64,000 nt of DNA, from the IMG/VR virus record IMGVR_UViG_3300032007_000014, one strand, 5' to 3'. The notes under the pieces were generated by a model. That model did not search any database and had not been told where the DNA came from. It worked only from the letters and a program-made list of their open reading frames with translations. Position numbers and translations under genes: made by a program. Shown here piece after piece: positions 1 through 64,000 of this stretch. The stretch is from a virus (lineage: Duplodnaviria; Caudoviricetes). How positions within the stretch are numbered: the stretch's first letter is position 1; each line of letters opens with the position of its first letter.

Positions 1-111
1 AATGCAGATGTGGCTTTGATGAAGCGGTTCGGTGAACTTGCTCTCAAGTTTGTTCTTGCTGAACGTATTATCATGCGTGGTGGTGCATATCTTGGAGGAG
101 CGAAGAAATGA
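1..111 (+). CDS. 3' end of a truncated hypothetical protein
   Basis: Frame open from base 1 (NADVALMKRF...GGAKK*); its TGA overlaps the next ATG (ATGA). Confidence 0.6.
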   Translation, partial: NADVALMKRFGELALKFVLAERIIMRGGAYLGGAKK

Positions 112-500
112 GTACAAGTATCAATGGACTTTCCATTGTCAATGGCATGGAAGTGAAATTCTCTACATACAACAGGGTTGATGTGCAGACTTATCGTGGT
201 ACTGTGGTCGGACTTGTTGGGTTTGATGTGGCGAGAGTTCATGATGATATCATTGCCATTCACAACAACATGGAATCTGAAATTGCGAAGTTGCAGATTG
301 TCGCACAGCAATTCATTCTGCTCAAAACAGCAGATGGTGCGATCAGACCATTTGCAACCTGTTGGATCAAAGCATCATCATTCGAACGCACTGACAATAC
401 TGCAGATTGCAGAATGGTCATCTACGGTGTGACTGAATATGAAGCTGCTAAGATCATGACATACATTCGTGATCTCGGATTCGAATGTGAGAAGATCTGA
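108..500 (+). CDS. hypothetical phage protein (130 aa)
   Basis: GGAGGAG RBS, coupled to upstream ORF, followed by a hairpin. Confidence 0.75.
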   Translation: MSTSINGLSIVNGMEVKFSTYNRVDVQTYRGTVVGLVGFDVARVHDDIIAIHNNMESEIAKLQIVAQQFILLKTADGAIRPFATCWIKASSFERTDNTADCRMVIYGVTEYEAAKIMTYIRDLGFECEKI

Positions 501-510
501 AACAATAGAA

Positions 511-544
511 CATCTACCCTCCGGATTCCTCCGGAGGGTAGATG
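511..544. terminator. bidirectional hairpin terminator
   Basis: CATCTACCCTCCGG-ATTCCT-CCGGAGGGTAGATG between convergent genes. Confidence 0.75.
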
Positions 545-562
545 CTTATTTGTTTGTTTTGA

Positions 563-1075
563 TTACTGGACTTTCATGACGCCCAGTTTGAAGACATTGG
601 GACTCATCTTCATGATGTCGTTAAACGAACGCTGCATGACGATGCCTGGGTCCGCACCTTCCGGAGTTGCATGTGATGCTGTGCTCTTTGATCCTTCGAC
701 TTTCGGATCATAATCGATGTTGACATCGACAGTGCGTGCAGCAGTATCGATCCAGATCCACATGATGTTCCACTTGCGTCCAAGGTAATACAGACGGATT
801 TCCTGGACGTAGCGGAGAATCATGAAGTATGCTTTGTCGTCGATCGCGTTGCGGACATACGTGTACTTTTCACCATCTTCGGAGGTGTAGAACGGCGTTG
901 CCGCTGCCCATGCAACAGGGCACTCGATGTAGATCAGACCTTTGGTGAAACCAAGTCTCTTGAGCATACTGAATGCCCATGAGGTGACAGGTTCAATATT
1001 CGGTTCTTTCGGAGCATTGTTGTTTCCGAATAACCATCCTTCCTGTGAAGGATCGATTTTCTTTTTGAACTTCAT
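563..1075 (-). CDS. hypothetical protein, possible internal head protein with short MKFK..SQE leader
   Basis: 170-aa ORF at the end of the head-protein operon; starts MKFKKKIDPSQE-G. Confidence 0.7.
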   Translation of the reverse strand: MKFKKKIDPSQEGWLFGNNNAPKEPNIEPVTSWAFSMLKRLGFTKGLIYIECPVAWAAATPFYTSEDGEKYTYVRNAIDDKAYFMILRYVQEIRLYYLGRKWNIMWIWIDTAARTVDVNIDYDPKVEGSKSTASHATPEGADPGIVMQRSFNDIMKMSPNVFKLGVMKVQ

Positions 1076-1083
1076 GGTTTACC

Positions 1084-2169
1084 TCACTTGAACTGAGAAA
1101 GCCACTGTGCGACTTCCTGCAGGCGTTGGTTGTAGACATTGCAGAAATTCGAAACGATCGAAACCTGCGTGATCAGGATATTGACGATATTCAGAATCGA
1201 CTGACAACGTGTTGCCCTTTCGGAAGACACGGTCATCTGATTCATATCTTTCTTCTTCTTGGCGGCATTGTACTCAGCCTTTGCAGTGCGAAGAAGAGTA
1301 TCAACTGCAGTCTCGAGAGACGAGATGATGTTCTGTCCAGCTGTGATGCTGGTCATGACACCAGCAATGTTGGCGTCAACGCCGCTCTGCGAGAGATTCA
1401 GCCAATCACGAAGTTCAAGACGTTCGAGTTGGAATTCACCGAACTGGATCTTTCCTGTTTCGTGATCGATGGTGCATCCATGGTTCGCATTGAGGAACGT
1501 TCCTGTGATCACCTGTGCAACTGCATCGGTGACTTGGATTCGACCCATGAGGATGTCCTGCTGAATGACACCATTGCTGAGCTTCACAGCAATCGCACTG
1601 ATGACATCAACGCGCTGTTTGAGATGATCCCAGCGAGGAACTTCAGATGCGAATTTGTGTTCAGGAACTTTGAGAATGGCATCTTCGAAGTTGTTGGCGA
1701 ACTTCATGATCATGCTGCTCGATGCACGTGCCTTGTCGATGTCCTCTTTCTTGATGAATCCGACTTTCTTGAGGAAAGCGAACAGTCTCGTGAGAGCATT
1801 GACGATGAATTCCCAGATCTTGAGAGCCCACTCTTGCAGAGTGTCAATCAGTCCCTGCATGCACACATCTTTCTTGTGCGCAACTGTTCCGATCAGATCG
1901 GAAGGAGTGATACCGATGAACTCCATGAAGTTGCCATCGGAGTTGACGATGTCAAGCCAGGTGTCGCTGTAACCAGCGGCTTCGAGTGATGCGATACACT
2001 GATCGCAATCCTTGATAACGGACAGCGCCATTTCAACCTTGTCAAGACAAGGACGCATGATCTCACTGTACGACCCGATACCAAGTGCGATGTTCTGAAT
2101 GTCAGATGCTGCATCAACTGCAGATTTGACAGGTTCAGATTTCTTCGCGTAGTTCGATGTCAGTTGCAT
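1084..2169 (-). CDS. phiKZ-like internal head (inner-body paralog family) protein
   Basis: ASLE-A site followed by amphipathic helix (KIWEFIVNALTRLFAFL), same layout as 4039, 50874 and 53912. Confidence 0.6.
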   Translation of the reverse strand: MQLTSNYAKKSEPVKSAVDAASDIQNIALGIGSYSEIMRPCLDKVEMALSVIKDCDQCIASLEAAGYSDTWLDIVNSDGNFMEFIGITPSDLIGTVAHKKDVCMQGLIDTLQEWALKIWEFIVNALTRLFAFLKKVGFIKKEDIDKARASSSMIMKFANNFEDAILKVPEHKFASEVPRWDHLKQRVDVISAIAVKLSNGVIQQDILMGRIQVTDAVAQVITGTFLNANHGCTIDHETGKIQFGEFQLERLELRDWLNLSQSGVDANIAGVMTSITAGQNIISSLETAVDTLLRTAKAEYNAAKKKKDMNQMTVSSERATRCQSILNIVNILITQVSIVSNFCNVYNQRLQEVAQWLSQFK

Positions 2170-2175
2170 TGTGAT

Positions 2176-3711
2176 TTATCCTTTTGCCAATTGTTGGAAT
2201 TTTTCGCCATAGAAGCTGATGAGATTGTTCGACAGATTGTCAAGTTGATTGATCAGCTCTTCGATTTCCGGAACAACACGTCCGTGGACAATAATGTCGA
2301 TCCAAGATGTAATACTCAGATATTTGAGAATGATCTTGTATCTGGCATATTGTTTCGCACGGTATCCACTTCGTTCATCATAGTTCTCGATGGACTTGAT
2401 GATCTGTTCGATGTCATTGATGTACTTGTGGATGAATTCAGGATTCGCGTTGTTTGCTTTCAGTCCTTGGATGCTGACTTTCATGATCTCTTTGAATCTA
2501 TCCGCACCATTCGGGTACAGACTGTATGATTTGCTTTTTGCCAAATATGGCATATAAGAGATGATGTGAAGTTTCTCAAATAAGGACATTTGAGTCCGGA
2601 ATTTCCCTGCCTTTATCATACTCATCAGGGCTTCTTTTGAGTACCCAAAGTAGGTGTACATGCGATGCATTTTCTCAAGTCCGGAGACAAGTTCTTTACC
2701 GTATCCATGACGTGTGGCATATGCATCAGCTTCACGTTCCATGAATGTCATGTCACGTTCTGAAGAAAGAACATCACTGTACTTGGTATACTGCGCATCG
2801 CTCATGTATTTGTTGTAGTAAGGATTGTTGAAGAAGTTCTTCGTTCCCTGCCACATACCACGACAGATGTCTTTTGCCATTCCGAACATTGGACTGACGA
2901 ATGTGTTGATTCTCTCAGGATCAGCATTGCTGAAATTGGCACATTCCTTCTCGAAGTTCAACGCTGCTGTTTTGAGTTGCTTCGCATCAGATGCACCCAT
3001 CTTGATTGCTTCATCAGCAATAGCTTCAACAAACTTCATCTTCTCAACAGTTGACGCTTGCTTGTTGAAAGAGTCGAGAAGATTGTCATATTCTGCAACA
3101 TGACAGAATGTGTCTGCCGCATACTCCAGGAGAGAAAGAGTATGTCCTATCTCGTGTAGCATAATGCCTGAGATTTCGCGAGCTGTAAAATTCTCAACAG
3201 GTGTTCCAGCTGGGAAGTTGTCAGTGATGCAGAAAGCCATCTCAAAGTCAAAGAACATTTGACAATGAACCAACTCTTTGAGTTTGTTCCTGACACTTGT
3301 CTTGATACCACCAGTTTTCGGATCAAATGCTTTCACGATGGCGATGAGTTCATCTGCCGTGACAGGAAGTTTGTTTGGAAAACTTCCTCTCGTTCCTGCA
3401 GATTTCACATATTCGATGAATGTTGCTCCCCAGTTTCCAATAAACATGCAAGTAGCGAAATCCGTATCGAAGTTCTGCATGAACTCCATCTCATCAACCC
3501 AGAAGCCAGCATACTTCCAGACTACATCGAAGAACTTCTTCACAGATTTTGTTCTGAAGTAATCGTGTAGTTTGTTTCTGCGATCTGTGGGAGTAAGATC
3601 TTTCAACTTGGTATCACGGTAATCAATCACATCTTGCCAAATGGCATCCAGTTGTTCACCCAACTTGGTGTTGATCTGGAAATCCATGGCTTCCATTGCT
3701 TTTGAAAACAT
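2176..3711 (-). CDS. virion protein with zincin-like HExxH motif
   Basis: IMLHEIGH plus downstream EREADAYA; N-terminal AME-A site; within structural block. Confidence 0.6.
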   Translation of the reverse strand: MFSKAMEAMDFQINTKLGEQLDAIWQDVIDYRDTKLKDLTPTDRRNKLHDYFRTKSVKKFFDVVWKYAGFWVDEMEFMQNFDTDFATCMFIGNWGATFIEYVKSAGTRGSFPNKLPVTADELIAIVKAFDPKTGGIKTSVRNKLKELVHCQMFFDFEMAFCITDNFPAGTPVENFTAREISGIMLHEIGHTLSLLEYAADTFCHVAEYDNLLDSFNKQASTVEKMKFVEAIADEAIKMGASDAKQLKTAALNFEKECANFSNADPERINTFVSPMFGMAKDICRGMWQGTKNFFNNPYYNKYMSDAQYTKYSDVLSSERDMTFMEREADAYATRHGYGKELVSGLEKMHRMYTYFGYSKEALMSMIKAGKFRTQMSLFEKLHIISYMPYLAKSKSYSLYPNGADRFKEIMKVSIQGLKANNANPEFIHKYINDIEQIIKSIENYDERSGYRAKQYARYKIILKYLSITSWIDIIVHGRVVPEIEELINQLDNLSNNLISFYGEKFQQLAKG

Positions 3712-3757
3712 GATATCTCCCTAAGTTATAATGAGTAATTTCCTCTATAAAATTACG

Positions 3758-3768
3758 CATAATATGGC
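3758..3768 (-). promoter_or_regulatory. putative late promoter GCCATATTATG
   Basis: One of ~10 CCATnnTAT(G/A) copies oriented toward structural genes. Confidence 0.55.
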
Positions 3769-3809
3769 TCAACGCCTGGCTTAGACAAAAAATAAAAGAT
3801 ATTAAAATG

Positions 3810-3843
3810 CAACCCATCCGGACTGTGATGTCCGGATGGGTTG
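3810..3843 (-). terminator. hairpin terminator of early small-peptide cassette
   Basis: 14-bp stem CAACCCATCCGGAC/GTCCGGATGGGTTG. Confidence 0.7.
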
Positions 3844-3920
3844 TTTCAGATTGGCGGAACGTGGAATCATTCTGCTCTCGGTGAGCATTACTTTGTTTTG
3901 GTTGATTTTTTTTGAAAAAC

Positions 3921-3971
3921 TTATTTGCCGATCCCGCCACCAAATCCGATGAGAATTGCTACAACGTTCAT
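3921..3971 (-). CDS. 16-aa hydrophobic peptide MNVVAILIGFGGGIGK
   Basis: AAGGAGGT RBS directly upstream, early promoter at 4003-4010, terminator at 3810-3843. Confidence 0.6.
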   Translation of the reverse strand: MNVVAILIGFGGGIGK

Positions 3972-4002
3972 AGCACCTCCTTATCGGTTTGGTTCTACAT
4001 TT

Positions 4003-4010
4003 GTAATATA
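4003..4010 (-). promoter_or_regulatory. early (virion RNAP) promoter TATATTAC
   Basis: Matches phiKZ early promoter consensus; recurs upstream of early genes. Confidence 0.65.
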
Positions 4011-4038
4011 TTTCCAAATCGATATGGAGTTCATGACG

Positions 4039-4989
4039 TCATTTCTTATTCTTCTGGATCGCTCTCATGAGATCAATCAGTTCTGAGAAGTATTTGTCCA
4101 TCCACGCAATGCGTGTTGCAACAATCACAAGACCTGATTTGGTGAACTCATAGATCTGATTCTGTGAACTCATCTGTTCCTGAAGTTCAGTCACAACTGC
4201 AGAACTTGCATTGTTACTGATGTTCTTCTCGATCTTGCTTTTCAGCTCTTTCGATTTGTCAAGAACATATTTGTTCAGCTGTTTCAGAGTGGTGGAATCG
4301 TGAGTCGTTGTTAACAGCTCACCAACTGTCGTGTACATCTTGTCGTAATCCCACCCAAGTGCTTTAAGCACTCCAGTTGCTTCCAACGTGGTGAGATCAA
4401 CAATGTTGACGAGTTGAAGGGTATTCTCAATCCTGCAACCAAGTTCAACTTCGCAGTTTGCGAAGAGTTTGTTCGCATGACTGAATTCAACAACTCGTGT
4501 ACTCGACTGAAGAATCAAAACAAGTTTCTTCACTTGTTCGTTGAAACTGTGGAAATCGTTGTAACGAATTGTCAACATTGTGGAGTTGGCAAATTCCTCA
4601 CGCATCTTTTCATCAACGAACTGAAGAATGAATGCTTGTTGTGCGACGAGTTTGCGTTGTGCTCTGAAGTAGATATCGAAGATCAATCTGAACAGATGAA
4701 CGATCTGTTCAATAACCCAAGTGATTGCATTCATCAGACCTTTGAGAATGGCCTTCAGTGAATCACCAATTGGGTTCTTGATCTCGATGAGTGCTTCAGT
4801 GGAAATGATACCTGCTTTTGAGATGTCCTCCAAATAGCACTCAACAGACACCGGAAGTGTCTGTCGATCCATATCAGCAGAGCATGCATTGAACAAAGCA
4901 CAGCCTCGTTCATACAATTTGATCGCACAAGAAAGCTGATCATTCGTATCCAGGAACTCCTGGTAAAGTTGTTCGACTGTCATGATCAA
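4039..4989 (-). CDS. phiKZ-like internal head protein paralog
   Basis: ISTE-A site followed by amphipathic helix. Confidence 0.55.
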   Translation of the reverse strand: MIMTVEQLYQEFLDTNDQLSCAIKLYERGCALFNACSADMDRQTLPVSVECYLEDISKAGIISTEALIEIKNPIGDSLKAILKGLMNAITWVIEQIVHLFRLIFDIYFRAQRKLVAQQAFILQFVDEKMREEFANSTMLTIRYNDFHSFNEQVKKLVLILQSSTRVVEFSHANKLFANCEVELGCRIENTLQLVNIVDLTTLEATGVLKALGWDYDKMYTTVGELLTTTHDSTTLKQLNKYVLDKSKELKSKIEKNISNNASSAVVTELQEQMSSQNQIYEFTKSGLVIVATRIAWMDKYFSELIDLMRAIQKNKK

Positions 4990-5918
4990 GCCTCCCTACA
5001 GCATCCAACTTCATTACATTCTTCACTCTTCTTCATCTTTCTCTTTTCGATGAGACGAAGATGAATGAGAAGGTAGCGAAACTCTGGTGTATCTTCCGGA
5101 ACTTGTTTGTAGGATCTTGCATAATAATCTCTCCAATCATTCTTGGATTTGAGATCATCGAGATCCATTGCAACGATAGCATCCGGGCTGAACGTACTGT
5201 ATTTCACAGCCCTGTTCACCAGGTACTTGTATTCCGGAGAATTACAACGTTCCGTGTGAGTCAAGTGGGAAGTCCATTTGACAATATTGCTCACATCGAA
5301 TGTGTTCATTGTTGGATTGACATAAACACTCAGAAGCATGATGTTGCAAAGTGTATCGATGTTGTTGATGATCGTTTGTTCATCAGCATCCCAGAACTTG
5401 ATAGATTCCAGGAATGTGTACTGAAGTTCGTAGATTTTCCAAACTTCAGACATGGGGATCGAAACACTTACACGAGGTCTGTGTCTCCAACATGCTTCAG
5501 CCTCTTCATGAGAAGAGATGAGAGAACTTGCAAGTCCTGAAATCATCTCTGCCAACATCTTGGATGTTGCAAACTGAATGGAGTTCTTTGGAATTCCTTG
5601 CAGTGCTGCAGCAAAAGAAGGAGTTGACTTACAGAATCCATCCCCGTAGTTACGGTTCTGGATTCTGATAAGACAACTTTTCCAAGCATCAAGAAGATAT
5701 TTCTTGACATATGGTTCGTACAGTTTCTTGATCCTGGGAAAATCATCACATGCTTTGCAGCATTCTGCTGCTGACCTGTATTCCGCAGGACCCATGAAAC
5801 TGTCTTGATAAGTGTTGACAGAGTACACGCTTAATGCACCATCATCGACGATGAATTTGCATTTACGCATGACTTCAATCAAAGCAAGATCTCTGATAAT
5901 ACATTCTGGATCGAACAT
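4986..5918 (-). CDS. hypothetical protein (310 aa)
   Basis: Long ORF with AAGGAGG RBS in the head operon. Confidence 0.7.
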   Translation of the reverse strand: MFDPECIIRDLALIEVMRKCKFIVDDGALSVYSVNTYQDSFMGPAEYRSAAECCKACDDFPRIKKLYEPYVKKYLLDAWKSCLIRIQNRNYGDGFCKSTPSFAAALQGIPKNSIQFATSKMLAEMISGLASSLISSHEEAEACWRHRPRVSVSIPMSEVWKIYELQYTFLESIKFWDADEQTIINNIDTLCNIMLLSVYVNPTMNTFDVSNIVKWTSHLTHTERCNSPEYKYLVNRAVKYSTFSPDAIVAMDLDDLKSKNDWRDYYARSYKQVPEDTPEFRYLLIHLRLIEKRKMKKSEECNEVGCCREA

Positions 5919-5938
5919 AACAGAGATCCTCCTTGATA

Positions 5939-6910
5939 TCAGGAATTGTAGTACTTGTCGAGCTTCTGATCAATACGCGCGATGATCGCGGTGTAGTTTT
6001 CGATGATCTTGAGCTGTTTCTTGTATTCCGGAGATTCCGGATCAACTCCATCCAGCTCAAGTTTCAGAAGCTGAACGCGTGCTTGCATGAGATCACGTTC
6101 TGATCTCAGACGACGCATTTTCTCATCCTTGATCGTGACGAACCAGTCGCCAATTTTCTTGAAGATTCCGATTCCTCGGGCACCTGCCTCGATGTCAGCA
6201 TCTGTGACACCGCCAGCAACCTTGGCGAATTTGGCGTTCGACTGATTGTTGCCATTCACCAGAAGCACATCACTTCCACCGTTCTTGTAGTTGAGAACGT
6301 TGTTGATGAAGTTGCTTCCACTGCGTCCGTTGATGATGCGATTGATCATAGCAGGAACAACCTTCACTGCTTCTTCCAGATATTTCATCTGGTAGGGCAG
6401 AAGTCTCGGAAGACCTGCGACCACTTCGGACATGAACAGAGTGATGTACCAGTCGATGAACTTGCCAAACATCTCTGCATCAACGATCATTCCAATCACA
6501 GCAGCGTGGCTGACTTTGGAGTTGAAGAGATTGATGCTCTTGTTCTGGAAGATCTCGTCAACGTTCTTGGCGATCTCATCCAGGATCACAGCGAAGCTTG
6601 CGAGTGTATCCGCAAATGCACCGAGGAATCTTTCATCCATGGCTTTCTTTGCAGCATACTGCATTTCCTTGTAGATCGCATTGTAGAACGCGACGGACTT
6701 GCGCTGATCACCAGGTTTGGCTTTCAGATATTCCTTCATCTTCTTCTCGGAAGGACCGAGTTCAGTGAAGAATTTCAGATTGTTCTTGACAGCTCCGGAG
6801 ACCACATCGATGTAGTCGAGGAACTGATCCTTGGTCATGCTCCCGATGGAGCCACCGCCTTTCAGCTGTTCACTGATCGCGGCATCGAGTTTATCAATAG
6901 GGTTTGCCAT
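5939..6910 (-). CDS. virion head protein (phiKZ gp90-like by synteny)
   Basis: Helical protein with C-terminal coiled coil; lies after the gp89-like gene. Confidence 0.55.
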   Translation of the reverse strand: MANPIDKLDAAISEQLKGGGSIGSMTKDQFLDYIDVVSGAVKNNLKFFTELGPSEKKMKEYLKAKPGDQRKSVAFYNAIYKEMQYAAKKAMDERFLGAFADTLASFAVILDEIAKNVDEIFQNKSINLFNSKVSHAAVIGMIVDAEMFGKFIDWYITLFMSEVVAGLPRLLPYQMKYLEEAVKVVPAMINRIINGRSGSNFINNVLNYKNGGSDVLLVNGNNQSNAKFAKVAGGVTDADIEAGARGIGIFKKIGDWFVTIKDEKMRRLRSERDLMQARVQLLKLELDGVDPESPEYKKQLKIIENYTAIIARIDQKLDKYYNS

Positions 6911-6935
6911 GATTCGATTCCTTGTTCAGTGTTGC

Positions 6936-8030
6936 TTAGAAGCGGGGTGCGTTGCCATTGTTCAGGAGCTGGAGCAGGGTCTTCATGTCGATACCATCCG
7001 ACTTCTTGCCGGCTTTTTCGATCATGTCGACCGTGTATTCTCCGCGGGATTCGATGCCGTTGAAGTACATGTCGATCGTGTTGTACATGTTGTCGTACAC
7101 ACTGATGATCATGCTCATCGTATCGTTGAACAGATTCTGACGTTGGTCATAGCGTTTGATGTCGAAACCGACATCTTTGCTGACGCGGTCGAGGGTCTGT
7201 TTGCTGATAATGATCAGACTGTTCGCAGCGTTGCGTGTCTGGTTGGCGCCGGGTGAATAGTTCTTCGCGGCTTTCGCTGTGTTGGCGACTTTGCGGAGTT
7301 CCATCTCACGGAGGATGCCGTCTTTGTCAGCTTGCAGTGCTTTCTTGCGTTTTGCGACGCGGTCGCATTCGAAGATGAAATCCTTCCAGAAAGAAATCTC
7401 GCCGGCTTTATAAGCCCACCAGCGACGGGACACAGGAGGCGTGAAGTTCAGGTTGATGAAACCTTCGAGAACCGGACCAGGTGTCAGATAAGGAAGCAAC
7501 TGCACATAGAAGTACAGGTGAATCTTGTCATCGTTGGACTTGCTTCCGGGAACCGTGACTTCGAGAATACGACCGCAGTACAGGTTGGCAGAAGCAGACT
7601 CCATGTCTTTCCATTCGGCTTTCCTGTCATCTTTCTTCTGACCATTGTCTTCCATGGAGACTTCGTTGATCGTGACTTTGTCTTCGCCGAATTCAGCTTT
7701 GGCGAGATCAACGATCGAGTGGAATTCTTCCGTGGAAACGACGCTCATGAGATCGCGGACAGTCTTTCCAGACTCAACGAGACCATTCATGCCGATGGCA
7801 TTGAAGACATATGCACAGTAGATCTGGTTCAGCATCTTCATCAGAGGATGAATCGCAGATTCCTGAGCAAGGGTGTCTTCGATGTAGACACGACTCATGA
7901 TGTTCGTCTTCTTCGTGAACTCAGTCAAAGAGTTCACTCCGCGGTCCTTGCAGCTGTTGAGAAAGGCCATGAGTTCAGCGATCGTCGCTGTTCCGCCTTT
8001 CGCCATTGCAATTGCAGTAGCAGGATCCAT
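6936..8030 (-). CDS. virion head/inner-body protein (phiKZ gp89-like)
   Basis: SLTEFTK, VSTE/VSME sites, RWWAYKAGEISFWKDFIF; divergent from the gp88/87-like pair. Confidence 0.6.
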   Translation of the reverse strand: MDPATAIAMAKGGTATIAELMAFLNSCKDRGVNSLTEFTKKTNIMSRVYIEDTLAQESAIHPLMKMLNQIYCAYVFNAIGMNGLVESGKTVRDLMSVVSTEEFHSIVDLAKAEFGEDKVTINEVSMEDNGQKKDDRKAEWKDMESASANLYCGRILEVTVPGSKSNDDKIHLYFYVQLLPYLTPGPVLEGFINLNFTPPVSRRWWAYKAGEISFWKDFIFECDRVAKRKKALQADKDGILREMELRKVANTAKAAKNYSPGANQTRNAANSLIIISKQTLDRVSKDVGFDIKRYDQRQNLFNDTMSMIISVYDNMYNTIDMYFNGIESRGEYTVDMIEKAGKKSDGIDMKTLLQLLNNGNAPRF

Positions 8031-8247
8031 TTTCTTCTCCTTGAATTTTATATTGATGTGGGTGAAAATTTGTGCTATAACAAGTTAATTTTTGGTGGAT
8101 TTAGCCCCGATTTAGGACGGTCGTCCATAGTATAGTTGGTGGTCCTCCCAGCTAAAACCCATTAGTGACATACGTTTTCGAGGGCCATTTAAAAGCCAAT
8201 TACCTCGATTTCGAATGTCATAAATACGTGTTATACAAGGAGTAATT

Positions 8248-9786
8248 ATGGCTAGTCAAATGTCATATACAGTCAGAGGACGAACGTTTATCGTGACTGT
8301 GAAAGATCCTGACAATGCAAAGATACAACAACTTGCAAATGACTTAAAAGCAAAGAATCCCGGATGGTCAAAATCTCTGTGTCTCTCCACCGCTAGAGCG
8401 AAAGAGCGTCAGGAACGTGGACGTGAAGCATATGAGAAAGCACTCAAAGCTGGAACTCTCTACGAGGTTCAACAGAATCCTCAACGTCAAGCACCGAATG
8501 GTGGAATGACAAAAGGTGAACCTGGTATCTCACAGAGATCAGATGATCGAATCTCTAAGCAAAAAGATGCGAACAAGAATCTGTATGATGCATTGAATGC
8601 AGAGATTGCCCATCTCAACGAAGAGCGTTCAAAGAAGGGACGAATTGATGTTGCCATTGCGAAACCGAAAGATGGTGACACTTTGCTTGAGTACTTGACG
8701 AATGTTGCTTTCCAAGCTGGAGGCAAAGGCGACTTCAATACTCAATTTGCAAACTTCTTCTCCAGACAGGATCGTTTTGGAAACAGCATGCTTCCGAGAA
8801 ATTCGGAATTTGCAGGATATACATTCATCACGAGACCTCGCCTCAATTTGACATCCGCGAATCTCATTGCTGACAGAAACTTTGCAGCACTCGATACTCT
8901 CAGTCCGAACACTGTTCCATTCATGATCAGATGTCTTCTGGACACGCAGTTCTGCAAAGATCAGTACGACATTGCAGCAAGATGTCAATTGCTTGATTAT
9001 TTTTCACCGTTCAACACCCTCTTATGCAATGCAATGCAATCTTGCACAGGATTTAACGATCCCATTCTTCAGACAGAAACTACAGAAGGTGGTTTCTTCT
9101 CGGAAGACCAGACCTTTGCAATTGGATATGATCGTATGGCGAAAACCTATGATATCAACATCCAGTTCAGAGATGTGCAAGGTGGACCCGTGCTTGCATT
9201 GATGGATTATTGGACGAGATATATTGCCAATTTGACAGATGGTACTTTCATTCAGTATCCAGATGCAATCGATTGCAATCGACTTGATTACACGGTCTCC
9301 ATTTACAGATTTGTTCTTGACAGATCGAAGAGATTCGTAACCAAGTGGGCAAAGTGTACAGGTTGTTTCCCAAGAACAGCACCTATCGGTGTTCCGTTCA
9401 ACAAGAATCAAGGAGAACACTTTGTCACAGCATCTGGTGAGTTTGCAATTCCTTTCGTATGTAACCACATTGGTTACAATGACCCAATCATCTTGAAGGA
9501 ATTCAACATGTTGGTTGAAAGGTATGCTGCTCCTGTCATGACTGGCAAGATCTTCAATGCAAAAGCAGAAAACAACTTCAATGGAGTTCCCTATATCCTT
9601 GCAAATTCACCATCTGGTGTAGAACTTGCTTGGGCACAATTGAATCTGTCAGATCAGAGAATCGCAGATGTGTCCGAGTTCTACAAGTATGGTAAACTGG
9701 GTGGACTTCCGTCTGCATCTGGCAATACAAGGTACTATGGAACAACAAGTTCACCTGCCCTTCAAAGAACAAGTTCTCAAGATTAA
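8248..9786 (+). CDS. virion tail/baseplate protein (phiKZ gp88-like)
   Basis: GYTFITRPRLNL, DYTVSIYRFVLD motifs; synteny. Confidence 0.55.
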   Translation: MASQMSYTVRGRTFIVTVKDPDNAKIQQLANDLKAKNPGWSKSLCLSTARAKERQERGREAYEKALKAGTLYEVQQNPQRQAPNGGMTKGEPGISQRSDDRISKQKDANKNLYDALNAEIAHLNEERSKKGRIDVAIAKPKDGDTLLEYLTNVAFQAGGKGDFNTQFANFFSRQDRFGNSMLPRNSEFAGYTFITRPRLNLTSANLIADRNFAALDTLSPNTVPFMIRCLLDTQFCKDQYDIAARCQLLDYFSPFNTLLCNAMQSCTGFNDPILQTETTEGGFFSEDQTFAIGYDRMAKTYDINIQFRDVQGGPVLALMDYWTRYIANLTDGTFIQYPDAIDCNRLDYTVSIYRFVLDRSKRFVTKWAKCTGCFPRTAPIGVPFNKNQGEHFVTASGEFAIPFVCNHIGYNDPIILKEFNMLVERYAAPVMTGKIFNAKAENNFNGVPYILANSPSGVELAWAQLNLSDQRIADVSEFYKYGKLGGLPSASGNTRYYGTTSSPALQRTSSQD

Positions 9787-9800
9787 GGAGTTGACCACAC

Positions 9801-12800
9801 ATGAGCACACGCTCTCCAAACTGGTCACTTGAGTTTGCGAACAATCCTCTCAACATTCAACAGAGAATGCTGGAGAGATTCGAAGAATACGCTGATGGTG
9901 ATTTCATTGCAGACCCGAACAATGTCGTGAGTTTCGTGATGGAAATGTTCTCGGAACTCACGGCAGATGCCACCAGCGAGATGGATAAGACCATGCAAAC
10001 CATCTATCCATCCAGAGCGCAGAACACAAGTGATCTTTACAAACACATGTCGGATTACGACTATGTGAATTTGTTCAGCTCTCCCGCATCAGCTATCTTG
10101 CAGATCAGTCTTGACAAGACCTATCTGATGCGGAATGCGATCAGCTTCGGTAACTACAAGAAAGTGGTTATCCCGAAGTCAACCAAAATCACGATCGGAT
10201 CTCACACCTTTGGATTGTACTATCCTGTTGAAATCAGGATCAATCCTGTCAGTGAGACATTCTCCATCGTGTACGACACCACAACTTCAAATCCTCTCTA
10301 TCCAATTCAGAACAATGTATTGGAGCACAGTTTCAGACAATATGAGAACTTGAAGCTTCTCTACATTCAGCTTCCTGTATGGCAATTCGAAACGAAAGTT
10401 CACACTGAAGAACTGATCTCTGGAACGGGTTTCAATAAGACTCTGTCTTACACAAACAAGTTCTATGCGATTCGTTGTTTCGCAGAGACTTATGAGAAAG
10501 ATGATGGAGCTGAAGAACCAACTTGGGATATTCGTGAACTGTCACTTGCTCTGAACAATCAGACGTATGACCACACGAAACCAACTGCTGTATTCACAGT
10601 TCTTCCAGAATCTCAGACATGTAAGGTGAACATTCCTTACGTGTACTTCACTGAGAATCTGATCAGAGGTGCTCTGAAGATTGAGATCTACACGACAGAA
10701 GGTGAACTCAACTTCACCATCCCAACAAATACGACGGAGTATTGTGCACTTGGATTCTTCACGGATGATATCTCTGATGAAGAAGCTATCTATGCAGAAC
10801 CACTCCGTACCATTCCTGCAATTGCTGCTGTTCCGATGAACACAGTGATCAAAGGTGGATCAAACGGAATGTCGTATTCCAAACTTCGCGATTGTGTCAT
10901 CCACGATACATTCAGTGATAAACCTCTTCAAACTCCTGATGATATCGATGCCTACTGGAACAAGAAGGATTATGTCACAACTTTGTATCGTGACGGAATC
11001 ACGGACCGTATCTTCCTGACTCATGCAAAATTGACAGATGCATCCGGTGCGATCATTGGTGCCGCGACCATCGGAACACAGTTCAATGTTGGGAAGCTGG
11101 AAAATTACAGTACCATACAGAAGAACAGTTCTGTTGCAGACACTTACACGATCCTTCCGAAAACCATCTATCGTTTCGATGAGGAGTCTGGGACTTGTAT
11201 TCCTCTGACGACAGCAGAAATGTCAGACTTAGAGAAGATGACACCTTCTGAGAAGGTGAATGCTTATAACTCCAACAACTACACGATCTCTCCATATCAC
11301 CTGCAGATCTGTGTGAAGGGAAAATATCCAACAACAATTACGTACGATCTGCGTGATCCGAAGATCTTGTCAAGGGAATTCATTGGTGAAAACCAATCCA
11401 CTGCAACGCAGTTGACAGTGTACGGATCGAAGTTCTCTCACGACCTGGAGGCCAAACATTATGAACTTGACATTGCTGTCGGAAGAACAGACGATCTCAA
11501 GGATATCGAAGCAGTTGTTGAAGCCACGGATGATGACAACAAAACATATGTTGCATCTGAGAACTTCATCGTTGTGATCGAAGCTGACACCATCTACGAC
11601 AAACAGACATTTGCGAAAGCAAAGTATCTCGGTCGTTCGGGTGATCTCGATCTCTTCACGCTTCAGATCGATACTCTGTATGAACTGTATCAAGTCTCGA
11701 ACAAACACGGTCTTGGAATTGTCAAGACCTTCAAAGATGTTGATGGAACATTGACTCATGTGTTTGCACTTGACACGAGTTTCAGGATCCTGCTCTGTTG
11801 CAAGAAGAGCATCATCAGTGAATCGGAGTATCAGATCACCAAAGTTGACACGGAACTTCCAGTCGAATATTCCGACTACACTGTTCTCTCGGAACACAAG
11901 TTGACTGTTCGTTTTGGAGAAGTGATCAATGAGTTGGATCAGCGCATGTCCTTGTCTTACGACAAGTCGATCTATGACACATATCAGACAACCAAGTTCA
12001 ATGTTCTTGAATACCCGATCTACGAACGAGATGAGAAGGGTGCAATTGTTATCGAACGAGATGAAGAAACCGGGCTTCCTGTCCTCGATTCGAATGGTCA
12101 TTTGCAGCTTAAAGAATTGTATGCTGCAGGTACTATCACGATGATAACAGAAGAAGTTCCTGTAGAAGTGACGTTGAATGAAGACAACATCACATCTTAT
12201 TATAACAGGACTTTTGTGTATGAGGATGCCACAGGATCACGTGTTGCTAAAATCTCTCAAGAGAATGCAGATTCTTTGAAAGGAAAGCATGGGTTCGTTA
12301 AAGCACAGAGAACTCCTAGATTCAATATCACGAGTGCATTTTCGGACACCTCTGATGATGCTGGTGTAATTGGATCGTATGAATGTCTCAACCCAACTGA
12401 ACTTGGTGCTCTTTCAGGATCTCATGATGTCTGGAAGATGAACAAGACAACAGATGCGAACGTGACAGACTTGTATGATGAGTATCAAGTCAAAGCAGTT
12501 GATGCTGCATTACTTGCACTCAAACTTGCAACTGTTATCACGAACCATGCCGATCTTCCAACAACAGGATTACCAGGTACGTTCATCTTCGTCACGAATG
12601 ATGGAACGGATGCCACTGTTCCTGTGTACGGATTCTTGAAATCCAGCGGAGTTGATGATAGCAGTTGTCGTGCGAGATTGTACACGTGGACTTCTACTGG
12701 TTGGACTGCGTTGCTCGGTGGTGAAAACATCACAACGATGCGCAACACCATCAAAGTACTCAATCGCGGTTATACTGCGCAAGACAACGATGGACCCGAG

Positions 12801-13841
12801 ATTCCAACTTTCTGTGGATATGCGTATGTGCTCGAGATGTCGTACAATCATCTTGAGACCAACCACAACAGAATCTCGGAGATCGATAACATCGGTGATG
12901 TTGTCTATGTGTCTTGGTTGACAACAGGCACACTTCCTGGTATCAAGGGAGATGTTACCAAATATGTGTCATTTGCTCAGTGCAAAACTGTTGAAATTGA
13001 AAACGGTAAAGTTTCTGGGTCTGACCTGTACTGGAAGAACAACATCAACCAATGGCCTTGGGATGTGACGAATTGGTTGAGGATCAGAACTGCTGCTCTT
13101 TATAAAGCATCAGATTCCACCAATCCAATTCAAGTCAAACAACTTCTCACTGATGAAGTATTCGGTATTTCATTCGATGCTCAAGGATCGAGTAAATATT
13201 GCCAGTACATTACTGGTCAATTGAAACTTGATTCCAACGGACAACCGATCGAAACCAATACTCGTGACATCGTGTATCTGATCGATATGCTTCAGTTGGA
13301 TGCAAAACTGGCAATCGCCACTACATCCAATTACAACAATTATCCTTCCAGTGTCTGCGATATCATGAGGACTTACTTCGATGACATCGGTGAAGCAAAA
13401 CCGAAGTTGTTCCCGAACTCCAGGATCTTCTTCGAACCTCTCAAGTCGTTCGGATATGGAACTTTCACTGTCAATGGATCAACGGAAGATTATCCTCTGG
13501 ATATTACCATGGGATTCCGTCTCCACGTCAGTAAGGTTGCTGCTGAAGATCTGACCATGCTCGATGTCTTGAAACAGCAAGTCATTGCAATTATCGATGC
13601 AAAACTTTCACAAGGAATTGTGAACTGCGCTGACATTGCAAACGAGATCACATCAACAATAAGTGATTCTGTTTTGCATGTTGACGTGCTCGGTATCAAT
13701 GGAGATCAAAATCTTCAGACAATGACATGCACTGACACCAATGTTCGTCCACATCTCAAACACATTCTCAAGTTGCTTGATGATGGGACAACGATTGACG
13801 TTGAACGTGGTCTCGATCTTGAGATCGTTGTTTCTGATTAA
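9801..13841 (+). CDS. baseplate structural protein (phiKZ gp87-like) with insertions
   Basis: DPNNVV, YPSRAQ, DLYKHMSDYDY motifs; 1346 aa. Confidence 0.6.
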   Translation: MSTRSPNWSLEFANNPLNIQQRMLERFEEYADGDFIADPNNVVSFVMEMFSELTADATSEMDKTMQTIYPSRAQNTSDLYKHMSDYDYVNLFSSPASAILQISLDKTYLMRNAISFGNYKKVVIPKSTKITIGSHTFGLYYPVEIRINPVSETFSIVYDTTTSNPLYPIQNNVLEHSFRQYENLKLLYIQLPVWQFETKVHTEELISGTGFNKTLSYTNKFYAIRCFAETYEKDDGAEEPTWDIRELSLALNNQTYDHTKPTAVFTVLPESQTCKVNIPYVYFTENLIRGALKIEIYTTEGELNFTIPTNTTEYCALGFFTDDISDEEAIYAEPLRTIPAIAAVPMNTVIKGGSNGMSYSKLRDCVIHDTFSDKPLQTPDDIDAYWNKKDYVTTLYRDGITDRIFLTHAKLTDASGAIIGAATIGTQFNVGKLENYSTIQKNSSVADTYTILPKTIYRFDEESGTCIPLTTAEMSDLEKMTPSEKVNAYNSNNYTISPYHLQICVKGKYPTTITYDLRDPKILSREFIGENQSTATQLTVYGSKFSHDLEAKHYELDIAVGRTDDLKDIEAVVEATDDDNKTYVASENFIVVIEADTIYDKQTFAKAKYLGRSGDLDLFTLQIDTLYELYQVSNKHGLGIVKTFKDVDGTLTHVFALDTSFRILLCCKKSIISESEYQITKVDTELPVEYSDYTVLSEHKLTVRFGEVINELDQRMSLSYDKSIYDTYQTTKFNVLEYPIYERDEKGAIVIERDEETGLPVLDSNGHLQLKELYAAGTITMITEEVPVEVTLNEDNITSYYNRTFVYEDATGSRVAKISQENADSLKGKHGFVKAQRTPRFNITSAFSDTSDDAGVIGSYECLNPTELGALSGSHDVWKMNKTTDANVTDLYDEYQVKAVDAALLALKLATVITNHADLPTTGLPGTFIFVTNDGTDATVPVYGFLKSSGVDDSSCRARLYTWTSTGWTALLGGENITTMRNTIKVLNRGYTAQDNDGPEIPTFCGYAYVLEMSYNHLETNHNRISEIDNIGDVVYVSWLTTGTLPGIKGDVTKYVSFAQCKTVEIENGKVSGSDLYWKNNINQWPWDVTNWLRIRTAALYKASDSTNPIQVKQLLTDEVFGISFDAQGSSKYCQYITGQLKLDSNGQPIETNTRDIVYLIDMLQLDAKLAIATTSNYNNYPSSVCDIMRTYFDDIGEAKPKLFPNSRIFFEPLKSFGYGTFTVNGSTEDYPLDITMGFRLHVSKVAAEDLTMLDVLKQQVIAIIDAKLSQGIVNCADIANEITSTISDSVLHVDVLGINGDQNLQTMTCTDTNVRPHLKHILKLLDDGTTIDVERGLDLEIVVSD

Positions 13842-13850
13842 CACCACACA

Positions 13851-13885
13851 ACCTACAAGAGGTGCATTGAGCACCTCTTGTAGGT
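13851..13885 (+). terminator. intrinsic terminator
   Basis: ACCTACAAGAGGTGC/GCACCTCTTGTAGGT followed by T-run. Confidence 0.8.
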
Positions 13886-13936
13886 TTTTAATAATAATTG
13901 ATATTATTTGTATTGATAACTTAGGAGGATACTAGA

Positions 13937-14335
13937 TTGACAAAAAAGAATTTATCACCGGTTCAGTGCGAACGACAACTTGAACAATGTGATCCGTTGA
14001 GGATGCGATATCAAGAACATCTATCTCGTAGAGAGAAGGCATCAGCTATGCGTCATTATGCACGCAACAATGCAGCAATGCCAAAGGCAACTCTCGTCAA
14101 GATCATTCTTCAGAAGTTCGATGTTTCGAAAGAAGAGCTTGCTCGATTACTCGAACTGCAAGTGAGCGATATCTCATTGATCCTTGAAGGAAAATGGTAT
14201 CCGTATATGAATAATGCATGGATACGCATCATGAATGAACCGGATGATTTTTCACGTACAAAATTGTCAGCAGATGACAGACTCTCACCAGATGAAAAGT
14301 GGGAACTTCTTTTGAAAAGAACAAAGAATTCTTAA
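13937..14335 (+). CDS. XRE-type helix-turn-helix protein
   Basis: SKEELARLLELQVSDISLILEG; AGGAGG RBS, TTG start. Confidence 0.55.
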   Translation: MTKKNLSPVQCERQLEQCDPLRMRYQEHLSRREKASAMRHYARNNAAMPKATLVKIILQKFDVSKEELARLLELQVSDISLILEGKWYPYMNNAWIRIMNEPDDFSRTKLSADDRLSPDEKWELLLKRTKNS

Positions 14336-14351
14336 CATAAACGAGGACCAA

Positions 14352-14930
14352 ATGCACGAAGGTTTAGCTATTATAGGATTCACTGGAAAGGCTAAGAGTG
14401 GTAAAGATACCGCTGCTGAAGTCTTCAGAGAATTGGCTGGACACGATAACTGTGAAATTATGTCGTTTGCACAGCCACTGAAAGAGATTGCAATGATCTT
14501 TGGTTTCACCAGAGAACAGTGCTACAATCAAGAACTGAAAGAAGTTGTGGATGAATTTTGGGGAATTACTCCTCGTAAGTTCCTTCAGCTTACTGGAACT
14601 GAAATGTTCAGAAATCATTTTCGTGAGGATTGCTGGACTAAGTTGTTCACACGTCGTATCATCGATCTTCAAAAAAAGATGACTGGACCAAAGTTTGTCC
14701 TCGTTACGGATGTGAGATTTCCGAACGAAGTTGATTGTATCAGACAACTTGGTGGATTCATCTTCAAGATCCAACGTCCAAGTTTGTCCACTTCATCAAA
14801 CATGTACAAACATCCAAGTGAAATCTACATCGATGAACTGCAAGCAGATCTTATCATCACGAATGATTGCAAAAATCTCGATGATTATAAGTTACGCTGC
14901 AAAAACATTTTCATGGAATGGATTGATTGA
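14352..14930 (+). CDS. deoxynucleoside monophosphate kinase (T4 gp1 family)
   Basis: GKAKSGKDT P-loop, FAQPLK, PRKFLQLTGTE, DVRFPNE, HPSE. Confidence 0.9.
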   Translation: MHEGLAIIGFTGKAKSGKDTAAEVFRELAGHDNCEIMSFAQPLKEIAMIFGFTREQCYNQELKEVVDEFWGITPRKFLQLTGTEMFRNHFREDCWTKLFTRRIIDLQKKMTGPKFVLVTDVRFPNEVDCIRQLGGFIFKIQRPSLSTSSNMYKHPSEIYIDELQADLIITNDCKNLDDYKLRCKNIFMEWID

Positions 14931-15072
14931 AATTGTTTACATAACCAAGAACCAGTAAACACTGGTTCTTGGTTCTTATTTCATTTAGTAAAGAAACCAA
15001 ATATCTCGTACAAACCATCGTATAGATATTCCCAATATAACTCTCATTAACAATTAACAAGGAGAAACTCTC

Positions 15073-15255
15073 ATGGGAGCTATCACCAAAAGACAGGTGG
15101 CTGCGCTGACAATCGGTTATGCCATCGTTCGTGGGGTGGTGGAAAAGGTGAAACCTGAATCACCCGCAGAGGAAGCGAACATTGACAATGTTGCTTTCAA
15201 TCAACTCATGTCGACAGTCAAGTGTTGCTGCGACAAAATCAAGGGAGGAAATTGA
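15073..15255 (+). CDS. small hypothetical protein (60 aa)
   Basis: AAGGAGA RBS, late-type motif at 15014-15024, abuts next gene. Confidence 0.6.
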   Translation: MGAITKRQVAALTIGYAIVRGVVEKVKPESPAEEANIDNVAFNQLMSTVKCCCDKIKGGN

Positions 15256-15257
15256 TC

Positions 15258-16940
15258 ATGGCTGACCTTATCAATTTCAAACAGGCTCTGATGGCTGAAG
15301 CTGAGAAGACTCAGGAGCTGCCTCCCGTTGTCATGTCCGAATCCACTGATCTCGGACAGATGGTCTCTCGTATCACTGGTGTCGACAATCGTGGCGAAGG
15401 CGAAAGCGCTGCCGCTCTTGTCGGTCGTTATGTCGACGAGTTCACTCGCGCTCTGAATGAAGAGGCGAATGCTGATGTTCTCAAGATCTATCAGGAAGTC
15501 GTTGATGTGATTTCTGACAAGATCCTCCACGTGTTCGGCGAAATCTCAGCCGCCAAGACACACGCCGAAGAAAAAGCCGGCGAAATGGAGAAGATCAAGA
15601 ACGATATTCTCGCTCGCGATCCTTACGTTGCCGCACACATCAAGGCACCGGAACTCAACATCGATTTCCCGATGTTTGACTGGAGTGCGATCAGCGTGGT
15701 CGGGTCTAAGGCTTACATCATCGGTCGCGTGAATGGATCCGTGACTGTTGATGAACAGGAAGTTCCGGAATCCTTCTCGATGCATCACTTCAATCTCGCT
15801 GTTGAAGAGATGAAGAAAATGGAAGGAATCAAGGATGTGGAATTCACGCCTGAAACTTCCGGAGTCATCATCGACACGATCGCCGAAAACTGCACGATGC
15901 CGAAAGAAGACATCATTGTCGGCTTCCAGTATCTGAAGACAGCTACGGCTTTCAATCAGGTGATCAATCTGCTCGCTGAGAAAGATCTCGATCCTTCCAA
16001 GATCTTCAGCAACATCCTGTATTTCTCAGGAACGATCGAGAAAGTGTCCTGTGTCATCACAGCGATCACTTCCGATATCGTCGATCTTGGCGCCGCCAAT
16101 CGAAAACTGATCGATGACAACATCAGCGTTGCTCGCGTCTATCTCGAACTGATGGCGTACTACATCGCCATGCATCGTGAGACGTCTTATGCAGACGCAC
16201 TGCTTCTTCCGAACGGTGCTCTGAACAAAGACACCTATGATGCATTCGTCGCAGAAGGTGGTAAGAACATCATGATCGCGCATTACATCCGCGCCATGTT
16301 CAAAGATGATCTGTCCGCCATCCCTGTCCGTGGCGTTCCTGCTTCCAGCATCATCAAGAGTGCAACTGCTCTTGAAGAGCGTGTGAAGAGAGATATTGCG
16401 AACGTCGAACAGCGCATCCAGATCGCAACCAACCAGGCCCGCATCGCGGCATTCAAACACATTGCTGGTCAGTATATCAACAGTGCTATTGCACAGCTGA
16501 TTCCCGATGCAGATGATGTGCAGAAGGCTGCCGCCGCAAACAAGGTCTTCGTTGCAGTTGCACCTGCAATCGTTCACGCGATCAACATGTACGACATCTC
16601 GTTCATGGATGCAGCACTTTCACTCATCATGGAAGTCAGCTATCCGAACACCTTTGTGTTCGCCATGTTCAAGAAACTCGGCGCCGCCTATGTCAACCGC
16701 GTTGACCTTGGTGGAAATGTTGATCAAGCGGCGATCGACATCGCAGAAACAGGCGTCATTGCTGACATCGTCAGCGAGTTCGTTGTGAAGAAACTGTACT
16801 GCTATGAGGAGTGCAAAGACATGACTCCGAAAGCACCGGTTGTCCCACAGCAACCCGCTCCTGCTCCAGCACCTGCAGAAGGTGAGCCATCCGAACAACC
16901 GGATGCTGATCCGAATGCAGCACCTGCTCAGGAAAACTGA
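15258..16940 (+). CDS. probable abundant virion/head protein (560 aa)
   Basis: GGAGG RBS before MADLINF, strong codon bias, Pro/Ala/Glu-rich tail. Confidence 0.55.
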   Translation: MADLINFKQALMAEAEKTQELPPVVMSESTDLGQMVSRITGVDNRGEGESAAALVGRYVDEFTRALNEEANADVLKIYQEVVDVISDKILHVFGEISAAKTHAEEKAGEMEKIKNDILARDPYVAAHIKAPELNIDFPMFDWSAISVVGSKAYIIGRVNGSVTVDEQEVPESFSMHHFNLAVEEMKKMEGIKDVEFTPETSGVIIDTIAENCTMPKEDIIVGFQYLKTATAFNQVINLLAEKDLDPSKIFSNILYFSGTIEKVSCVITAITSDIVDLGAANRKLIDDNISVARVYLELMAYYIAMHRETSYADALLLPNGALNKDTYDAFVAEGGKNIMIAHYIRAMFKDDLSAIPVRGVPASSIIKSATALEERVKRDIANVEQRIQIATNQARIAAFKHIAGQYINSAIAQLIPDADDVQKAAAANKVFVAVAPAIVHAINMYDISFMDAALSLIMEVSYPNTFVFAMFKKLGAAYVNRVDLGGNVDQAAIDIAETGVIADIVSEFVVKKLYCYEECKDMTPKAPVVPQQPAPAPAPAEGEPSEQPDADPNAAPAQEN

Positions 16941-16957
16941 CACAAAAAAAGAATAAG

Positions 16958-16991
16958 CATCTAAGGTGTGGATTACTCCACACCTTAGATG
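16958..16991. terminator. bidirectional terminator
   Basis: 15-bp stem CATCTAAGGTGTGGA/TCCACACCTTAGATG. Confidence 0.75.
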
Positions 16992-17000
16992 TTCTTTTGT

Positions 17001-18332
17001 TCAGTTTCTGATTTGTGCTTGCAATTGAACAGGCAGATCATCAGAGTAATACCAAACAGTGTTGTGCTTGTCATCCTTGAAGATCTGATCTTCGCTGATA
17101 GCGAGATTGGTATGCTTCACCATCGAGTAGATCTCATCAAGAGACCTGTTCCCATCGATAGGTGATACACCAACTCTCCAATGACCGTGATTCGTCATGA
17201 CAAATCCAACCAATACTTCAGAGCATGCTCCGGTGATCGGATGGATCGCATCGAAACAGTAAGGAAGAGCTGATTTGATGACGGGAATGTACGGATGATT
17301 GATCGCGATGCATTTGACAGGAACACTCTCTCCCCAAACAGAGAGGAATGCTTGTGCACGCAGTGCAATCGAATCTGTCTTTGACGCGCACTGATTGATC
17401 GTGAAGTTCGAATCTCTCATGGATTCGTAGGTCTCATATCCTTTGATAACATCCTCAAGTTTTGTCTTGATTTCCTGTTTCTCCGGATAATGAACAGGCC
17501 ATTCAGGTGCATTGAATCCAGCGGCTTTTGGATGACCACCGCCACTGAACTTCTGAGCGATGTCGATGACCTCTTTGATATCATCTGGTGAATACACCGA
17601 ACAACGAAATCTTCCGAAATCACCGAACCAGTTGATCAGCATGAGTGCATCGATTCCTGTCTTGTCAACAGAATCAAAGAACATACTGTTCGCTTGCTTA
17701 TTGTTCGCGACGATAATCTGTCGTCCATCCAATTCCGTTCTGTAACACAGTTCATCAGCCATGGTTTTATTCCTGAGTTTGATATACTCAGAAATAGGTT
17801 TACCGTGATCGATGATCTGATCCAGTTTGAATTTCTCATTGTTGAGAAGATCTGCCCACATTCCAGCAGATTTGGTTCCAGGACGAACATCGAAGAGATC
17901 CATACCGTAGATGAACGGACCAGTGTTCTCGTATTTCCATTTCCATAGGTCGAAGTCACCGATGAGTTTGATGCACTCTGGCATTGGTTCTTCTGGGAAG
18001 AAGAATGTCCATGCCAATTCCGCACCACTCATGTCATCTCTGCGAACACCATCGATGGTGTTGAGACCAGCAGATTCGAGTTTGTCGTAGTTGTTCTTGT
18101 GATGATCGATCCAGATGATCTTGTTTCCTCTGGACTGAAGATTGCGGAATTCCTCATATGTCAATGAGAAATCCGTAACAACCACAGTTGCTCCAGGTTG
18201 GATCTTCCAGAATGGAATGGGTTTTCCATAGTTGGTTACGATACATTCCGCATTCGGGAATCGTCTTTTGACTATGGCACCAGCGCCATATCCATCGATA
18301 TCACAGTGCGTGATACAGGTTACTGGGATCAT
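17001..18332 (-). CDS. DHH/DHHA1 family phosphoesterase with C-terminal extension
   Basis: THCDIDG, TDFS, IDHH, GGGHPKAAG motifs. Confidence 0.85.
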   Translation of the reverse strand: MIPVTCITHCDIDGYGAGAIVKRRFPNAECIVTNYGKPIPFWKIQPGATVVVTDFSLTYEEFRNLQSRGNKIIWIDHHKNNYDKLESAGLNTIDGVRRDDMSGAELAWTFFFPEEPMPECIKLIGDFDLWKWKYENTGPFIYGMDLFDVRPGTKSAGMWADLLNNEKFKLDQIIDHGKPISEYIKLRNKTMADELCYRTELDGRQIIVANNKQANSMFFDSVDKTGIDALMLINWFGDFGRFRCSVYSPDDIKEVIDIAQKFSGGGHPKAAGFNAPEWPVHYPEKQEIKTKLEDVIKGYETYESMRDSNFTINQCASKTDSIALRAQAFLSVWGESVPVKCIAINHPYIPVIKSALPYCFDAIHPITGACSEVLVGFVMTNHGHWRVGVSPIDGNRSLDEIYSMVKHTNLAISEDQIFKDDKHNTVWYYSDDLPVQLQAQIRN

Positions 18333-18377
18333 AATGAGACTCCTTTCATTTGTTGAAGATTAACTCATACCATTTAT

Positions 18378-18385
18378 GTAATATA
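18378..18385 (-). promoter_or_regulatory. early promoter TATATTAC
   Basis: Consensus copy upstream of the DHH gene. Confidence 0.65.
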
Positions 18386-18519
18386 TACTTTAAAACATGC
18401 TGGCAAAATCAACGATTTAGCACAAGCCAACGCCATTTTATACATATTTTGAAAAAGGAAAACATTATCTTTTCCAAGAACAATTAAGGCAATTGTTTTA
18501 ACTAACAGGAGAAACAATC

Positions 18520-21500
18520 ATGGCTGGAACCCTGATTTACGATGCGTCAGCTGGTAGGTACCAGTACGTCATCGGAGGAAGCAGTTCCCAAGCGAAGTCC
18601 GTCAAAAAGGTTGTGACTATCGCTGAGCGTGATGCGCTCAAAGACAAGACAACTGATGTGATGGTGATGGAAGCGTACCGTGATGATCCAACTGTCGAAA
18701 CAGGGTGGGCTATTTACACGTACGTTGAATCGTCCGGTACATGGGTGAAGATAGGTGAACAGGAGTCGATGGACATCACTGTGTCACTTACCGGACTTGG
18801 CTTCACAAAAACTGCTCAAGAGTACAATGCTGCAGTCGACAACAGTCACTCCCATGTGACCGTTGGCAACGTGAAGAACACTTCTGTTCTTTATGCGGCT
18901 TATGAAGGAAACGTGGACTTCACCGCATTCACGCAGGTGTCGCTCCCTACATTCGATGAAGTGAGTGAGTTCCGTGCACTGTATCAGAAAGCAGTGTACA
19001 TCGGTGATGGTGAACCCTACTACATCGAGTCGTCTTCATTCACGAACAACTCCAATAAGTTTACTGGTATTTCCATCTCTGTAAATGACAGTATCATTGA
19101 TGAAAACACAAGACTTACGAACGTGACACAGATTACTGGTTCTATCGATACTCTTGCAGTGATCGATTCCGGCAAACTGTATGTCGTTGCCATCCCCAAT
19201 AGAGGTGGATCTTCGGTGATGTATCCGAAGAAGACAACTGATGCCACGTTCCAGGCAGGAAAACTGTACTACACACGTACTTCATTCAATGGAACCACTT
19301 CGTATATCTATACGAGGGCTTATGTCACCGCAGGTGAAACCAGAACTGGTGATTACTATGAAGGTGGTATCGCCAAGTGCGGCACTCTGCTCGGGGACAA
19401 TCAGTACAGTATTCCTGGTACTGCCTACACTCAGGTTGGAACGGATTCCAACTGGGAACAGATTGGTGCACTGCATCTCGCGTGGGCTGCCATCAAAGGT
19501 GACGGAAACAACGGACACGTTCTCTACATGGCTGGTATTAACGTCAGCTATCAGCTCGGTACTGCTGCGTATCCGAACACAACTGATCTTGTTCAAACAG
19601 CAAAGATCGACAATGAACTTTCTGGTTTCTCCACTGCATATTTCGAGAAAGTTCCGTACTATCTGAACGAGTTCAAACCGATCACAGTTGTTGAAAACAA
19701 CACACGTGTTATTCCTACTGACTGGTTGGATTTCTCGCTTGGTGGTTATTACACCATGGCACGTCGTGGTAACGGTACTACAGTGACTTACAATGGAGTC
19801 ACCTTCAAGAAGGGTACTCTGTGGCTCTGGGGTCAGAACCATGATGGTTGCTTGGGTGACGGTTACCACACCATGCATGATATGACATCGAGTGACATTC
19901 AGAATTTCAAGGATCCTGATGGAAACAACTATCCGTCTGAAATCACTCCTTGCGAAGTCGGTCGTGCAGAACCCAAACCTTTGGCTTGCATTGTCGACAA
20001 CAGTGAAGTTGTTTATGACGACTGGGTGGATTATTCTGCTGGTTGGTACCATGCAGTTGCACTCCGTTATGTCAACAAAGGCAACGGTGTTTATGAATCC
20101 GAAGTTTACCTTTGGGGTTCGAATGAATACGGATGCCTCGGCAACGGTAACTATCTGAACTATCGTCTGCAGGAAGATGGCACGTATGAAGTATCGGAAG
20201 ACGGTATCGAATATGTTGACAGACCTCGTCTGCTCACGACTGCTGAATTCCCATACAAGGATGTTGTTGCAGTTCGTGCCAACCATTACGCGGTGATTTT
20301 GGTTCGTGCCAATGGTGAAGCTTACTATGCTGGTTGCAACAAACGCAATCAGTTGGGTATCACTGCAGCAGGTGGAGATGCCGTCAATCTGGCAACCTTC
20401 ACCAAGATGTCTTCCTTCTTCAAGGATGCATATTGGGATGCTGAGACTTACGGTGGATTCGTCCTCCGTGATGTTCCGTATCTCACGAATGCCGCAGATC
20501 CGATCTACAAGAACATCTTCACCGGTGACATGTCTCTGAACAAGATCGCAAATGCTGTGACCAACAGTCATACGCACGTTGCGTCAACAGATGACATTGA
20601 TGCTGTTGTGCTGTCCGCAAAACAGTTCCTCAATAACTACGAAGCAGTTCTTTCGAATTTGCACTCGAATCCGGCAACTGGTTGGCACACCAACATGTCC
20701 GTGCTGAACAAGCTGAGTGCCTCTGGCAATACTCTGCTGTTCAATGGCAACCCGATCGAAGGAAGTGGCGGTGGATCTGGAACTGGTGTCGTCGTGGATG
20801 CTTCGAACGAACGTCTTGATGACACTGTTGATATCACCGGATTCAACAACATCGCTGGTGGTATGCCTCTGGAAGTCATCAGTTACAATGCCACGATGTC
20901 TCCTGTTGGATACATTCTGCGCGTTGCACCATCCGGTGGTCAGTACCATCGCACATCCCGTTGGGAATCCGTCGGAACTCTCAATGCTGCGGGCACTTAC
21001 ACCGAACTGCTGACAGTTGAAGCACAGTCGAAGGGACTTATCGCTGTCATGTCGGGCAGTCCCACGATCAACAAGATCGTGAACAGCACAGGTGACATCA
21101 AGTCACTGCTTACCACCATCAGAGATGCATCCTCGAATCCGCAAACTCTTACTCTCTACTACATTGCTTTCAATGATCAGGGAGAGATGATCAGGAGTTC
21201 TCAAGCGTATACGACTATCCAGCAGAACAATCTGAAGGGCGGTACGATCAGCAGTCTGGTCTACAAGTCCGCGGATGATGGAGAGTATCTCCCGATTGAC
21301 GACATGCAGAGTTCCGGACTCAACGAGAACTACGATGAAACAGAGCAGTGGATTGACCTCTATGACAGCAATCATGTTCTGAAGTTTGATGGAGCGGATG
21401 CGGAAGCTGCTGCAACAGCAGGAACTCCGTATTACTTCAACAACGGAACTCAGAACACAACGGAAGTCAAATCGTCCGCTGAGATCTGCATTCCGAAGGG

Positions 21501-23295
21501 TCATGAAGGCACGACTCCGATCTATCACTCTGTGGTGGATTCCAACGGAGATGTTGTCATCAGTGCGGCAACTATCGCGGAAGGTCTGTACAAGAAGGAA
21601 GGTTCTTCCTACAACAGCATCACAGAACGCGATATTCCTGAAACGTTCAATGAGTCTCTGTTCACATCCGGTGAGATCTACATTCATCCATCGAAGTCGG
21701 ATTTCACCGCACTTGCGAATCAGAAGTACGCATACAATCCAGTTCGCAACACGTACCAGTACAAGTACAAGGTCACAACGGATGCGACATTCCAGGCCAA
21801 CAAGAACTACTATCAGCTGAATTCCACGCTGAATGTGTACACGAAGGCCACTGTGACTCCAGGAAACACAAGGTCCGGTACGTACTACGAAGAAGACGGC
21901 ATTGAGTCCGTCATTCTTCTGCTGACAGGTCCTGTCGGATCGGATGCCAATTCTTCAACATCTGAGAATTTCGCTCCTGGTTCTGTCGAAGATCCCATGA
22001 TGGCGGTCATTCCTTCTGATTATCGCGGATATTCTGCGAGCGTCAGTGGTGAATATAACTCCGCAATCGGATTCAACTCAACAGTCGCTGGTAACTCCAA
22101 CGATGTGTTCGGTCACTTCTCGCAGACAACTGGTCTCGCCAACATCATCGTTGGTATGAGCTCTGTTGCGTATGGTGATAGCAACACAGTTGCGGCAGAT
22201 GAATCCTTCGCCATGGGAAGCGGTAACGTCGTCGGTGGTGATCGTAACTATGTGTTTGGTTCAGCGAACCACACCTATGGTTACTACGGATTCGTCTACG
22301 GTACTCGCAACTTCACCTATGGTGTTGATGCGTTTGTCGTGGGTAACTCCAACCACACCATGGGATCCAGGTCCTATGTGATCGGTCAGCAAGTGAAGGT
22401 CATGAAAGGTGCGAACGATTCAATGGTCGTCGGCTATGGCATTGATGTCTATGCTGAGAAAGCCATTGTGTTCGGACGCAATGCGAGTGTTCCGAAGTTT
22501 GTCGGCAACTATGTTGACGAAAACTCCGATACCATCAAGTCGATGTCTCTTGCCTCCTATGTGGCAAGTTACGACCAAATCTTCATCAGCAACAAGGAAG
22601 GTCTCTTCATTGGTGATGGTCTGAAGAATGGTCAGAATCTGACAACGATCTTCCCTGCATCTCTGACGAAATACAGATGCCGTCCGAATCCGGAATACTT
22701 CGATGCATCGACAAGTGCGAGAACATCAAAAGATCCGTATCTGTATGAACCTTATCTGCAGTGGAACTTCGTCGGCGCCATGCACATGTATTTCTCAGAT
22801 CCCACACAGGTTGGCAACACAACTAACTACACGTATTCACAGCGTGATGGTGGTCGTGTCAAGACCTTTGATAAGGGTCTGGAGATCGGCAGTCCTTCAA
22901 GTGAGTCGACAGTTCTTCTTGACTTCGACAAAGCCACTCGTTGGAAACTTGGAGAGATTGGCGCTGCAAGCGACAGCGGACTTATCAAAGTGGAAGCACA
23001 CAACTTTGTTGATGGTGCTGAAGCTTACATCGTTCTCTATGCGAAGGCAAATGTGTCTTGGTCTCTGCTTACCGGGACAACCAGTACGGCATATGGAACG
23101 AACAAATTCGCTGCTGTCAAATGGGTCAACGAAACTCAAGTCATTGATGGAGTTGAAGTGGTTACTCCTGTCAACGGACAGGGCATGACCAGCGGATACG
23201 CTCTCTTGAAACTCATGGTTGTCAAGTCCGGTGTTTCCAATGGTGTTGATCAGCTTGATCTCATCATCGAAACCGTGGTTAACACCTTGAGCTGA
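18520..23295 (+). CDS. tail fibre / receptor-binding protein with RCC1-like repeats and YadA-head-like repeats
   Basis: LWLWGQNHDGCLG, SAGWYHAVAL, VYLWGSNEYGCLG; ~14-aa G-x-x-N/S repeats; SHxH motifs. Confidence 0.75.
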   Translation: MAGTLIYDASAGRYQYVIGGSSSQAKSVKKVVTIAERDALKDKTTDVMVMEAYRDDPTVETGWAIYTYVESSGTWVKIGEQESMDITVSLTGLGFTKTAQEYNAAVDNSHSHVTVGNVKNTSVLYAAYEGNVDFTAFTQVSLPTFDEVSEFRALYQKAVYIGDGEPYYIESSSFTNNSNKFTGISISVNDSIIDENTRLTNVTQITGSIDTLAVIDSGKLYVVAIPNRGGSSVMYPKKTTDATFQAGKLYYTRTSFNGTTSYIYTRAYVTAGETRTGDYYEGGIAKCGTLLGDNQYSIPGTAYTQVGTDSNWEQIGALHLAWAAIKGDGNNGHVLYMAGINVSYQLGTAAYPNTTDLVQTAKIDNELSGFSTAYFEKVPYYLNEFKPITVVENNTRVIPTDWLDFSLGGYYTMARRGNGTTVTYNGVTFKKGTLWLWGQNHDGCLGDGYHTMHDMTSSDIQNFKDPDGNNYPSEITPCEVGRAEPKPLACIVDNSEVVYDDWVDYSAGWYHAVALRYVNKGNGVYESEVYLWGSNEYGCLGNGNYLNYRLQEDGTYEVSEDGIEYVDRPRLLTTAEFPYKDVVAVRANHYAVILVRANGEAYYAGCNKRNQLGITAAGGDAVNLATFTKMSSFFKDAYWDAETYGGFVLRDVPYLTNAADPIYKNIFTGDMSLNKIANAVTNSHTHVASTDDIDAVVLSAKQFLNNYEAVLSNLHSNPATGWHTNMSVLNKLSASGNTLLFNGNPIEGSGGGSGTGVVVDASNERLDDTVDITGFNNIAGGMPLEVISYNATMSPVGYILRVAPSGGQYHRTSRWESVGTLNAAGTYTELLTVEAQSKGLIAVMSGSPTINKIVNSTGDIKSLLTTIRDASSNPQTLTLYYIAFNDQGEMIRSSQAYTTIQQNNLKGGTISSLVYKSADDGEYLPIDDMQSSGLNENYDETEQWIDLYDSNHVLKFDGADAEAAATAGTPYYFNNGTQNTTEVKSSAEICIPKGHEGTTPIYHSVVDSNGDVVISAATIAEGLYKKEGSSYNSITERDIPETFNESLFTSGEIYIHPSKSDFTALANQKYAYNPVRNTYQYKYKVTTDATFQANKNYYQLNSTLNVYTKATVTPGNTRSGTYYEEDGIESVILLLTGPVGSDANSSTSENFAPGSVEDPMMAVIPSDYRGYSASVSGEYNSAIGFNSTVAGNSNDVFGHFSQTTGLANIIVGMSSVAYGDSNTVAADESFAMGSGNVVGGDRNYVFGSANHTYGYYGFVYGTRNFTYGVDAFVVGNSNHTMGSRSYVIGQQVKVMKGANDSMVVGYGIDVYAEKAIVFGRNASVPKFVGNYVDENSDTIKSMSLASYVASYDQIFISNKEGLFIGDGLKNGQNLTTIFPASLTKYRCRPNPEYFDASTSARTSKDPYLYEPYLQWNFVGAMHMYFSDPTQVGNTTNYTYSQRDGGRVKTFDKGLEIGSPSSESTVLLDFDKATRWKLGEIGAASDSGLIKVEAHNFVDGAEAYIVLYAKANVSWSLLTGTTSTAYGTNKFAAVKWVNETQVIDGVEVVTPVNGQGMTSGYALLKLMVVKSGVSNGVDQLDLIIETVVNTLS

Positions 23296-23383
23296 CCACA
23301 TCAGTATCAACTAAGAGAGTGATGCGTGAGCAACACTCCACATCACTCTCTTGTAACTCATTGAACTTATAAGGGTGACTATC

Positions 23384-24016
23384 ATGTCAGAATTCGTGTT
23401 TGTAAGAAACGGTGAAGAGATTCCCTACTCCACCCAGTCAGTGACTGTGAAAGAACAGGTGACTGTTGATGTGCAGAAAGCACTGTGGAGCGGAGCTCAG
23501 CGCCTGTCTGTTGAAGCTCTCAATGCTCTCGGCATTGATCTGAAATTCAAGCCGACACAGACAGAAGCAAGAATCATGTTCGAGAAAGTCTCGTTCATGT
23601 ACGGTGCGATTCCTGAATTCGCAACTCGTGTTCAGGAAATGAAGGACATGTACGATTTCCTTGAAATCGCATACGACGCCAAGACGGAAGATGTCGAAGC
23701 AGCTCTCAAGGCGAAATTCGAGAACGCGGACGATCGTGCAGAATACTATGCCCAGTTCCAGGGCGCTCTGCAGAATGTCAAGATCAACTACCAGGCGGGC
23801 AATCGTGCTATGTATGAGTACGATAATGAAATCATCGGCGAAGGCGAAGCATTCGACCCAGTTGATGACTTCATCGTCTGGATGCATCTTCCCATTCTCA
23901 TCAAGTGGCTTCCTGGCACTTATGAGGAGAACGAGATTCCGGAGAAACGTCAGGAAGAAATCGTGACATCTTCGGAACGCGAATCCGTTCTTCGCGGCCA
24001 GATGGCGAACGACTGA
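23384..24016 (+). CDS. hypothetical protein downstream of tail fibre
   Basis: ~210-aa ORF with biased codon usage. Confidence 0.65.
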   Translation: MSEFVFVRNGEEIPYSTQSVTVKEQVTVDVQKALWSGAQRLSVEALNALGIDLKFKPTQTEARIMFEKVSFMYGAIPEFATRVQEMKDMYDFLEIAYDAKTEDVEAALKAKFENADDRAEYYAQFQGALQNVKINYQAGNRAMYEYDNEIIGEGEAFDPVDDFIVWMHLPILIKWLPGTYEENEIPEKRQEEIVTSSERESVLRGQMAND

Positions 24017-24093
24017 TTCTCTATCACAACAACTTAGATCTGATAGGGAGTCTTCATTGACTCCCTATCAGATTCTTTATTTGGAGTTCCATC

Positions 24094-25206
24094 ATGGACA
24101 GTGAAGAAAAAGATATTGAACCGAAGATCAATGAAGAAACACACAATGATGAGTTTCTTCCACCGAGTGATGGTGACGAATATTACGGTGAACCAGTCAC
24201 TCTGAAAGAGAAGATCATCGGTCTCTTGAAAAGTGCTCTCAATTATACAGCATTGGGTTCTCTGTTACCAGGAGCAACAAGAGAGTTCAACGAATTCGAA
24301 TACAAACTCATTCGACATCTCTTCAAGTGCTTTTCGGATTACGAACAAAACATCTCATCATGGTTGTTCGAATATATCGATGTGAATGATGTCAAGTTCG
24401 TTTGGAATATGAATTTGCATACGTCTGGAATCATGGGATCATTCAACCCCCTGCATCCAAAGCAAATTCAAGTGAGTGACATTGCTCATTTCACAACAAG
24501 AATTCTACACAATAAGGGATTCGAAGAAGATGATCCAGATGGAATCATTGGTTATTCACCAATGGCAAACGAATTCAAACCAAGATGGAATGATGTGAAC
24601 ACTGCAGTGTGTGGAATCATGATCAATAACTTTGCAACAATTGTTCATGAAATGACTCACATGTTCCAGTTTGGCATTGCTTGCAAAGTGAAAGAAAATG
24701 CTTCATTCTGGGAGATCTTCCGACTGAAAGTTGTGCTTCCTGTTGGATATGTCTTCAACAGATTGTACACAGCATTTGTTGACAATCCTCTTGTTGACGC
24801 GATTGTCATAAAAGTTCATGAATTTCTTCATCCGAACGAGTTGGAGTACAATACAGACGATGCACATCTTCCATTCTTCTACAAGTTCACACTCGAGTAT
24901 GATGTCGATGAGACAATCGAAAAGAGTGTGAAATTGAAGGAGTTTGTTGAGAAACTCGATCGTGCACTTACCTCCGTGTGTTTCAAATACAGACAAGATC
25001 CAACGGATCCTGAGAACGCACATGTCCACATTGGCTGCACACCAGAAGAACTTGCGGAGATGAAAAAATCACACGAATTGACAGTCCAGATGGCTATGGA
25101 AGAAAACGGTCCCAAGATCTGGAAATATGCTGAAGAATTGTATCAGATGCATGTTGAAGAACGTGATCGTATCCTTGCCAAACATGGATACAAAAAAGAA
25201 AAATAA
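24094..25206 (+). CDS. putative zincin-like metallopeptidase
   Basis: TIVHEMTHMFQ (HExxH). Confidence 0.5.
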   Translation: MDSEEKDIEPKINEETHNDEFLPPSDGDEYYGEPVTLKEKIIGLLKSALNYTALGSLLPGATREFNEFEYKLIRHLFKCFSDYEQNISSWLFEYIDVNDVKFVWNMNLHTSGIMGSFNPLHPKQIQVSDIAHFTTRILHNKGFEEDDPDGIIGYSPMANEFKPRWNDVNTAVCGIMINNFATIVHEMTHMFQFGIACKVKENASFWEIFRLKVVLPVGYVFNRLYTAFVDNPLVDAIVIKVHEFLHPNELEYNTDDAHLPFFYKFTLEYDVDETIEKSVKLKEFVEKLDRALTSVCFKYRQDPTDPENAHVHIGCTPEELAEMKKSHELTVQMAMEENGPKIWKYAEELYQMHVEERDRILAKHGYKKEK

Positions 25207-25259
25207 GTCATCTATCATCTCTGGTGCGGAGAACATCCGCACCAGAGTGATGATGATTT

Positions 25260-25496
25260 TCAATTCAGACCCATTTCTAAATATGAAGAACGAATCTCTT
25301 TCATTACTCTCAATCTCTCTTGGAGAATCGCGGTACGTTCCTCATCGAATAGGACGCTTACAAGAATCTCCGAAGAAAGTTTTTCGATTGTTGATTGTAA
25401 CAATTCTTCGAGAACGTACCCGTCTCGTTCGAACGATTTGAGAATTGAGCGGATCCGACGAGAAAGATGTTTCTGTTTTGGGGCGGGTGTGGACAT
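25260..25496 (-). CDS. small early protein (78 aa)
   Basis: GGAGG RBS, early promoter 25583-25590, structured 5' leader. Confidence 0.65.
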   Translation of the reverse strand: MSTPAPKQKHLSRRIRSILKSFERDGYVLEELLQSTIEKLSSEILVSVLFDEERTAILQERLRVMKEIRSSYLEMGLN

Positions 25497-25634
25497 TGTG
25501 TACCTCCATTGTGTTATTTTTTACGTGACTTGATCATCTAATACAAGAGATGATTGCCTACAAGTCACACGACTTCACGTGAGTAATATATAGACATTTT
25601 CTTATAAACTACACCCAACAACAAGGAGTTCAAC

Positions 25635-27035
25635 ATGGAACAAATCATCAAGAAGGAGTTCGAGTCGTATCCAGATCGCGACGCACTCCCGATCAAACTC
25701 GTCGATCGCACGGTCGGTGTTGTCGACATTCATGAACCCGATAAGAAGATCGAGAGATTCGCTCGCATCTGTTATCGGTCTGAAGACAAGATCAGTGAGA
25801 ATTCTTCCGAAAAACTGATCAAGTTCTGCATCGCACATGATCACGGGAGCATTCTCGAACACTACTACATCTCTGTCTTCTTTCCGCGAGAAGGACATTA
25901 CAAAGATGTCCTCGGTGATGATCGCATGACTCCTGGTTACATCTGGGATGCTTGTGATTCCACCGCGAAACGCAAGTTCACGGCTCTCTACTGGGATCGT
26001 TATCTCAAAGTGAACAAGGACATTCCTGACGGACAGCCTCTCATTTGGAGATGCACCAGTGGAACAGTCCGTGTCTGGAGAGACATTGTGAAATCCGGTA
26101 TTGAAGCATCTATCAAACAGGACATTCGTCCCGCAGTCGTGTTCCATCTGGCTCTGCTGAAAGAACTTTATAAGTTCGCCCCGATCTTCTTCCAGGATAT
26201 CGTGGATTGGGTCGATGGAATCGTCTCGTTCAGTGCAACGCAGTCCAAGAGTATCAGTTATCTCACGGAAGGCGTAGATCCCTCTGAAATCAAATTCAAA
26301 TCCATTCCGGATGAGAAGCTGAATATCGGCATCGTTGTCGGAGAATCCATCGGTGCGTACGTCTCATTCATCTGCACCACGGAACGTGCGACTTCGCATC
26401 AGTTGGTCCGTCATCGCGTCGAGTGCTCCTACTCTCAGGAATCCCAACGCTATGTCAACTACGCCAACAAGGGAATCAACGTTGTTGCTCCTCTCGCTGA
26501 ACAGAAGTTCGCTGATGAAGCCACTGCAACCCGTGCGGCGCGCACTTGGATCGATGCAATGATCGATGCAGGAAACGCGTATCTCGATCTCATCGAAGAT
26601 GGTGTCAAGCCTGAATCCGCGAGATCTGTCCTCCCGAATGCCTGTGCAACCACCATTGGTGTCACGATGACTTTCGGATCTCTCGAGCACTTCTTCAACA
26701 AACGTTTGGCATCCGATGCGCAATTCGAGATTCGTGACATGGCTGCCAACATGTTGAAGATCCTCATCGATGGAGGTCATCCGATTCTGTACAATATCAA
26801 TCCTTACAGCATCATTCGTTGGGCGAAGTGGATGGTTGAACAGAAACAGAAGTTCGGCATCGAATACTGGACTGGTGTGATCGAGAAATGGAAAGACATC
26901 ATCGTTCAGACCAAGAAAGCACACGAAGCAGAGGCAAAGCGTCAGGCGGAACTTGCAGCGAAAGCGCAGGAACTCGCTAACTCCAAGAAGGAAGAAGACG
27001 CCAAGCCTGCTGAAGAAGTCAAAGAAGAAAAGTAA
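25635..27035 (+). CDS. thyX: flavin-dependent thymidylate synthase (extended)
   Basis: ARICYRS, HGSILEH, HQLVRHRVECSYSQESQRY, ARSVLPNA, AQFEIR. Confidence 0.9.
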   Translation: MEQIIKKEFESYPDRDALPIKLVDRTVGVVDIHEPDKKIERFARICYRSEDKISENSSEKLIKFCIAHDHGSILEHYYISVFFPREGHYKDVLGDDRMTPGYIWDACDSTAKRKFTALYWDRYLKVNKDIPDGQPLIWRCTSGTVRVWRDIVKSGIEASIKQDIRPAVVFHLALLKELYKFAPIFFQDIVDWVDGIVSFSATQSKSISYLTEGVDPSEIKFKSIPDEKLNIGIVVGESIGAYVSFICTTERATSHQLVRHRVECSYSQESQRYVNYANKGINVVAPLAEQKFADEATATRAARTWIDAMIDAGNAYLDLIEDGVKPESARSVLPNACATTIGVTMTFGSLEHFFNKRLASDAQFEIRDMAANMLKILIDGGHPILYNINPYSIIRWAKWMVEQKQKFGIEYWTGVIEKWKDIIVQTKKAHEAEAKRQAELAAKAQELANSKKEEDAKPAEEVKEEK

Positions 27036-27130
27036 CCACCCTCATCCCTCATAGGTGATCGTACGGAGGATAGTCCTCCGTACGATCGCCATTTTATGCA
27101 CATAACATTCAACCACAAGGAGATTGTACT

Positions 27131-27616
27131 ATGGCAAAGAAACTTATCAACGTCACAGCGAAGATGGGTCGTCTCATTCCTGTTCAGAATCTGAACAAGA
27201 AATGGAATGAAGGGGAGACTTACAACAGCGTCAAGATCGAGAATGATGATGGAAAGACGGAGCGTTGTCTCCTGCTCACCAAGAGCGAGATCAACAGATG
27301 CAAGTTTGTCACCACATCAGAACTCCCGAAATTCACCTTCTTCTCCGATGACAATGTTGAGACGAAGAAACCCAATGGTGAAAAGATGTTCGATCAGATG
27401 AAGTCTGGTCGTCTCTATGTCACCAAGATCGAGAGCAACAAACTCCGTGGATCGATCACTTCATACCTGCTCGCCCTCGACATCTATGAGAACAAGAAGT
27501 TCGAAAAGATCGTCATTCGTATTCCGATGTCCGTTATCAAACGTGCGACCGCACGTGCACAGCGGAATCCTGAAGATATCGCCACAGTTGGTTGGTTCCA
27601 CGATCTGCTCGACTAA
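27131..27616 (+). CDS. hypothetical protein (161 aa)
   Basis: AAGGAG RBS, late motif at 27088-27098. Confidence 0.7.
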   Translation: MAKKLINVTAKMGRLIPVQNLNKKWNEGETYNSVKIENDDGKTERCLLLTKSEINRCKFVTTSELPKFTFFSDDNVETKKPNGEKMFDQMKSGRLYVTKIESNKLRGSITSYLLALDIYENKKFEKIVIRIPMSVIKRATARAQRNPEDIATVGWFHDLLD

Positions 27617-27637
27617 CATACAAAGGAGAGTGACTCA

Positions 27638-28492
27638 ATGCTCACTTACAAATCATTGACACCGGATATTGAGAATCAAGTCCTTGTGTCAATTTCAGGA
27701 GGTGGCGTTGCGATGGTTGAGACAGCAACTGGTGTCTTGAAAGCCATCAATGAACGCTACGGAAAAATCATCACCAACATGTGTGGTGGTTCTGCTGGAG
27801 GACTTGTCTCATCCATTTACATGTCATGGGGTCAAGATCCACAGAGAATGATCGATCTCATCCACAACACCTCGATCGATGACTGGTTCAAACTTTGTCC
27901 GTTCCAAGCATTCAAATCTGTGTTTGGATTGTCCAACTATGTCATGGACAATACAGCACTGTATGAGTTCTTGAAGAAGGAACTCACGATTGCTGCATAT
28001 GACAGAGTCCAGGTGTCTCTTACTGAAATGGTTGATGGTGGAAAGATCGGCAAGAGTTTTATGGCTCAAGCCACACCTGCAACCACAACCGGAACTATGT
28101 CCATCCAGCATGTGTTTCCACCCGTTGATCTTGGTGATGGACTGCTTGTTGGAGATGGTGGGGTGAAGAACCTCATTCCTATTCCAAGGATTGTGGACAT
28201 TCCGAAATACAAGCATATCTTCTTTGTGCTTGCTCCTGAATCAGAGATGGGTTTTGCCAACTGTGGATGGAGATTCCTTCGCAATGTTGTGTCTCTTTTG
28301 AATGGAGCACTTGAACGTGAAATGTCTCAAGTTGCAGAAATGCACTTTGAAGATCTTCCGAATGTCACAGTGCTTCGTCCCGAGAGTTACGTACCATCTG
28401 CTGGATTGCTAAATTGGTCTGACAAATATGATCAGATCGACAAAGCATATGACTTTGCAATGAAACAACTGGAACACGAGAAGGACATCTAA
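27638..28492 (+). CDS. patatin-like phospholipase
   Basis: ISGGGV oxyanion loop, GGSAG nucleophile, DGG catalytic Asp. Confidence 0.8.
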   Translation: MLTYKSLTPDIENQVLVSISGGGVAMVETATGVLKAINERYGKIITNMCGGSAGGLVSSIYMSWGQDPQRMIDLIHNTSIDDWFKLCPFQAFKSVFGLSNYVMDNTALYEFLKKELTIAAYDRVQVSLTEMVDGGKIGKSFMAQATPATTTGTMSIQHVFPPVDLGDGLLVGDGGVKNLIPIPRIVDIPKYKHIFFVLAPESEMGFANCGWRFLRNVVSLLNGALEREMSQVAEMHFEDLPNVTVLRPESYVPSAGLLNWSDKYDQIDKAYDFAMKQLEHEKDI

Positions 28493-28493
28493 C

Positions 28494-28709
28494 ATGAAGA
28501 AGATATTGGTTGTATTCGCTTGTGTTGGATGCATCTGTTTCACTGGTTGCAACACCAGCAAGGTTCACATTTCTGATGATGAACAATGGTACATCCAACA
28601 GATAGAGAAGGAAAAAAGAGATCCTTCCAAGACAATTCACAATTGTCCGTACTGCAGATGTCTCAAAAGAGATGCTGTCAGTATACCTGTACAGGAAATA
28701 CAAAAATAA
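28494..28709 (+). CDS. small putative lipoprotein
   Basis: MKK + hydrophobic stretch + FTGC lipobox-like site. Confidence 0.55.
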   Translation: MKKILVVFACVGCICFTGCNTSKVHISDDEQWYIQQIEKEKRDPSKTIHNCPYCRCLKRDAVSIPVQEIQK

Positions 28710-28720
28710 AAGAATGTTGA

Positions 28721-28755
28721 CATCTGAACCCCAGGAAAATCCTGGGGTTCAGATG
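28721..28755. terminator. bidirectional terminator
   Basis: CATCTGAACCCCAGGA/TCCTGGGGTTCAGATG. Confidence 0.75.
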
Positions 28756-28797
28756 CCTTAATCAAGATTGTTTCGAATGCAGAACTTGTACGTTGAA

Positions 28798-29799
28798 TTA
28801 CTTCAACGTGATGTTGCCGTCGGCATCGACATTGAGACAATCGAACGCAGTCGTGTTCAACTGACGACGTTCTTTCTCCTCAAAGCGATTCTCTCTCTTG
28901 AACTTCTTCTTTCCGCCCTTGTACTTGCTCGGATCGAACTTCTCACGGTTCTTGTTGTTGAACTGACGACGAGGAGCGTCCTTGTGCGGTGCATCGGGAA
29001 CAAATTCCCCTGCGGATTCGTGAAGATCGACATTCGCCTTGCGGTCGAATTTCTTGTTCACAAACTTGCCGTTCTCATCACGGCATTCCTCACACTCCGG
29101 GTTGCGACAATCCCAGAATCCCTTGCTGTTCTGAACGAGTTCGCTCTTGCAGACTCTGCATTTGTGGACGCGCGGATGATTGGGATCATCCATGGGTTCC
29201 TCATGATAGAACGCCGCGAAAGTATCGGCATTCGTCACGAGAAGTTCGATGACCGCCTCACAGAGGTAGTGCAGACGGTTGGCTTTGGAACCGGGACCGA
29301 AGTCCTTGCGTCCGGTCTTGGCTTCGTCGATAGGTTCACAACGATGTCCGAGCGCATACATGAGACGACCTTCCGTGGTTTTCGGAGTCGTGTACGCATC
29401 GATCAGACTTTCGACAGTGACCTTGTTGCCGTCATCATCGACGAGTTCTTCACCTTTGTCGAGGCGAGCGAGACTGTCGAGGAACGCAAGGCAGTTCCCG
29501 TTCAGTTTCATCACCTCTTCCTTGGTGAATTTGCGAAGCTTGAATTTGAACCCATATACAATACCGGTCATGGCATTGACCAGCCAGTCACCACCGTGAC
29601 GACCGTCTTTGGGTCCGTAGCCGCGGTGCTGCTTCGCATACGCGACAATGTTGTTGGCGATCTCTTCCGTGTAACCGGCTTCGATCAGTTTGGTTTTCCG
29701 AGTCTCGTTCTTCTTCTGGATGAACGCTTCACGTTCTTCCTTGGTGAACTGTTTCTTCGGGGCGGGAGTGGAGTTGGTGTTCGCAGCGTCGTTCTGCAT
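28798..29799 (-). CDS. hypothetical basic protein with Zn-ribbon
   Basis: CRVC...CRNPEC motif; Lys/Arg-rich C-terminus. Confidence 0.65.
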   Translation of the reverse strand: MQNDAANTNSTPAPKKQFTKEEREAFIQKKNETRKTKLIEAGYTEEIANNIVAYAKQHRGYGPKDGRHGGDWLVNAMTGIVYGFKFKLRKFTKEEVMKLNGNCLAFLDSLARLDKGEELVDDDGNKVTVESLIDAYTTPKTTEGRLMYALGHRCEPIDEAKTGRKDFGPGSKANRLHYLCEAVIELLVTNADTFAAFYHEEPMDDPNHPRVHKCRVCKSELVQNSKGFWDCRNPECEECRDENGKFVNKKFDRKANVDLHESAGEFVPDAPHKDAPRRQFNNKNREKFDPSKYKGGKKKFKRENRFEEKERRQLNTTAFDCLNVDADGNITLK

Positions 29800-29811
29800 T
29801 CTGGCATTCCT

Positions 29812-30294
29812 TCATGGTTGTTTGGTGAAAAGATCTCTTCTATACCTACGGACCAAATCCATATGGTGTATGAGATCGGTTAAGATTCGCTCATGTAGTT
29901 CTGGAGTGTCACCATATTCGATCAGTTCGAATAACAGATCTGGTATGACAACATATCCGAGTTCCACATATTTCCTGTTGAGTATGTCGAATCTACCCAT
30001 ACTCAACATGGGTTGATAAACAGCAAGTTGTTGAAACAGCATCGTTGTGAAATACTGAACCATCTCCAATCTTGTTTTGAATACAATCTCAGGGATGTTA
30101 TACTTCTCACGATACTTGACCAGAACATCGGATTTGAATGTCTGGACCAACACTCTTGTTGCTATCTCGTCACACTTCTCACGATCAACTAGATCGTCGA
30201 GCATAGTAATGGTATCTCTTAACCTTTCATTACGAATGACAACGCATTGCTTAGATGTCAAGCGATACCATATGTTCTTTATCCACTTGAACAT
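29812..30294 (-). CDS. hypothetical protein (160 aa)
   Basis: AGGAGG RBS, in tubulin operon. Confidence 0.7.
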   Translation of the reverse strand: MFKWIKNIWYRLTSKQCVVIRNERLRDTITMLDDLVDREKCDEIATRVLVQTFKSDVLVKYREKYNIPEIVFKTRLEMVQYFTTMLFQQLAVYQPMLSMGRFDILNRKYVELGYVVIPDLLFELIEYGDTPELHERILTDLIHHMDLVRRYRRDLFTKQP

Positions 30295-30318
30295 AGACCC
30301 TCCTGGGTCTTAGGGTGA

Positions 30319-31395
30319 TCAAGCGATAACGCCGGTTGACGAAGTCTCGCCTTCCTTGGCTTGGAGCTGCTCTGCAGCATCGGATTTTGCTTTGAAACTC
30401 GCAGCGCGTTCGTACCGAGCTTCCTTGTCATTCAGCATCTCGATGATATCCTGACTGATCGGGATACCGACATTGACGGTGAACGGAAGGTTGAAGTACT
30501 TGGTAAGTGATTCTGTGTCCTCGACGATGCCGAGGTACATGACACCAGTGATGATGTCAGGTGCGATGCCATCCTCGGAAACAGTAAAGGTTGCGTGAAC
30601 CGGAGTTCCATTGTCAAGACGAACAGAATCTTCACCAGGGAGACCGTAGCATTCGCCAGTCGAGGAATCAATGGCGTTGATCGACATATTGTACAGACCG
30701 TACTTCACAGCAGGCACGATGCCGACAGGAGAAAGAAAATTCATCTTGTCGGTGAAATCCACTTCTTCTATCCAGGCGCAGGTGAAAAGACCTTCGAGCT
30801 GATGCAGACGATCGATGATGGAAAGGTTGACTTTCACACGACCGACTTCCACATTGTTGAAGATCATGGACGGGATATAGATCTTCTCATCCTTGGCGAA
30901 TGCCTCGAGAGTGCGGATGGTGTTGATGCTGTTGAAACAATCCGTCTCGGAGCACGCATCCACGATGCCGATGGCGATGATCCGTTTCTTGCGCTTGCCA
31001 GCTTCGCGGATCAAGAGAGGTGCGATGACGGATCCGGAACCGCCGCTCATGGAGAAGATGAAAATGTTGACATCACCGAAGTCATCGTACACTCCGGATT
31101 TGTCGAGTTTCCACTGGATGTCCTTGAGCAATGACGCGCGGTTTTTACCGGCACCCGCTTCCGCGATCACGTGGGTCTTGACCGGGATGTAGGCTTCGGA
31201 TTCGTCACCTTCGCGACGATCATGGAATCCGGCTTTGTCGATGTTGGACGTGGAGGTATCGATCACAACGTGACTGATACCGTTGTCACCGCAGATGTCC
31301 AATTTGTGAGTGCCGTAATTCTCACGATACTTGCGGAGAATGTTGCAAGCGGCACCTCCTGCGGCGATGATTGAGAGATTGATGTTTCGTTCCAT
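30319..31395 (-). CDS. phuZ: PhuZ phage tubulin (FtsZ/TubZ family)
   Basis: AAGGAACNI, IDTS, GAGKNR, SMSGGSGS signature, VDFTD. Confidence 0.85.
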   Translation of the reverse strand: MERNINLSIIAAGGAACNILRKYRENYGTHKLDICGDNGISHVVIDTSTSNIDKAGFHDRREGDESEAYIPVKTHVIAEAGAGKNRASLLKDIQWKLDKSGVYDDFGDVNIFIFSMSGGSGSVIAPLLIREAGKRKKRIIAIGIVDACSETDCFNSINTIRTLEAFAKDEKIYIPSMIFNNVEVGRVKVNLSIIDRLHQLEGLFTCAWIEEVDFTDKMNFLSPVGIVPAVKYGLYNMSINAIDSSTGECYGLPGEDSVRLDNGTPVHATFTVSEDGIAPDIITGVMYLGIVEDTESLTKYFNLPFTVNVGIPISQDIIEMLNDKEARYERAASFKAKSDAAEQLQAKEGETSSTGVIA

Positions 31396-31420
31396 TTGAG
31401 AACTCCTTCCTGTTGATTGG

Positions 31421-31657
31421 TTAAGCGAACATATTGTTCTTTGTGAGTTTTTCTTTCAAAGATTTGTTTTCTTCCATGGATGGCTGAACGTCTGGCATGC
31501 ACTTAGCACAGATAGGTGGAAGATCCTTCGACATTCCAGCGTCACATTCGAAGCAAATGGGTTGACCGCAGACAGAACAAGTTGCGAATGGTGTAACCAG
31601 TCCACGGATGGGAGGTGGTAAATTTCTCCCACAAGATGCACATTTTGTCATATTCAC
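31421..31657 (-). CDS. small zinc-finger protein
   Basis: Four CxxC pairs; early promoter 31705-31712; AAGGAG RBS. Confidence 0.65.
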   Translation of the reverse strand: MNMTKCASCGRNLPPPIRGLVTPFATCSVCGQPICFECDAGMSKDLPPICAKCMPDVQPSMEENKSLKEKLTKNNMFA

Positions 31658-31810
31658 TTTAACTCCTTTTGTTAAAATTGCTTCGCGAATATCCTTACTC
31701 TAATGTAATATATTCTCATACAACCCATGAACATTGTGCATGTAATGATGCTAAAAAATAAAGAGATACAGTAGGGTCCGTACAAGACCCTACTGTATAC
31801 AAAGTTGTGA

Positions 31811-32311
31811 TTAAGGAGACATTTCTACATTGACAAGTTTTCCTTTGTAGAAACGAGCATCAAATCCTCTTCCAGAATCATTGTAGTTCATGAACCAAAT
31901 GACAGTATCGTAAGTGTACAACTTCCCTTCATTATTATACGTAGCTCTTGCTAGAGTCTCGTCCTGTGAGATCCAGATCTGTCTCAGATCGAAGTCTTTT
32001 GTCGCATCAATGGGATCGGTATGATCAAGTGGTGCGTTTTTCGGACCGCCTTCCATCTCAACAAATTTCTGACACCACTCGTTGCACATACGAATAATGT
32101 CATTGTAGTATTTGTCAAGTTCAAAAACGAAATTGATGATATCTGCTCCAAGTCTCGTCGGATCGAGTTTCTTCTTTTTGCTTACGTATATGCTTACCAG
32201 TGGATTGTATCGTCTGTTGTTGATCATCATCGCAACATGGAACCGCAATTCAGTTGACTTAGAATCAGTGTCGATAAGAGATTCAACACTTGGTTGTACT
32301 TTGAATTTCAT
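31811..32311 (-). CDS. hypothetical protein with MKFKVQPSVE leader (candidate internal head protein)
   Basis: 166-aa ORF; S-x-E at residue 10. Confidence 0.65.
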   Translation of the reverse strand: MKFKVQPSVESLIDTDSKSTELRFHVAMMINNRRYNPLVSIYVSKKKKLDPTRLGADIINFVFELDKYYNDIIRMCNEWCQKFVEMEGGPKNAPLDHTDPIDATKDFDLRQIWISQDETLARATYNNEGKLYTYDTVIWFMNYNDSGRGFDARFYKGKLVNVEMSP

Positions 32312-32340
32312 TTAAATCTCCATACCCCCCAAATGTTAAA

Positions 32341-32381
32341 AGAACCTTATCGGGGGGGGGGGTGAACCCTCCACCGATAAG
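32341..32381 (-). repeat. poly-C hairpin element, copy 1
   Basis: Near-identical inverted copy of 62231-62269. Confidence 0.8.
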
Positions 32382-32390
32382 TTTATTGGT

Positions 32391-32924
32391 TCATGCTCTT
32401 TCGAAATATTCGCGTCCATGCAAACATGCTGGACACTGTTCCGGTGCTTCAAGCATAGGTGTCGTCACATATCCACAGTTACGACATCTCCACTTGATCT
32501 CATCGTTCTCAATGAAGAACTCACCGGATTTGATGAGCCCGAAGAACTTGAGAAATCTTCCCATATGGACGTTCTCAACTTCCCCGATCTCTTTGAATCT
32601 CTCTGCGAGTTCACCGTATCCTTCTTCTTTGGCAACATCGGATGCGCCAGGATAGAAGGATCGTGTTTCATCTCGTTCACCTGTCATTGCAGCGATGAGG
32701 TTCTCTTCTGTGTTCTTGCCACCAAGACCAAGTCTATCGAACCAGAGTTTACCATGCTCGAATTCTTGCATAGCAATCTCTCGGAATGCTGCGGCTATCT
32801 GACGATAGCCATCTTTCTCGGCTTGTTTGGCGAAGACCATATACTTAAACACAGCCATAGCCTCACGGATGAGAGCATCCTCAAGAAGGATCTTGCTGCG
32901 TTTACCTTGTTCAACAACATCCAT
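32391..32924 (-). CDS. rbr: rubrerythrin
   Basis: EFEH and ENVH diiron ExxH pairs; C-terminal CRNCG...CPAC rubredoxin domain. Confidence 0.9.
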   Translation of the reverse strand: MDVVEQGKRSKILLEDALIREAMAVFKYMVFAKQAEKDGYRQIAAAFREIAMQEFEHGKLWFDRLGLGGKNTEENLIAAMTGERDETRSFYPGASDVAKEEGYGELAERFKEIGEVENVHMGRFLKFFGLIKSGEFFIENDEIKWRCRNCGYVTTPMLEAPEQCPACLHGREYFERA

Positions 32925-32933
32925 GATTTGTCT

Positions 32934-33374
32934 TCACTCCGATTTGTCTTTGATCAATTCATCAAGTATATCTTCCGTAACTTCGTAAGCCATGATAGAT
33001 TCTTTTCTGTCATAGAGAGCTTTCACAACTCTATGGAACCCATCAAGAATACGACGATTCTTCCAAACAATGATTGGGAATCTTGTGTCTGCATTATAAA
33101 TGCGATCAAGATGTTCTGCAAGCATAATGGGGTTCAGAGGAATCTTGTCCTTGACTGTAACACCATCTGCTTCAAAGATGCACTTTCCCCACATGGAACC
33201 GATTTCACATTTACGGACCAGATTGCAATCCAAACGGAATTCAACAGGTTCGATATGATGTCGATTCACAAGAGCAATGAGATCTGGAACAGGATATCTC
33301 TTACCCTTATATCCAAATTGGAACTTTCGATCGATTGCTCCATTTGGAATTGATTTATCTGTTGTAAACAACAT
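32934..33374 (-). CDS. ParB/Srx-like domain protein
   Basis: PIIV...ILDGFHRV motif; start revised to MLFTTD behind AAGGA. Confidence 0.65.
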   Translation of the reverse strand: MLFTTDKSIPNGAIDRKFQFGYKGKRYPVPDLIALVNRHHIEPVEFRLDCNLVRKCEIGSMWGKCIFEADGVTVKDKIPLNPIMLAEHLDRIYNADTRFPIIVWKNRRILDGFHRVVKALYDRKESIMAYEVTEDILDELIKDKSE

Positions 33375-33456
33375 GGTTGAATTTCCTTGTTTTATCTTTA
33401 GACATAAGATGGATTGCGAAAAAAAAGAGAACCCATTGCTGGGTTCTCTTTCGTTC

Positions 33457-33828
33457 TCAATTGAGAACTTCTGGAGCGTCGTGTCCTTTCCATTCGTTAT
33501 ATTCTTCGGATACTTGACCATCAGCAGTGACTTCGAAATGGCAACGAGTACCATTGTTGTAAATCACTTTTACGACAAATCCCTGGAATTCGCCGCATTC
33601 TTCTTTTGACAGATTGGAAGATTTCCTTTCTTTCATCAGATATTTTGCGATGGTAACAAGAGCGTCGAACGAAAGATCAACATTCCACTTGCCGATCTTT
33701 TCTCCATTTGAATTGAAACGGAACAGTTCCATGCCTTCGTCGTAACAGGTTCCCGTTGTGACAATGTCGAGCTGTGCGAACACAGCGTCCCGGTTGATCG
33801 TGTTCATCATGTAGGTTACATTATCCAT
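33457..33828 (-). CDS. early hypothetical protein (123 aa)
   Basis: AGGAGGT RBS, promoter 33876-33883, terminator 33421-33451. Confidence 0.75.
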   Translation of the reverse strand: MDNVTYMMNTINRDAVFAQLDIVTTGTCYDEGMELFRFNSNGEKIGKWNVDLSFDALVTIAKYLMKERKSSNLSKEECGEFQGFVVKVIYNNGTRCHFEVTADGQVSEEYNEWKGHDAPEVLN

Positions 33829-33944
33829 TTTGTACCTCCTGGTTGTTATGGATTATTTGTCGATCGTTCATCATTGTAATTTATATACAAACTGAAATCA
33901 ACTACAAAAAAGGAGACCCTCGATGAGGGTCCCCTGGGCGTGGC

Positions 33945-34349
33945 TTAGAGCCACCTGACGAAAGATGAAAATTCTTCCGAAGTCATCTCACGCACGAACA
34001 CGAAGTCGTTGCGGAGCTGATGCATCGAAACAGTTTTCTTGCTCATCGGCATGGTGCCGTGTGCGGAAAGGATCCTCGCCAGCTTGACAGTACCGTCAAG
34101 ATTCTCACGAACCACGACATAGTAGTCCGGACAGAATCCGTAGGTCTTGTAAACTCTGCCGCGCAGATCGGAGTCCGTGTTGTCATCGACGATGCGGACG
34201 GTTTCGACCGGAGCCGAGACACGCACATGCACCGGACGTTCGACGAAACGAACGGAAACGTGAGGACGATTCTCGCGCTCAAGCTCATCGACGATTGCAC
34301 CACAGGTTGCGCCAGCAGCGGCGCCGAGAACAGACCAAAAATTGCTCAT
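33945..34349 (-). CDS. early hypothetical protein (134 aa)
   Basis: AGGAGGT RBS, promoter variant near 34395, terminator near 33905-33935. Confidence 0.75.
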   Translation of the reverse strand: MSNFWSVLGAAAGATCGAIVDELERENRPHVSVRFVERPVHVRVSAPVETVRIVDDNTDSDLRGRVYKTYGFCPDYYVVVRENLDGTVKLARILSAHGTMPMSKKTVSMHQLRNDFVFVREMTSEEFSSFVRWL

Positions 34350-34472
34350 TTGTTACCTCCTAAGGTTAGGTGTTTATTTGGTTGGTTCACGTGGATAATT
34401 TATATTTGAAATTCAATGAATAACGCAACAGAGCACCTGGGTTTGTGCCCAGGTGCTCTGTTACTGTGTATG

Positions 34473-35636
34473 TTACTTTTCATTCCAAATGTCAAGGATG
34501 TTCTTCTCACACTTCTCCAATATCTCGTTGGACAAGCCAACTAAGAATGGACTAGAGATCAACCTATTTAAAGCACCTCTAGCGCTTGTACACGCCTCCA
34601 CCTTGATCGAACCATCTTCCGTCATGATGTAATCATCATAGACGCGAGAACAAGTTGATTTCAAGGAAGAGTCGAAGAACAGCTTATCTCCCATACGCAT
34701 ACCTTTGGTCTGCTTGATGTAGAACCGGAAGATAATGGTCTCTTCAGTGAGATCAATGATTCCGATCTTATCAGTTGCATACAAAGGCTGTGAAGGAGGA
34801 TAATCCTTACTGTTAGATGACTGACTCGCCATCTTAGCACGTTCATTCTTGTCTCGTGTGATAGACTTGACAATCGTCTGTAAAGACTTACTCATATTCC
34901 TGAGTTCTGTCTTGTACATCACATCGATCTTGACAATCTCTCCAGAATGTCCAGCTTTAGGTGTAGCTCTGTTCAAACTGCTGAGCATCTCAGCAAGTTC
35001 TTCATCCACATCATCACCAGCCATAGATTCAGGAATGACAGATTCATCAAAGATCATGAGTGCATCTGTTGAGAGAACTTTCGTTCCAACAGTTGCAATC
35101 TTGTGAACGTTCGTGCTTGTTGTGAGAGTGATTTCTTTGACATGGATCGGATTGAATGTCATTCTGTCACACAGTGGTTGTGTAAGGATAGAAGCATCCT
35201 CAATTGTACCACCGTTATCCAGAAGGGCAACCATAGCCGGAACACCGATATTCCAGTCAACTTGTTTGCTATAAGGATCCGGAGTGAAATAGCTCTTGTT
35301 GTAGATGATGATATCATCCTTCTTGAACTTATCACCTTTCTTGAATCCATTGATTGCAACAGGTTGGTCAACCCAGAATCCATTGGAACAGTTGTTGGTG
35401 AACTCTTCACCGATATTGAGACATACGGTCTCTCCATCAGCATACTTGATCTTGACAATGCCAAGTTTTTCATCGACTTCCTCGATTACACCATCCTGTT
35501 TTGCAGGATAGGCAAATGGAGGACGTGTCTTGTGCGCAACAACTTTCTCATAACCAGTTCTGGTTCGCGATGGTTTCATGTTATCCAATGGAACCACGTG
35601 AGAAGCTTGTATCGATGAGAAATTGCAGCGCTTACC
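34473..35636 (-). CDS. virion RNA polymerase beta subunit (phiKZ gp178-like), exon 2
   Basis: Begins GKRCNFSSIQASH; RTGYE, EDAS, GDKL motifs. Confidence 0.85.
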   Translation of the reverse strand, partial: GKRCNFSSIQASHVVPLDNMKPSRTRTGYEKVVAHKTRPPFAYPAKQDGVIEEVDEKLGIVKIKYADGETVCLNIGEEFTNNCSNGFWVDQPVAINGFKKGDKFKKDDIIIYNKSYFTPDPYSKQVDWNIGVPAMVALLDNGGTIEDASILTQPLCDRMTFNPIHVKEITLTTSTNVHKIATVGTKVLSTDALMIFDESVIPESMAGDDVDEELAEMLSSLNRATPKAGHSGEIVKIDVMYKTELRNMSKSLQTIVKSITRDKNERAKMASQSSNSKDYPPSQPLYATDKIGIIDLTEETIIFRFYIKQTKGMRMGDKLFFDSSLKSTCSRVYDDYIMTEDGSIKVEACTSARGALNRLISSPFLVGLSNEILEKCEKNILDIWNEK

Positions 35637-36014
35637 CTAATGCGTTCAGATATGTTCGCTATACATATCCCGGAATTACATCCAGCTCTACATCACTGTA
35701 GATGTACAGACTATATCAACACCAGTTAAAAGGTGGATACCTTTTCGGTTCGCTTGAACCTACAGGGCGACAAACCCCATTAGTCGTTGGACACATCCTG
35801 TATCACAGGACTTCGTACCTGGTTGGGCATTGTATTGACCTTTAGCACTCTTTCGAGCTTTTATTTCAGCATGGGTCATCTCATTTATTTTTTCTACTTT
35901 CGTAACCATCACGCTTATCTTTTGGATTACGTTGTGGTTAAATGAGCTTTAGCCTTTTCCAGAGTTTAGGTATCTTTACAACCACCATCTTTCGATGATA
36001 GCGGACTATAGTTA
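35637..36014 (-). ncRNA. group I intron, subgroup IA2, 378 nt, no homing endonuclease
   Basis: P1 with U.G at 5' splice site, terminal G, P3 GATACCT/AGGTATC, P7 GACTA/TAGTC, P7.1/P7.2, P8, P9 GNRA; splicing restores DD|GKR. Confidence 0.92.
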
Positions 36015-39000
36015 ATCGTCGTTAGTAACGCCTGGCATGATCAAAGAGTTCAACGACAGCATGTTCTCTGGTTCGAGTTTGTCAGGATCCGGCGCAACCG
36101 CCATACCACGAACATTGGAGATCAGTGGGTTAAATGGAAGAGTTGCATTCAAACCAACCTTTCCATTATCAACGGTTGCTTCACTCACAACTCCAAGACT
36201 GTCTTTGGTAAATTGACGATCTGGAATCATGAATGTCTCAGCACTGCGTCCACCTGAACCAGCGTTAGAGAACTTGCTGTATGCTTTGATGTCGTCAATT
36301 GGGTTGAGAATGTTGACATTCTCCATCAACTGTTCTTCCATGATGCGCTGCTTGATGGTGTAGTCACTCATGGAGAATTTGTTGGTCGCACCAATTGATT
36401 TGTGTTTGTATGTCGCAAATGCACGAGCCATCTCGTTGTAGATGATACCTGTCATCTGTTCAACACCACGGAACCTGAAGTTCGTTGCAGAAGCAGCAGG
36501 TTTGTGATCACGTGTTGTCAACATGGATGTTGCACGAATGACAAGATCTCTTACATTCGTGGGTTCTCTCATCTCACGAAGGATGTCTCGTGTAATAGGA
36601 TCGATGAACAAATCAAAGAAGTCGTCGATACCTTTGATGTTGTTGATGGAGAGTTTCTTCTGTTGGAGCAGATCGTAGTAGATATCCTTCCCATCCATGT
36701 CTTCATAAAGAACATTGGAAAGATCGAAATCATTCAGACCTGCAAACAACAGTGCGTTCACAGCAGGTACTCGTCCGATCACCAACCTCTTATCGGAGAA
36801 CTTGATCACAATGTCCGATGTGTTGTTATGCTGACGCGTGCCAGCATCTTGCAGATCATAAGTAACATTGCAATAGTTCAGCATGTTGGTCAATCCATAC
36901 CGATATGCAAGAGCGAAGATAACGGGAACTGCTTTGTTGAGGATGTGCAATTCCACAAACTCATCGATTGGTCCGATCGAACTCAATGTACTTATCTCAA
37001 TCAGAGTATCAATGAGAGCACTTGTCTCGTAATCAGTTGGATTCTTCATGTTCACACGTGACACCATGCCATCTGCTTTGATGAAGTAACAGAAGGTATC
37101 ACTTGCGAAAATACGAGTTGCAAAGAAAGTTCCGTATTTGTTCTCAAGTTCAGCATACTGACTTGTGAATTCCTTTGGGAACAGACTTTCTCTCTTGTCA
37201 TACTCAAGATAGATTTCGGTATCATTGAGTTTGACGTACTCATACTTGGTTCCGATAGAGGTGTATTCATATGACAGAGGTCTGGTTGGATAGTTGCACT
37301 TTCCAATCTTTGTCTGCACAGTAATTCCGGCATCTTTGGATTTGCTGAGCAACTTGCCGAACCAAGACATGAAGTCATGTGCAACATTCGTGTTCCTCTC
37401 AACAATGACTTTGTTGAAGTTGGAGTTAAGAGTTACACGAATGGGAGACACCTTGCAGATCGGATTGGATACACGCTGTTTGGTCATGGCTTTCAACGAA
37501 CCATTGACTTTGGCACGACCTTTATCATCCACCTTCGGTATCGTGAACTTGATCCGATGTGTCTTGTGCTTGGTGTCTTCGTATGTTGCTGTGATGGTAC
37601 GAAGTTCGTTCAATTCATCGATACTGACTTCATCCTTCACATCTGTAAGGAACATTCCTTGTTTGTTGAAGGACGTAAGGATGTTACCGATGTCTCGATC
37701 CATTGCTTTCTTGACATAGGTTGCATCAAGTTCGGCAATGGATGATGCTGTATCTGGACGATCATCCTTATCCACATCTGCAACTGCAGCATCTACCTTG
37801 TCATCTTCGAGTTTATCATCGATTTTCTTGGTGACTTCGGCAAGGGATTTTCCACCGATCTGAAGAGTCTTGTATTTACGACTCATCTCTTTTGCACGTT
37901 CTTTCTGTGCGGGGGAGAGATCTGGTGTTTCTTCGATTGCTTTATCCGCTGCTTTGTCGAGTTCTTCTTCATCCACTTTTGCAGCTTCTTCCAACTCATC
38001 TGTTGTCATGGGTTGGTCGAAAGTAGGAGCATTGGGTTCTGTTTGTTTCTCATCAACGGTGACGAGTTTCTCAGCAACCACGGGTGGTTCAGTAGGAGAT
38101 TCTTCTTCGATACCATCCATCTCTTGTTCAACAACACGATGTCCGTTTGCTGCAAGCAAGTTGACATGTGCGATAATACGAAGCAATGCTGAATTTGCAG
38201 CACCATTCATCTCCTTGAGATCGCGGAGATTGTGGATGATAAAGTAATCTCCAGCTGTGAAGATGAAGTTGATCTTCTCATACAGTCTCGGAGGAACCAT
38301 CTCAAAGATAGAGGTGGTATAAGGAACTTCATCTCCGAACCCTTCCAACGCCGCGATAGGATCGGCATCGATTGCAAAGTTGGCGAGATTGGTGAAGAAG
38401 TCACCTGGATCAAGGTCTGGATCAAATCCTTCGAGAGACATATCCATACCTTCTTCCGATGCTTCAACTGGTTCAAGGATTTCGCCACGTTTCGGAAGAT
38501 CGACCTTCTTTGCAAGGATAGCGTAATAGTGTGCAAGGAAGATGTAGGTGGACACTTCTGGATAGACCATAGAGACCTTGTCCATCTTCTTGAACACACG
38601 AATAAAGTCCTGTTTGCTGAACTGAAGATTTCCAATGGGAATATGAATGTAATGATCCAGTTCAGGAATGCGGTTGATCGTGTTGATGATGTTTGCCAGT
38701 ATTACAGCAACCTGACGCATCCTCCTTCTCAGACCAACGATACGTGCTCTGAACAGAGCATTGTAGTTGATGACAGGTTGAGTGGATGGACGAACAGGGA
38801 TTTGTGTTGGATCTGGATAGAACATCACGTTCGGCATAAGGTCACGCTTGTAATTTGCAAGAGCAACCTGAACACCTGTAAGCGTATAGATCATACCAGA
38901 ATAATCTGGTTGAATCAGATCTGTTGGAAGTGCAGGACGAGGTCCAGTCACGTGATAGACAAACTTCTTGTAATTGTTAATATTCAAGAGTTTGTTATCC

Positions 39001-39164
39001 AGACGTGGAACCATTCTCAGAGGACCATCTGAGTTGAAGTTATCCAAGATGTGAAGACAGGAATTCAAAGGGAATTCTTTGAGGTCACTGATCCTGAATA
39101 CTTCTTTGAAGCGAGAGACTCGCATCGTCTCATACCTGAGACGAAATTGGGCGTGTCTGAGCAT
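36015..39164 (-). CDS. virion RNA polymerase beta subunit (phiKZ gp178-like), exon 1
   Basis: KQRVSNPICK, RFRGVE, GSGGRS, SEATVDNGKVG; SLE-G/ALE-G processing sites. Confidence 0.85.
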
Positions 39165-39266
39165 GAAATATTCTCCTTAAGGTAGAGTTATCAAATTGCA
39201 TAAGATGGCGTTTAAGGGTATTTTAAACAAAAAAAATAAGGGACCTCCGAAGAGGTCCCAAGCGGA

Positions 39267-39491
39267 TTACTCCGCGATTGCTTCGTCCGGAACTGTTGCG
39301 TCAACGGCCAAGCCGATACCAACGACAACAGCAACAACCGCTCCAACAACTGCTGTGATTCCGAGAATCGCGTGCAGACACTCCGTCCGTTTGCGCTTCT
39401 CTTCTTCGAGCTTATTGGCTTCGTTGACCATGTCTTGAATGACGCTGTCATTGACACGATTGTTACGATCGTAATTTCTCTCACAGAACAT
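39267..39491 (-). CDS. small early membrane protein (74 aa)
   Basis: AAGGAGGT RBS, one TM helix, promoter 39532-39539. Confidence 0.7.
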   Translation of the reverse strand: MFCERNYDRNNRVNDSVIQDMVNEANKLEEEKRKRTECLHAILGITAVVGAVVAVVVGIGLAVDATVPDEAIAE

Positions 39492-39570
39492 AACTACCTC
39501 CTTATGGTTTTGTTGTTCAATGTTCACGTTGGTAATTTATATTCGAAAGTGAATGGAATACAATTTTGAC

Positions 39571-39704
39571 AAAAAAGAAACCACCGTCACCTGTGGTTGT
39601 CTGCGGGACCTGTGTCTCGGTCGGATCCGCATAGTTTCACACCCAAGGACACGGTGTGCTGAGCGCCAGAGAAGATGTGCGATATCTTCAATGAACTCAC
39701 CTGT
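39571..39704 (-). ncRNA. candidate structured small RNA of unknown family
   Basis: Own early promoter (39705-39712), three hairpins plus terminator, no strong RBS or contained ORF. Confidence 0.6.
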
Positions 39705-39799
39705 GTAATATATACCCATTCGTCTATGAGATACACTGTGTAATATCTTGCAATGATACGATGTATTATAGAACTCAAACAAACATAAGGAATAATACC

Positions 39800-40063
39800 A
39801 TGGGTGAAGAGAACAAGAAAGAAGAAAAGACCTTCTGGCAAAAGGCAGGACACGTGTCATTGATAACCCTGAAACTTGCAGGCATTGCTGCATACGGGAT
39901 CGTATGTCATATGCTTAAATGGGAACCAGATGGTTCTCCTCCAGAAAAGCATGTCGATCCAGATGCTGAGCTGAAGAGAAAAGGATATGAAAAGACAGGT
40001 GTCGAAGTCTGGTATGACGATGACGGTTGCAGAAGAGAAAAAGAAATTTGGAGCAAAAAATAA
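39800..40063 (+). CDS. small membrane protein
   Basis: AAGGA RBS before MGEENK; one hydrophobic segment. Confidence 0.55.
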   Translation: MGEENKKEEKTFWQKAGHVSLITLKLAGIAAYGIVCHMLKWEPDGSPPEKHVDPDAELKRKGYEKTGVEVWYDDDGCRREKEIWSKK

Positions 40064-40106
40064 AAGGCAACTGCCGACTCGTGAGAGCCGGCAGTGCCAA
40101 TCATTT

Positions 40107-40379
40107 TTATTCACCGATGTTCGCGAATCTTTCGTTGATTTCTCGCGCCCATTCACGAGCGGCTCTGTATTTGCGCACAATGCTGATACCACCGGTGATG
40201 GTGGTGAAAGCATAGAACGCGTAGACGAGCATGACGCCAACGAACGCGATCCATCCGCAGTTCAGTGTGCTCAATCCGTAATGGTAGTCCACGATGGCGA
40301 TGATTGCCGGCGGCATGTACCAGACGATGCAAGCGATGAGAACTTTGACGATGGTGAGACGGACGACTTGGTTTTCCAT
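40107..40379 (-). CDS. small early membrane protein (2 TM)
   Basis: AAGGAGGT RBS, promoter 40427-40434. Confidence 0.7.
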   Translation of the reverse strand: MENQVVRLTIVKVLIACIVWYMPPAIIAIVDYHYGLSTLNCGWIAFVGVMLVYAFYAFTTITGGISIVRKYRAAREWAREINERFANIGE

Positions 40380-40535
40380 TTTGTACCTCCTTGTTTGGTT
40401 AATGGATTTGTTGTTCGTTCATGCGGGTAATATATGTCCATTCATCATTGAAGTACATGAATGTATTCGAAACATTTTCACATCTAAATCATTTGCGTGC
40501 TTTTACAACCATTTTAAAACTTTAGGAGGTACAAC

Positions 40536-41102
40536 ATGGTTAAGCATCTTAAATGGATGTGTAGAGATCTGATGATTCAGGCTACATTCTGGTCAACTCT
40601 ACTTTTCTCAATATCACATCCACACACCCACAAGTATCTTGTTAGCAATATCAATGCTAACATGATGGCAATCCAAGGTGTCATGACTTCAGTCATGATT
40701 ATCATCAGCAACTCATCATTCAACAAATGGGGTGACAAAATCTTCAAGTATTTTCCACACATGTGCATAGCTGAGATCATTGCATACGGGTTCGCACTGA
40801 CTGCTGTTGGATTTGGATATATTTCACCAACACTCTACATTCTCATTGATATTTTTGCATACGGATGCATCACACGCAACATGATCTGTTCTGGTAACAG
40901 ATTGCGTAGAATCATCTACAAAAATGAGATTAGAGAACGGTATGACAACAGCGCTCCGATCGCGAACTCTGCCGCGTGTATTATTGGTGGGCTTCTTGCA
41001 CTTATCCCATTCCCAGATTGGTTGCCATGGATTGTTATGATCTGCGGTATTTCAGTGGACAATGTATTCTACCTGATAATATACAAAAGAGCAGTGAAAT
41101 AA
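40536..41102 (+). CDS. multi-pass membrane protein
   Basis: AGGAGGT RBS; ~5-6 hydrophobic segments. Confidence 0.65.
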   Translation: MVKHLKWMCRDLMIQATFWSTLLFSISHPHTHKYLVSNINANMMAIQGVMTSVMIIISNSSFNKWGDKIFKYFPHMCIAEIIAYGFALTAVGFGYISPTLYILIDIFAYGCITRNMICSGNRLRRIIYKNEIRERYDNSAPIANSAACIIGGLLALIPFPDWLPWIVMICGISVDNVFYLIIYKRAVK

Positions 41103-41229
41103 ACTGCAGAGAGGCACCCATGTGGGTGCCTCTCTTTTTTGTTTATCTTGACCTAATCTGCCATCTTATAGGCTCTTCGAGGTCATTAACCACTTGAGCT
41201 GAACCCTATAACAACTATGGATTAAATAC

Positions 41230-42012
41230 ATGGAAACCAAGAAAGAACAACGTGACTTAAAGTCCCTCATGGACGATGTCTGCAAGGATCTTGTCTCACC
41301 TTACGTGCGACAAAAAGAACGTATCTTTGTTGACATAGAGGCACTTTATGATTTCAAGTTAGGAGCACTTCTTGCTCTAACATCAGAGAAGGAGTATCCT
41401 TATATTCTTGAACACTTGCCAGAGTATACAAGTGCAAGAGATCTTGAGATCATGAAGTACTTTCCTGACCTTGATTTCACAGAGGAAACGATAGTGAAAT
41501 TCATGCAAGATGAGAAACACAGGACAATGCTTTCATTGCTTGCACCTCCTCTATCTTTGTTGGAAGATTTCAGAGATATGATTGCAGGAATCAACACCTA
41601 CAATACATCAAAGGAATCTCACGAACCTCTCAAGATAACCATCAATCAATCCACATTCCAAATCGATGACATTGCTAAAGCAAGACTCATCGAGTATATC
41701 ACCTCCATAGATCCTCACATTACAGTTGATTTTGTGAGCTATCAATGGAGTGAAATACCAAAGGAAATCCTTGCTAAACAAGACATTCTGATCATCTATG
41801 ACATCGTGTCTTTTGTTGCAGCAGATTCCAAGTTTGTGGATTGTTGTAGAGAAGGATTGCTTGGTAAAACAACCATAGCAACCTTCATACAAGTGACAAA
41901 CCATAATTGCGATGAAGGTGAAGCGATTGCCAATTTCTCGGCAACGATGAACATCTTCTGCAATAACTTCCTAGTCTTAGAAAAGGAACTTCTTATTGGG
42001 AACCCTGAATAA
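41230..42012 (+). CDS. hypothetical protein (260 aa)
   Basis: Late motif 41160-41170; TAATG-coupled to next gene. Confidence 0.7.
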   Translation: METKKEQRDLKSLMDDVCKDLVSPYVRQKERIFVDIEALYDFKLGALLALTSEKEYPYILEHLPEYTSARDLEIMKYFPDLDFTEETIVKFMQDEKHRTMLSLLAPPLSLLEDFRDMIAGINTYNTSKESHEPLKITINQSTFQIDDIAKARLIEYITSIDPHITVDFVSYQWSEIPKEILAKQDILIIYDIVSFVAADSKFVDCCREGLLGKTTIATFIQVTNHNCDEGEAIANFSATMNIFCNNFLVLEKELLIGNPE

Positions 42013-45000
42013 TGGCCGATGACAAAGACGATTTCTCGACCGAGTATGATGATCTCGATCTAGATCTGGATATCATGGGTGACGAGGGTGACTTGATGGA
42101 TGACAATGGTTCACGCCGTCCATCAGCAGTAACCAAAGAGTTCTTCTCAGGTGCTTTGAGTGGCCTTGGCCAAGGAATGAAGAAAGTTGCTGCAGATGAA
42201 TTTGCACGCAAGTTTCCTGTCGCATCTCAGGTAAAATCTGAGGTAGATCAGACTTATCAAGAGTTCCAGCAACTCAAGAGTGATCTTGCACAGCAACTCC
42301 AGCCAATGCTGACATCTCTGGAAGATAGTGCTACAAAACTTCTTCCAAAAGCTAAGAAGCTGATACCTTCTCGACTGTATGACAAGATATCCAAGAAGTT
42401 GGATGCGCGTGCCAAAGCAAGACGAGAAGAAGCTGCAGCTTCTAGACAACCTTCCAAAGAAGAGTACGAAGCTGAGATGATTGCTGGTGAACTTAGTGCT
42501 CTCTTTGGAGAGCAGACTGAGTACCAGCAAGCGCAAGCCGCTGAGCAGAGACAAGCCAATGTTCTGAATCAAGCTCTGGAAGCAACCAGAGCTCACAAGT
42601 TGAACATTGGTCTTGGTCACATCTATGAATCCGTCAGGTGGACGGAACAGTTCCACCGCACTACGCATACTGCGTATATGAAGAAGAGTCTCGAGTTAAA
42701 ATACAAACATTTGTTTGCAACTCGTGATATCTTCAACTTGATAAAACAGCAGACTTATATGCAGAACGAGTACCTGAAAGGTATCGCGAAGAATACAAGT
42801 CTTCCTGAAATTGTCAAGGAAAAACCTCTCGACTACGTGTACCACGAGAAGACCAAGTCTTATGGTACAAAGATGGCTGAATTCACTGGTAACTTCAGAA
42901 GGAAACTCTTCCAAACTGTAAAGCAACGTGGAGTGGAATTCATTCAGAATGGTATCGGTGGATTGGTATCCAACCTCCAGCAAGCTGCTGATGCTGCAGA
43001 TATGGCAGCAGGTATTCCTGGTGGTGACAGCATGGTGAAAGGAATGGCTGCAAATACAGCTGGCTCCCAGATCATGTCTGCTATCATTAACAATACCATC
43101 GGTGGTGCTGGTGTTCGCGCCATCACAGATAAACTGACTCCTTACACCCAAGATCTTGATAAAACTCTTGCGAATGTGAAGACAGATTTTCTGTTGAAGC
43201 TGAACAAGAAACGTCAAGAATGGATGGCTGGTGGAGGTGGAATCTTTGGTAACCTGATGGCTACTGTAGCAGGTGCATTGCCTGGTATGGAAGCACTCAA
43301 CTATGGTACCAACGACCTCCTTACCAAAGGAAATGAACCAACTGCATTCGACAAGCTGACACGTCAATCCATTGTCGAGATCATCCCTGGATTCCTGGGT
43401 AAGATCTTACAGTCTATTGATGCGGTCAGAACTGGAGAGATGCAGGAGGAAACTGTTTACGATATCAGATCTCGTGCGTTCACTTCGGTTTCGAAGATGA
43501 AAGAGACTGCTATCGAAGCCATGTTTGGTGAAGAGTCGGTTCGTCAAGATATGCTTGGTCGTGCACTCGGTACTCTGAAAGCAGGATATGCTACAGAGCA
43601 TACAAAAGAACAAACAGATCAAGCATTTAAGAATCTCGATAAAGATATCTATCGAGTCCTCTTGAACCACGCCATACACAATCTTCCTATTGATCCTCTG
43701 AAAATGAGGAAGTTCGCTACAGCGGGAGGAGTCCCCTATAACGAACTTGATGTTTACACAAGGAACATCATCAACAAGGTTGAACATCCAGTTGAAGCAC
43801 TTAGGGTGATTGCAGATGCTGTGATTAACCAAGATGGTGCTATCGACTCTGGTGTGATGACAGAACTGAAGACTGCGATCTTCCGTATATTCGATTCGGA
43901 TGCTTACAAAGAAGAGCTTCCGAAGATGTTCGAAGATTGGGGTCAGAGAAGGTTCTTCCAAGATCAGTTCACGAAAGTGGATCGTGATCGTTTGCAACGT
44001 GCTGCGGATGCTGGAGATCAGAATGCATTGAAACTTCTCCGTGAAGGAGAAGGATTGATTCAAGCTGGAACCAACAAGTTCAATCTCGGTAAACTTACTG
44101 AGATGGGATCTGATATGGATTACAGTGGTGTCTCTAGAATCTCCAGAGAAACCATGACTGATGTTGGTGAACGTCTGAAGAATTCATCAGAACTTCGTAA
44201 GACAATGACTGCTAACATTGGATCAGCTGGTGCTGCAGCAAGTCGTGGAATTGGTAAAGTACTTGGTAAAATCGGTGATCTCGGTGCACGAATTGGTTTA
44301 TCACCAATATGGCTGGATGAACTCACTGATAAGTTATCAGGTGCTACTAACGAAGAGACAGTTGCAAAACTGAGAGACTTTGCTAGCAAGCATGGATTCT
44401 CGGTTGATCGATTCACCAATTGGACATTGAGTGAAGAAGACAAAGATGCCGCAAGAGCAGAAGAAGACAAGTCCGTCATCGAAAGTGCAAAGAGTGTCAT
44501 TGGAAGATATGCAAGTAAGCTTCCAGCTGACTCTAGAAAATTCTTTGAAGAGATGTATGATCAGCTCCCTGGAGCAGCACAAGGTGTGCGTTCAAAGATG
44601 CAATCAGCTGGTGCTGATCTCGGACAAGCTGTTCAGAATGCAGCGTCTTCTGTCAGATTCAATGACACTTCTATCGTTGAAGCTCTGACCAATATCAACA
44701 GAGATATGGGCGACGGTTTCGCAAGCATAGCTTCATTGCTGGTTGGCGAAATGGTCAAACCTAAATCTGGTGATCAAGCTTTGTACGATAGACTTCGTGA
44801 TATCGTCGCGAACAAATCTACAGCTCCTGCAGGTGCAACAAATATGCAGGAAAGATTCCAGAATGTTGACGTTACTGAAACTGATACATCAGAAGAGTCT
44901 ATTCCTGGTTCCAACCCAATGCTTGATGAATTCAGGAATTGGCGTGAAGAATACACTTCTGTCACAGGTACTCTGTTCGATGCTATCATGCACGTGGCAG

Positions 45001-48000
45001 AGAAAGTGGAAGCTAGTGGATCTGTTGTCCCAGGCGAAGGTGGAGAAGCAGGTGCTCCGAAAACTAAGAAACCGAGTTTCATGAGTAAACTTGGTAAAGG
45101 TGTTGTTGGAGCAACCAAGTTCGTCGCGAACAAATACGCACAGCTCTATGGAGGAATCCTGAAAGCTGGTGCAAGTGCGGCCAGTTATGTTGGTAAAGGA
45201 CTGATGAATGCGTTCGGTGCATCACCTTATCTCGACATCTATGTCAAAGGTGAGATTGGTCCAAAACCTCTCGTAACTTGGAAGCAACAAGCATACGACC
45301 CTGGTATTGTATTTGCTGACACAGGCAAACGTGTTGGTTCATCTAAAGAGATCGATCGTCCTTGTATTGATCCAAGAACTGGCAATATTGTCATCAGTGA
45401 AGAAGATATCAAAAAGGGTCTTGTCACTATATCCAACAATCCAATTGGATCAGCCATGAAAATGGCAGGTCTTGCTATTGGCGGAGCGGCCAAAGTTATT
45501 GGTAAAGGTTATTTTCAGGTTTATGCAGCAGCACTGAAAGGACTTGGAAAGATCGGTTCTGCTATTGCAGGCGGATTGTTTGGAAGCAAGGAAGAACAGT
45601 TCTTTGATGTCTATCTGAAAGATCGCATTGAACCAGGGAAACCACTTCTTTCTGTCAGACGACAAGAAGAAGGTGTGTTCTTTGAGAACAATGAGCGTGT
45701 AATCAGAACCAAAGACATCAACAAACCTGTGTTTATTCCTGACAAAGAGAGACCCAAGTGCATCATCGGTGATGAGGAACTTAAGATTGGTTTGGTTGAT
45801 ATCAACAATAAGCCAATCAGTAAAGGACACTCAGCATCTGAAGGATTGCTTGGAAAACTTGGTTCTGGATTAAAGGCACTTGGCATTGGTATTGGGAAAA
45901 CACTTCCCAGTATTGGTGGACTTTATGCTGACATCTACAAAGGTCTCTTTGACCTCGGTAAGAAGGGAATCAGTGGAATCTTTGGAAAGTTGTTCGGTGC
46001 TGGCAAAGGTAGTGGACAGATCGGTGAAGAAGGTCTGAAGACTATCACTACTCGCATGGACAAGATGATCGATCTTCTTGGTAAGGTTGTCGAAAACACG
46101 AACAAGAAGAAGAAAGATGCTGGAGACAAGGACGGTGACGGAATTGTTGATGGATCTTATGCCGATCAAATGAAGAACAAGAAAGAAGGTGGCGGACGAG
46201 AGAAAGCCGATCTTGATGCTCTTCACAAAGATGTCGACCATGCATTCCCTGAGGAAGGAGCTGCTGCTGCAGGTGGTGAAGCAGGTTCACAAGCTGGTGG
46301 TGGATCCAAGAATCAAGCTTTGGATTATCTCAAGAAAACCAAGTTCGGTCGTAACATGAAAGCCAGACTCCTGAAAGGTAAGAGAAGTGCTCTTCGTATG
46401 GGCAAGAACTTACTGACGAAAGGAAAAGGCTTGGGAAAGACACTCCTGTCGAAAGGAGGGTCTCTGATGAAGACTGGACTTGGAAAAGTCGGTACTTTTG
46501 CAAAACCATTGCTCGGTAAAGCTGGCGCGCTCGTCGGTAAACTTGGTGGTGGTACGCTTATGAAAGGTGCCGGCATGCTCGCAGGAAAACTTGGTCTCGG
46601 TACCCTTCTTGGAGGTGCTGGTACAGCTGCTGCTGGAGGAACAGCGGCCGCCGCAGGAACTGCAGCAGCGGGAGCTGGTGCAGCGGCAGCAGGTGGCGCT
46701 GGTCTTGCAGGACTTGCTGGTGCTGCGTTACCAGCGGCTGCAGTAGCCGCCGCACTGTACGGTGGTTACCGTATGGCTAAAGGTTTCACTGCAAAAGAAA
46801 CAATGGACAATCTTGGTATCGAAGATGAACGTGATGTTCTTCTTGAAGACAGACTCGCATCTGCGCTTGGATTCAACACGAAGATAGGTGCAAAGGCAAT
46901 GCGTGGTCTTCAGAAGATCAATCCTATCATCGGACTTATCAAAGGTATCCGTGGAAACGACAATCCGATGACTCCTGAAGAAGTTGAACAAGGTCGTGCC
47001 AAACTCCAACGTAAGGCTGAAAAAGGTCTTCCTGGATATGACAAGATCTTGGATGCTTACGAGAAGGCATTGGAAGATCATAACTGGTCACGTGCTAGAC
47101 AACTCTGTGGTAAGGAAGCTGATGGTGTTATCGCATCGATGTGGAAACATTCGATCACTGGTAAGACTGTTACATTCCTTGGTAACCTGATCTTCGGTGA
47201 CAAAGATAAGCCGATGGAAGAGGGTGAGATCGAGAAAGTACGTGCGAAGTTCAACAGCATGATCGAGAAGGGTAACAAGAAGGCTGAAAAGCTTCTTGAC
47301 AAATTCGAAGATTATGTTGCAGAAGGGAACTGGAAGAAAGCTCGTGAATTGGCTGGCATGGAAAAGCGTGGTCTGTTCGGAGCATTGTTCCAGGATTCTC
47401 AAGGAAATGTACAATGGGGTAAAGTAGCAGGTGCTGCTGTCGGCGGAGTTGTTGGATATGGGTTGGGTTGGCTCTTCTCAAAGAAGGATCCAAATGAACC
47501 TATGTCTGATAAGGAAGTCGAAGAGTCTAGAGCGTATCTCCAGAAACTCATTGATGGTGGAAATAAGAAAGCCGAGGTCATTCTCGAACAATTCGATGAA
47601 GCCGTCACTGAGATGAGATGGAAGAAGGCTCGTGCACTTGTTGGCAAAGACGTGAAGTCCAATCTCGAGAAAACTGGAAGAGCATTGAAGACTGTGAATA
47701 AGTGGTCTAGAGCAATCGGAACACTTGGTTTGTCTTTGCTGTTCGACAGCGATCAAGAGACTCCCATGGATGAAAATCAGATCAAGAAGTTCACTGACAA
47801 GATGAACTTCATGATTGAGAAAGGCGATAAGCGTGCACAGAAGAAGCTCGATGCTTTCCAAGACGCTGTCGCCAAACAAGACTGGGAGAAAGCACGTCGT
47901 ATTGCGAACATGCCTCATGAATCACTTGCAACAAGAGGTTTTAAAGCTAACCTTGCTTTCTGGTGGGGAAATGACGACAAGGAAATGACCCCAGAGGAAA

Positions 48001-49901
48001 TTGAGAAAGCCAGAGCCAGTATGCAACGCAAGATCGACATGGGTCAGAATGGTATCAAGAAGAAACTTGACGCCTTCGAAGATGCTGTCGGAAGACAGAA
48101 TTGGAGAAAAGCGAGAGCTATCGCTGACATGCCTGACGATGGAGTGATGCAGAAGACCGGTAAACTCATTGCGAATCAATGGAGATTCTGGTTTGGTGGT
48201 GATGGCAAACCTATGGATGAAGGTGAGATAGAGAAAGCTCGAAAACGTTTCGAAGACAAAATCTCTGATGGTGATAAAACTGCTCAGAAGAGACTGGATG
48301 CGTTTAACGATGCAGTCGCTGATGAGAAATGGGAACGTGCTCGCCAGATTGCAGATATGCCTTACGAAAACATTGTCAAGAGAGCTTGGAAATCCACCAT
48401 GTCCTGGTTAACTGGTGACAATGACAATCCGATGGATCCGAAAGAAATCGAGAGATTCCAAGGTCAATGCGAACAACGTATTGCGGATGGAGACAAGACA
48501 GCTGAAAAGGTCTTGGAGAAATTCAATGAATATGTTGAAGGCGAACGTTGGAATAAAGCAAGAGAACTTTCCGGATTCAACGATTGGGGTGTTGCTGGAT
48601 CCATAGCCAAAGCTGGTAAGAGTATTTGGAACTTCTTCACTGGTGGTAAAGAAGCAGAAGATTGCGACAAACTGCGTGAAGAAATCGAGCAGAAAGCTCA
48701 GGATGATGAATCCGGTATGATCAATAGAGGTCTGGATGAATTCGAAACCCTGTACCGTAGACAGAAGTACAAAGAAGCTTATGAACTTGGTCAGGATCTC
48801 ATGAAGTTAAGTCCCAAAGAACTGAAAGAGAAACACGGATTCAGTACTGACGAATATGAAGCACTCTCTGGTGAAGCGAATAAGTTGGTTGAAAAGATCA
48901 ACAAGAAGCAAAGAGAGAATAATGGTTGGTTGCATCCTATCACAGAGATGAAACTGGCTATGCTTCGTAGACGTATCACAGGTAACCCAGATCAGTGGTC
49001 AACTGATTTCTTGGACAAAGCAAGAAGTGATCTGTCTGCTATAACAGGCGAAGATGAGTTCGCTGAGGATTATGAAGAAGGTGGAGATGACACTGCTGAG
49101 AAAGCAAGATTGTTGATTGAGGATTCTGAGAAAGCGCTGGACAACTGCAGTGCTTGGAAACACCCGATTGACAAGGCACAACTCGCGGGTTGGAACCTTC
49201 TGAATAAAGCTCAAGCACCGAACATGTCGGATGAAGAACTCGAAGCTCGTTACAAGAAGATGGAAACAGACTTCGGTGATTATTTCAAACGTTCAACTCC
49301 TGCAGAGAAGGAGAAAACTGAAGAAGAACCGGAGGCTGAAGAACCAGAAGAACCCGAAGAGGATACTTCAACTCTGGATGGTGAAGGTGAAGAGGAAGAA
49401 ACAACGGAAACGTTTGACGCTCCTCCTCCGCCTGAAGAGGAAAGCCTGCAAGATATCGTGAGGAACTTCAAAGGAGATCGCACGACCTCCATTGCTGCAC
49501 GAGATCTGAGAGGTGTTGGTGCTTTGCCTGAAACCAAGGCAGAGACACCTGAAGAAGCTGCTGCTATGGCACCGCCGCCTCCTGTGTCATCCACTGACAT
49601 GTCGATCGCAGCATCACGTGCAAATGCACAGCAATCTTCGAGTTCGACCTCATCCATATTCCAGAAATGGTTTGGTGGTGGTCAGAAGACAGCTACGAGT
49701 AACGAATCCGCAATGCAGATGTTGGTTAAACAGAATCAACAATTGCTTGCATTGCTTGGTGCAGTCATGTCGGCGAATGGTGTCAAGGTTGAAGGTATGG
49801 AAGCACTTGCTGCTGGATTGGCACAAGGACCTTCTGTTGTCAACAATGTATCCAATGCATCGACCAATGACGTTAACGGACTCGACTTCCGTAAAGCATA
49901 A
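42012..49901 (+). CDS. giant tail-associated protein (phiKZ gp181-like / tape-measure-like)
   Basis: KKSLELKYKH, SIVEIIPGFL, two DxYxK..GLV repeats, DGDGIVDGS, Gly/Ala hydrophobic tract, C-terminal helical repeats. Confidence 0.65.
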   Translation: MADDKDDFSTEYDDLDLDLDIMGDEGDLMDDNGSRRPSAVTKEFFSGALSGLGQGMKKVAADEFARKFPVASQVKSEVDQTYQEFQQLKSDLAQQLQPMLTSLEDSATKLLPKAKKLIPSRLYDKISKKLDARAKARREEAAASRQPSKEEYEAEMIAGELSALFGEQTEYQQAQAAEQRQANVLNQALEATRAHKLNIGLGHIYESVRWTEQFHRTTHTAYMKKSLELKYKHLFATRDIFNLIKQQTYMQNEYLKGIAKNTSLPEIVKEKPLDYVYHEKTKSYGTKMAEFTGNFRRKLFQTVKQRGVEFIQNGIGGLVSNLQQAADAADMAAGIPGGDSMVKGMAANTAGSQIMSAIINNTIGGAGVRAITDKLTPYTQDLDKTLANVKTDFLLKLNKKRQEWMAGGGGIFGNLMATVAGALPGMEALNYGTNDLLTKGNEPTAFDKLTRQSIVEIIPGFLGKILQSIDAVRTGEMQEETVYDIRSRAFTSVSKMKETAIEAMFGEESVRQDMLGRALGTLKAGYATEHTKEQTDQAFKNLDKDIYRVLLNHAIHNLPIDPLKMRKFATAGGVPYNELDVYTRNIINKVEHPVEALRVIADAVINQDGAIDSGVMTELKTAIFRIFDSDAYKEELPKMFEDWGQRRFFQDQFTKVDRDRLQRAADAGDQNALKLLREGEGLIQAGTNKFNLGKLTEMGSDMDYSGVSRISRETMTDVGERLKNSSELRKTMTANIGSAGAAASRGIGKVLGKIGDLGARIGLSPIWLDELTDKLSGATNEETVAKLRDFASKHGFSVDRFTNWTLSEEDKDAARAEEDKSVIESAKSVIGRYASKLPADSRKFFEEMYDQLPGAAQGVRSKMQSAGADLGQAVQNAASSVRFNDTSIVEALTNINRDMGDGFASIASLLVGEMVKPKSGDQALYDRLRDIVANKSTAPAGATNMQERFQNVDVTETDTSEESIPGSNPMLDEFRNWREEYTSVTGTLFDAIMHVAEKVEASGSVVPGEGGEAGAPKTKKPSFMSKLGKGVVGATKFVANKYAQLYGGILKAGASAASYVGKGLMNAFGASPYLDIYVKGEIGPKPLVTWKQQAYDPGIVFADTGKRVGSSKEIDRPCIDPRTGNIVISEEDIKKGLVTISNNPIGSAMKMAGLAIGGAAKVIGKGYFQVYAAALKGLGKIGSAIAGGLFGSKEEQFFDVYLKDRIEPGKPLLSVRRQEEGVFFENNERVIRTKDINKPVFIPDKERPKCIIGDEELKIGLVDINNKPISKGHSASEGLLGKLGSGLKALGIGIGKTLPSIGGLYADIYKGLFDLGKKGISGIFGKLFGAGKGSGQIGEEGLKTITTRMDKMIDLLGKVVENTNKKKKDAGDKDGDGIVDGSYADQMKNKKEGGGREKADLDALHKDVDHAFPEEGAAAAGGEAGSQAGGGSKNQALDYLKKTKFGRNMKARLLKGKRSALRMGKNLLTKGKGLGKTLLSKGGSLMKTGLGKVGTFAKPLLGKAGALVGKLGGGTLMKGAGMLAGKLGLGTLLGGAGTAAAGGTAAAAGTAAAGAGAAAAGGAGLAGLAGAALPAAAVAAALYGGYRMAKGFTAKETMDNLGIEDERDVLLEDRLASALGFNTKIGAKAMRGLQKINPIIGLIKGIRGNDNPMTPEEVEQGRAKLQRKAEKGLPGYDKILDAYEKALEDHNWSRARQLCGKEADGVIASMWKHSITGKTVTFLGNLIFGDKDKPMEEGEIEKVRAKFNSMIEKGNKKAEKLLDKFEDYVAEGNWKKARELAGMEKRGLFGALFQDSQGNVQWGKVAGAAVGGVVGYGLGWLFSKKDPNEPMSDKEVEESRAYLQKLIDGGNKKAEVILEQFDEAVTEMRWKKARALVGKDVKSNLEKTGRALKTVNKWSRAIGTLGLSLLFDSDQETPMDENQIKKFTDKMNFMIEKGDKRAQKKLDAFQDAVAKQDWEKARRIANMPHESLATRGFKANLAFWWGNDDKEMTPEEIEKARASMQRKIDMGQNGIKKKLDAFEDAVGRQNWRKARAIADMPDDGVMQKTGKLIANQWRFWFGGDGKPMDEGEIEKARKRFEDKISDGDKTAQKRLDAFNDAVADEKWERARQIADMPYENIVKRAWKSTMSWLTGDNDNPMDPKEIERFQGQCEQRIADGDKTAEKVLEKFNEYVEGERWNKARELSGFNDWGVAGSIAKAGKSIWNFFTGGKEAEDCDKLREEIEQKAQDDESGMINRGLDEFETLYRRQKYKEAYELGQDLMKLSPKELKEKHGFSTDEYEALSGEANKLVEKINKKQRENNGWLHPITEMKLAMLRRRITGNPDQWSTDFLDKARSDLSAITGEDEFAEDYEEGGDDTAEKARLLIEDSEKALDNCSAWKHPIDKAQLAGWNLLNKAQAPNMSDEELEARYKKMETDFGDYFKRSTPAEKEKTEEEPEAEEPEEPEEDTSTLDGEGEEEETTETFDAPPPPEEESLQDIVRNFKGDRTTSIAARDLRGVGALPETKAETPEEAAAMAPPPPVSSTDMSIAASRANAQQSSSSTSSIFQKWFGGGQKTATSNESAMQMLVKQNQQLLALLGAVMSANGVKVEGMEALAAGLAQGPSVVNNVSNASTNDVNGLDFRKA

Positions 49902-49948
49902 ACATCAAGGAACAGAGGTGGAGTGATCCACCTCTGTTCCTTATTTTT

Positions 49949-50722
49949 TCATGATTTTGCGATCTTGAGATTTCTGAACAAACCAGATATTGTCATCAAC
50001 ACCGTATCCCATATGAAAGAATCATAAGACATTGTGTATGGAGTGTTATCACTCTTCAATACCTGTGTCAATGAAGATGCACTGTTTCCTTGGAATGGAA
50101 CAAACCAAACTGTATTCATAGATGTTTGTGCTCCTGCAAGCCTCATAGTTCTTCCATGTGTATCACCAGATCGGATTACCATGAGATATGTTCCATCTGT
50201 TACAGGAATCATAAGTGTACCAAACCCATGATCATCCTCAGCTGTCCACGACGTAGTAGAATGCATGATAACTGGTAACCATGAAGCAACTTGTCTCCAG
50301 TAATTTGTTTCAGTACCAGGTAATTTAGTTGCATTTGTGAACTGTTTGATACACTGATAATACTTTCCATCATACTTGACAAGAGCGCCTACAGAATATC
50401 CATTATAATCAGTTCCATTGAATTGATATTCATATATTCTGCTGTCAAACTCACTGATCCGATTGGTCAGCAATGTACAAGATTGTCCTGTAGTTGCTGC
50501 AAATCTCACATATCCATCAGCGTTTGCTTTGTACAAAGTATACTGATTATCTGTGAAGATACGTGCGTTCTTATAATCAGGATACTTGAATCCAACATCT
50601 GTGTGAGTGTGTCCAAGTTTGCTATAAACAGTATCATGATTGTGATTCTTTGCAGCATATGTCTGGTTTAACCAAGATTTACATGCTTCAGAGAACGGGA
50701 TGACTTTGGTTGGAAATGCCAT
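49949..50722 (-). CDS. small tail-fibre-like protein with CBM5/12-like segment
   Basis: HNHD/HTHT motifs; YSVGALVKYDGKYYQC...P....YW. Confidence 0.55.
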   Translation of the reverse strand: MAFPTKVIPFSEACKSWLNQTYAAKNHNHDTVYSKLGHTHTDVGFKYPDYKNARIFTDNQYTLYKANADGYVRFAATTGQSCTLLTNRISEFDSRIYEYQFNGTDYNGYSVGALVKYDGKYYQCIKQFTNATKLPGTETNYWRQVASWLPVIMHSTTSWTAEDDHGFGTLMIPVTDGTYLMVIRSGDTHGRTMRLAGAQTSMNTVWFVPFQGNSASSLTQVLKSDNTPYTMSYDSFIWDTVLMTISGLFRNLKIAKS

Positions 50723-50873
50723 GATTCATAGTCCTTATGTTGGGTTGTTAAAATTCAACATTACTATTCATAGTAATGTTGAAACATTTTCAATTGGCAT
50801 TCCAAAAAAATAAATTCTTAGGATCAGGGATGGATTGCTCCATCCCTGACCCCTATAATGTCAAGAGATAAAA

Positions 50874-51851
50874 TCACTTATTGTCAAGTTCTTTTTCTCT
50901 TCTTTCAATATGTTCACGTCTCCACTGATCAGTTGGTTTGTTTCTCACATCAAGCATCTTTTTCTCGTAGTTCAAATTGGCTCTATCAATTCTGGCAAGA
51001 ATTGGAGTGAGTTTTCCAAGAGTTACGAGAACAATGCGTTTGTCTGCAAGATTTTCCTTTGTCTCTGGTTTCTTGAATAGAATGCTATCCGCCTTTTCTT
51101 CCAGAGATTCAATTTCTTTCTCTGTCGCTTCAAGACCATGCTTGATATCAAGCATTCCTTTATTAGCATTTCCTGTTATAAGAGAGATATCACCGAACTC
51201 GCTATATTTCTTCTCTTTATAATTCCTCTTATCTTCTTCGCTCATAGATTTGACGAAAGATTCAAGAAATTCGAGAGATCCAGAATCAGTCTTATAAAAG
51301 ACTTGACTTCCATAACGCAAGAATGCATCTACATTCCTGTCATTATGTCCTGTCCAGTTGTGACTCGGTGTCCTGGATTGATGTGCAACCATCAAACATT
51401 GTTCCATTGGTTTCTTCTCAGGAAGTCCAGTACATGGAATATCATCTTCAGTGGGAACCTTCTTTGTTTCTTTCAGTTTCTTCTCAAGTTCCTCACGTTC
51501 TTTGGCACTACGTTTGTTGAAGAATCCTGTAATAAACTCCACAATCTTCCTGATAATTTTCCGCATGAAGTCAAACACAGCTTTGGCACCAGTGGCAATA
51601 GCTTGTCCGATACCTTCGAGACAAGCATCTTTGTCATCCGTACGGATATTCATACTTTCGAGGGTGCCACCAATTAAGTCCATGACTTGTTCTGTGATCC
51701 CATAGGTCTCTATGTTTTCCTGAAGTGCGATGAAGTCACTTAGTTCTTCCATAGCTCTGTCCAGATCTTTGATCTCTGAAGACAGATCCAACTCTTCTGT
51801 AGTTGATAAGTCCTGAACAACAGCGACATTTTGTTCAACTTTGAATTTCAT
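50874..51851 (-). CDS. phiKZ-like internal head protein paralog
   Basis: MKFKV start, ACLE-G site, amphipathic KIIRKIVEFITGFF. Confidence 0.6.
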   Translation of the reverse strand: MKFKVEQNVAVVQDLSTTEELDLSSEIKDLDRAMEELSDFIALQENIETYGITEQVMDLIGGTLESMNIRTDDKDACLEGIGQAIATGAKAVFDFMRKIIRKIVEFITGFFNKRSAKEREELEKKLKETKKVPTEDDIPCTGLPEKKPMEQCLMVAHQSRTPSHNWTGHNDRNVDAFLRYGSQVFYKTDSGSLEFLESFVKSMSEEDKRNYKEKKYSEFGDISLITGNANKGMLDIKHGLEATEKEIESLEEKADSILFKKPETKENLADKRIVLVTLGKLTPILARIDRANLNYEKKMLDVRNKPTDQWRREHIERREKELDNK

Positions 51852-51979
51852 TTACATCATCCCCTTTGTGATGTGTTATAAAGATTTGTCATAAAATGGA
51901 CTAGCAACCATAGGCTAAAACCAACCCTTCGGACGATAATATAGCTTAAATAAACTTAAAACTTCGGAGAATTGAACTT

Positions 51980-53893
51980 ATGGCCAAACGTGATGTTGTT
52001 AGTGATAATGACAGTTCTTGGCTGAAGCAACCATATGGTGTGATCATAGGTAAGGATTATAAGACTTATGAACTCGCATTGTTGGAAGCACTCACTAAAG
52101 CACTGGCAGGATCACCTGGTTCTACTGGCTACGTCATGTCAGAAGAAGAAGCACGTAAACGTGCGAAAAACCTTATCATCCAAAATAAGCAAGAGAGGAA
52201 CGGGGGTATATCCGATCCTTATCAGTATCAATCACCTCGTGTATCTGATGCATCAGTGGGTGGTAATGATGCGATCAATCCTTACTCTGCATTTTGTTTG
52301 GATGATGACATCGTGCACGATCTTCACAAATGTTCTGGTAACATTTATGGAATGGGTCGTGTCTACAATGAAATCTACGAGTCAAAACAACAGATTCTGT
52401 ATTTGACAATGGGTGTTCCAAAATACAACAACCTTGACAAGTACTTCATGAATGCCAATGACAAGATGGTTGCCAATCTTGCTGATAATGGATACATCAG
52501 CATGGCTGTCAAACTTGGCAATCTCTTGGCAAAGGGAGTAATGCTTGCAATCGAGTTACCTTGGTTGCCGATCATCTGGGCGAAGGATCTGATGTTTGCA
52601 TCCAAGAAACTGGATGTCACGGAATACTTTTATCTGTATTCATCCATGGTGGTGTACTACAGAACTGTGAACACTCTTCTTTCTCATGTTGCAGTCAATA
52701 TGGGATTGTACGGTGCATTCGGTTCACAAAAAGGTTCCAACATGTCGACAGCTCAGCTTGCAAGATACAACAAGAATCTTCCCACCATTATGAAAGATGG
52801 TCCGGATATCTTTACGATCATCAACAAGAGAGCTGCTCGTCTTGGTAAGTCATCCAAAGTTGCAACAACAGATGATCTTATCAACAAATGTAGAGTCCAA
52901 GGAAAGAAACTGGATATCTTTGCCAAAGGTAAAGGAAGTACTTCCAATGGATCTACATGCAAAGCACCTTCTGTTTGGAACAAATTCACTGGCGCGCTCG
53001 TCAGTACTTCTCTTGCAGGAAGTGACTTCATTGGATTCCGTGTAGAAAAGAGCACAGATGCAAGTGAATCATTTTCCAACAGTACAAAAGACTCTCCACT
53101 TGGATCACAATTGAATGGTATGGTGGATGCCAACCGTCAGAGAAACATGAGCGAGTTTGCTCAAAGCAAAGGTATGGCTGCATTTGCAATGAATGCTGTC
53201 AACCAAGCAAAGAGCGCGCTTCAAGCTATGGCTGGTGGATTGAAATCATTCACTCAGTATGTGGTCACCAGTAATGGATACTTTGATCTTCCTCAGACAT
53301 GGTCGGGTTCTACCTTTTCAAGATCGTACAGTTTCAGTATGAGATTGAGAGCAAGAACTGGTGGAGATAATGTGTCGATCTTTCAATCGATTATGATTCC
53401 ACTTTGTCTGCTTATGGCAGCAACACTCCCAAGAGGTGCTGGTTCTTCAACTTACACATCTCCATTTATCGTGAGAGCATTCTGTAAAGGTATGTTCAGC
53501 ATTCCTGCTGGAATTATCACAACTCTGTCGATCAAACGAGGTGATGGTGAATTTGGTTGGAGTATCAACAGAATTCCGACTGTTATCGATGTGTCTTTCC
53601 AGATACAAGATCTCAGTCCCATTCTGTTCATCTCACTTGCTGGTGAAGGTGGGTTCTTGAAAGCTCTTAGTAACAATACAAAGTTACAAGAGTATCTCTC
53701 AACACTTTCTGGTATTGGTTTGCGCGAACGTTATTTCCGTCTTGGACAGATCAAACGCAAACTCGCAACTGCTGTGTTGATCAATAAGAACACCACATTC
53801 TCATCCACTTACTGGGGAACTGCACTGGGTGATACTGCTGTTGTCAAGATGATTACAGCAATGAGTCCTTGGGATCGCATTCCGAACAATTAA
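51980..53893 (+). CDS. phiKZ-like tail/baseplate structural protein
   Basis: GGNDAINP, GMGRVY, MGVPKYN, TYTSPF motifs. Confidence 0.55.
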   Translation: MAKRDVVSDNDSSWLKQPYGVIIGKDYKTYELALLEALTKALAGSPGSTGYVMSEEEARKRAKNLIIQNKQERNGGISDPYQYQSPRVSDASVGGNDAINPYSAFCLDDDIVHDLHKCSGNIYGMGRVYNEIYESKQQILYLTMGVPKYNNLDKYFMNANDKMVANLADNGYISMAVKLGNLLAKGVMLAIELPWLPIIWAKDLMFASKKLDVTEYFYLYSSMVVYYRTVNTLLSHVAVNMGLYGAFGSQKGSNMSTAQLARYNKNLPTIMKDGPDIFTIINKRAARLGKSSKVATTDDLINKCRVQGKKLDIFAKGKGSTSNGSTCKAPSVWNKFTGALVSTSLAGSDFIGFRVEKSTDASESFSNSTKDSPLGSQLNGMVDANRQRNMSEFAQSKGMAAFAMNAVNQAKSALQAMAGGLKSFTQYVVTSNGYFDLPQTWSGSTFSRSYSFSMRLRARTGGDNVSIFQSIMIPLCLLMAATLPRGAGSSTYTSPFIVRAFCKGMFSIPAGIITTLSIKRGDGEFGWSINRIPTVIDVSFQIQDLSPILFISLAGEGGFLKALSNNTKLQEYLSTLSGIGLRERYFRLGQIKRKLATAVLINKNTTFSSTYWGTALGDTAVVKMITAMSPWDRIPNN

Positions 53894-53911
53894 CATATCA
53901 AAGGAAAACAA

Positions 53912-54871
53912 ATGGATTACAAACCGAGTCACAGAGGTGTGGCGGATTCTTCATCTGTTCTCAAGTTGAATGACTTGATGGACAGGTATGAAAGAAATCT
54001 GGAGTGTCTGAAAGAACTCCAGATCATCCGCAAAGCCATGTTGGATGGTACGTATGACAACAGTCTTCACAGAGTTGTCAACGCATCTGAAGCACTGACA
54101 ACCATGATTGGTTGTTCACTTCCTCCTCCGAGCAATGGCTACGACAACAAAGAACTTCTTGACGTTTATGTCAAGCACATTGATGTCGCAATCGAAGGAT
54201 TGAAAGAATCGATTGTCAGTATCATCGAGACACTGTACAAGGCATTCTGCGAATGGCTCAAGGATCAATTCCTTGTTCTCAACAGATACCGCATCAAACT
54301 GCAGAAGTATCGTGCAGAGTACGTGGTGAATAAGAGTGTCATTGGAAGCAAAGACACGTTCGACAAGATCGAGCTGTTCACATATGCTTACAATGATTGG
54401 GATACTCTTGTGAAAGCAGCGAAGAACCTTTCCGTCATTCTGAGCAAGATCAAAGCAGATGATGTGAATGGTTGGGTCAATTCCAATCTTCAGAAGATCA
54501 ACGAGTATCTCGGTGAGTTCGGCGCCAGTATTGAAGGTGGGTCTTTCAAACGCGGTTCTGTGAAATATGAACGCACGAACAAACGACTCAGCGACCTTCG
54601 CTGGAGATCTGACAACTTTCAGGTCTACTTCGATATGGCTATCGATCTGCTGAAAGAAGCCATCGAAGATCAGAACACCGAGAAGATCGTCAAGACCGCG
54701 TATGCTGCGGCTCGCAAAGAAGCAGCAGAATCAGGTGACAACAAAGCGAAGGATGAACTGAAGATGGTTCTTGATCTCTTCAGATTCCATCGCAACAACG
54801 TTGCTGGAGTTGCACGCGTTCTTGCTGTTATTTATGAGACAGCAAAGAACAACAAAGGTGAAAAGAAATAA
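53912..54871 (+). CDS. phiKZ-like internal head protein paralog
   Basis: VAIE-G site followed by amphipathic helix. Confidence 0.55.
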   Translation: MDYKPSHRGVADSSSVLKLNDLMDRYERNLECLKELQIIRKAMLDGTYDNSLHRVVNASEALTTMIGCSLPPPSNGYDNKELLDVYVKHIDVAIEGLKESIVSIIETLYKAFCEWLKDQFLVLNRYRIKLQKYRAEYVVNKSVIGSKDTFDKIELFTYAYNDWDTLVKAAKNLSVILSKIKADDVNGWVNSNLQKINEYLGEFGASIEGGSFKRGSVKYERTNKRLSDLRWRSDNFQVYFDMAIDLLKEAIEDQNTEKIVKTAYAAARKEAAESGDNKAKDELKMVLDLFRFHRNNVAGVARVLAVIYETAKNNKGEKK

Positions 54872-54882
54872 AAGAAGAATAA

Positions 54883-54916
54883 CATCTACCATCCGGACTA
54901 GTCCGGATGGTAGATG
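54883..54916. terminator. bidirectional terminator, sister of 511-544
   Basis: CATCTACCATCCGGAC-TA-GTCCGGATGGTAGATG. Confidence 0.75.
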
Positions 54917-54927
54917 CTTTATTTGTT

Positions 54928-55227
54928 TTACAGAGTTGCGAAGGATCCAACCTTATTGACACGAAGTAACGCCATAGGCGCGGTCATGTCAGGTGTTGAG
55001 ATCAATCGTTCACCTGTTTGATTGTATCCACTTCTGAGTGAAATCGCTCCAGATTGGATTTTGTAATGTTGCGGATTTGACACAAAATCACCAAGGTTTT
55101 CGCCTGGTATTGCATTCACATTCGCATACAAAACACCACTTGCTGATGGAGTGGACACACTACCAGAAATCACCTCAACTGAGTTGATCAAACCAGTGGA
55201 GGTATCATATTTGCATTTCACATACAT
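54928..55227 (-). CDS. hypothetical protein (99 aa)
   Basis: AAGGAGG RBS; last gene of structural operon. Confidence 0.65.
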   Translation of the reverse strand: MYVKCKYDTSTGLINSVEVISGSVSTPSASGVLYANVNAIPGENLGDFVSNPQHYKIQSGAISLRSGYNQTGERLISTPDMTAPMALLRVNKVGSFATL

Positions 55228-55247
55228 GATGACAATCCTCCTTGTTA

Positions 55248-57446
55248 TCAGTTGAAGTGAAGACGGATTTGACGAAGATCAAATCTCTCGTTAATGATGC
55301 TGTTCGTTCCAAGTGATGTGATGACAGACATCTGCATCACATTGTTGACAGTGTTGAAAGCATATCTGAGAGAACAGAGATCCTGCAAACAGAAGATAAC
55401 TTCCTGTCCAGAGAATTCCTTGTTGGGTCCTGTTCCTCCAATCTCCAAGGGATAAATAGATCCCGTGTAAGAAAGGTTTGGACGACAAGGTGATTCCACA
55501 GTGAAGTAACATCCAGCAATCCTGTCAAAGATATCAAACGACACTCCAGTAACCTGTTGTGGTGACAAGAGTGTATCTTGGACAAGAGGTTGAAGAATGG
55601 TTCTTGACTGTGACTGGAAAGGATCAGCATCTGTGTGTTGGCTCATCATGAGATGCATCGGGTAGTTGCCAGCCCAATAGATCATCCCATCTTCATGTTC
55701 CAAAGGTTTGACATTCTGACGAGCACCATTTCCCTGTGTGGACCAGATGGTCTTTCCATCAGGCATGGTGAAATCATCGTCATCCGCATGCTCGTCATAG
55801 ACTGGCATGCTGAAGTTATCATCCGATGGATATTTCAGAGCAAGAGGATCGCTGTACAGTCTCCATCTCGAAGCATTCCCTGACTTATTTGTCACGATCA
55901 GAGTATCAGTGATGACACCATTCTGAGGAATGACAAACTTGTCAAATTTCATGCCATACTGCAGAACAACACCAGACTGTTCTCCATTGTCAACCCAGCA
56001 AAGACGAACATACACATTATCTCTCGCATCGAGAACAATGTAGTTCTTCATGTCTGTGACAGTGTTGTCATCCGCACATGCTCTGGTTTTTACACGGAAC
56101 ATTCTTGCTTTGTCAGCAGCAATGTTGGTAATGACATCGAATTCATACGACCAGTTTCTCGCAAGAGATTCAATGCGGAATGTACCAAGATCCGTAATCG
56201 AATCTTCCAGTCCATCCCACCTGTTGTCGTAGATGAATGCAATGTTGTACCAATGGAATCCTTGATCTCTCACTGAGATGATGTGTTCAACCTGAGCATA
56301 ATGGTTGTGGAACTCATCGAATGCATTCAGTCGTTTCACCAACTCGGAGATGAGAGGATGTGTGTACAGAGAGGAATCTGTCACCAATCCAGATCCTTTG
56401 ATCACGGACACCAGGTTGGCGAGATTCTTGTGAATGTCAATCACGTCTTGCGTGGAGACATGTCCACCAAATGCATGGTAGCTGATCATCACATCTCCGA
56501 CATAAGACTTCAGAACATGGATGTGTTCATACACACCACTGGTGTGAGATGAGATCTTGGTCTTTGCAAGATTGACTCCGATGATCTCGTAGTCAGTTCC
56601 TTCCACCCAAGTAGACACATTGTCAACGATGTGTCCTGACATATCCACATATCCATTGGCATTCTGACGTGAAAGAATCACACGTCTCTCTTTCGATGTC
56701 GTTGTGTTCAGTGCTTCATTCCTGGTGGACTCCGTATAAATGAAAATCTTTCCATAGAAGGATGCCAGATTCTCACGTGTGAGAGTTACAGGAGTTGTGG
56801 TGAATCCTTGAACAACAAGATCGTGTGCATAGAAAGAACCACGATCGGGACTGATGAACATCTGTCCACGAGGAACGTTGACAGTATGTCTCTCGTTCAC
56901 GATGTAGTTTGCAGATTCAAGACCAGTAAGATCTTGTTCGAGATACGTGTGGTCTTCAAGGGATGCACCGAACAGATCGGTAACACCCATACTTCTGTTT
57001 CTGAGGAACTCAATGTCCGTAAGGACTTTGGCCATCAGAGCAGGACTGTACTCAGGGCCATCGCCGTCATACAAGTATGATTCATTGAGATCGAGACGAA
57101 GACGTTGGTAATCAACAGAGATCGTCACATTGGAAGACCCATTGTTCCGTACTTTGAGAATGATGGATTTGACCAAGTTCTTATTGAATGCACTGTTTTG
57201 AAGCAATGCATCAGAAACTGCATCATAGTCGTAATCATTCTCATCAACGATCCAACCATCAGCCGCTCCATTAGAGAGCACGTCCCAAGAAGCACCATTC
57301 TTCTTTCGAACAACGATGCTGCTGAGAAATACTGGTTCATTGAAGCTGATACGCTGATCCGCTCTGCTAATAACAAAGCGAAGGTCTTCTCTCTTGAACG
57401 CGGTTTCGGACCCAGAGAGATCATATTTCACATTTGCACGTGTCAT
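55248..57446 (-). CDS. phiKZ-like baseplate/tail structural protein
   Basis: DLTG..NYIVNERH, GSFY, EGTDY, YHAFGG pattern. Confidence 0.55.
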   Translation of the reverse strand: MTRANVKYDLSGSETAFKREDLRFVISRADQRISFNEPVFLSSIVVRKKNGASWDVLSNGAADGWIVDENDYDYDAVSDALLQNSAFNKNLVKSIILKVRNNGSSNVTISVDYQRLRLDLNESYLYDGDGPEYSPALMAKVLTDIEFLRNRSMGVTDLFGASLEDHTYLEQDLTGLESANYIVNERHTVNVPRGQMFISPDRGSFYAHDLVVQGFTTTPVTLTRENLASFYGKIFIYTESTRNEALNTTTSKERRVILSRQNANGYVDMSGHIVDNVSTWVEGTDYEIIGVNLAKTKISSHTSGVYEHIHVLKSYVGDVMISYHAFGGHVSTQDVIDIHKNLANLVSVIKGSGLVTDSSLYTHPLISELVKRLNAFDEFHNHYAQVEHIISVRDQGFHWYNIAFIYDNRWDGLEDSITDLGTFRIESLARNWSYEFDVITNIAADKARMFRVKTRACADDNTVTDMKNYIVLDARDNVYVRLCWVDNGEQSGVVLQYGMKFDKFVIPQNGVITDTLIVTNKSGNASRWRLYSDPLALKYPSDDNFSMPVYDEHADDDDFTMPDGKTIWSTQGNGARQNVKPLEHEDGMIYWAGNYPMHLMMSQHTDADPFQSQSRTILQPLVQDTLLSPQQVTGVSFDIFDRIAGCYFTVESPCRPNLSYTGSIYPLEIGGTGPNKEFSGQEVIFCLQDLCSLRYAFNTVNNVMQMSVITSLGTNSIINERFDLRQIRLHFN

Positions 57447-57462
57447 AAGTTACTCCCTGAAA

Positions 57463-58752
57463 TTACGTATTTTTGTAGACGGCGTTTGCCGAGAGGATTT
57501 CTTCAAGTGCATTGATCTGCGCTTGCAATTTCGCATTCTTTCTTCTCTCCATTTCGTAGAGATAGAAGAAGTTGCGATCACTCACGTTGTCTTTCACAAC
57601 ATAGACTTCTTTGTACAGCGTTCCTTGCATCGTATCATACTGCTCAATGTTGTCAGCATCGATCGTTACAATTTCAGCTATGTGAGAGTCTGTTGGAATA
57701 TACCTGAACTTGAACCCGATGAACTCTTCAGGAGAGTTTTTGTCAATAGTGACAGCGTGTTCAGCGACACTGTCAATATCAACAATTGAATCAGTTGATT
57801 TTTCGAAATATGTATTCGAAGGAACTGTTTCACCGGGTCTCACTGTAGCGACGTCGTATCCTCCAGTGCTTGTATTGATTCTGTAATAAATCTTTTCTTC
57901 ACGGAATTTAGTGTCGCCTGTGATGAAATAAGGAGATTTTAACAGGAGAATTTCGCCGTGTTCAATAACAACGCTACCTCTGTATTTCTCCTTGTTGTCA
58001 TTTGTGATGATGGTTCGGGTTCCAGGAAGTCGTTTTGCAACAATTTCCTCATACTCACTCTTGGACATCCATTTCTCATCAGTGACGATCATGTTGATGT
58101 CACTGGAGTATACTCCATACAGAGCAAGTTTGTCTTTGATGGCTTGGAGCATCGGTTCAAGCATGGTTGCGTCATCGAATAATCCAAGTCTTATAGCAAG
58201 AGTGATATCCACGTACTGATTGATGTCCACTTCTGGGAAAGTTTTGATTGTTTGTTGCGGAACATACAACACATCTTTCTCATCAACAATATCAACCAAT
58301 TTGTAGATTGGGTAATTGGCATAAGACACATCTTCGAGGTACTGCTTGACAAGTTCGGAGTTTCCAGTTGGAGTTTTCTCGTAACGAGTTTCCATGACTT
58401 CCTGACGAACAGGAACAACCACTTCAACTCCATCAATGACTTGAGTTTCATTGACGTATTTGACAACAGGGACTTCAACTTCAGTTGTTGTCATCTCTGG
58501 TTTATACACGTCTTCTGGTCTTCCATCGAAATAAGCAGTATACTCATCCCTGGTGTATCCGAGCGGTTCAAAGAAATTCTCGAAAAGTTTCACACCAGAT
58601 TTCGCTATATCCTCAAATGATGCAATCTGTTCGAGGCGGAAAACCCCCTCTCCTTTGTGAAGACAAGGGTTCCCGCCTGCACCATGGTTAACGAACTCTG
58701 ATTTGAACTTGAAACGATAGACTCTACCGAGTACAAGTTGTTGAGTTATCAT
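57463..58752 (-). CDS. putative virion protein with multiple inserted modules
   Basis: In structural operon; shares modules with tail fibre and baseplate proteins. Confidence 0.55.
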   Translation of the reverse strand: MITQQLVLGRVYRFKFKSEFVNHGAGGNPCLHKGEGVFRLEQIASFEDIAKSGVKLFENFFEPLGYTRDEYTAYFDGRPEDVYKPEMTTTEVEVPVVKYVNETQVIDGVEVVVPVRQEVMETRYEKTPTGNSELVKQYLEDVSYANYPIYKLVDIVDEKDVLYVPQQTIKTFPEVDINQYVDITLAIRLGLFDDATMLEPMLQAIKDKLALYGVYSSDINMIVTDEKWMSKSEYEEIVAKRLPGTRTIITNDNKEKYRGSVVIEHGEILLLKSPYFITGDTKFREEKIYYRINTSTGGYDVATVRPGETVPSNTYFEKSTDSIVDIDSVAEHAVTIDKNSPEEFIGFKFRYIPTDSHIAEIVTIDADNIEQYDTMQGTLYKEVYVVKDNVSDRNFFYLYEMERRKNAKLQAQINALEEILSANAVYKNT

Positions 58753-58775
58753 GTTCGGTTCCTATGCTTGACAGA

Positions 58776-60446
58776 TTACATTCCGAATTGATTGGAAGGA
58801 TATGACTGGCGTGTGAGGATGTAGTAGGTGATTCCATCAACTGTGAATGACACCGACATCGATCCATTGTAGAGCTTCGCTCCCGCTGGTTGTGGATTTC
58901 CTTCAGTTGGATTGAAACTGATCAGTGCACCAAGCTTGTCATTGAGTTGTTCTGCAAATGCTCTTGTGACAGAGCTCTGCTTGTTCACATTGACATCTCC
59001 ATTTGGCAACGCCATGTATGTCGGATGGATTTCTCTGAGTTTGCGGTACTGTGCCGCATTGTCGGTCGACGGAATGGAGAGCAGCAAAATACTCGAAACA
59101 CTGTTCGGGAGAACTTCGAGATATTTGTCGATGTTTTCTTCGAGGTAGTTCGGATAAACTGCTCTGATCACATCTTTGAACATGGTGTAACCATAGGCCT
59201 GTGAAGGAATAATGGTTCCAGAACCATTGTCAACAAAGTGATGCCAAATCGGAACGATCATGAAGGTTGCGCTTGCGAACAAATCTGGAAGGATATCCAT
59301 CCAGTCTTCATCCACAGTACCCGTTTTCTTCAAGAGATCTTCCTTGATGGCGATACGCACTTCATCCGAGGATGGAACAGCACCCTTGTACATCGCTCCA
59401 AAATAGAGGTTGTACTGACCTTGTCCATTTCCAATGACATTGTTGATATACTGACAAAGGAACACAGATACACCAGAGTGATCCGTTTCTCTGACAGGGT
59501 TCGGAATGCCATACTCATTCATCAGATATGAAGATGCCTCAGAAAGAATGTCCGCCACATTGTCAGCATCGCTCAGTGATCTCAGAAGTGCTGGATCACA
59601 CGGATACACGATATTCGTGATATTCGAATACGGGTAGTTGTTCAGGAACGCTTCGCGTGACAGAAAAATGTGGAAGCACACGATCTGATCGTTCGAAAGA
59701 TTGACCTCGAACTCAATCCATGTTCTCAACATTGGGTTGAATGGATCAGCCATTCCGTTGAAGTACATCTCAATCGGAGCTGATGAAATGATGTAACCAG
59801 TCTTGTTGAGATAATCTTCACGATTATCAACTGTGAGTGTGACAGGTGTGGACGATCCGATGGGGAGGAAGGTCGTGTTCCGATAAGAGTCAATGTTCTC
59901 ATTTGTCAGAGTAACACGAGTTCTTACATCGGTGTCAGTTCCAAGAACATCTGCAGACACTTTCAGTGATCCAGTCAGATAGACATTCGTTCCATAGGTG
60001 TCATGGTTTGCATTGACAATGGCGTTCATTGTTGCGGCAGTTGGAAGAACGCCGTTCACATTCTGACTGTACACACAATACTCGATGATGTTGAACAGAT
60101 ACTTCAGTTCAGCATCCGTGAGTGTCGCTGCAGAAAGATCAGTCGATCCGATTTTTGTTCCATCGAAATGGAGTGACATCACACCGTCCGGACGTCCAGT
60201 ACGAGAAGTGTCACCAAGAAGAGGATCATTCGGAGCGACTTCTGAACTATCAGTACTGATAGCAACCAGACGGTTCGCTCTGCGATCAACGATGGTGGAT
60301 GGCTCAACGAAGTAGTTGACCATCTGATCATCCATGTACATGAATCCTTGATCTTTATCTGCAAGTGCACCCATACCTCTTGTACGACGATGCAGAGCTG
60401 TGTCATCAAGGAACGCGTAAATGGTAGTCGTTGCTGTAGTAGCCAT
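58776..60446 (-). CDS. putative virion structural protein (556 aa)
   Basis: First gene of operon, late-type motif 60509-60519. Confidence 0.55.
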   Translation of the reverse strand: MATTATTTIYAFLDDTALHRRTRGMGALADKDQGFMYMDDQMVNYFVEPSTIVDRRANRLVAISTDSSEVAPNDPLLGDTSRTGRPDGVMSLHFDGTKIGSTDLSAATLTDAELKYLFNIIEYCVYSQNVNGVLPTAATMNAIVNANHDTYGTNVYLTGSLKVSADVLGTDTDVRTRVTLTNENIDSYRNTTFLPIGSSTPVTLTVDNREDYLNKTGYIISSAPIEMYFNGMADPFNPMLRTWIEFEVNLSNDQIVCFHIFLSREAFLNNYPYSNITNIVYPCDPALLRSLSDADNVADILSEASSYLMNEYGIPNPVRETDHSGVSVFLCQYINNVIGNGQGQYNLYFGAMYKGAVPSSDEVRIAIKEDLLKKTGTVDEDWMDILPDLFASATFMIVPIWHHFVDNGSGTIIPSQAYGYTMFKDVIRAVYPNYLEENIDKYLEVLPNSVSSILLLSIPSTDNAAQYRKLREIHPTYMALPNGDVNVNKQSSVTRAFAEQLNDKLGALISFNPTEGNPQPAGAKLYNGSMSVSFTVDGITYYILTRQSYPSNQFGM

Positions 60447-60563
60447 GTTTACGCACTAGCTCCTATAGTTGTTTTAAGTGATTTTAACCTGAGTTTTGCT
60501 TCAAATTGCATAGGATGTTCCTAGACAATTCTATGTAAAATGGCTTATATAAGGAGATAAAAT

Positions 60564-62219
60564 ATGGCTAATGGACCATTGAACATCCACCTTCTCGACG
60601 TGGATAAATTCATTCGAGAGCATGGGTGTAAAGAAGTGACCAGTACCTTTGTGCATGCTCCTTCTTCCAATCAATTCCATGAAGCAGGTCTGTTCTCAGA
60701 ACAGATCTTTGGTAATATTGCAGATCAGAGAAGATTGATAACTTTTGGTTACATCAATCTGAACTGCAAGATCTTTGCACCTCATGTGTTTCAGATCATT
60801 CAATCTTTGAAGAGATTCTACATCGAGATCATGAGTGGAAAGAGCTATGCCATCTGGAATGAAGAAGTGAATGACTTCGATCGTGCAAGTGATGCTGATC
60901 CGAATGCAGATACTGGATACACCTTCTTCTTGAGTCATTTCTTTGAGATCGATTTCTTGAAGAATGCTTCATTGAAACGAAACGATAAAGTTGATGTCTT
61001 GAAGAAATATCAAGACAGACTTCTCATTGACAAGTATCTTGTGATACCTGCTGGATTGCGTGACATCAAGGTTGATGAAGCACGTCAAGAAAAAGACAGC
61101 ATCAATAACTTGTATGTGTCATTGCTGAACAACGCAAAAGCTATGCCACCAACAGGTGCCAACAAATCCATCTATGATACCATTCATTACGCCATCCAAC
61201 GCAAGGTGAATGAAATTCATCTTTATGTGGCTGATATGATGAAAGGAAAGAAAGGATTCATGGAGGGTAAGTACGGTGCGCGTTCCATCGCACAAGGAAC
61301 ACGTAACGTTATCACAGCATCCTCTATGGAATCCATCAGTTCCAACTCTGAACAATATCACAAGGTGGATGAAACAAAGATTCCTTTGTTCCAATGTGCA
61401 AAAGGATTCTCTTCTCTTGTCATTTACCAAATGAAACACAACTTCTATTCCACTGTGCTGGAGAATAGTTCTGATCAAGTTCCTTTGATCAATCCAGACA
61501 CGTTGAAATTGGAGTATGTTCCGATTGACGAAGCTGAGAAGGACAAACTACTTGGAACAGAAGGCATGATGAAGTTCATCGACCTGTTCCAGGATGGTGA
61601 ATTCCGATTCAAACCTGTAACTGTGGTGTCTGATAAGAAGAAGTATTGGATGTATCTTGTGTATGACACAGGAAAGACAATCAACATCTTCCGAAATATC
61701 GATGAGTTCAAACTTGCAATGGAAAGCAAACATGTGGAGTTCGATCCGAAATATGTGAGAGCTCTCACAAACTGTGAATTGCTTTACATGGCAACTTACG
61801 CTGCAAGTTACAACAAGCATGGTACTGTGACACGATATCCCATCACAGATGAACAGAGCATCTATATCAGCAAGGTTCACTTGATGAGTACAACTCCAAG
61901 TCGAGTTGTGTTTCTCAAATCAGATGTTGGATCGGATACTACGTATGATACGAAGTTTCCAGAATATCCAATCATCGGAGAGAACTTTGTCGATGCGATG
62001 CTTCTGCATCCTACAAGATTGAAAGCACTGGGAGCAGACTTCGATGGTGATACATGCTCTTGGATTCCAATCTTGAGTGAAGAGGCGAACAAAGAATGCG
62101 AACAATACATACATTCATTATCCAACTACATCCTTCCAAGTGGACAGATGCCGTTGGCTATGGATGACTTGTGTTTGCTCACACTTCACAGTCTCACCAT
62201 GGATCCACCGAAAGAGTGA
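60564..62219 (+). CDS. virion RNA polymerase beta' subunit fragment (phiKZ gp180-like)
   Basis: GLFSEQIFG, FGYINL, KGKKG, RYP, catalytic ADFDGD. Confidence 0.9.
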   Translation: MANGPLNIHLLDVDKFIREHGCKEVTSTFVHAPSSNQFHEAGLFSEQIFGNIADQRRLITFGYINLNCKIFAPHVFQIIQSLKRFYIEIMSGKSYAIWNEEVNDFDRASDADPNADTGYTFFLSHFFEIDFLKNASLKRNDKVDVLKKYQDRLLIDKYLVIPAGLRDIKVDEARQEKDSINNLYVSLLNNAKAMPPTGANKSIYDTIHYAIQRKVNEIHLYVADMMKGKKGFMEGKYGARSIAQGTRNVITASSMESISSNSEQYHKVDETKIPLFQCAKGFSSLVIYQMKHNFYSTVLENSSDQVPLINPDTLKLEYVPIDEAEKDKLLGTEGMMKFIDLFQDGEFRFKPVTVVSDKKKYWMYLVYDTGKTINIFRNIDEFKLAMESKHVEFDPKYVRALTNCELLYMATYAASYNKHGTVTRYPITDEQSIYISKVHLMSTTPSRVVFLKSDVGSDTTYDTKFPEYPIIGENFVDAMLLHPTRLKALGADFDGDTCSWIPILSEEANKECEQYIHSLSNYILPSGQMPLAMDDLCLLTLHSLTMDPPKE

Positions 62220-62230
62220 TCAACATTCAT

Positions 62231-62269
62231 CTTATCGGGGAGGGTTCACCCCCCCCCCGATAAGGTTCT
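62231..62269 (+). repeat. poly-C hairpin element, copy 2
   Basis: CTTATCGGGGAGGGTTCA-C10-GATAAGGTTCT. Confidence 0.8.
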
Positions 62270-62298
62270 ACAATATTTTGGGGAGAATAGGAAATATC

Positions 62299-62955
62299 AT
62301 GCAATACACAATCACTGATGTTTCTCTAGAGTTTCTTGGATTTGGGAATCCGGTAAAGAAACGTCTGGAGAATCTCAAACAACTTTCAGCCAATTTCAAT
62401 ATGGCTGCAGATATCTTTGGAAAAGAATTAGAGAATGCTTACTCTAATCTTGACAAAGACATTCTCAAGGACAAGTACAACAAAGGTGACATTGTTACAC
62501 AAGCACCTTCCAGTAAGGATGTTCTTGCAAGGAATCAAAAGTTCATCAATCTTTTGAAAGAATTCGTCAAATTCGAATTCAAAACCATCCCAAGTGGAAA
62601 TGATCTTGAAAACCTTTATTTCAAGACAATGAATGGAAGTCCCTATCCTGGTAAATTCGCGGATACCTATGATCCCGAACGTAAAGGATTCATGCTCCGT
62701 CCTCTCGACACCAAAGCAATTGTCTATCCACAATCTGGATGGTTCGGTTTACCTGGAATACAAGTAAGGAGATCGTGTGAACAGATGTCTCCATTACTTC
62801 GTTCCATCGGAAATAAGCTTGCATCAGTAAAAGAAGATGATGTAAAAGAACGTGAAGATTATGGAAGGATTTCCGTACTTTTCAGTCTCTATGCTGATGT
62901 CTTTCATGTGGTTGAAGCCGAGAGTATTGATTGGCTTTACAGACTTGAAAAATAA
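62299..62955 (+). CDS. hypothetical protein with MQYTITDVSLE leader (candidate internal head protein)
   Basis: Start revised to ATG 62299; SLE at residue 11. Confidence 0.65.
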   Translation: MQYTITDVSLEFLGFGNPVKKRLENLKQLSANFNMAADIFGKELENAYSNLDKDILKDKYNKGDIVTQAPSSKDVLARNQKFINLLKEFVKFEFKTIPSGNDLENLYFKTMNGSPYPGKFADTYDPERKGFMLRPLDTKAIVYPQSGWFGLPGIQVRRSCEQMSPLLRSIGNKLASVKEDDVKEREDYGRISVLFSLYADVFHVVEAESIDWLYRLEK

Positions 62956-63015
62956 AATCAAATGCAATATACCAACTGCTGTAGCATTAAGCTACAGCAG
63001 TTGGCTTTTATTCGT

Positions 63016-63234
63016 TCACTTGCGAATACCGTAAGATAGATCACAGATGTCACCTTGTCTTTCTTCAAAACAAGGACACCTGGTGATACACCTTGCAGCA
63101 TATGTTGGTATTCTCAGCATTCGATGTGTGCAAGTGTAAGTGACAGTTCTGGTGAATACACCTTTGTGTATATTACACCACGCACAGTTCTTGCACTTGC
63201 GAATACAGAACACCTTTCTCAACCACTTGAACAT
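63016..63234 (-). CDS. small Cys-rich protein
   Basis: CKNCAWC...C...C motif; coupled to upstream gene. Confidence 0.6.
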   Translation of the reverse strand: MFKWLRKVFCIRKCKNCAWCNIHKGVFTRTVTYTCTHRMLRIPTYAARCITRCPCFEERQGDICDLSYGIRK

Positions 63235-63237
63235 AGT

Positions 63238-63738
63238 TCACCTTTTCTTACGATTGTTGAGAATGTGATTCACGTGATCTCTGTAGGATTTCTTGGTCTT
63301 ATAGATCCATATGCTTATGGATCCATCATCTCCGAGATTAAATCTGAAATAAAAATATTTCCGATATCTGTCGAGAATCTCATACACTCTCCTGTTACTT
63401 TCTCTATCGTAGAAAGGGATTTGCACATTCCCGTAGGGCGTAAATGTGTTCGTCACTCTGTCATTGTTCCATATACTGGCAATCCCTTGAAATTTGAATT
63501 CTTCAACGAGTTCAAGATAATGATCAGGTTTATGTGTCTCGTGCATCTTGTCGTAAAATCTGACAAGATCTATAAATGAGTCAAGTGCTAATATTTCACG
63601 TCCGGAACAGAATAGCACATAACTGACTCCTTTATCTGTTTTCACCTCACTTATATTCCTGTCCATCTCATCCCTGTAAACAGTCGGTGTGATTTCAGTC
63701 CATTTTTCTCTGACTGCAAGTTGCTTGAGTGTCATCAT
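63238..63738 (-). CDS. hypothetical protein (~166 aa)
   Basis: AAAGGAG RBS before MMTLKQ. Confidence 0.65.
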   Translation of the reverse strand: MMTLKQLAVREKWTEITPTVYRDEMDRNISEVKTDKGVSYVLFCSGREILALDSFIDLVRFYDKMHETHKPDHYLELVEEFKFQGIASIWNNDRVTNTFTPYGNVQIPFYDRESNRRVYEILDRYRKYFYFRFNLGDDGSISIWIYKTKKSYRDHVNHILNNRKKR

Positions 63739-64000
63739 TTTGTTGCTCCTTTCCAATACATGCATTTGAATGGTTTCTCCATCATGAGGTAATCTATATC
63801 CTTCAGATAAGGTGCCCACTTATCCTGTGTATCAGGACAAGTGCAATCCACACTTGTGTATTTGGAGAATCCAACAAGATGACGTTTGACTTTCTTCTTT
63901 TTGGATCTCTTATACACATGCGTGTAGTGTGTGTACAGTGGTTTGGTTGTGTACAACAGAGTGCAGTACACACAATTCTCACAACATTTCTTCTTGAATG
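63735..64000 (-). CDS. Cys-rich protein, 5'-truncated
   Basis: FKKKCCENCVYC...CTC...C; resembles 63016-63234. Confidence 0.5.
   Translation of the reverse strand, partial: FKKKCCENCVYCTLLYTTKPLYTHYTHVYKRSKKKKVKRHLVGFSKYTSVDCTCPDTQDKWAPYLKDIDYLMMEKPFKCMYWKGATK

Follow-up and report, generated by a model that had tools for sequence, protein, structure and literature searches.

Does a transcription unit that has an early promoter and a terminator but no evident gene between them specify an RNA with a function of its own? This question is raised by positions 39571-39712 (minus strand) of a 64,000-nucleotide stretch of the viral record IMGVR_UViG_3300032007_000014, the whole of which is referred to here as the window, and in which a first-pass annotation proposed a structured, immediate-early RNA of about 135 nt. 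The window is part of a phiKZ-like rumen jumbo phage: a virion-type RNA polymerase beta subunit (RNAP) of 1050 aa is encoded at 36012-39164, the phage encodes a PhuZ tubulin, assemblies identical to the window span 236-238 kb, and the sequencing runs containing the stretch are mainly bovine gut metagenomes. A tentative rubrerythrin-based clue to the host points to Bacillota or Verrucomicrobiota clusters, at only ~40% identity. We conclude with high confidence that the unit sits in a variable early region of this phage, and that the locus is a ~330-nt non-coding RNA gene under purifying selection with a covariation-supported fold, of which the window carries a deletion allele with three hairpins (H1-H3) and a rebuilt terminator.

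Architecture of the unit and its surroundings

The unit and its neighbours are arranged as follows.

40434-40107, minus strand: upstream cassette of promoter, RBS, ORF and terminator
39800-40063, plus strand: divergent 87-aa orphan gene, whose homolog marks the syntenic site in a sister species
39705-39712, minus strand: early promoter box TATATTAC, invariant in all strains
39660-39699, minus strand: hairpin H1, whose loop (39683-39677) has a potential 6-bp pairing partner in the full RNA, the loop of H4
39638-39658, minus strand: hairpin H2, whose loop (39652-39648) is complementary to the H3 loop
39602-39631, minus strand: hairpin H3, with an internal loop; loop bases 39616-39612 are complementary to the H2 loop
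39583-39601, minus strand: deletion junction, with private changes at 39599, 39597 and 39594 and CGGT microhomology at 39586-39583
39571-39598, minus strand: intrinsic terminator, rebuilt from a new 5′ arm and the ancestral 3′ arm and U-tract
39267-39539, minus strand: downstream cassette of promoter, RBS, ORF and terminator, with its own promoter variant (39539-39532) and RBS (39502-39496)
39491-39267, minus strand: 74-aa orphan ORF of the downstream cassette

The unit had been placed in a run of minus-strand cassettes; the two flanking cassettes (40434-40107 and 39539-39267) are of that kind, but the run is interrupted by the plus-strand 87-aa gene at 39800-40063. The promoter assignment at 39705-39712 is borne out, with seven copies of TATATTAC in the window versus 0.43 expected, and we take the box to be the phiKZ-type virion-RNAP promoter. 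Among 42 promoters of this phage group that have an RBS, 31 have T at +6 after the box and 30 have G at +7, and in phiKZ the box lies ~11 nt upstream of the transcription start; from this TG and this spacing we infer that transcription of the unit starts near G39698. It follows that the first copy of an octamer reported to recur at the 5′ end and in the terminator loop is largely promoter spacer; the second was created by a T>A change at 39594, and although both copies exist the repetition is incidental. A second, imperfect promoter-like box (39740-39746, minus strand) lies 35 nt upstream of the RNA promoter and is conserved in all strains.

As first described, the unit has no AGGAGG-type RBS and no ORF that ends ahead of the terminator, its 31-aa internal ATG frame running across it, and it is GC-rich (55.5%, versus 31.8% and 31.6% in the flanks). 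Depending on the strain, this internal frame is 31, 65, 68 or 70 aa long with differing C-termini, and it is disrupted by 1-2-nt indels between strains. We found no conserved frame with an RBS that could represent a protein-coding or leader-peptide gene, and none is called in any of the assemblies. A role as leader or attenuator for the 74-aa gene was also considered and discarded, since a separate promoter variant precedes that gene.

The surrounding region is variable. The accessory genes at 39267-41102 form a mosaic of alleles, with 58-97% DNA identity where the RNAP of the strains is 95-97% identical, which points to frequent recombination, and the accessory ORFs neighbouring the RNA unit are mostly just 58-73% identical between strains. 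The RNAP beta gene is itself split by a 378-nt ORF-less group I intron (35637-36014, minus strand; RF00028, 52.6 bits), which is present in strain L030 and absent from L027, where the RNAP gene is an intact 1437 aa; L025 and L026 have different group I introns at almost the same site of the gene. Early promoters elsewhere in the window precede a ~65-nt hairpin-like leader in front of an RBS (25502-25590, minus strand; also in L033), which is a possible regulatory 5′UTR, and a strong RBS with a 16-aa hydrophobic ORF adjoining the head-protein cluster (3955-4010, minus strand). A mini-ORF cassette similar to the latter recurs in two distant relatives (G001 at 219068 and G003 at 111760, both minus strand).

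The long form and the deletion allele

Contigs retrieved through the neighbouring RNAP and 74-aa genes carry an ORF-less unit of 337-339 nt at the same site (L027-L029, L033, L034 and L276-L280), bounded by the window's promoter and terminator 3′ arm. They provide five distinct full sequences from several studies, in strains whose RNAP is 99% identical to that of the window. The proposal of a self-contained ~135-nt unit does not survive this comparison, as the window consists of the 5′ 122 nt of the long unit fused to its last 15 nt. Missing are 203-205 nt between two imperfect direct repeats with CGGT common to both sides, a segment that comprises most of hairpin H4, hairpins H5-H8 and the original terminator's 5′ arm.

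The junction has a distinctive composition. Three private substitutions (39599, 39597 and 39594) fall within six bases, versus one in the preceding 104 nt, and two of them convert U-U mismatches to A-U pairs in the terminator stem. The resulting terminator has a predicted stability of -8.3 to -8.8 kcal/mol, versus -2.4 to -5.5 kcal/mol for a clean deletion and -12.5 kcal/mol for the ancestral structure. The same short junction is present in three other assemblies (L035-L037; two from ENA and one from Logan), which have no difference from the window over 5,489 bases and may share samples. Because the clustered changes rebuilt the terminator stem, and an assembler is unlikely to invent such bases, we regard the short allele, on these sequence comparisons, as a biological deletion. 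That it is an assembly artefact is hardly credible: the junction does lie between imperfect direct repeats that could have been collapsed, and the short-allele assemblies are all identical and possibly from shared samples, but the junction is the same in the window, the two ENA assemblies and the Logan assembly, sequencing runs X1 and X2 contain all sampled words of the stretch, and the junction bases that perfect the stem are absent from either repeat at that position. Template switching can create and repair RNA stems (PMC8794818), and the pattern at the junction suggests this mechanism; the terminator may have been restored in a single such event, or kept by selection against read-through.

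The long form is also present in an RNA library. A 295-nt contig of the sheep-gut metatranscriptome X24 matches 39583-39690 and then continues as the long form, covering positions 15-309 and bridging the window's deletion junction; its extent, from just past the inferred start as far as where the terminator begins, fits the predicted transcript. This is one contig from one run, and contigs show neither strand, ends nor level and may derive from DNA. Its depth of 33.6, versus 2.5 and 3.1 for neighbouring contigs, is not an expression ranking, and in RNA runs X4, X21 and X22 the neighbours are covered with no contig over the RNA, a gap among filtered contigs that proves nothing either way. The phage probably transcribes the full RNA at the start of infection.

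The distribution of the RNA is narrow. A sister species whose RNAP is 77% identical has a homolog of the 87-aa gene (40% identity, E 5e-18) at 118-120 bp from the RNAP gene, as opposed to 847 bp in the window's phage; there, this site therefore lacks both the RNA and the 74-aa cassette. BLASTn with the short and long forms found no homolog in 50,697 cultured phage records and none in plasmids, and five DNA patterns searched in IMG/VR and one in GTDB genomes gave chance hits alone on inspection. A covariance model (R1) matched nothing in four IMG/VR relatives (RNAP 42-49% identical) or in the RNAP flanks of the sister species; with five near-identical sequences behind R1 (effective number 0.8), the lack of matches is no proof that the RNA is absent. 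ORF-less promoter units of three relatives (G001, G003 and G004), surveyed by hand, yielded no homolog, and a literature search found no publication on such an RNA. By its distribution, the RNA appears to behave as a lineage-specific accessory cassette.

Related phages have other ORF-less loci. There are tmRNA genes in L025 (5674-6081) and L311 (1501-1999), both on the minus strand (97.4 and 71.2 bits), that of L025 having an unusually long tag peptide of 20 aa. Close to it are ~800 and 580 nt without a called gene (L025:7123-7918, which is GC-rich and helix-like, and 5096-5674), neither of which matches R1 or gives an Rfam hit at E<=1. In G001 (C1:82963-84858, in L289, minus strand) a 1.9-kb ORF-less tract adjoining tRNA-Pro contains several sets of group I P/Q/R/S-like motifs that Rfam misses at its gathering threshold, and possibly represents introns, nested or in tandem, of a tRNA-like gene. 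In G003 (C1:137182-144380, in L283) the surroundings of tRNA-Asn, upstream of the RNAP gene, have several long stretches (up to 2.6 kb) with no ORF of 110 aa or more, a candidate ncRNA cluster.

Selection and structure

Hairpins H1, H2 and H3 and the terminator (39598-39571) can be read in the window as originally drawn, and the 5-bp complementarity between the H2 and H3 loops is present in the sequence. The further statement that almost all of the unit can pair carries little weight, as the 134-nt form is barely more stable than chance: 22 of 200 shuffles are equally stable (z -1.05), and 14 of 300 in a second shuffle test (z -1.87). In its predicted minimum-energy fold the terminator pairing displaces H2 (H2 probability 0.05); in silico co-transcriptional folding forms H1, H2 and H3 up to 110 nt. 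Across strains, all nine pairs of H3 and five of the six of H2 are invariant, the terminal pair of H2 being broken in L027.

The full RNA gives a clearer signal. Its divergence between strains is 5.1-8.7%, whereas four-fold sites in the RNAP gene next to it diverge by 14.7-18.8% (p 1e-5 to 6e-3), and the long forms fold at z -2.6 to -4.8 relative to shuffles. With the proposed structure of 99 pairs, 99.4% of cells are paired over the five sequences, and 36-47% in slid controls. Five pairs are double-compensatory (two in H4 and three in H6), a number reached in none of 500 shuffles; these counts come from five closely related sequences, from which the structure was itself derived. The three double changes in H6 are confined to one lineage and could be a single template-switch event (PMC8794818). 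One-sided changes produce 11 G-U versus 2 A-C pair types, an excess that indicates selection on the transcribed RNA strand, not on a DNA cruciform. A further helix (175-181/271-277) was dropped from the structure because L277 and L278 lose its 5′ strand. Covariation, which had been proposed as a check of H2, H3 and their loop pairing, is seen in H4 and H6 of the full RNA, whereas H3 and the H2/H3 loop pairing are invariant in the five sequences. All of the double-compensatory covariation is in helices that the window has lost. The hairpin loops of the full RNA are likewise invariant across strains, which is what a bound surface would lead one to expect.

The long form adds a second loop-loop complementarity, of 6 bp between H1 and H4, to the 5-bp H2/H3 contact, and two such disjoint complementarities are found in none of 300 shuffles of L033 and none of 100 of L279. 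Both contacts are invariant in all five sequences, and covariation is accordingly silent on them. There is also an alternative, a long-range closing helix between positions ~8-30 and 262-284 of the full RNA that is incompatible with H1; in L033 and L279 the two folds differ by no more than 1 kcal/mol, and in L027, L277 and L278 the helix is favoured by 4-10 kcal/mol. Where the long-range form wins, the H1/H4 kiss would not form. As the modelled folds are near in energy, or the long-range helix is preferred, a co-transcriptional switch between the two is possible. The window allele, which lacks the H4 loop, can form neither the H1/H4 contact nor the long-range helix. It is probably impaired, either a hypomorph or a null.

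Possible functions and known systems

The best explanation, although we hold it tentatively and at somewhat less than an even chance, is that this is an early, pseudoknotted, trans-acting RNA that serves as a decoy or in counter-defence by binding a host protein. The virion RNA polymerase would transcribe it immediately after injection, and it would fold compactly and with pseudoknots, through the H1/H4 and H2/H3 loop contacts or through the long 5′-3′ closing helix. It would then bind a host protein in trans and neutralise it, on the model of the pseudo-ToxI or Racr decoys; the likeliest target would be a defence effector or a regulator that binds RNA. Such an RNA would be an accessory element that pays off on some hosts and can be spared on others, which would explain both its absence from this site in the sister species and the survival of a lineage lacking 60% of it. 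The decoy reading fits best in view of the early promoter, the accessory position, the invariant loops, the tolerated loss and the lack of a catalytic or coding signature; counting against it, Rfam reveals no likeness to a known antitoxin or CRISPR repeat. A wider reading, which we regard as doubtful, is that the RNA stands for a class of RNA effectors not described before, which would be immediate-early, doubly pseudoknotted and possibly two-state, and which nucleus-forming jumbo phages would carry as exchangeable promoter-RNA-terminator cassettes that disarm a host defence or regulator. If this were true, the window allele would be a natural domain truncation showing which half is needed.

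It is unlikely that the full RNA is instead a base-pairing sRNA, acting in a mode like that of RNAIII or RoxS, whose C-rich single strands block the RBSs of host or phage mRNAs and whose seeds are lost in the window. The main seed would be an invariant anti-Shine-Dalgarno-like stretch at positions 162-171; the invariant UCUCCUU linker and the C-rich H5 and H7 loops agree with this, UCCC is mildly enriched in L033 (10/500 shuffles), and the best partner in the 64-kb window is the gene that starts at 4983 (minus strand), whose RBS would pair in a 13-bp duplex of -20.4 kcal/mol. When the anti-SD core is fixed, however, shuffled flanks do as well in 24 of 200 cases for L033 and 4 of 200 for L277, the other eight single-stranded segments have no target better than shuffles in the 64 kb of phage scanned, and the enrichment of UCC and UCCC is inconsistent across strains.

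Nearest to the original proposal is the notion that H1-H3 with the H2/H3 kissing loop are the working core, the 134-nt allele being a functional minimal RNA and the 3′ 200 nt expendable, which we judge distinctly unlikely. It would account for the restored terminator, for the dominance of the short allele in the complete 238-kb assembly, and for positions 7-104 carrying one private change in the window and differing from other strains at 2-5 of 98 sites versus 12-18% synonymous divergence, and it agrees with the co-transcriptional formation of the three hairpins noted above. The deletion may simply be recent, however; it takes with it the partner of the H1 loop and the two helices that covary, misfolding of H2 into the terminator is predicted for the short RNA, and the allele is seen in identical assemblies alone, perhaps from one or two samples.

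A self-assembling structural RNA, whose loops pair between molecules into rings or cages as in ROOL, GOLLD or the phi29 pRNA, is quite improbable. The two loop-loop complementarities would suit it, but they could equally pair within one molecule, and the RNA is about half the size of ROOL (659 nt), has no Rfam match, and has no tRNA in the window or flanking loci.

Very improbable is a ribozyme or the decayed core of a group I intron, a variant of the first-pass suggestion of a ribozyme. On sequence inspection H3 resembles P4/P5 and GACU and AGUCU segments could form a P7-like helix, in a genome rich in group I introns and with a true one 3.6 kb away, yet the would-be P7 segment and the candidate R segment are tied up in H4, a hairpin that covaries, J6/7 is too short, and neither the R nor the S consensus motif is present; Rfam, which scores the neighbouring intron at 52.6 bits, finds nothing here at E<10, no self-cleaving or other ribozyme family is matched, and there is no hammerhead core.

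The expectation of novelty holds against Rfam 15, in which no family matches above its gathering score; the best scores are 19.4 bits for the short form and 23.3 bits, on the terminator, for the long form, and the L277 and L279 long forms have no hit at E<=1. RF00028 matches the nearby intron and not this RNA, a pattern search for the RNase P CR-I/CR-V and SRP helix-8 motifs was negative with no Rfam hit, and the ROOL and GOLLD models gave no hit. ARAGORN and RF00023 are negative for this RNA and positive in relatives; the UUCGA in the H8 loop of L033, a potential T-arm element, is not conserved in L027, L277 or L279, and there is no resume-like motif for a tag frame, the frames being broken by indels between strains. 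Within Rfam's own families there was no CRISPR-repeat or ToxI hit.

The proposal of an early, ORF-less, structured phage RNA gene outside Rfam is therefore supported, with the amendment that the gene is ~330 nt long and the window holds a deletion allele. It is a real, undescribed phage RNA gene of narrow range, and the stretch that was flagged is a truncated allele, a caution that an orphan RNA read from a single genome can be a deletion remnant. The RNA is a discrete, conserved and covariation-supported gene under a promoter of the earliest class, and is packaged in the same way as the cassettes for accessory proteins that surround it; its natural long and short alleles are a ready pair for comparing structure and function. 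If its action is to neutralise a host protein, takeover of the host and counter-defence would gain an RNA route.

Among known systems, tmRNA (found in L025, G002 and G004) shares with this RNA its size, several possible pseudoknots and a possible long 5′-3′ helix, but the RNA described here has no acceptor stem, conserved T-arm or conserved tag frame. S. aureus RNAIII and RsaE/RoxS are reportedly base-pairing sRNAs with C-rich loops; they too have multiple hairpins and C-rich unpaired stretches complementary to SD sequences, whereas this RNA is phage-encoded, has no sequence or model match to them, and has candidate targets only. ROOL and GOLLD, the former first found in the rumen, are likewise phage-borne, multi-helix, dispensable and with kissing-loop potential, but at 659 and >800 nt are larger than the RNA here (337-339 nt), which lies outside a tRNA island (10.1101/2024.12.08.627333).

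The phage decoy RNAs include pseudo-ToxI of phiTE (PMC3475682), the Racr RNA anti-CRISPRs (PMC10651486) and rAcrIIA1 (10.64898/2026.06.03.729762). They share with this RNA the character of a phage-encoded accessory ncRNA, plausibly acting early on a host protein, and differ in that they mimic a recognisable host RNA (an antitoxin repeat, a CRISPR repeat or a guide RNA). Jumbo phages do make non-coding RNAs, to which the reports cited here assign no tested function, and those of phiKZ and 201phi2-1 are also short, ORF-less, promoter-to-terminator transcripts of phiKZ-like phages (PMC10914365, PMC11512511, PMC8244752). They are mostly 5′UTR-derived and <250 nt long, whereas the RNA here is a free-standing cassette of ~330 nt with covarying helices and possible pseudoknots; it is nonetheless to these uncharacterised small RNAs of phiKZ and 201phi2-1 that it is closest in kind.
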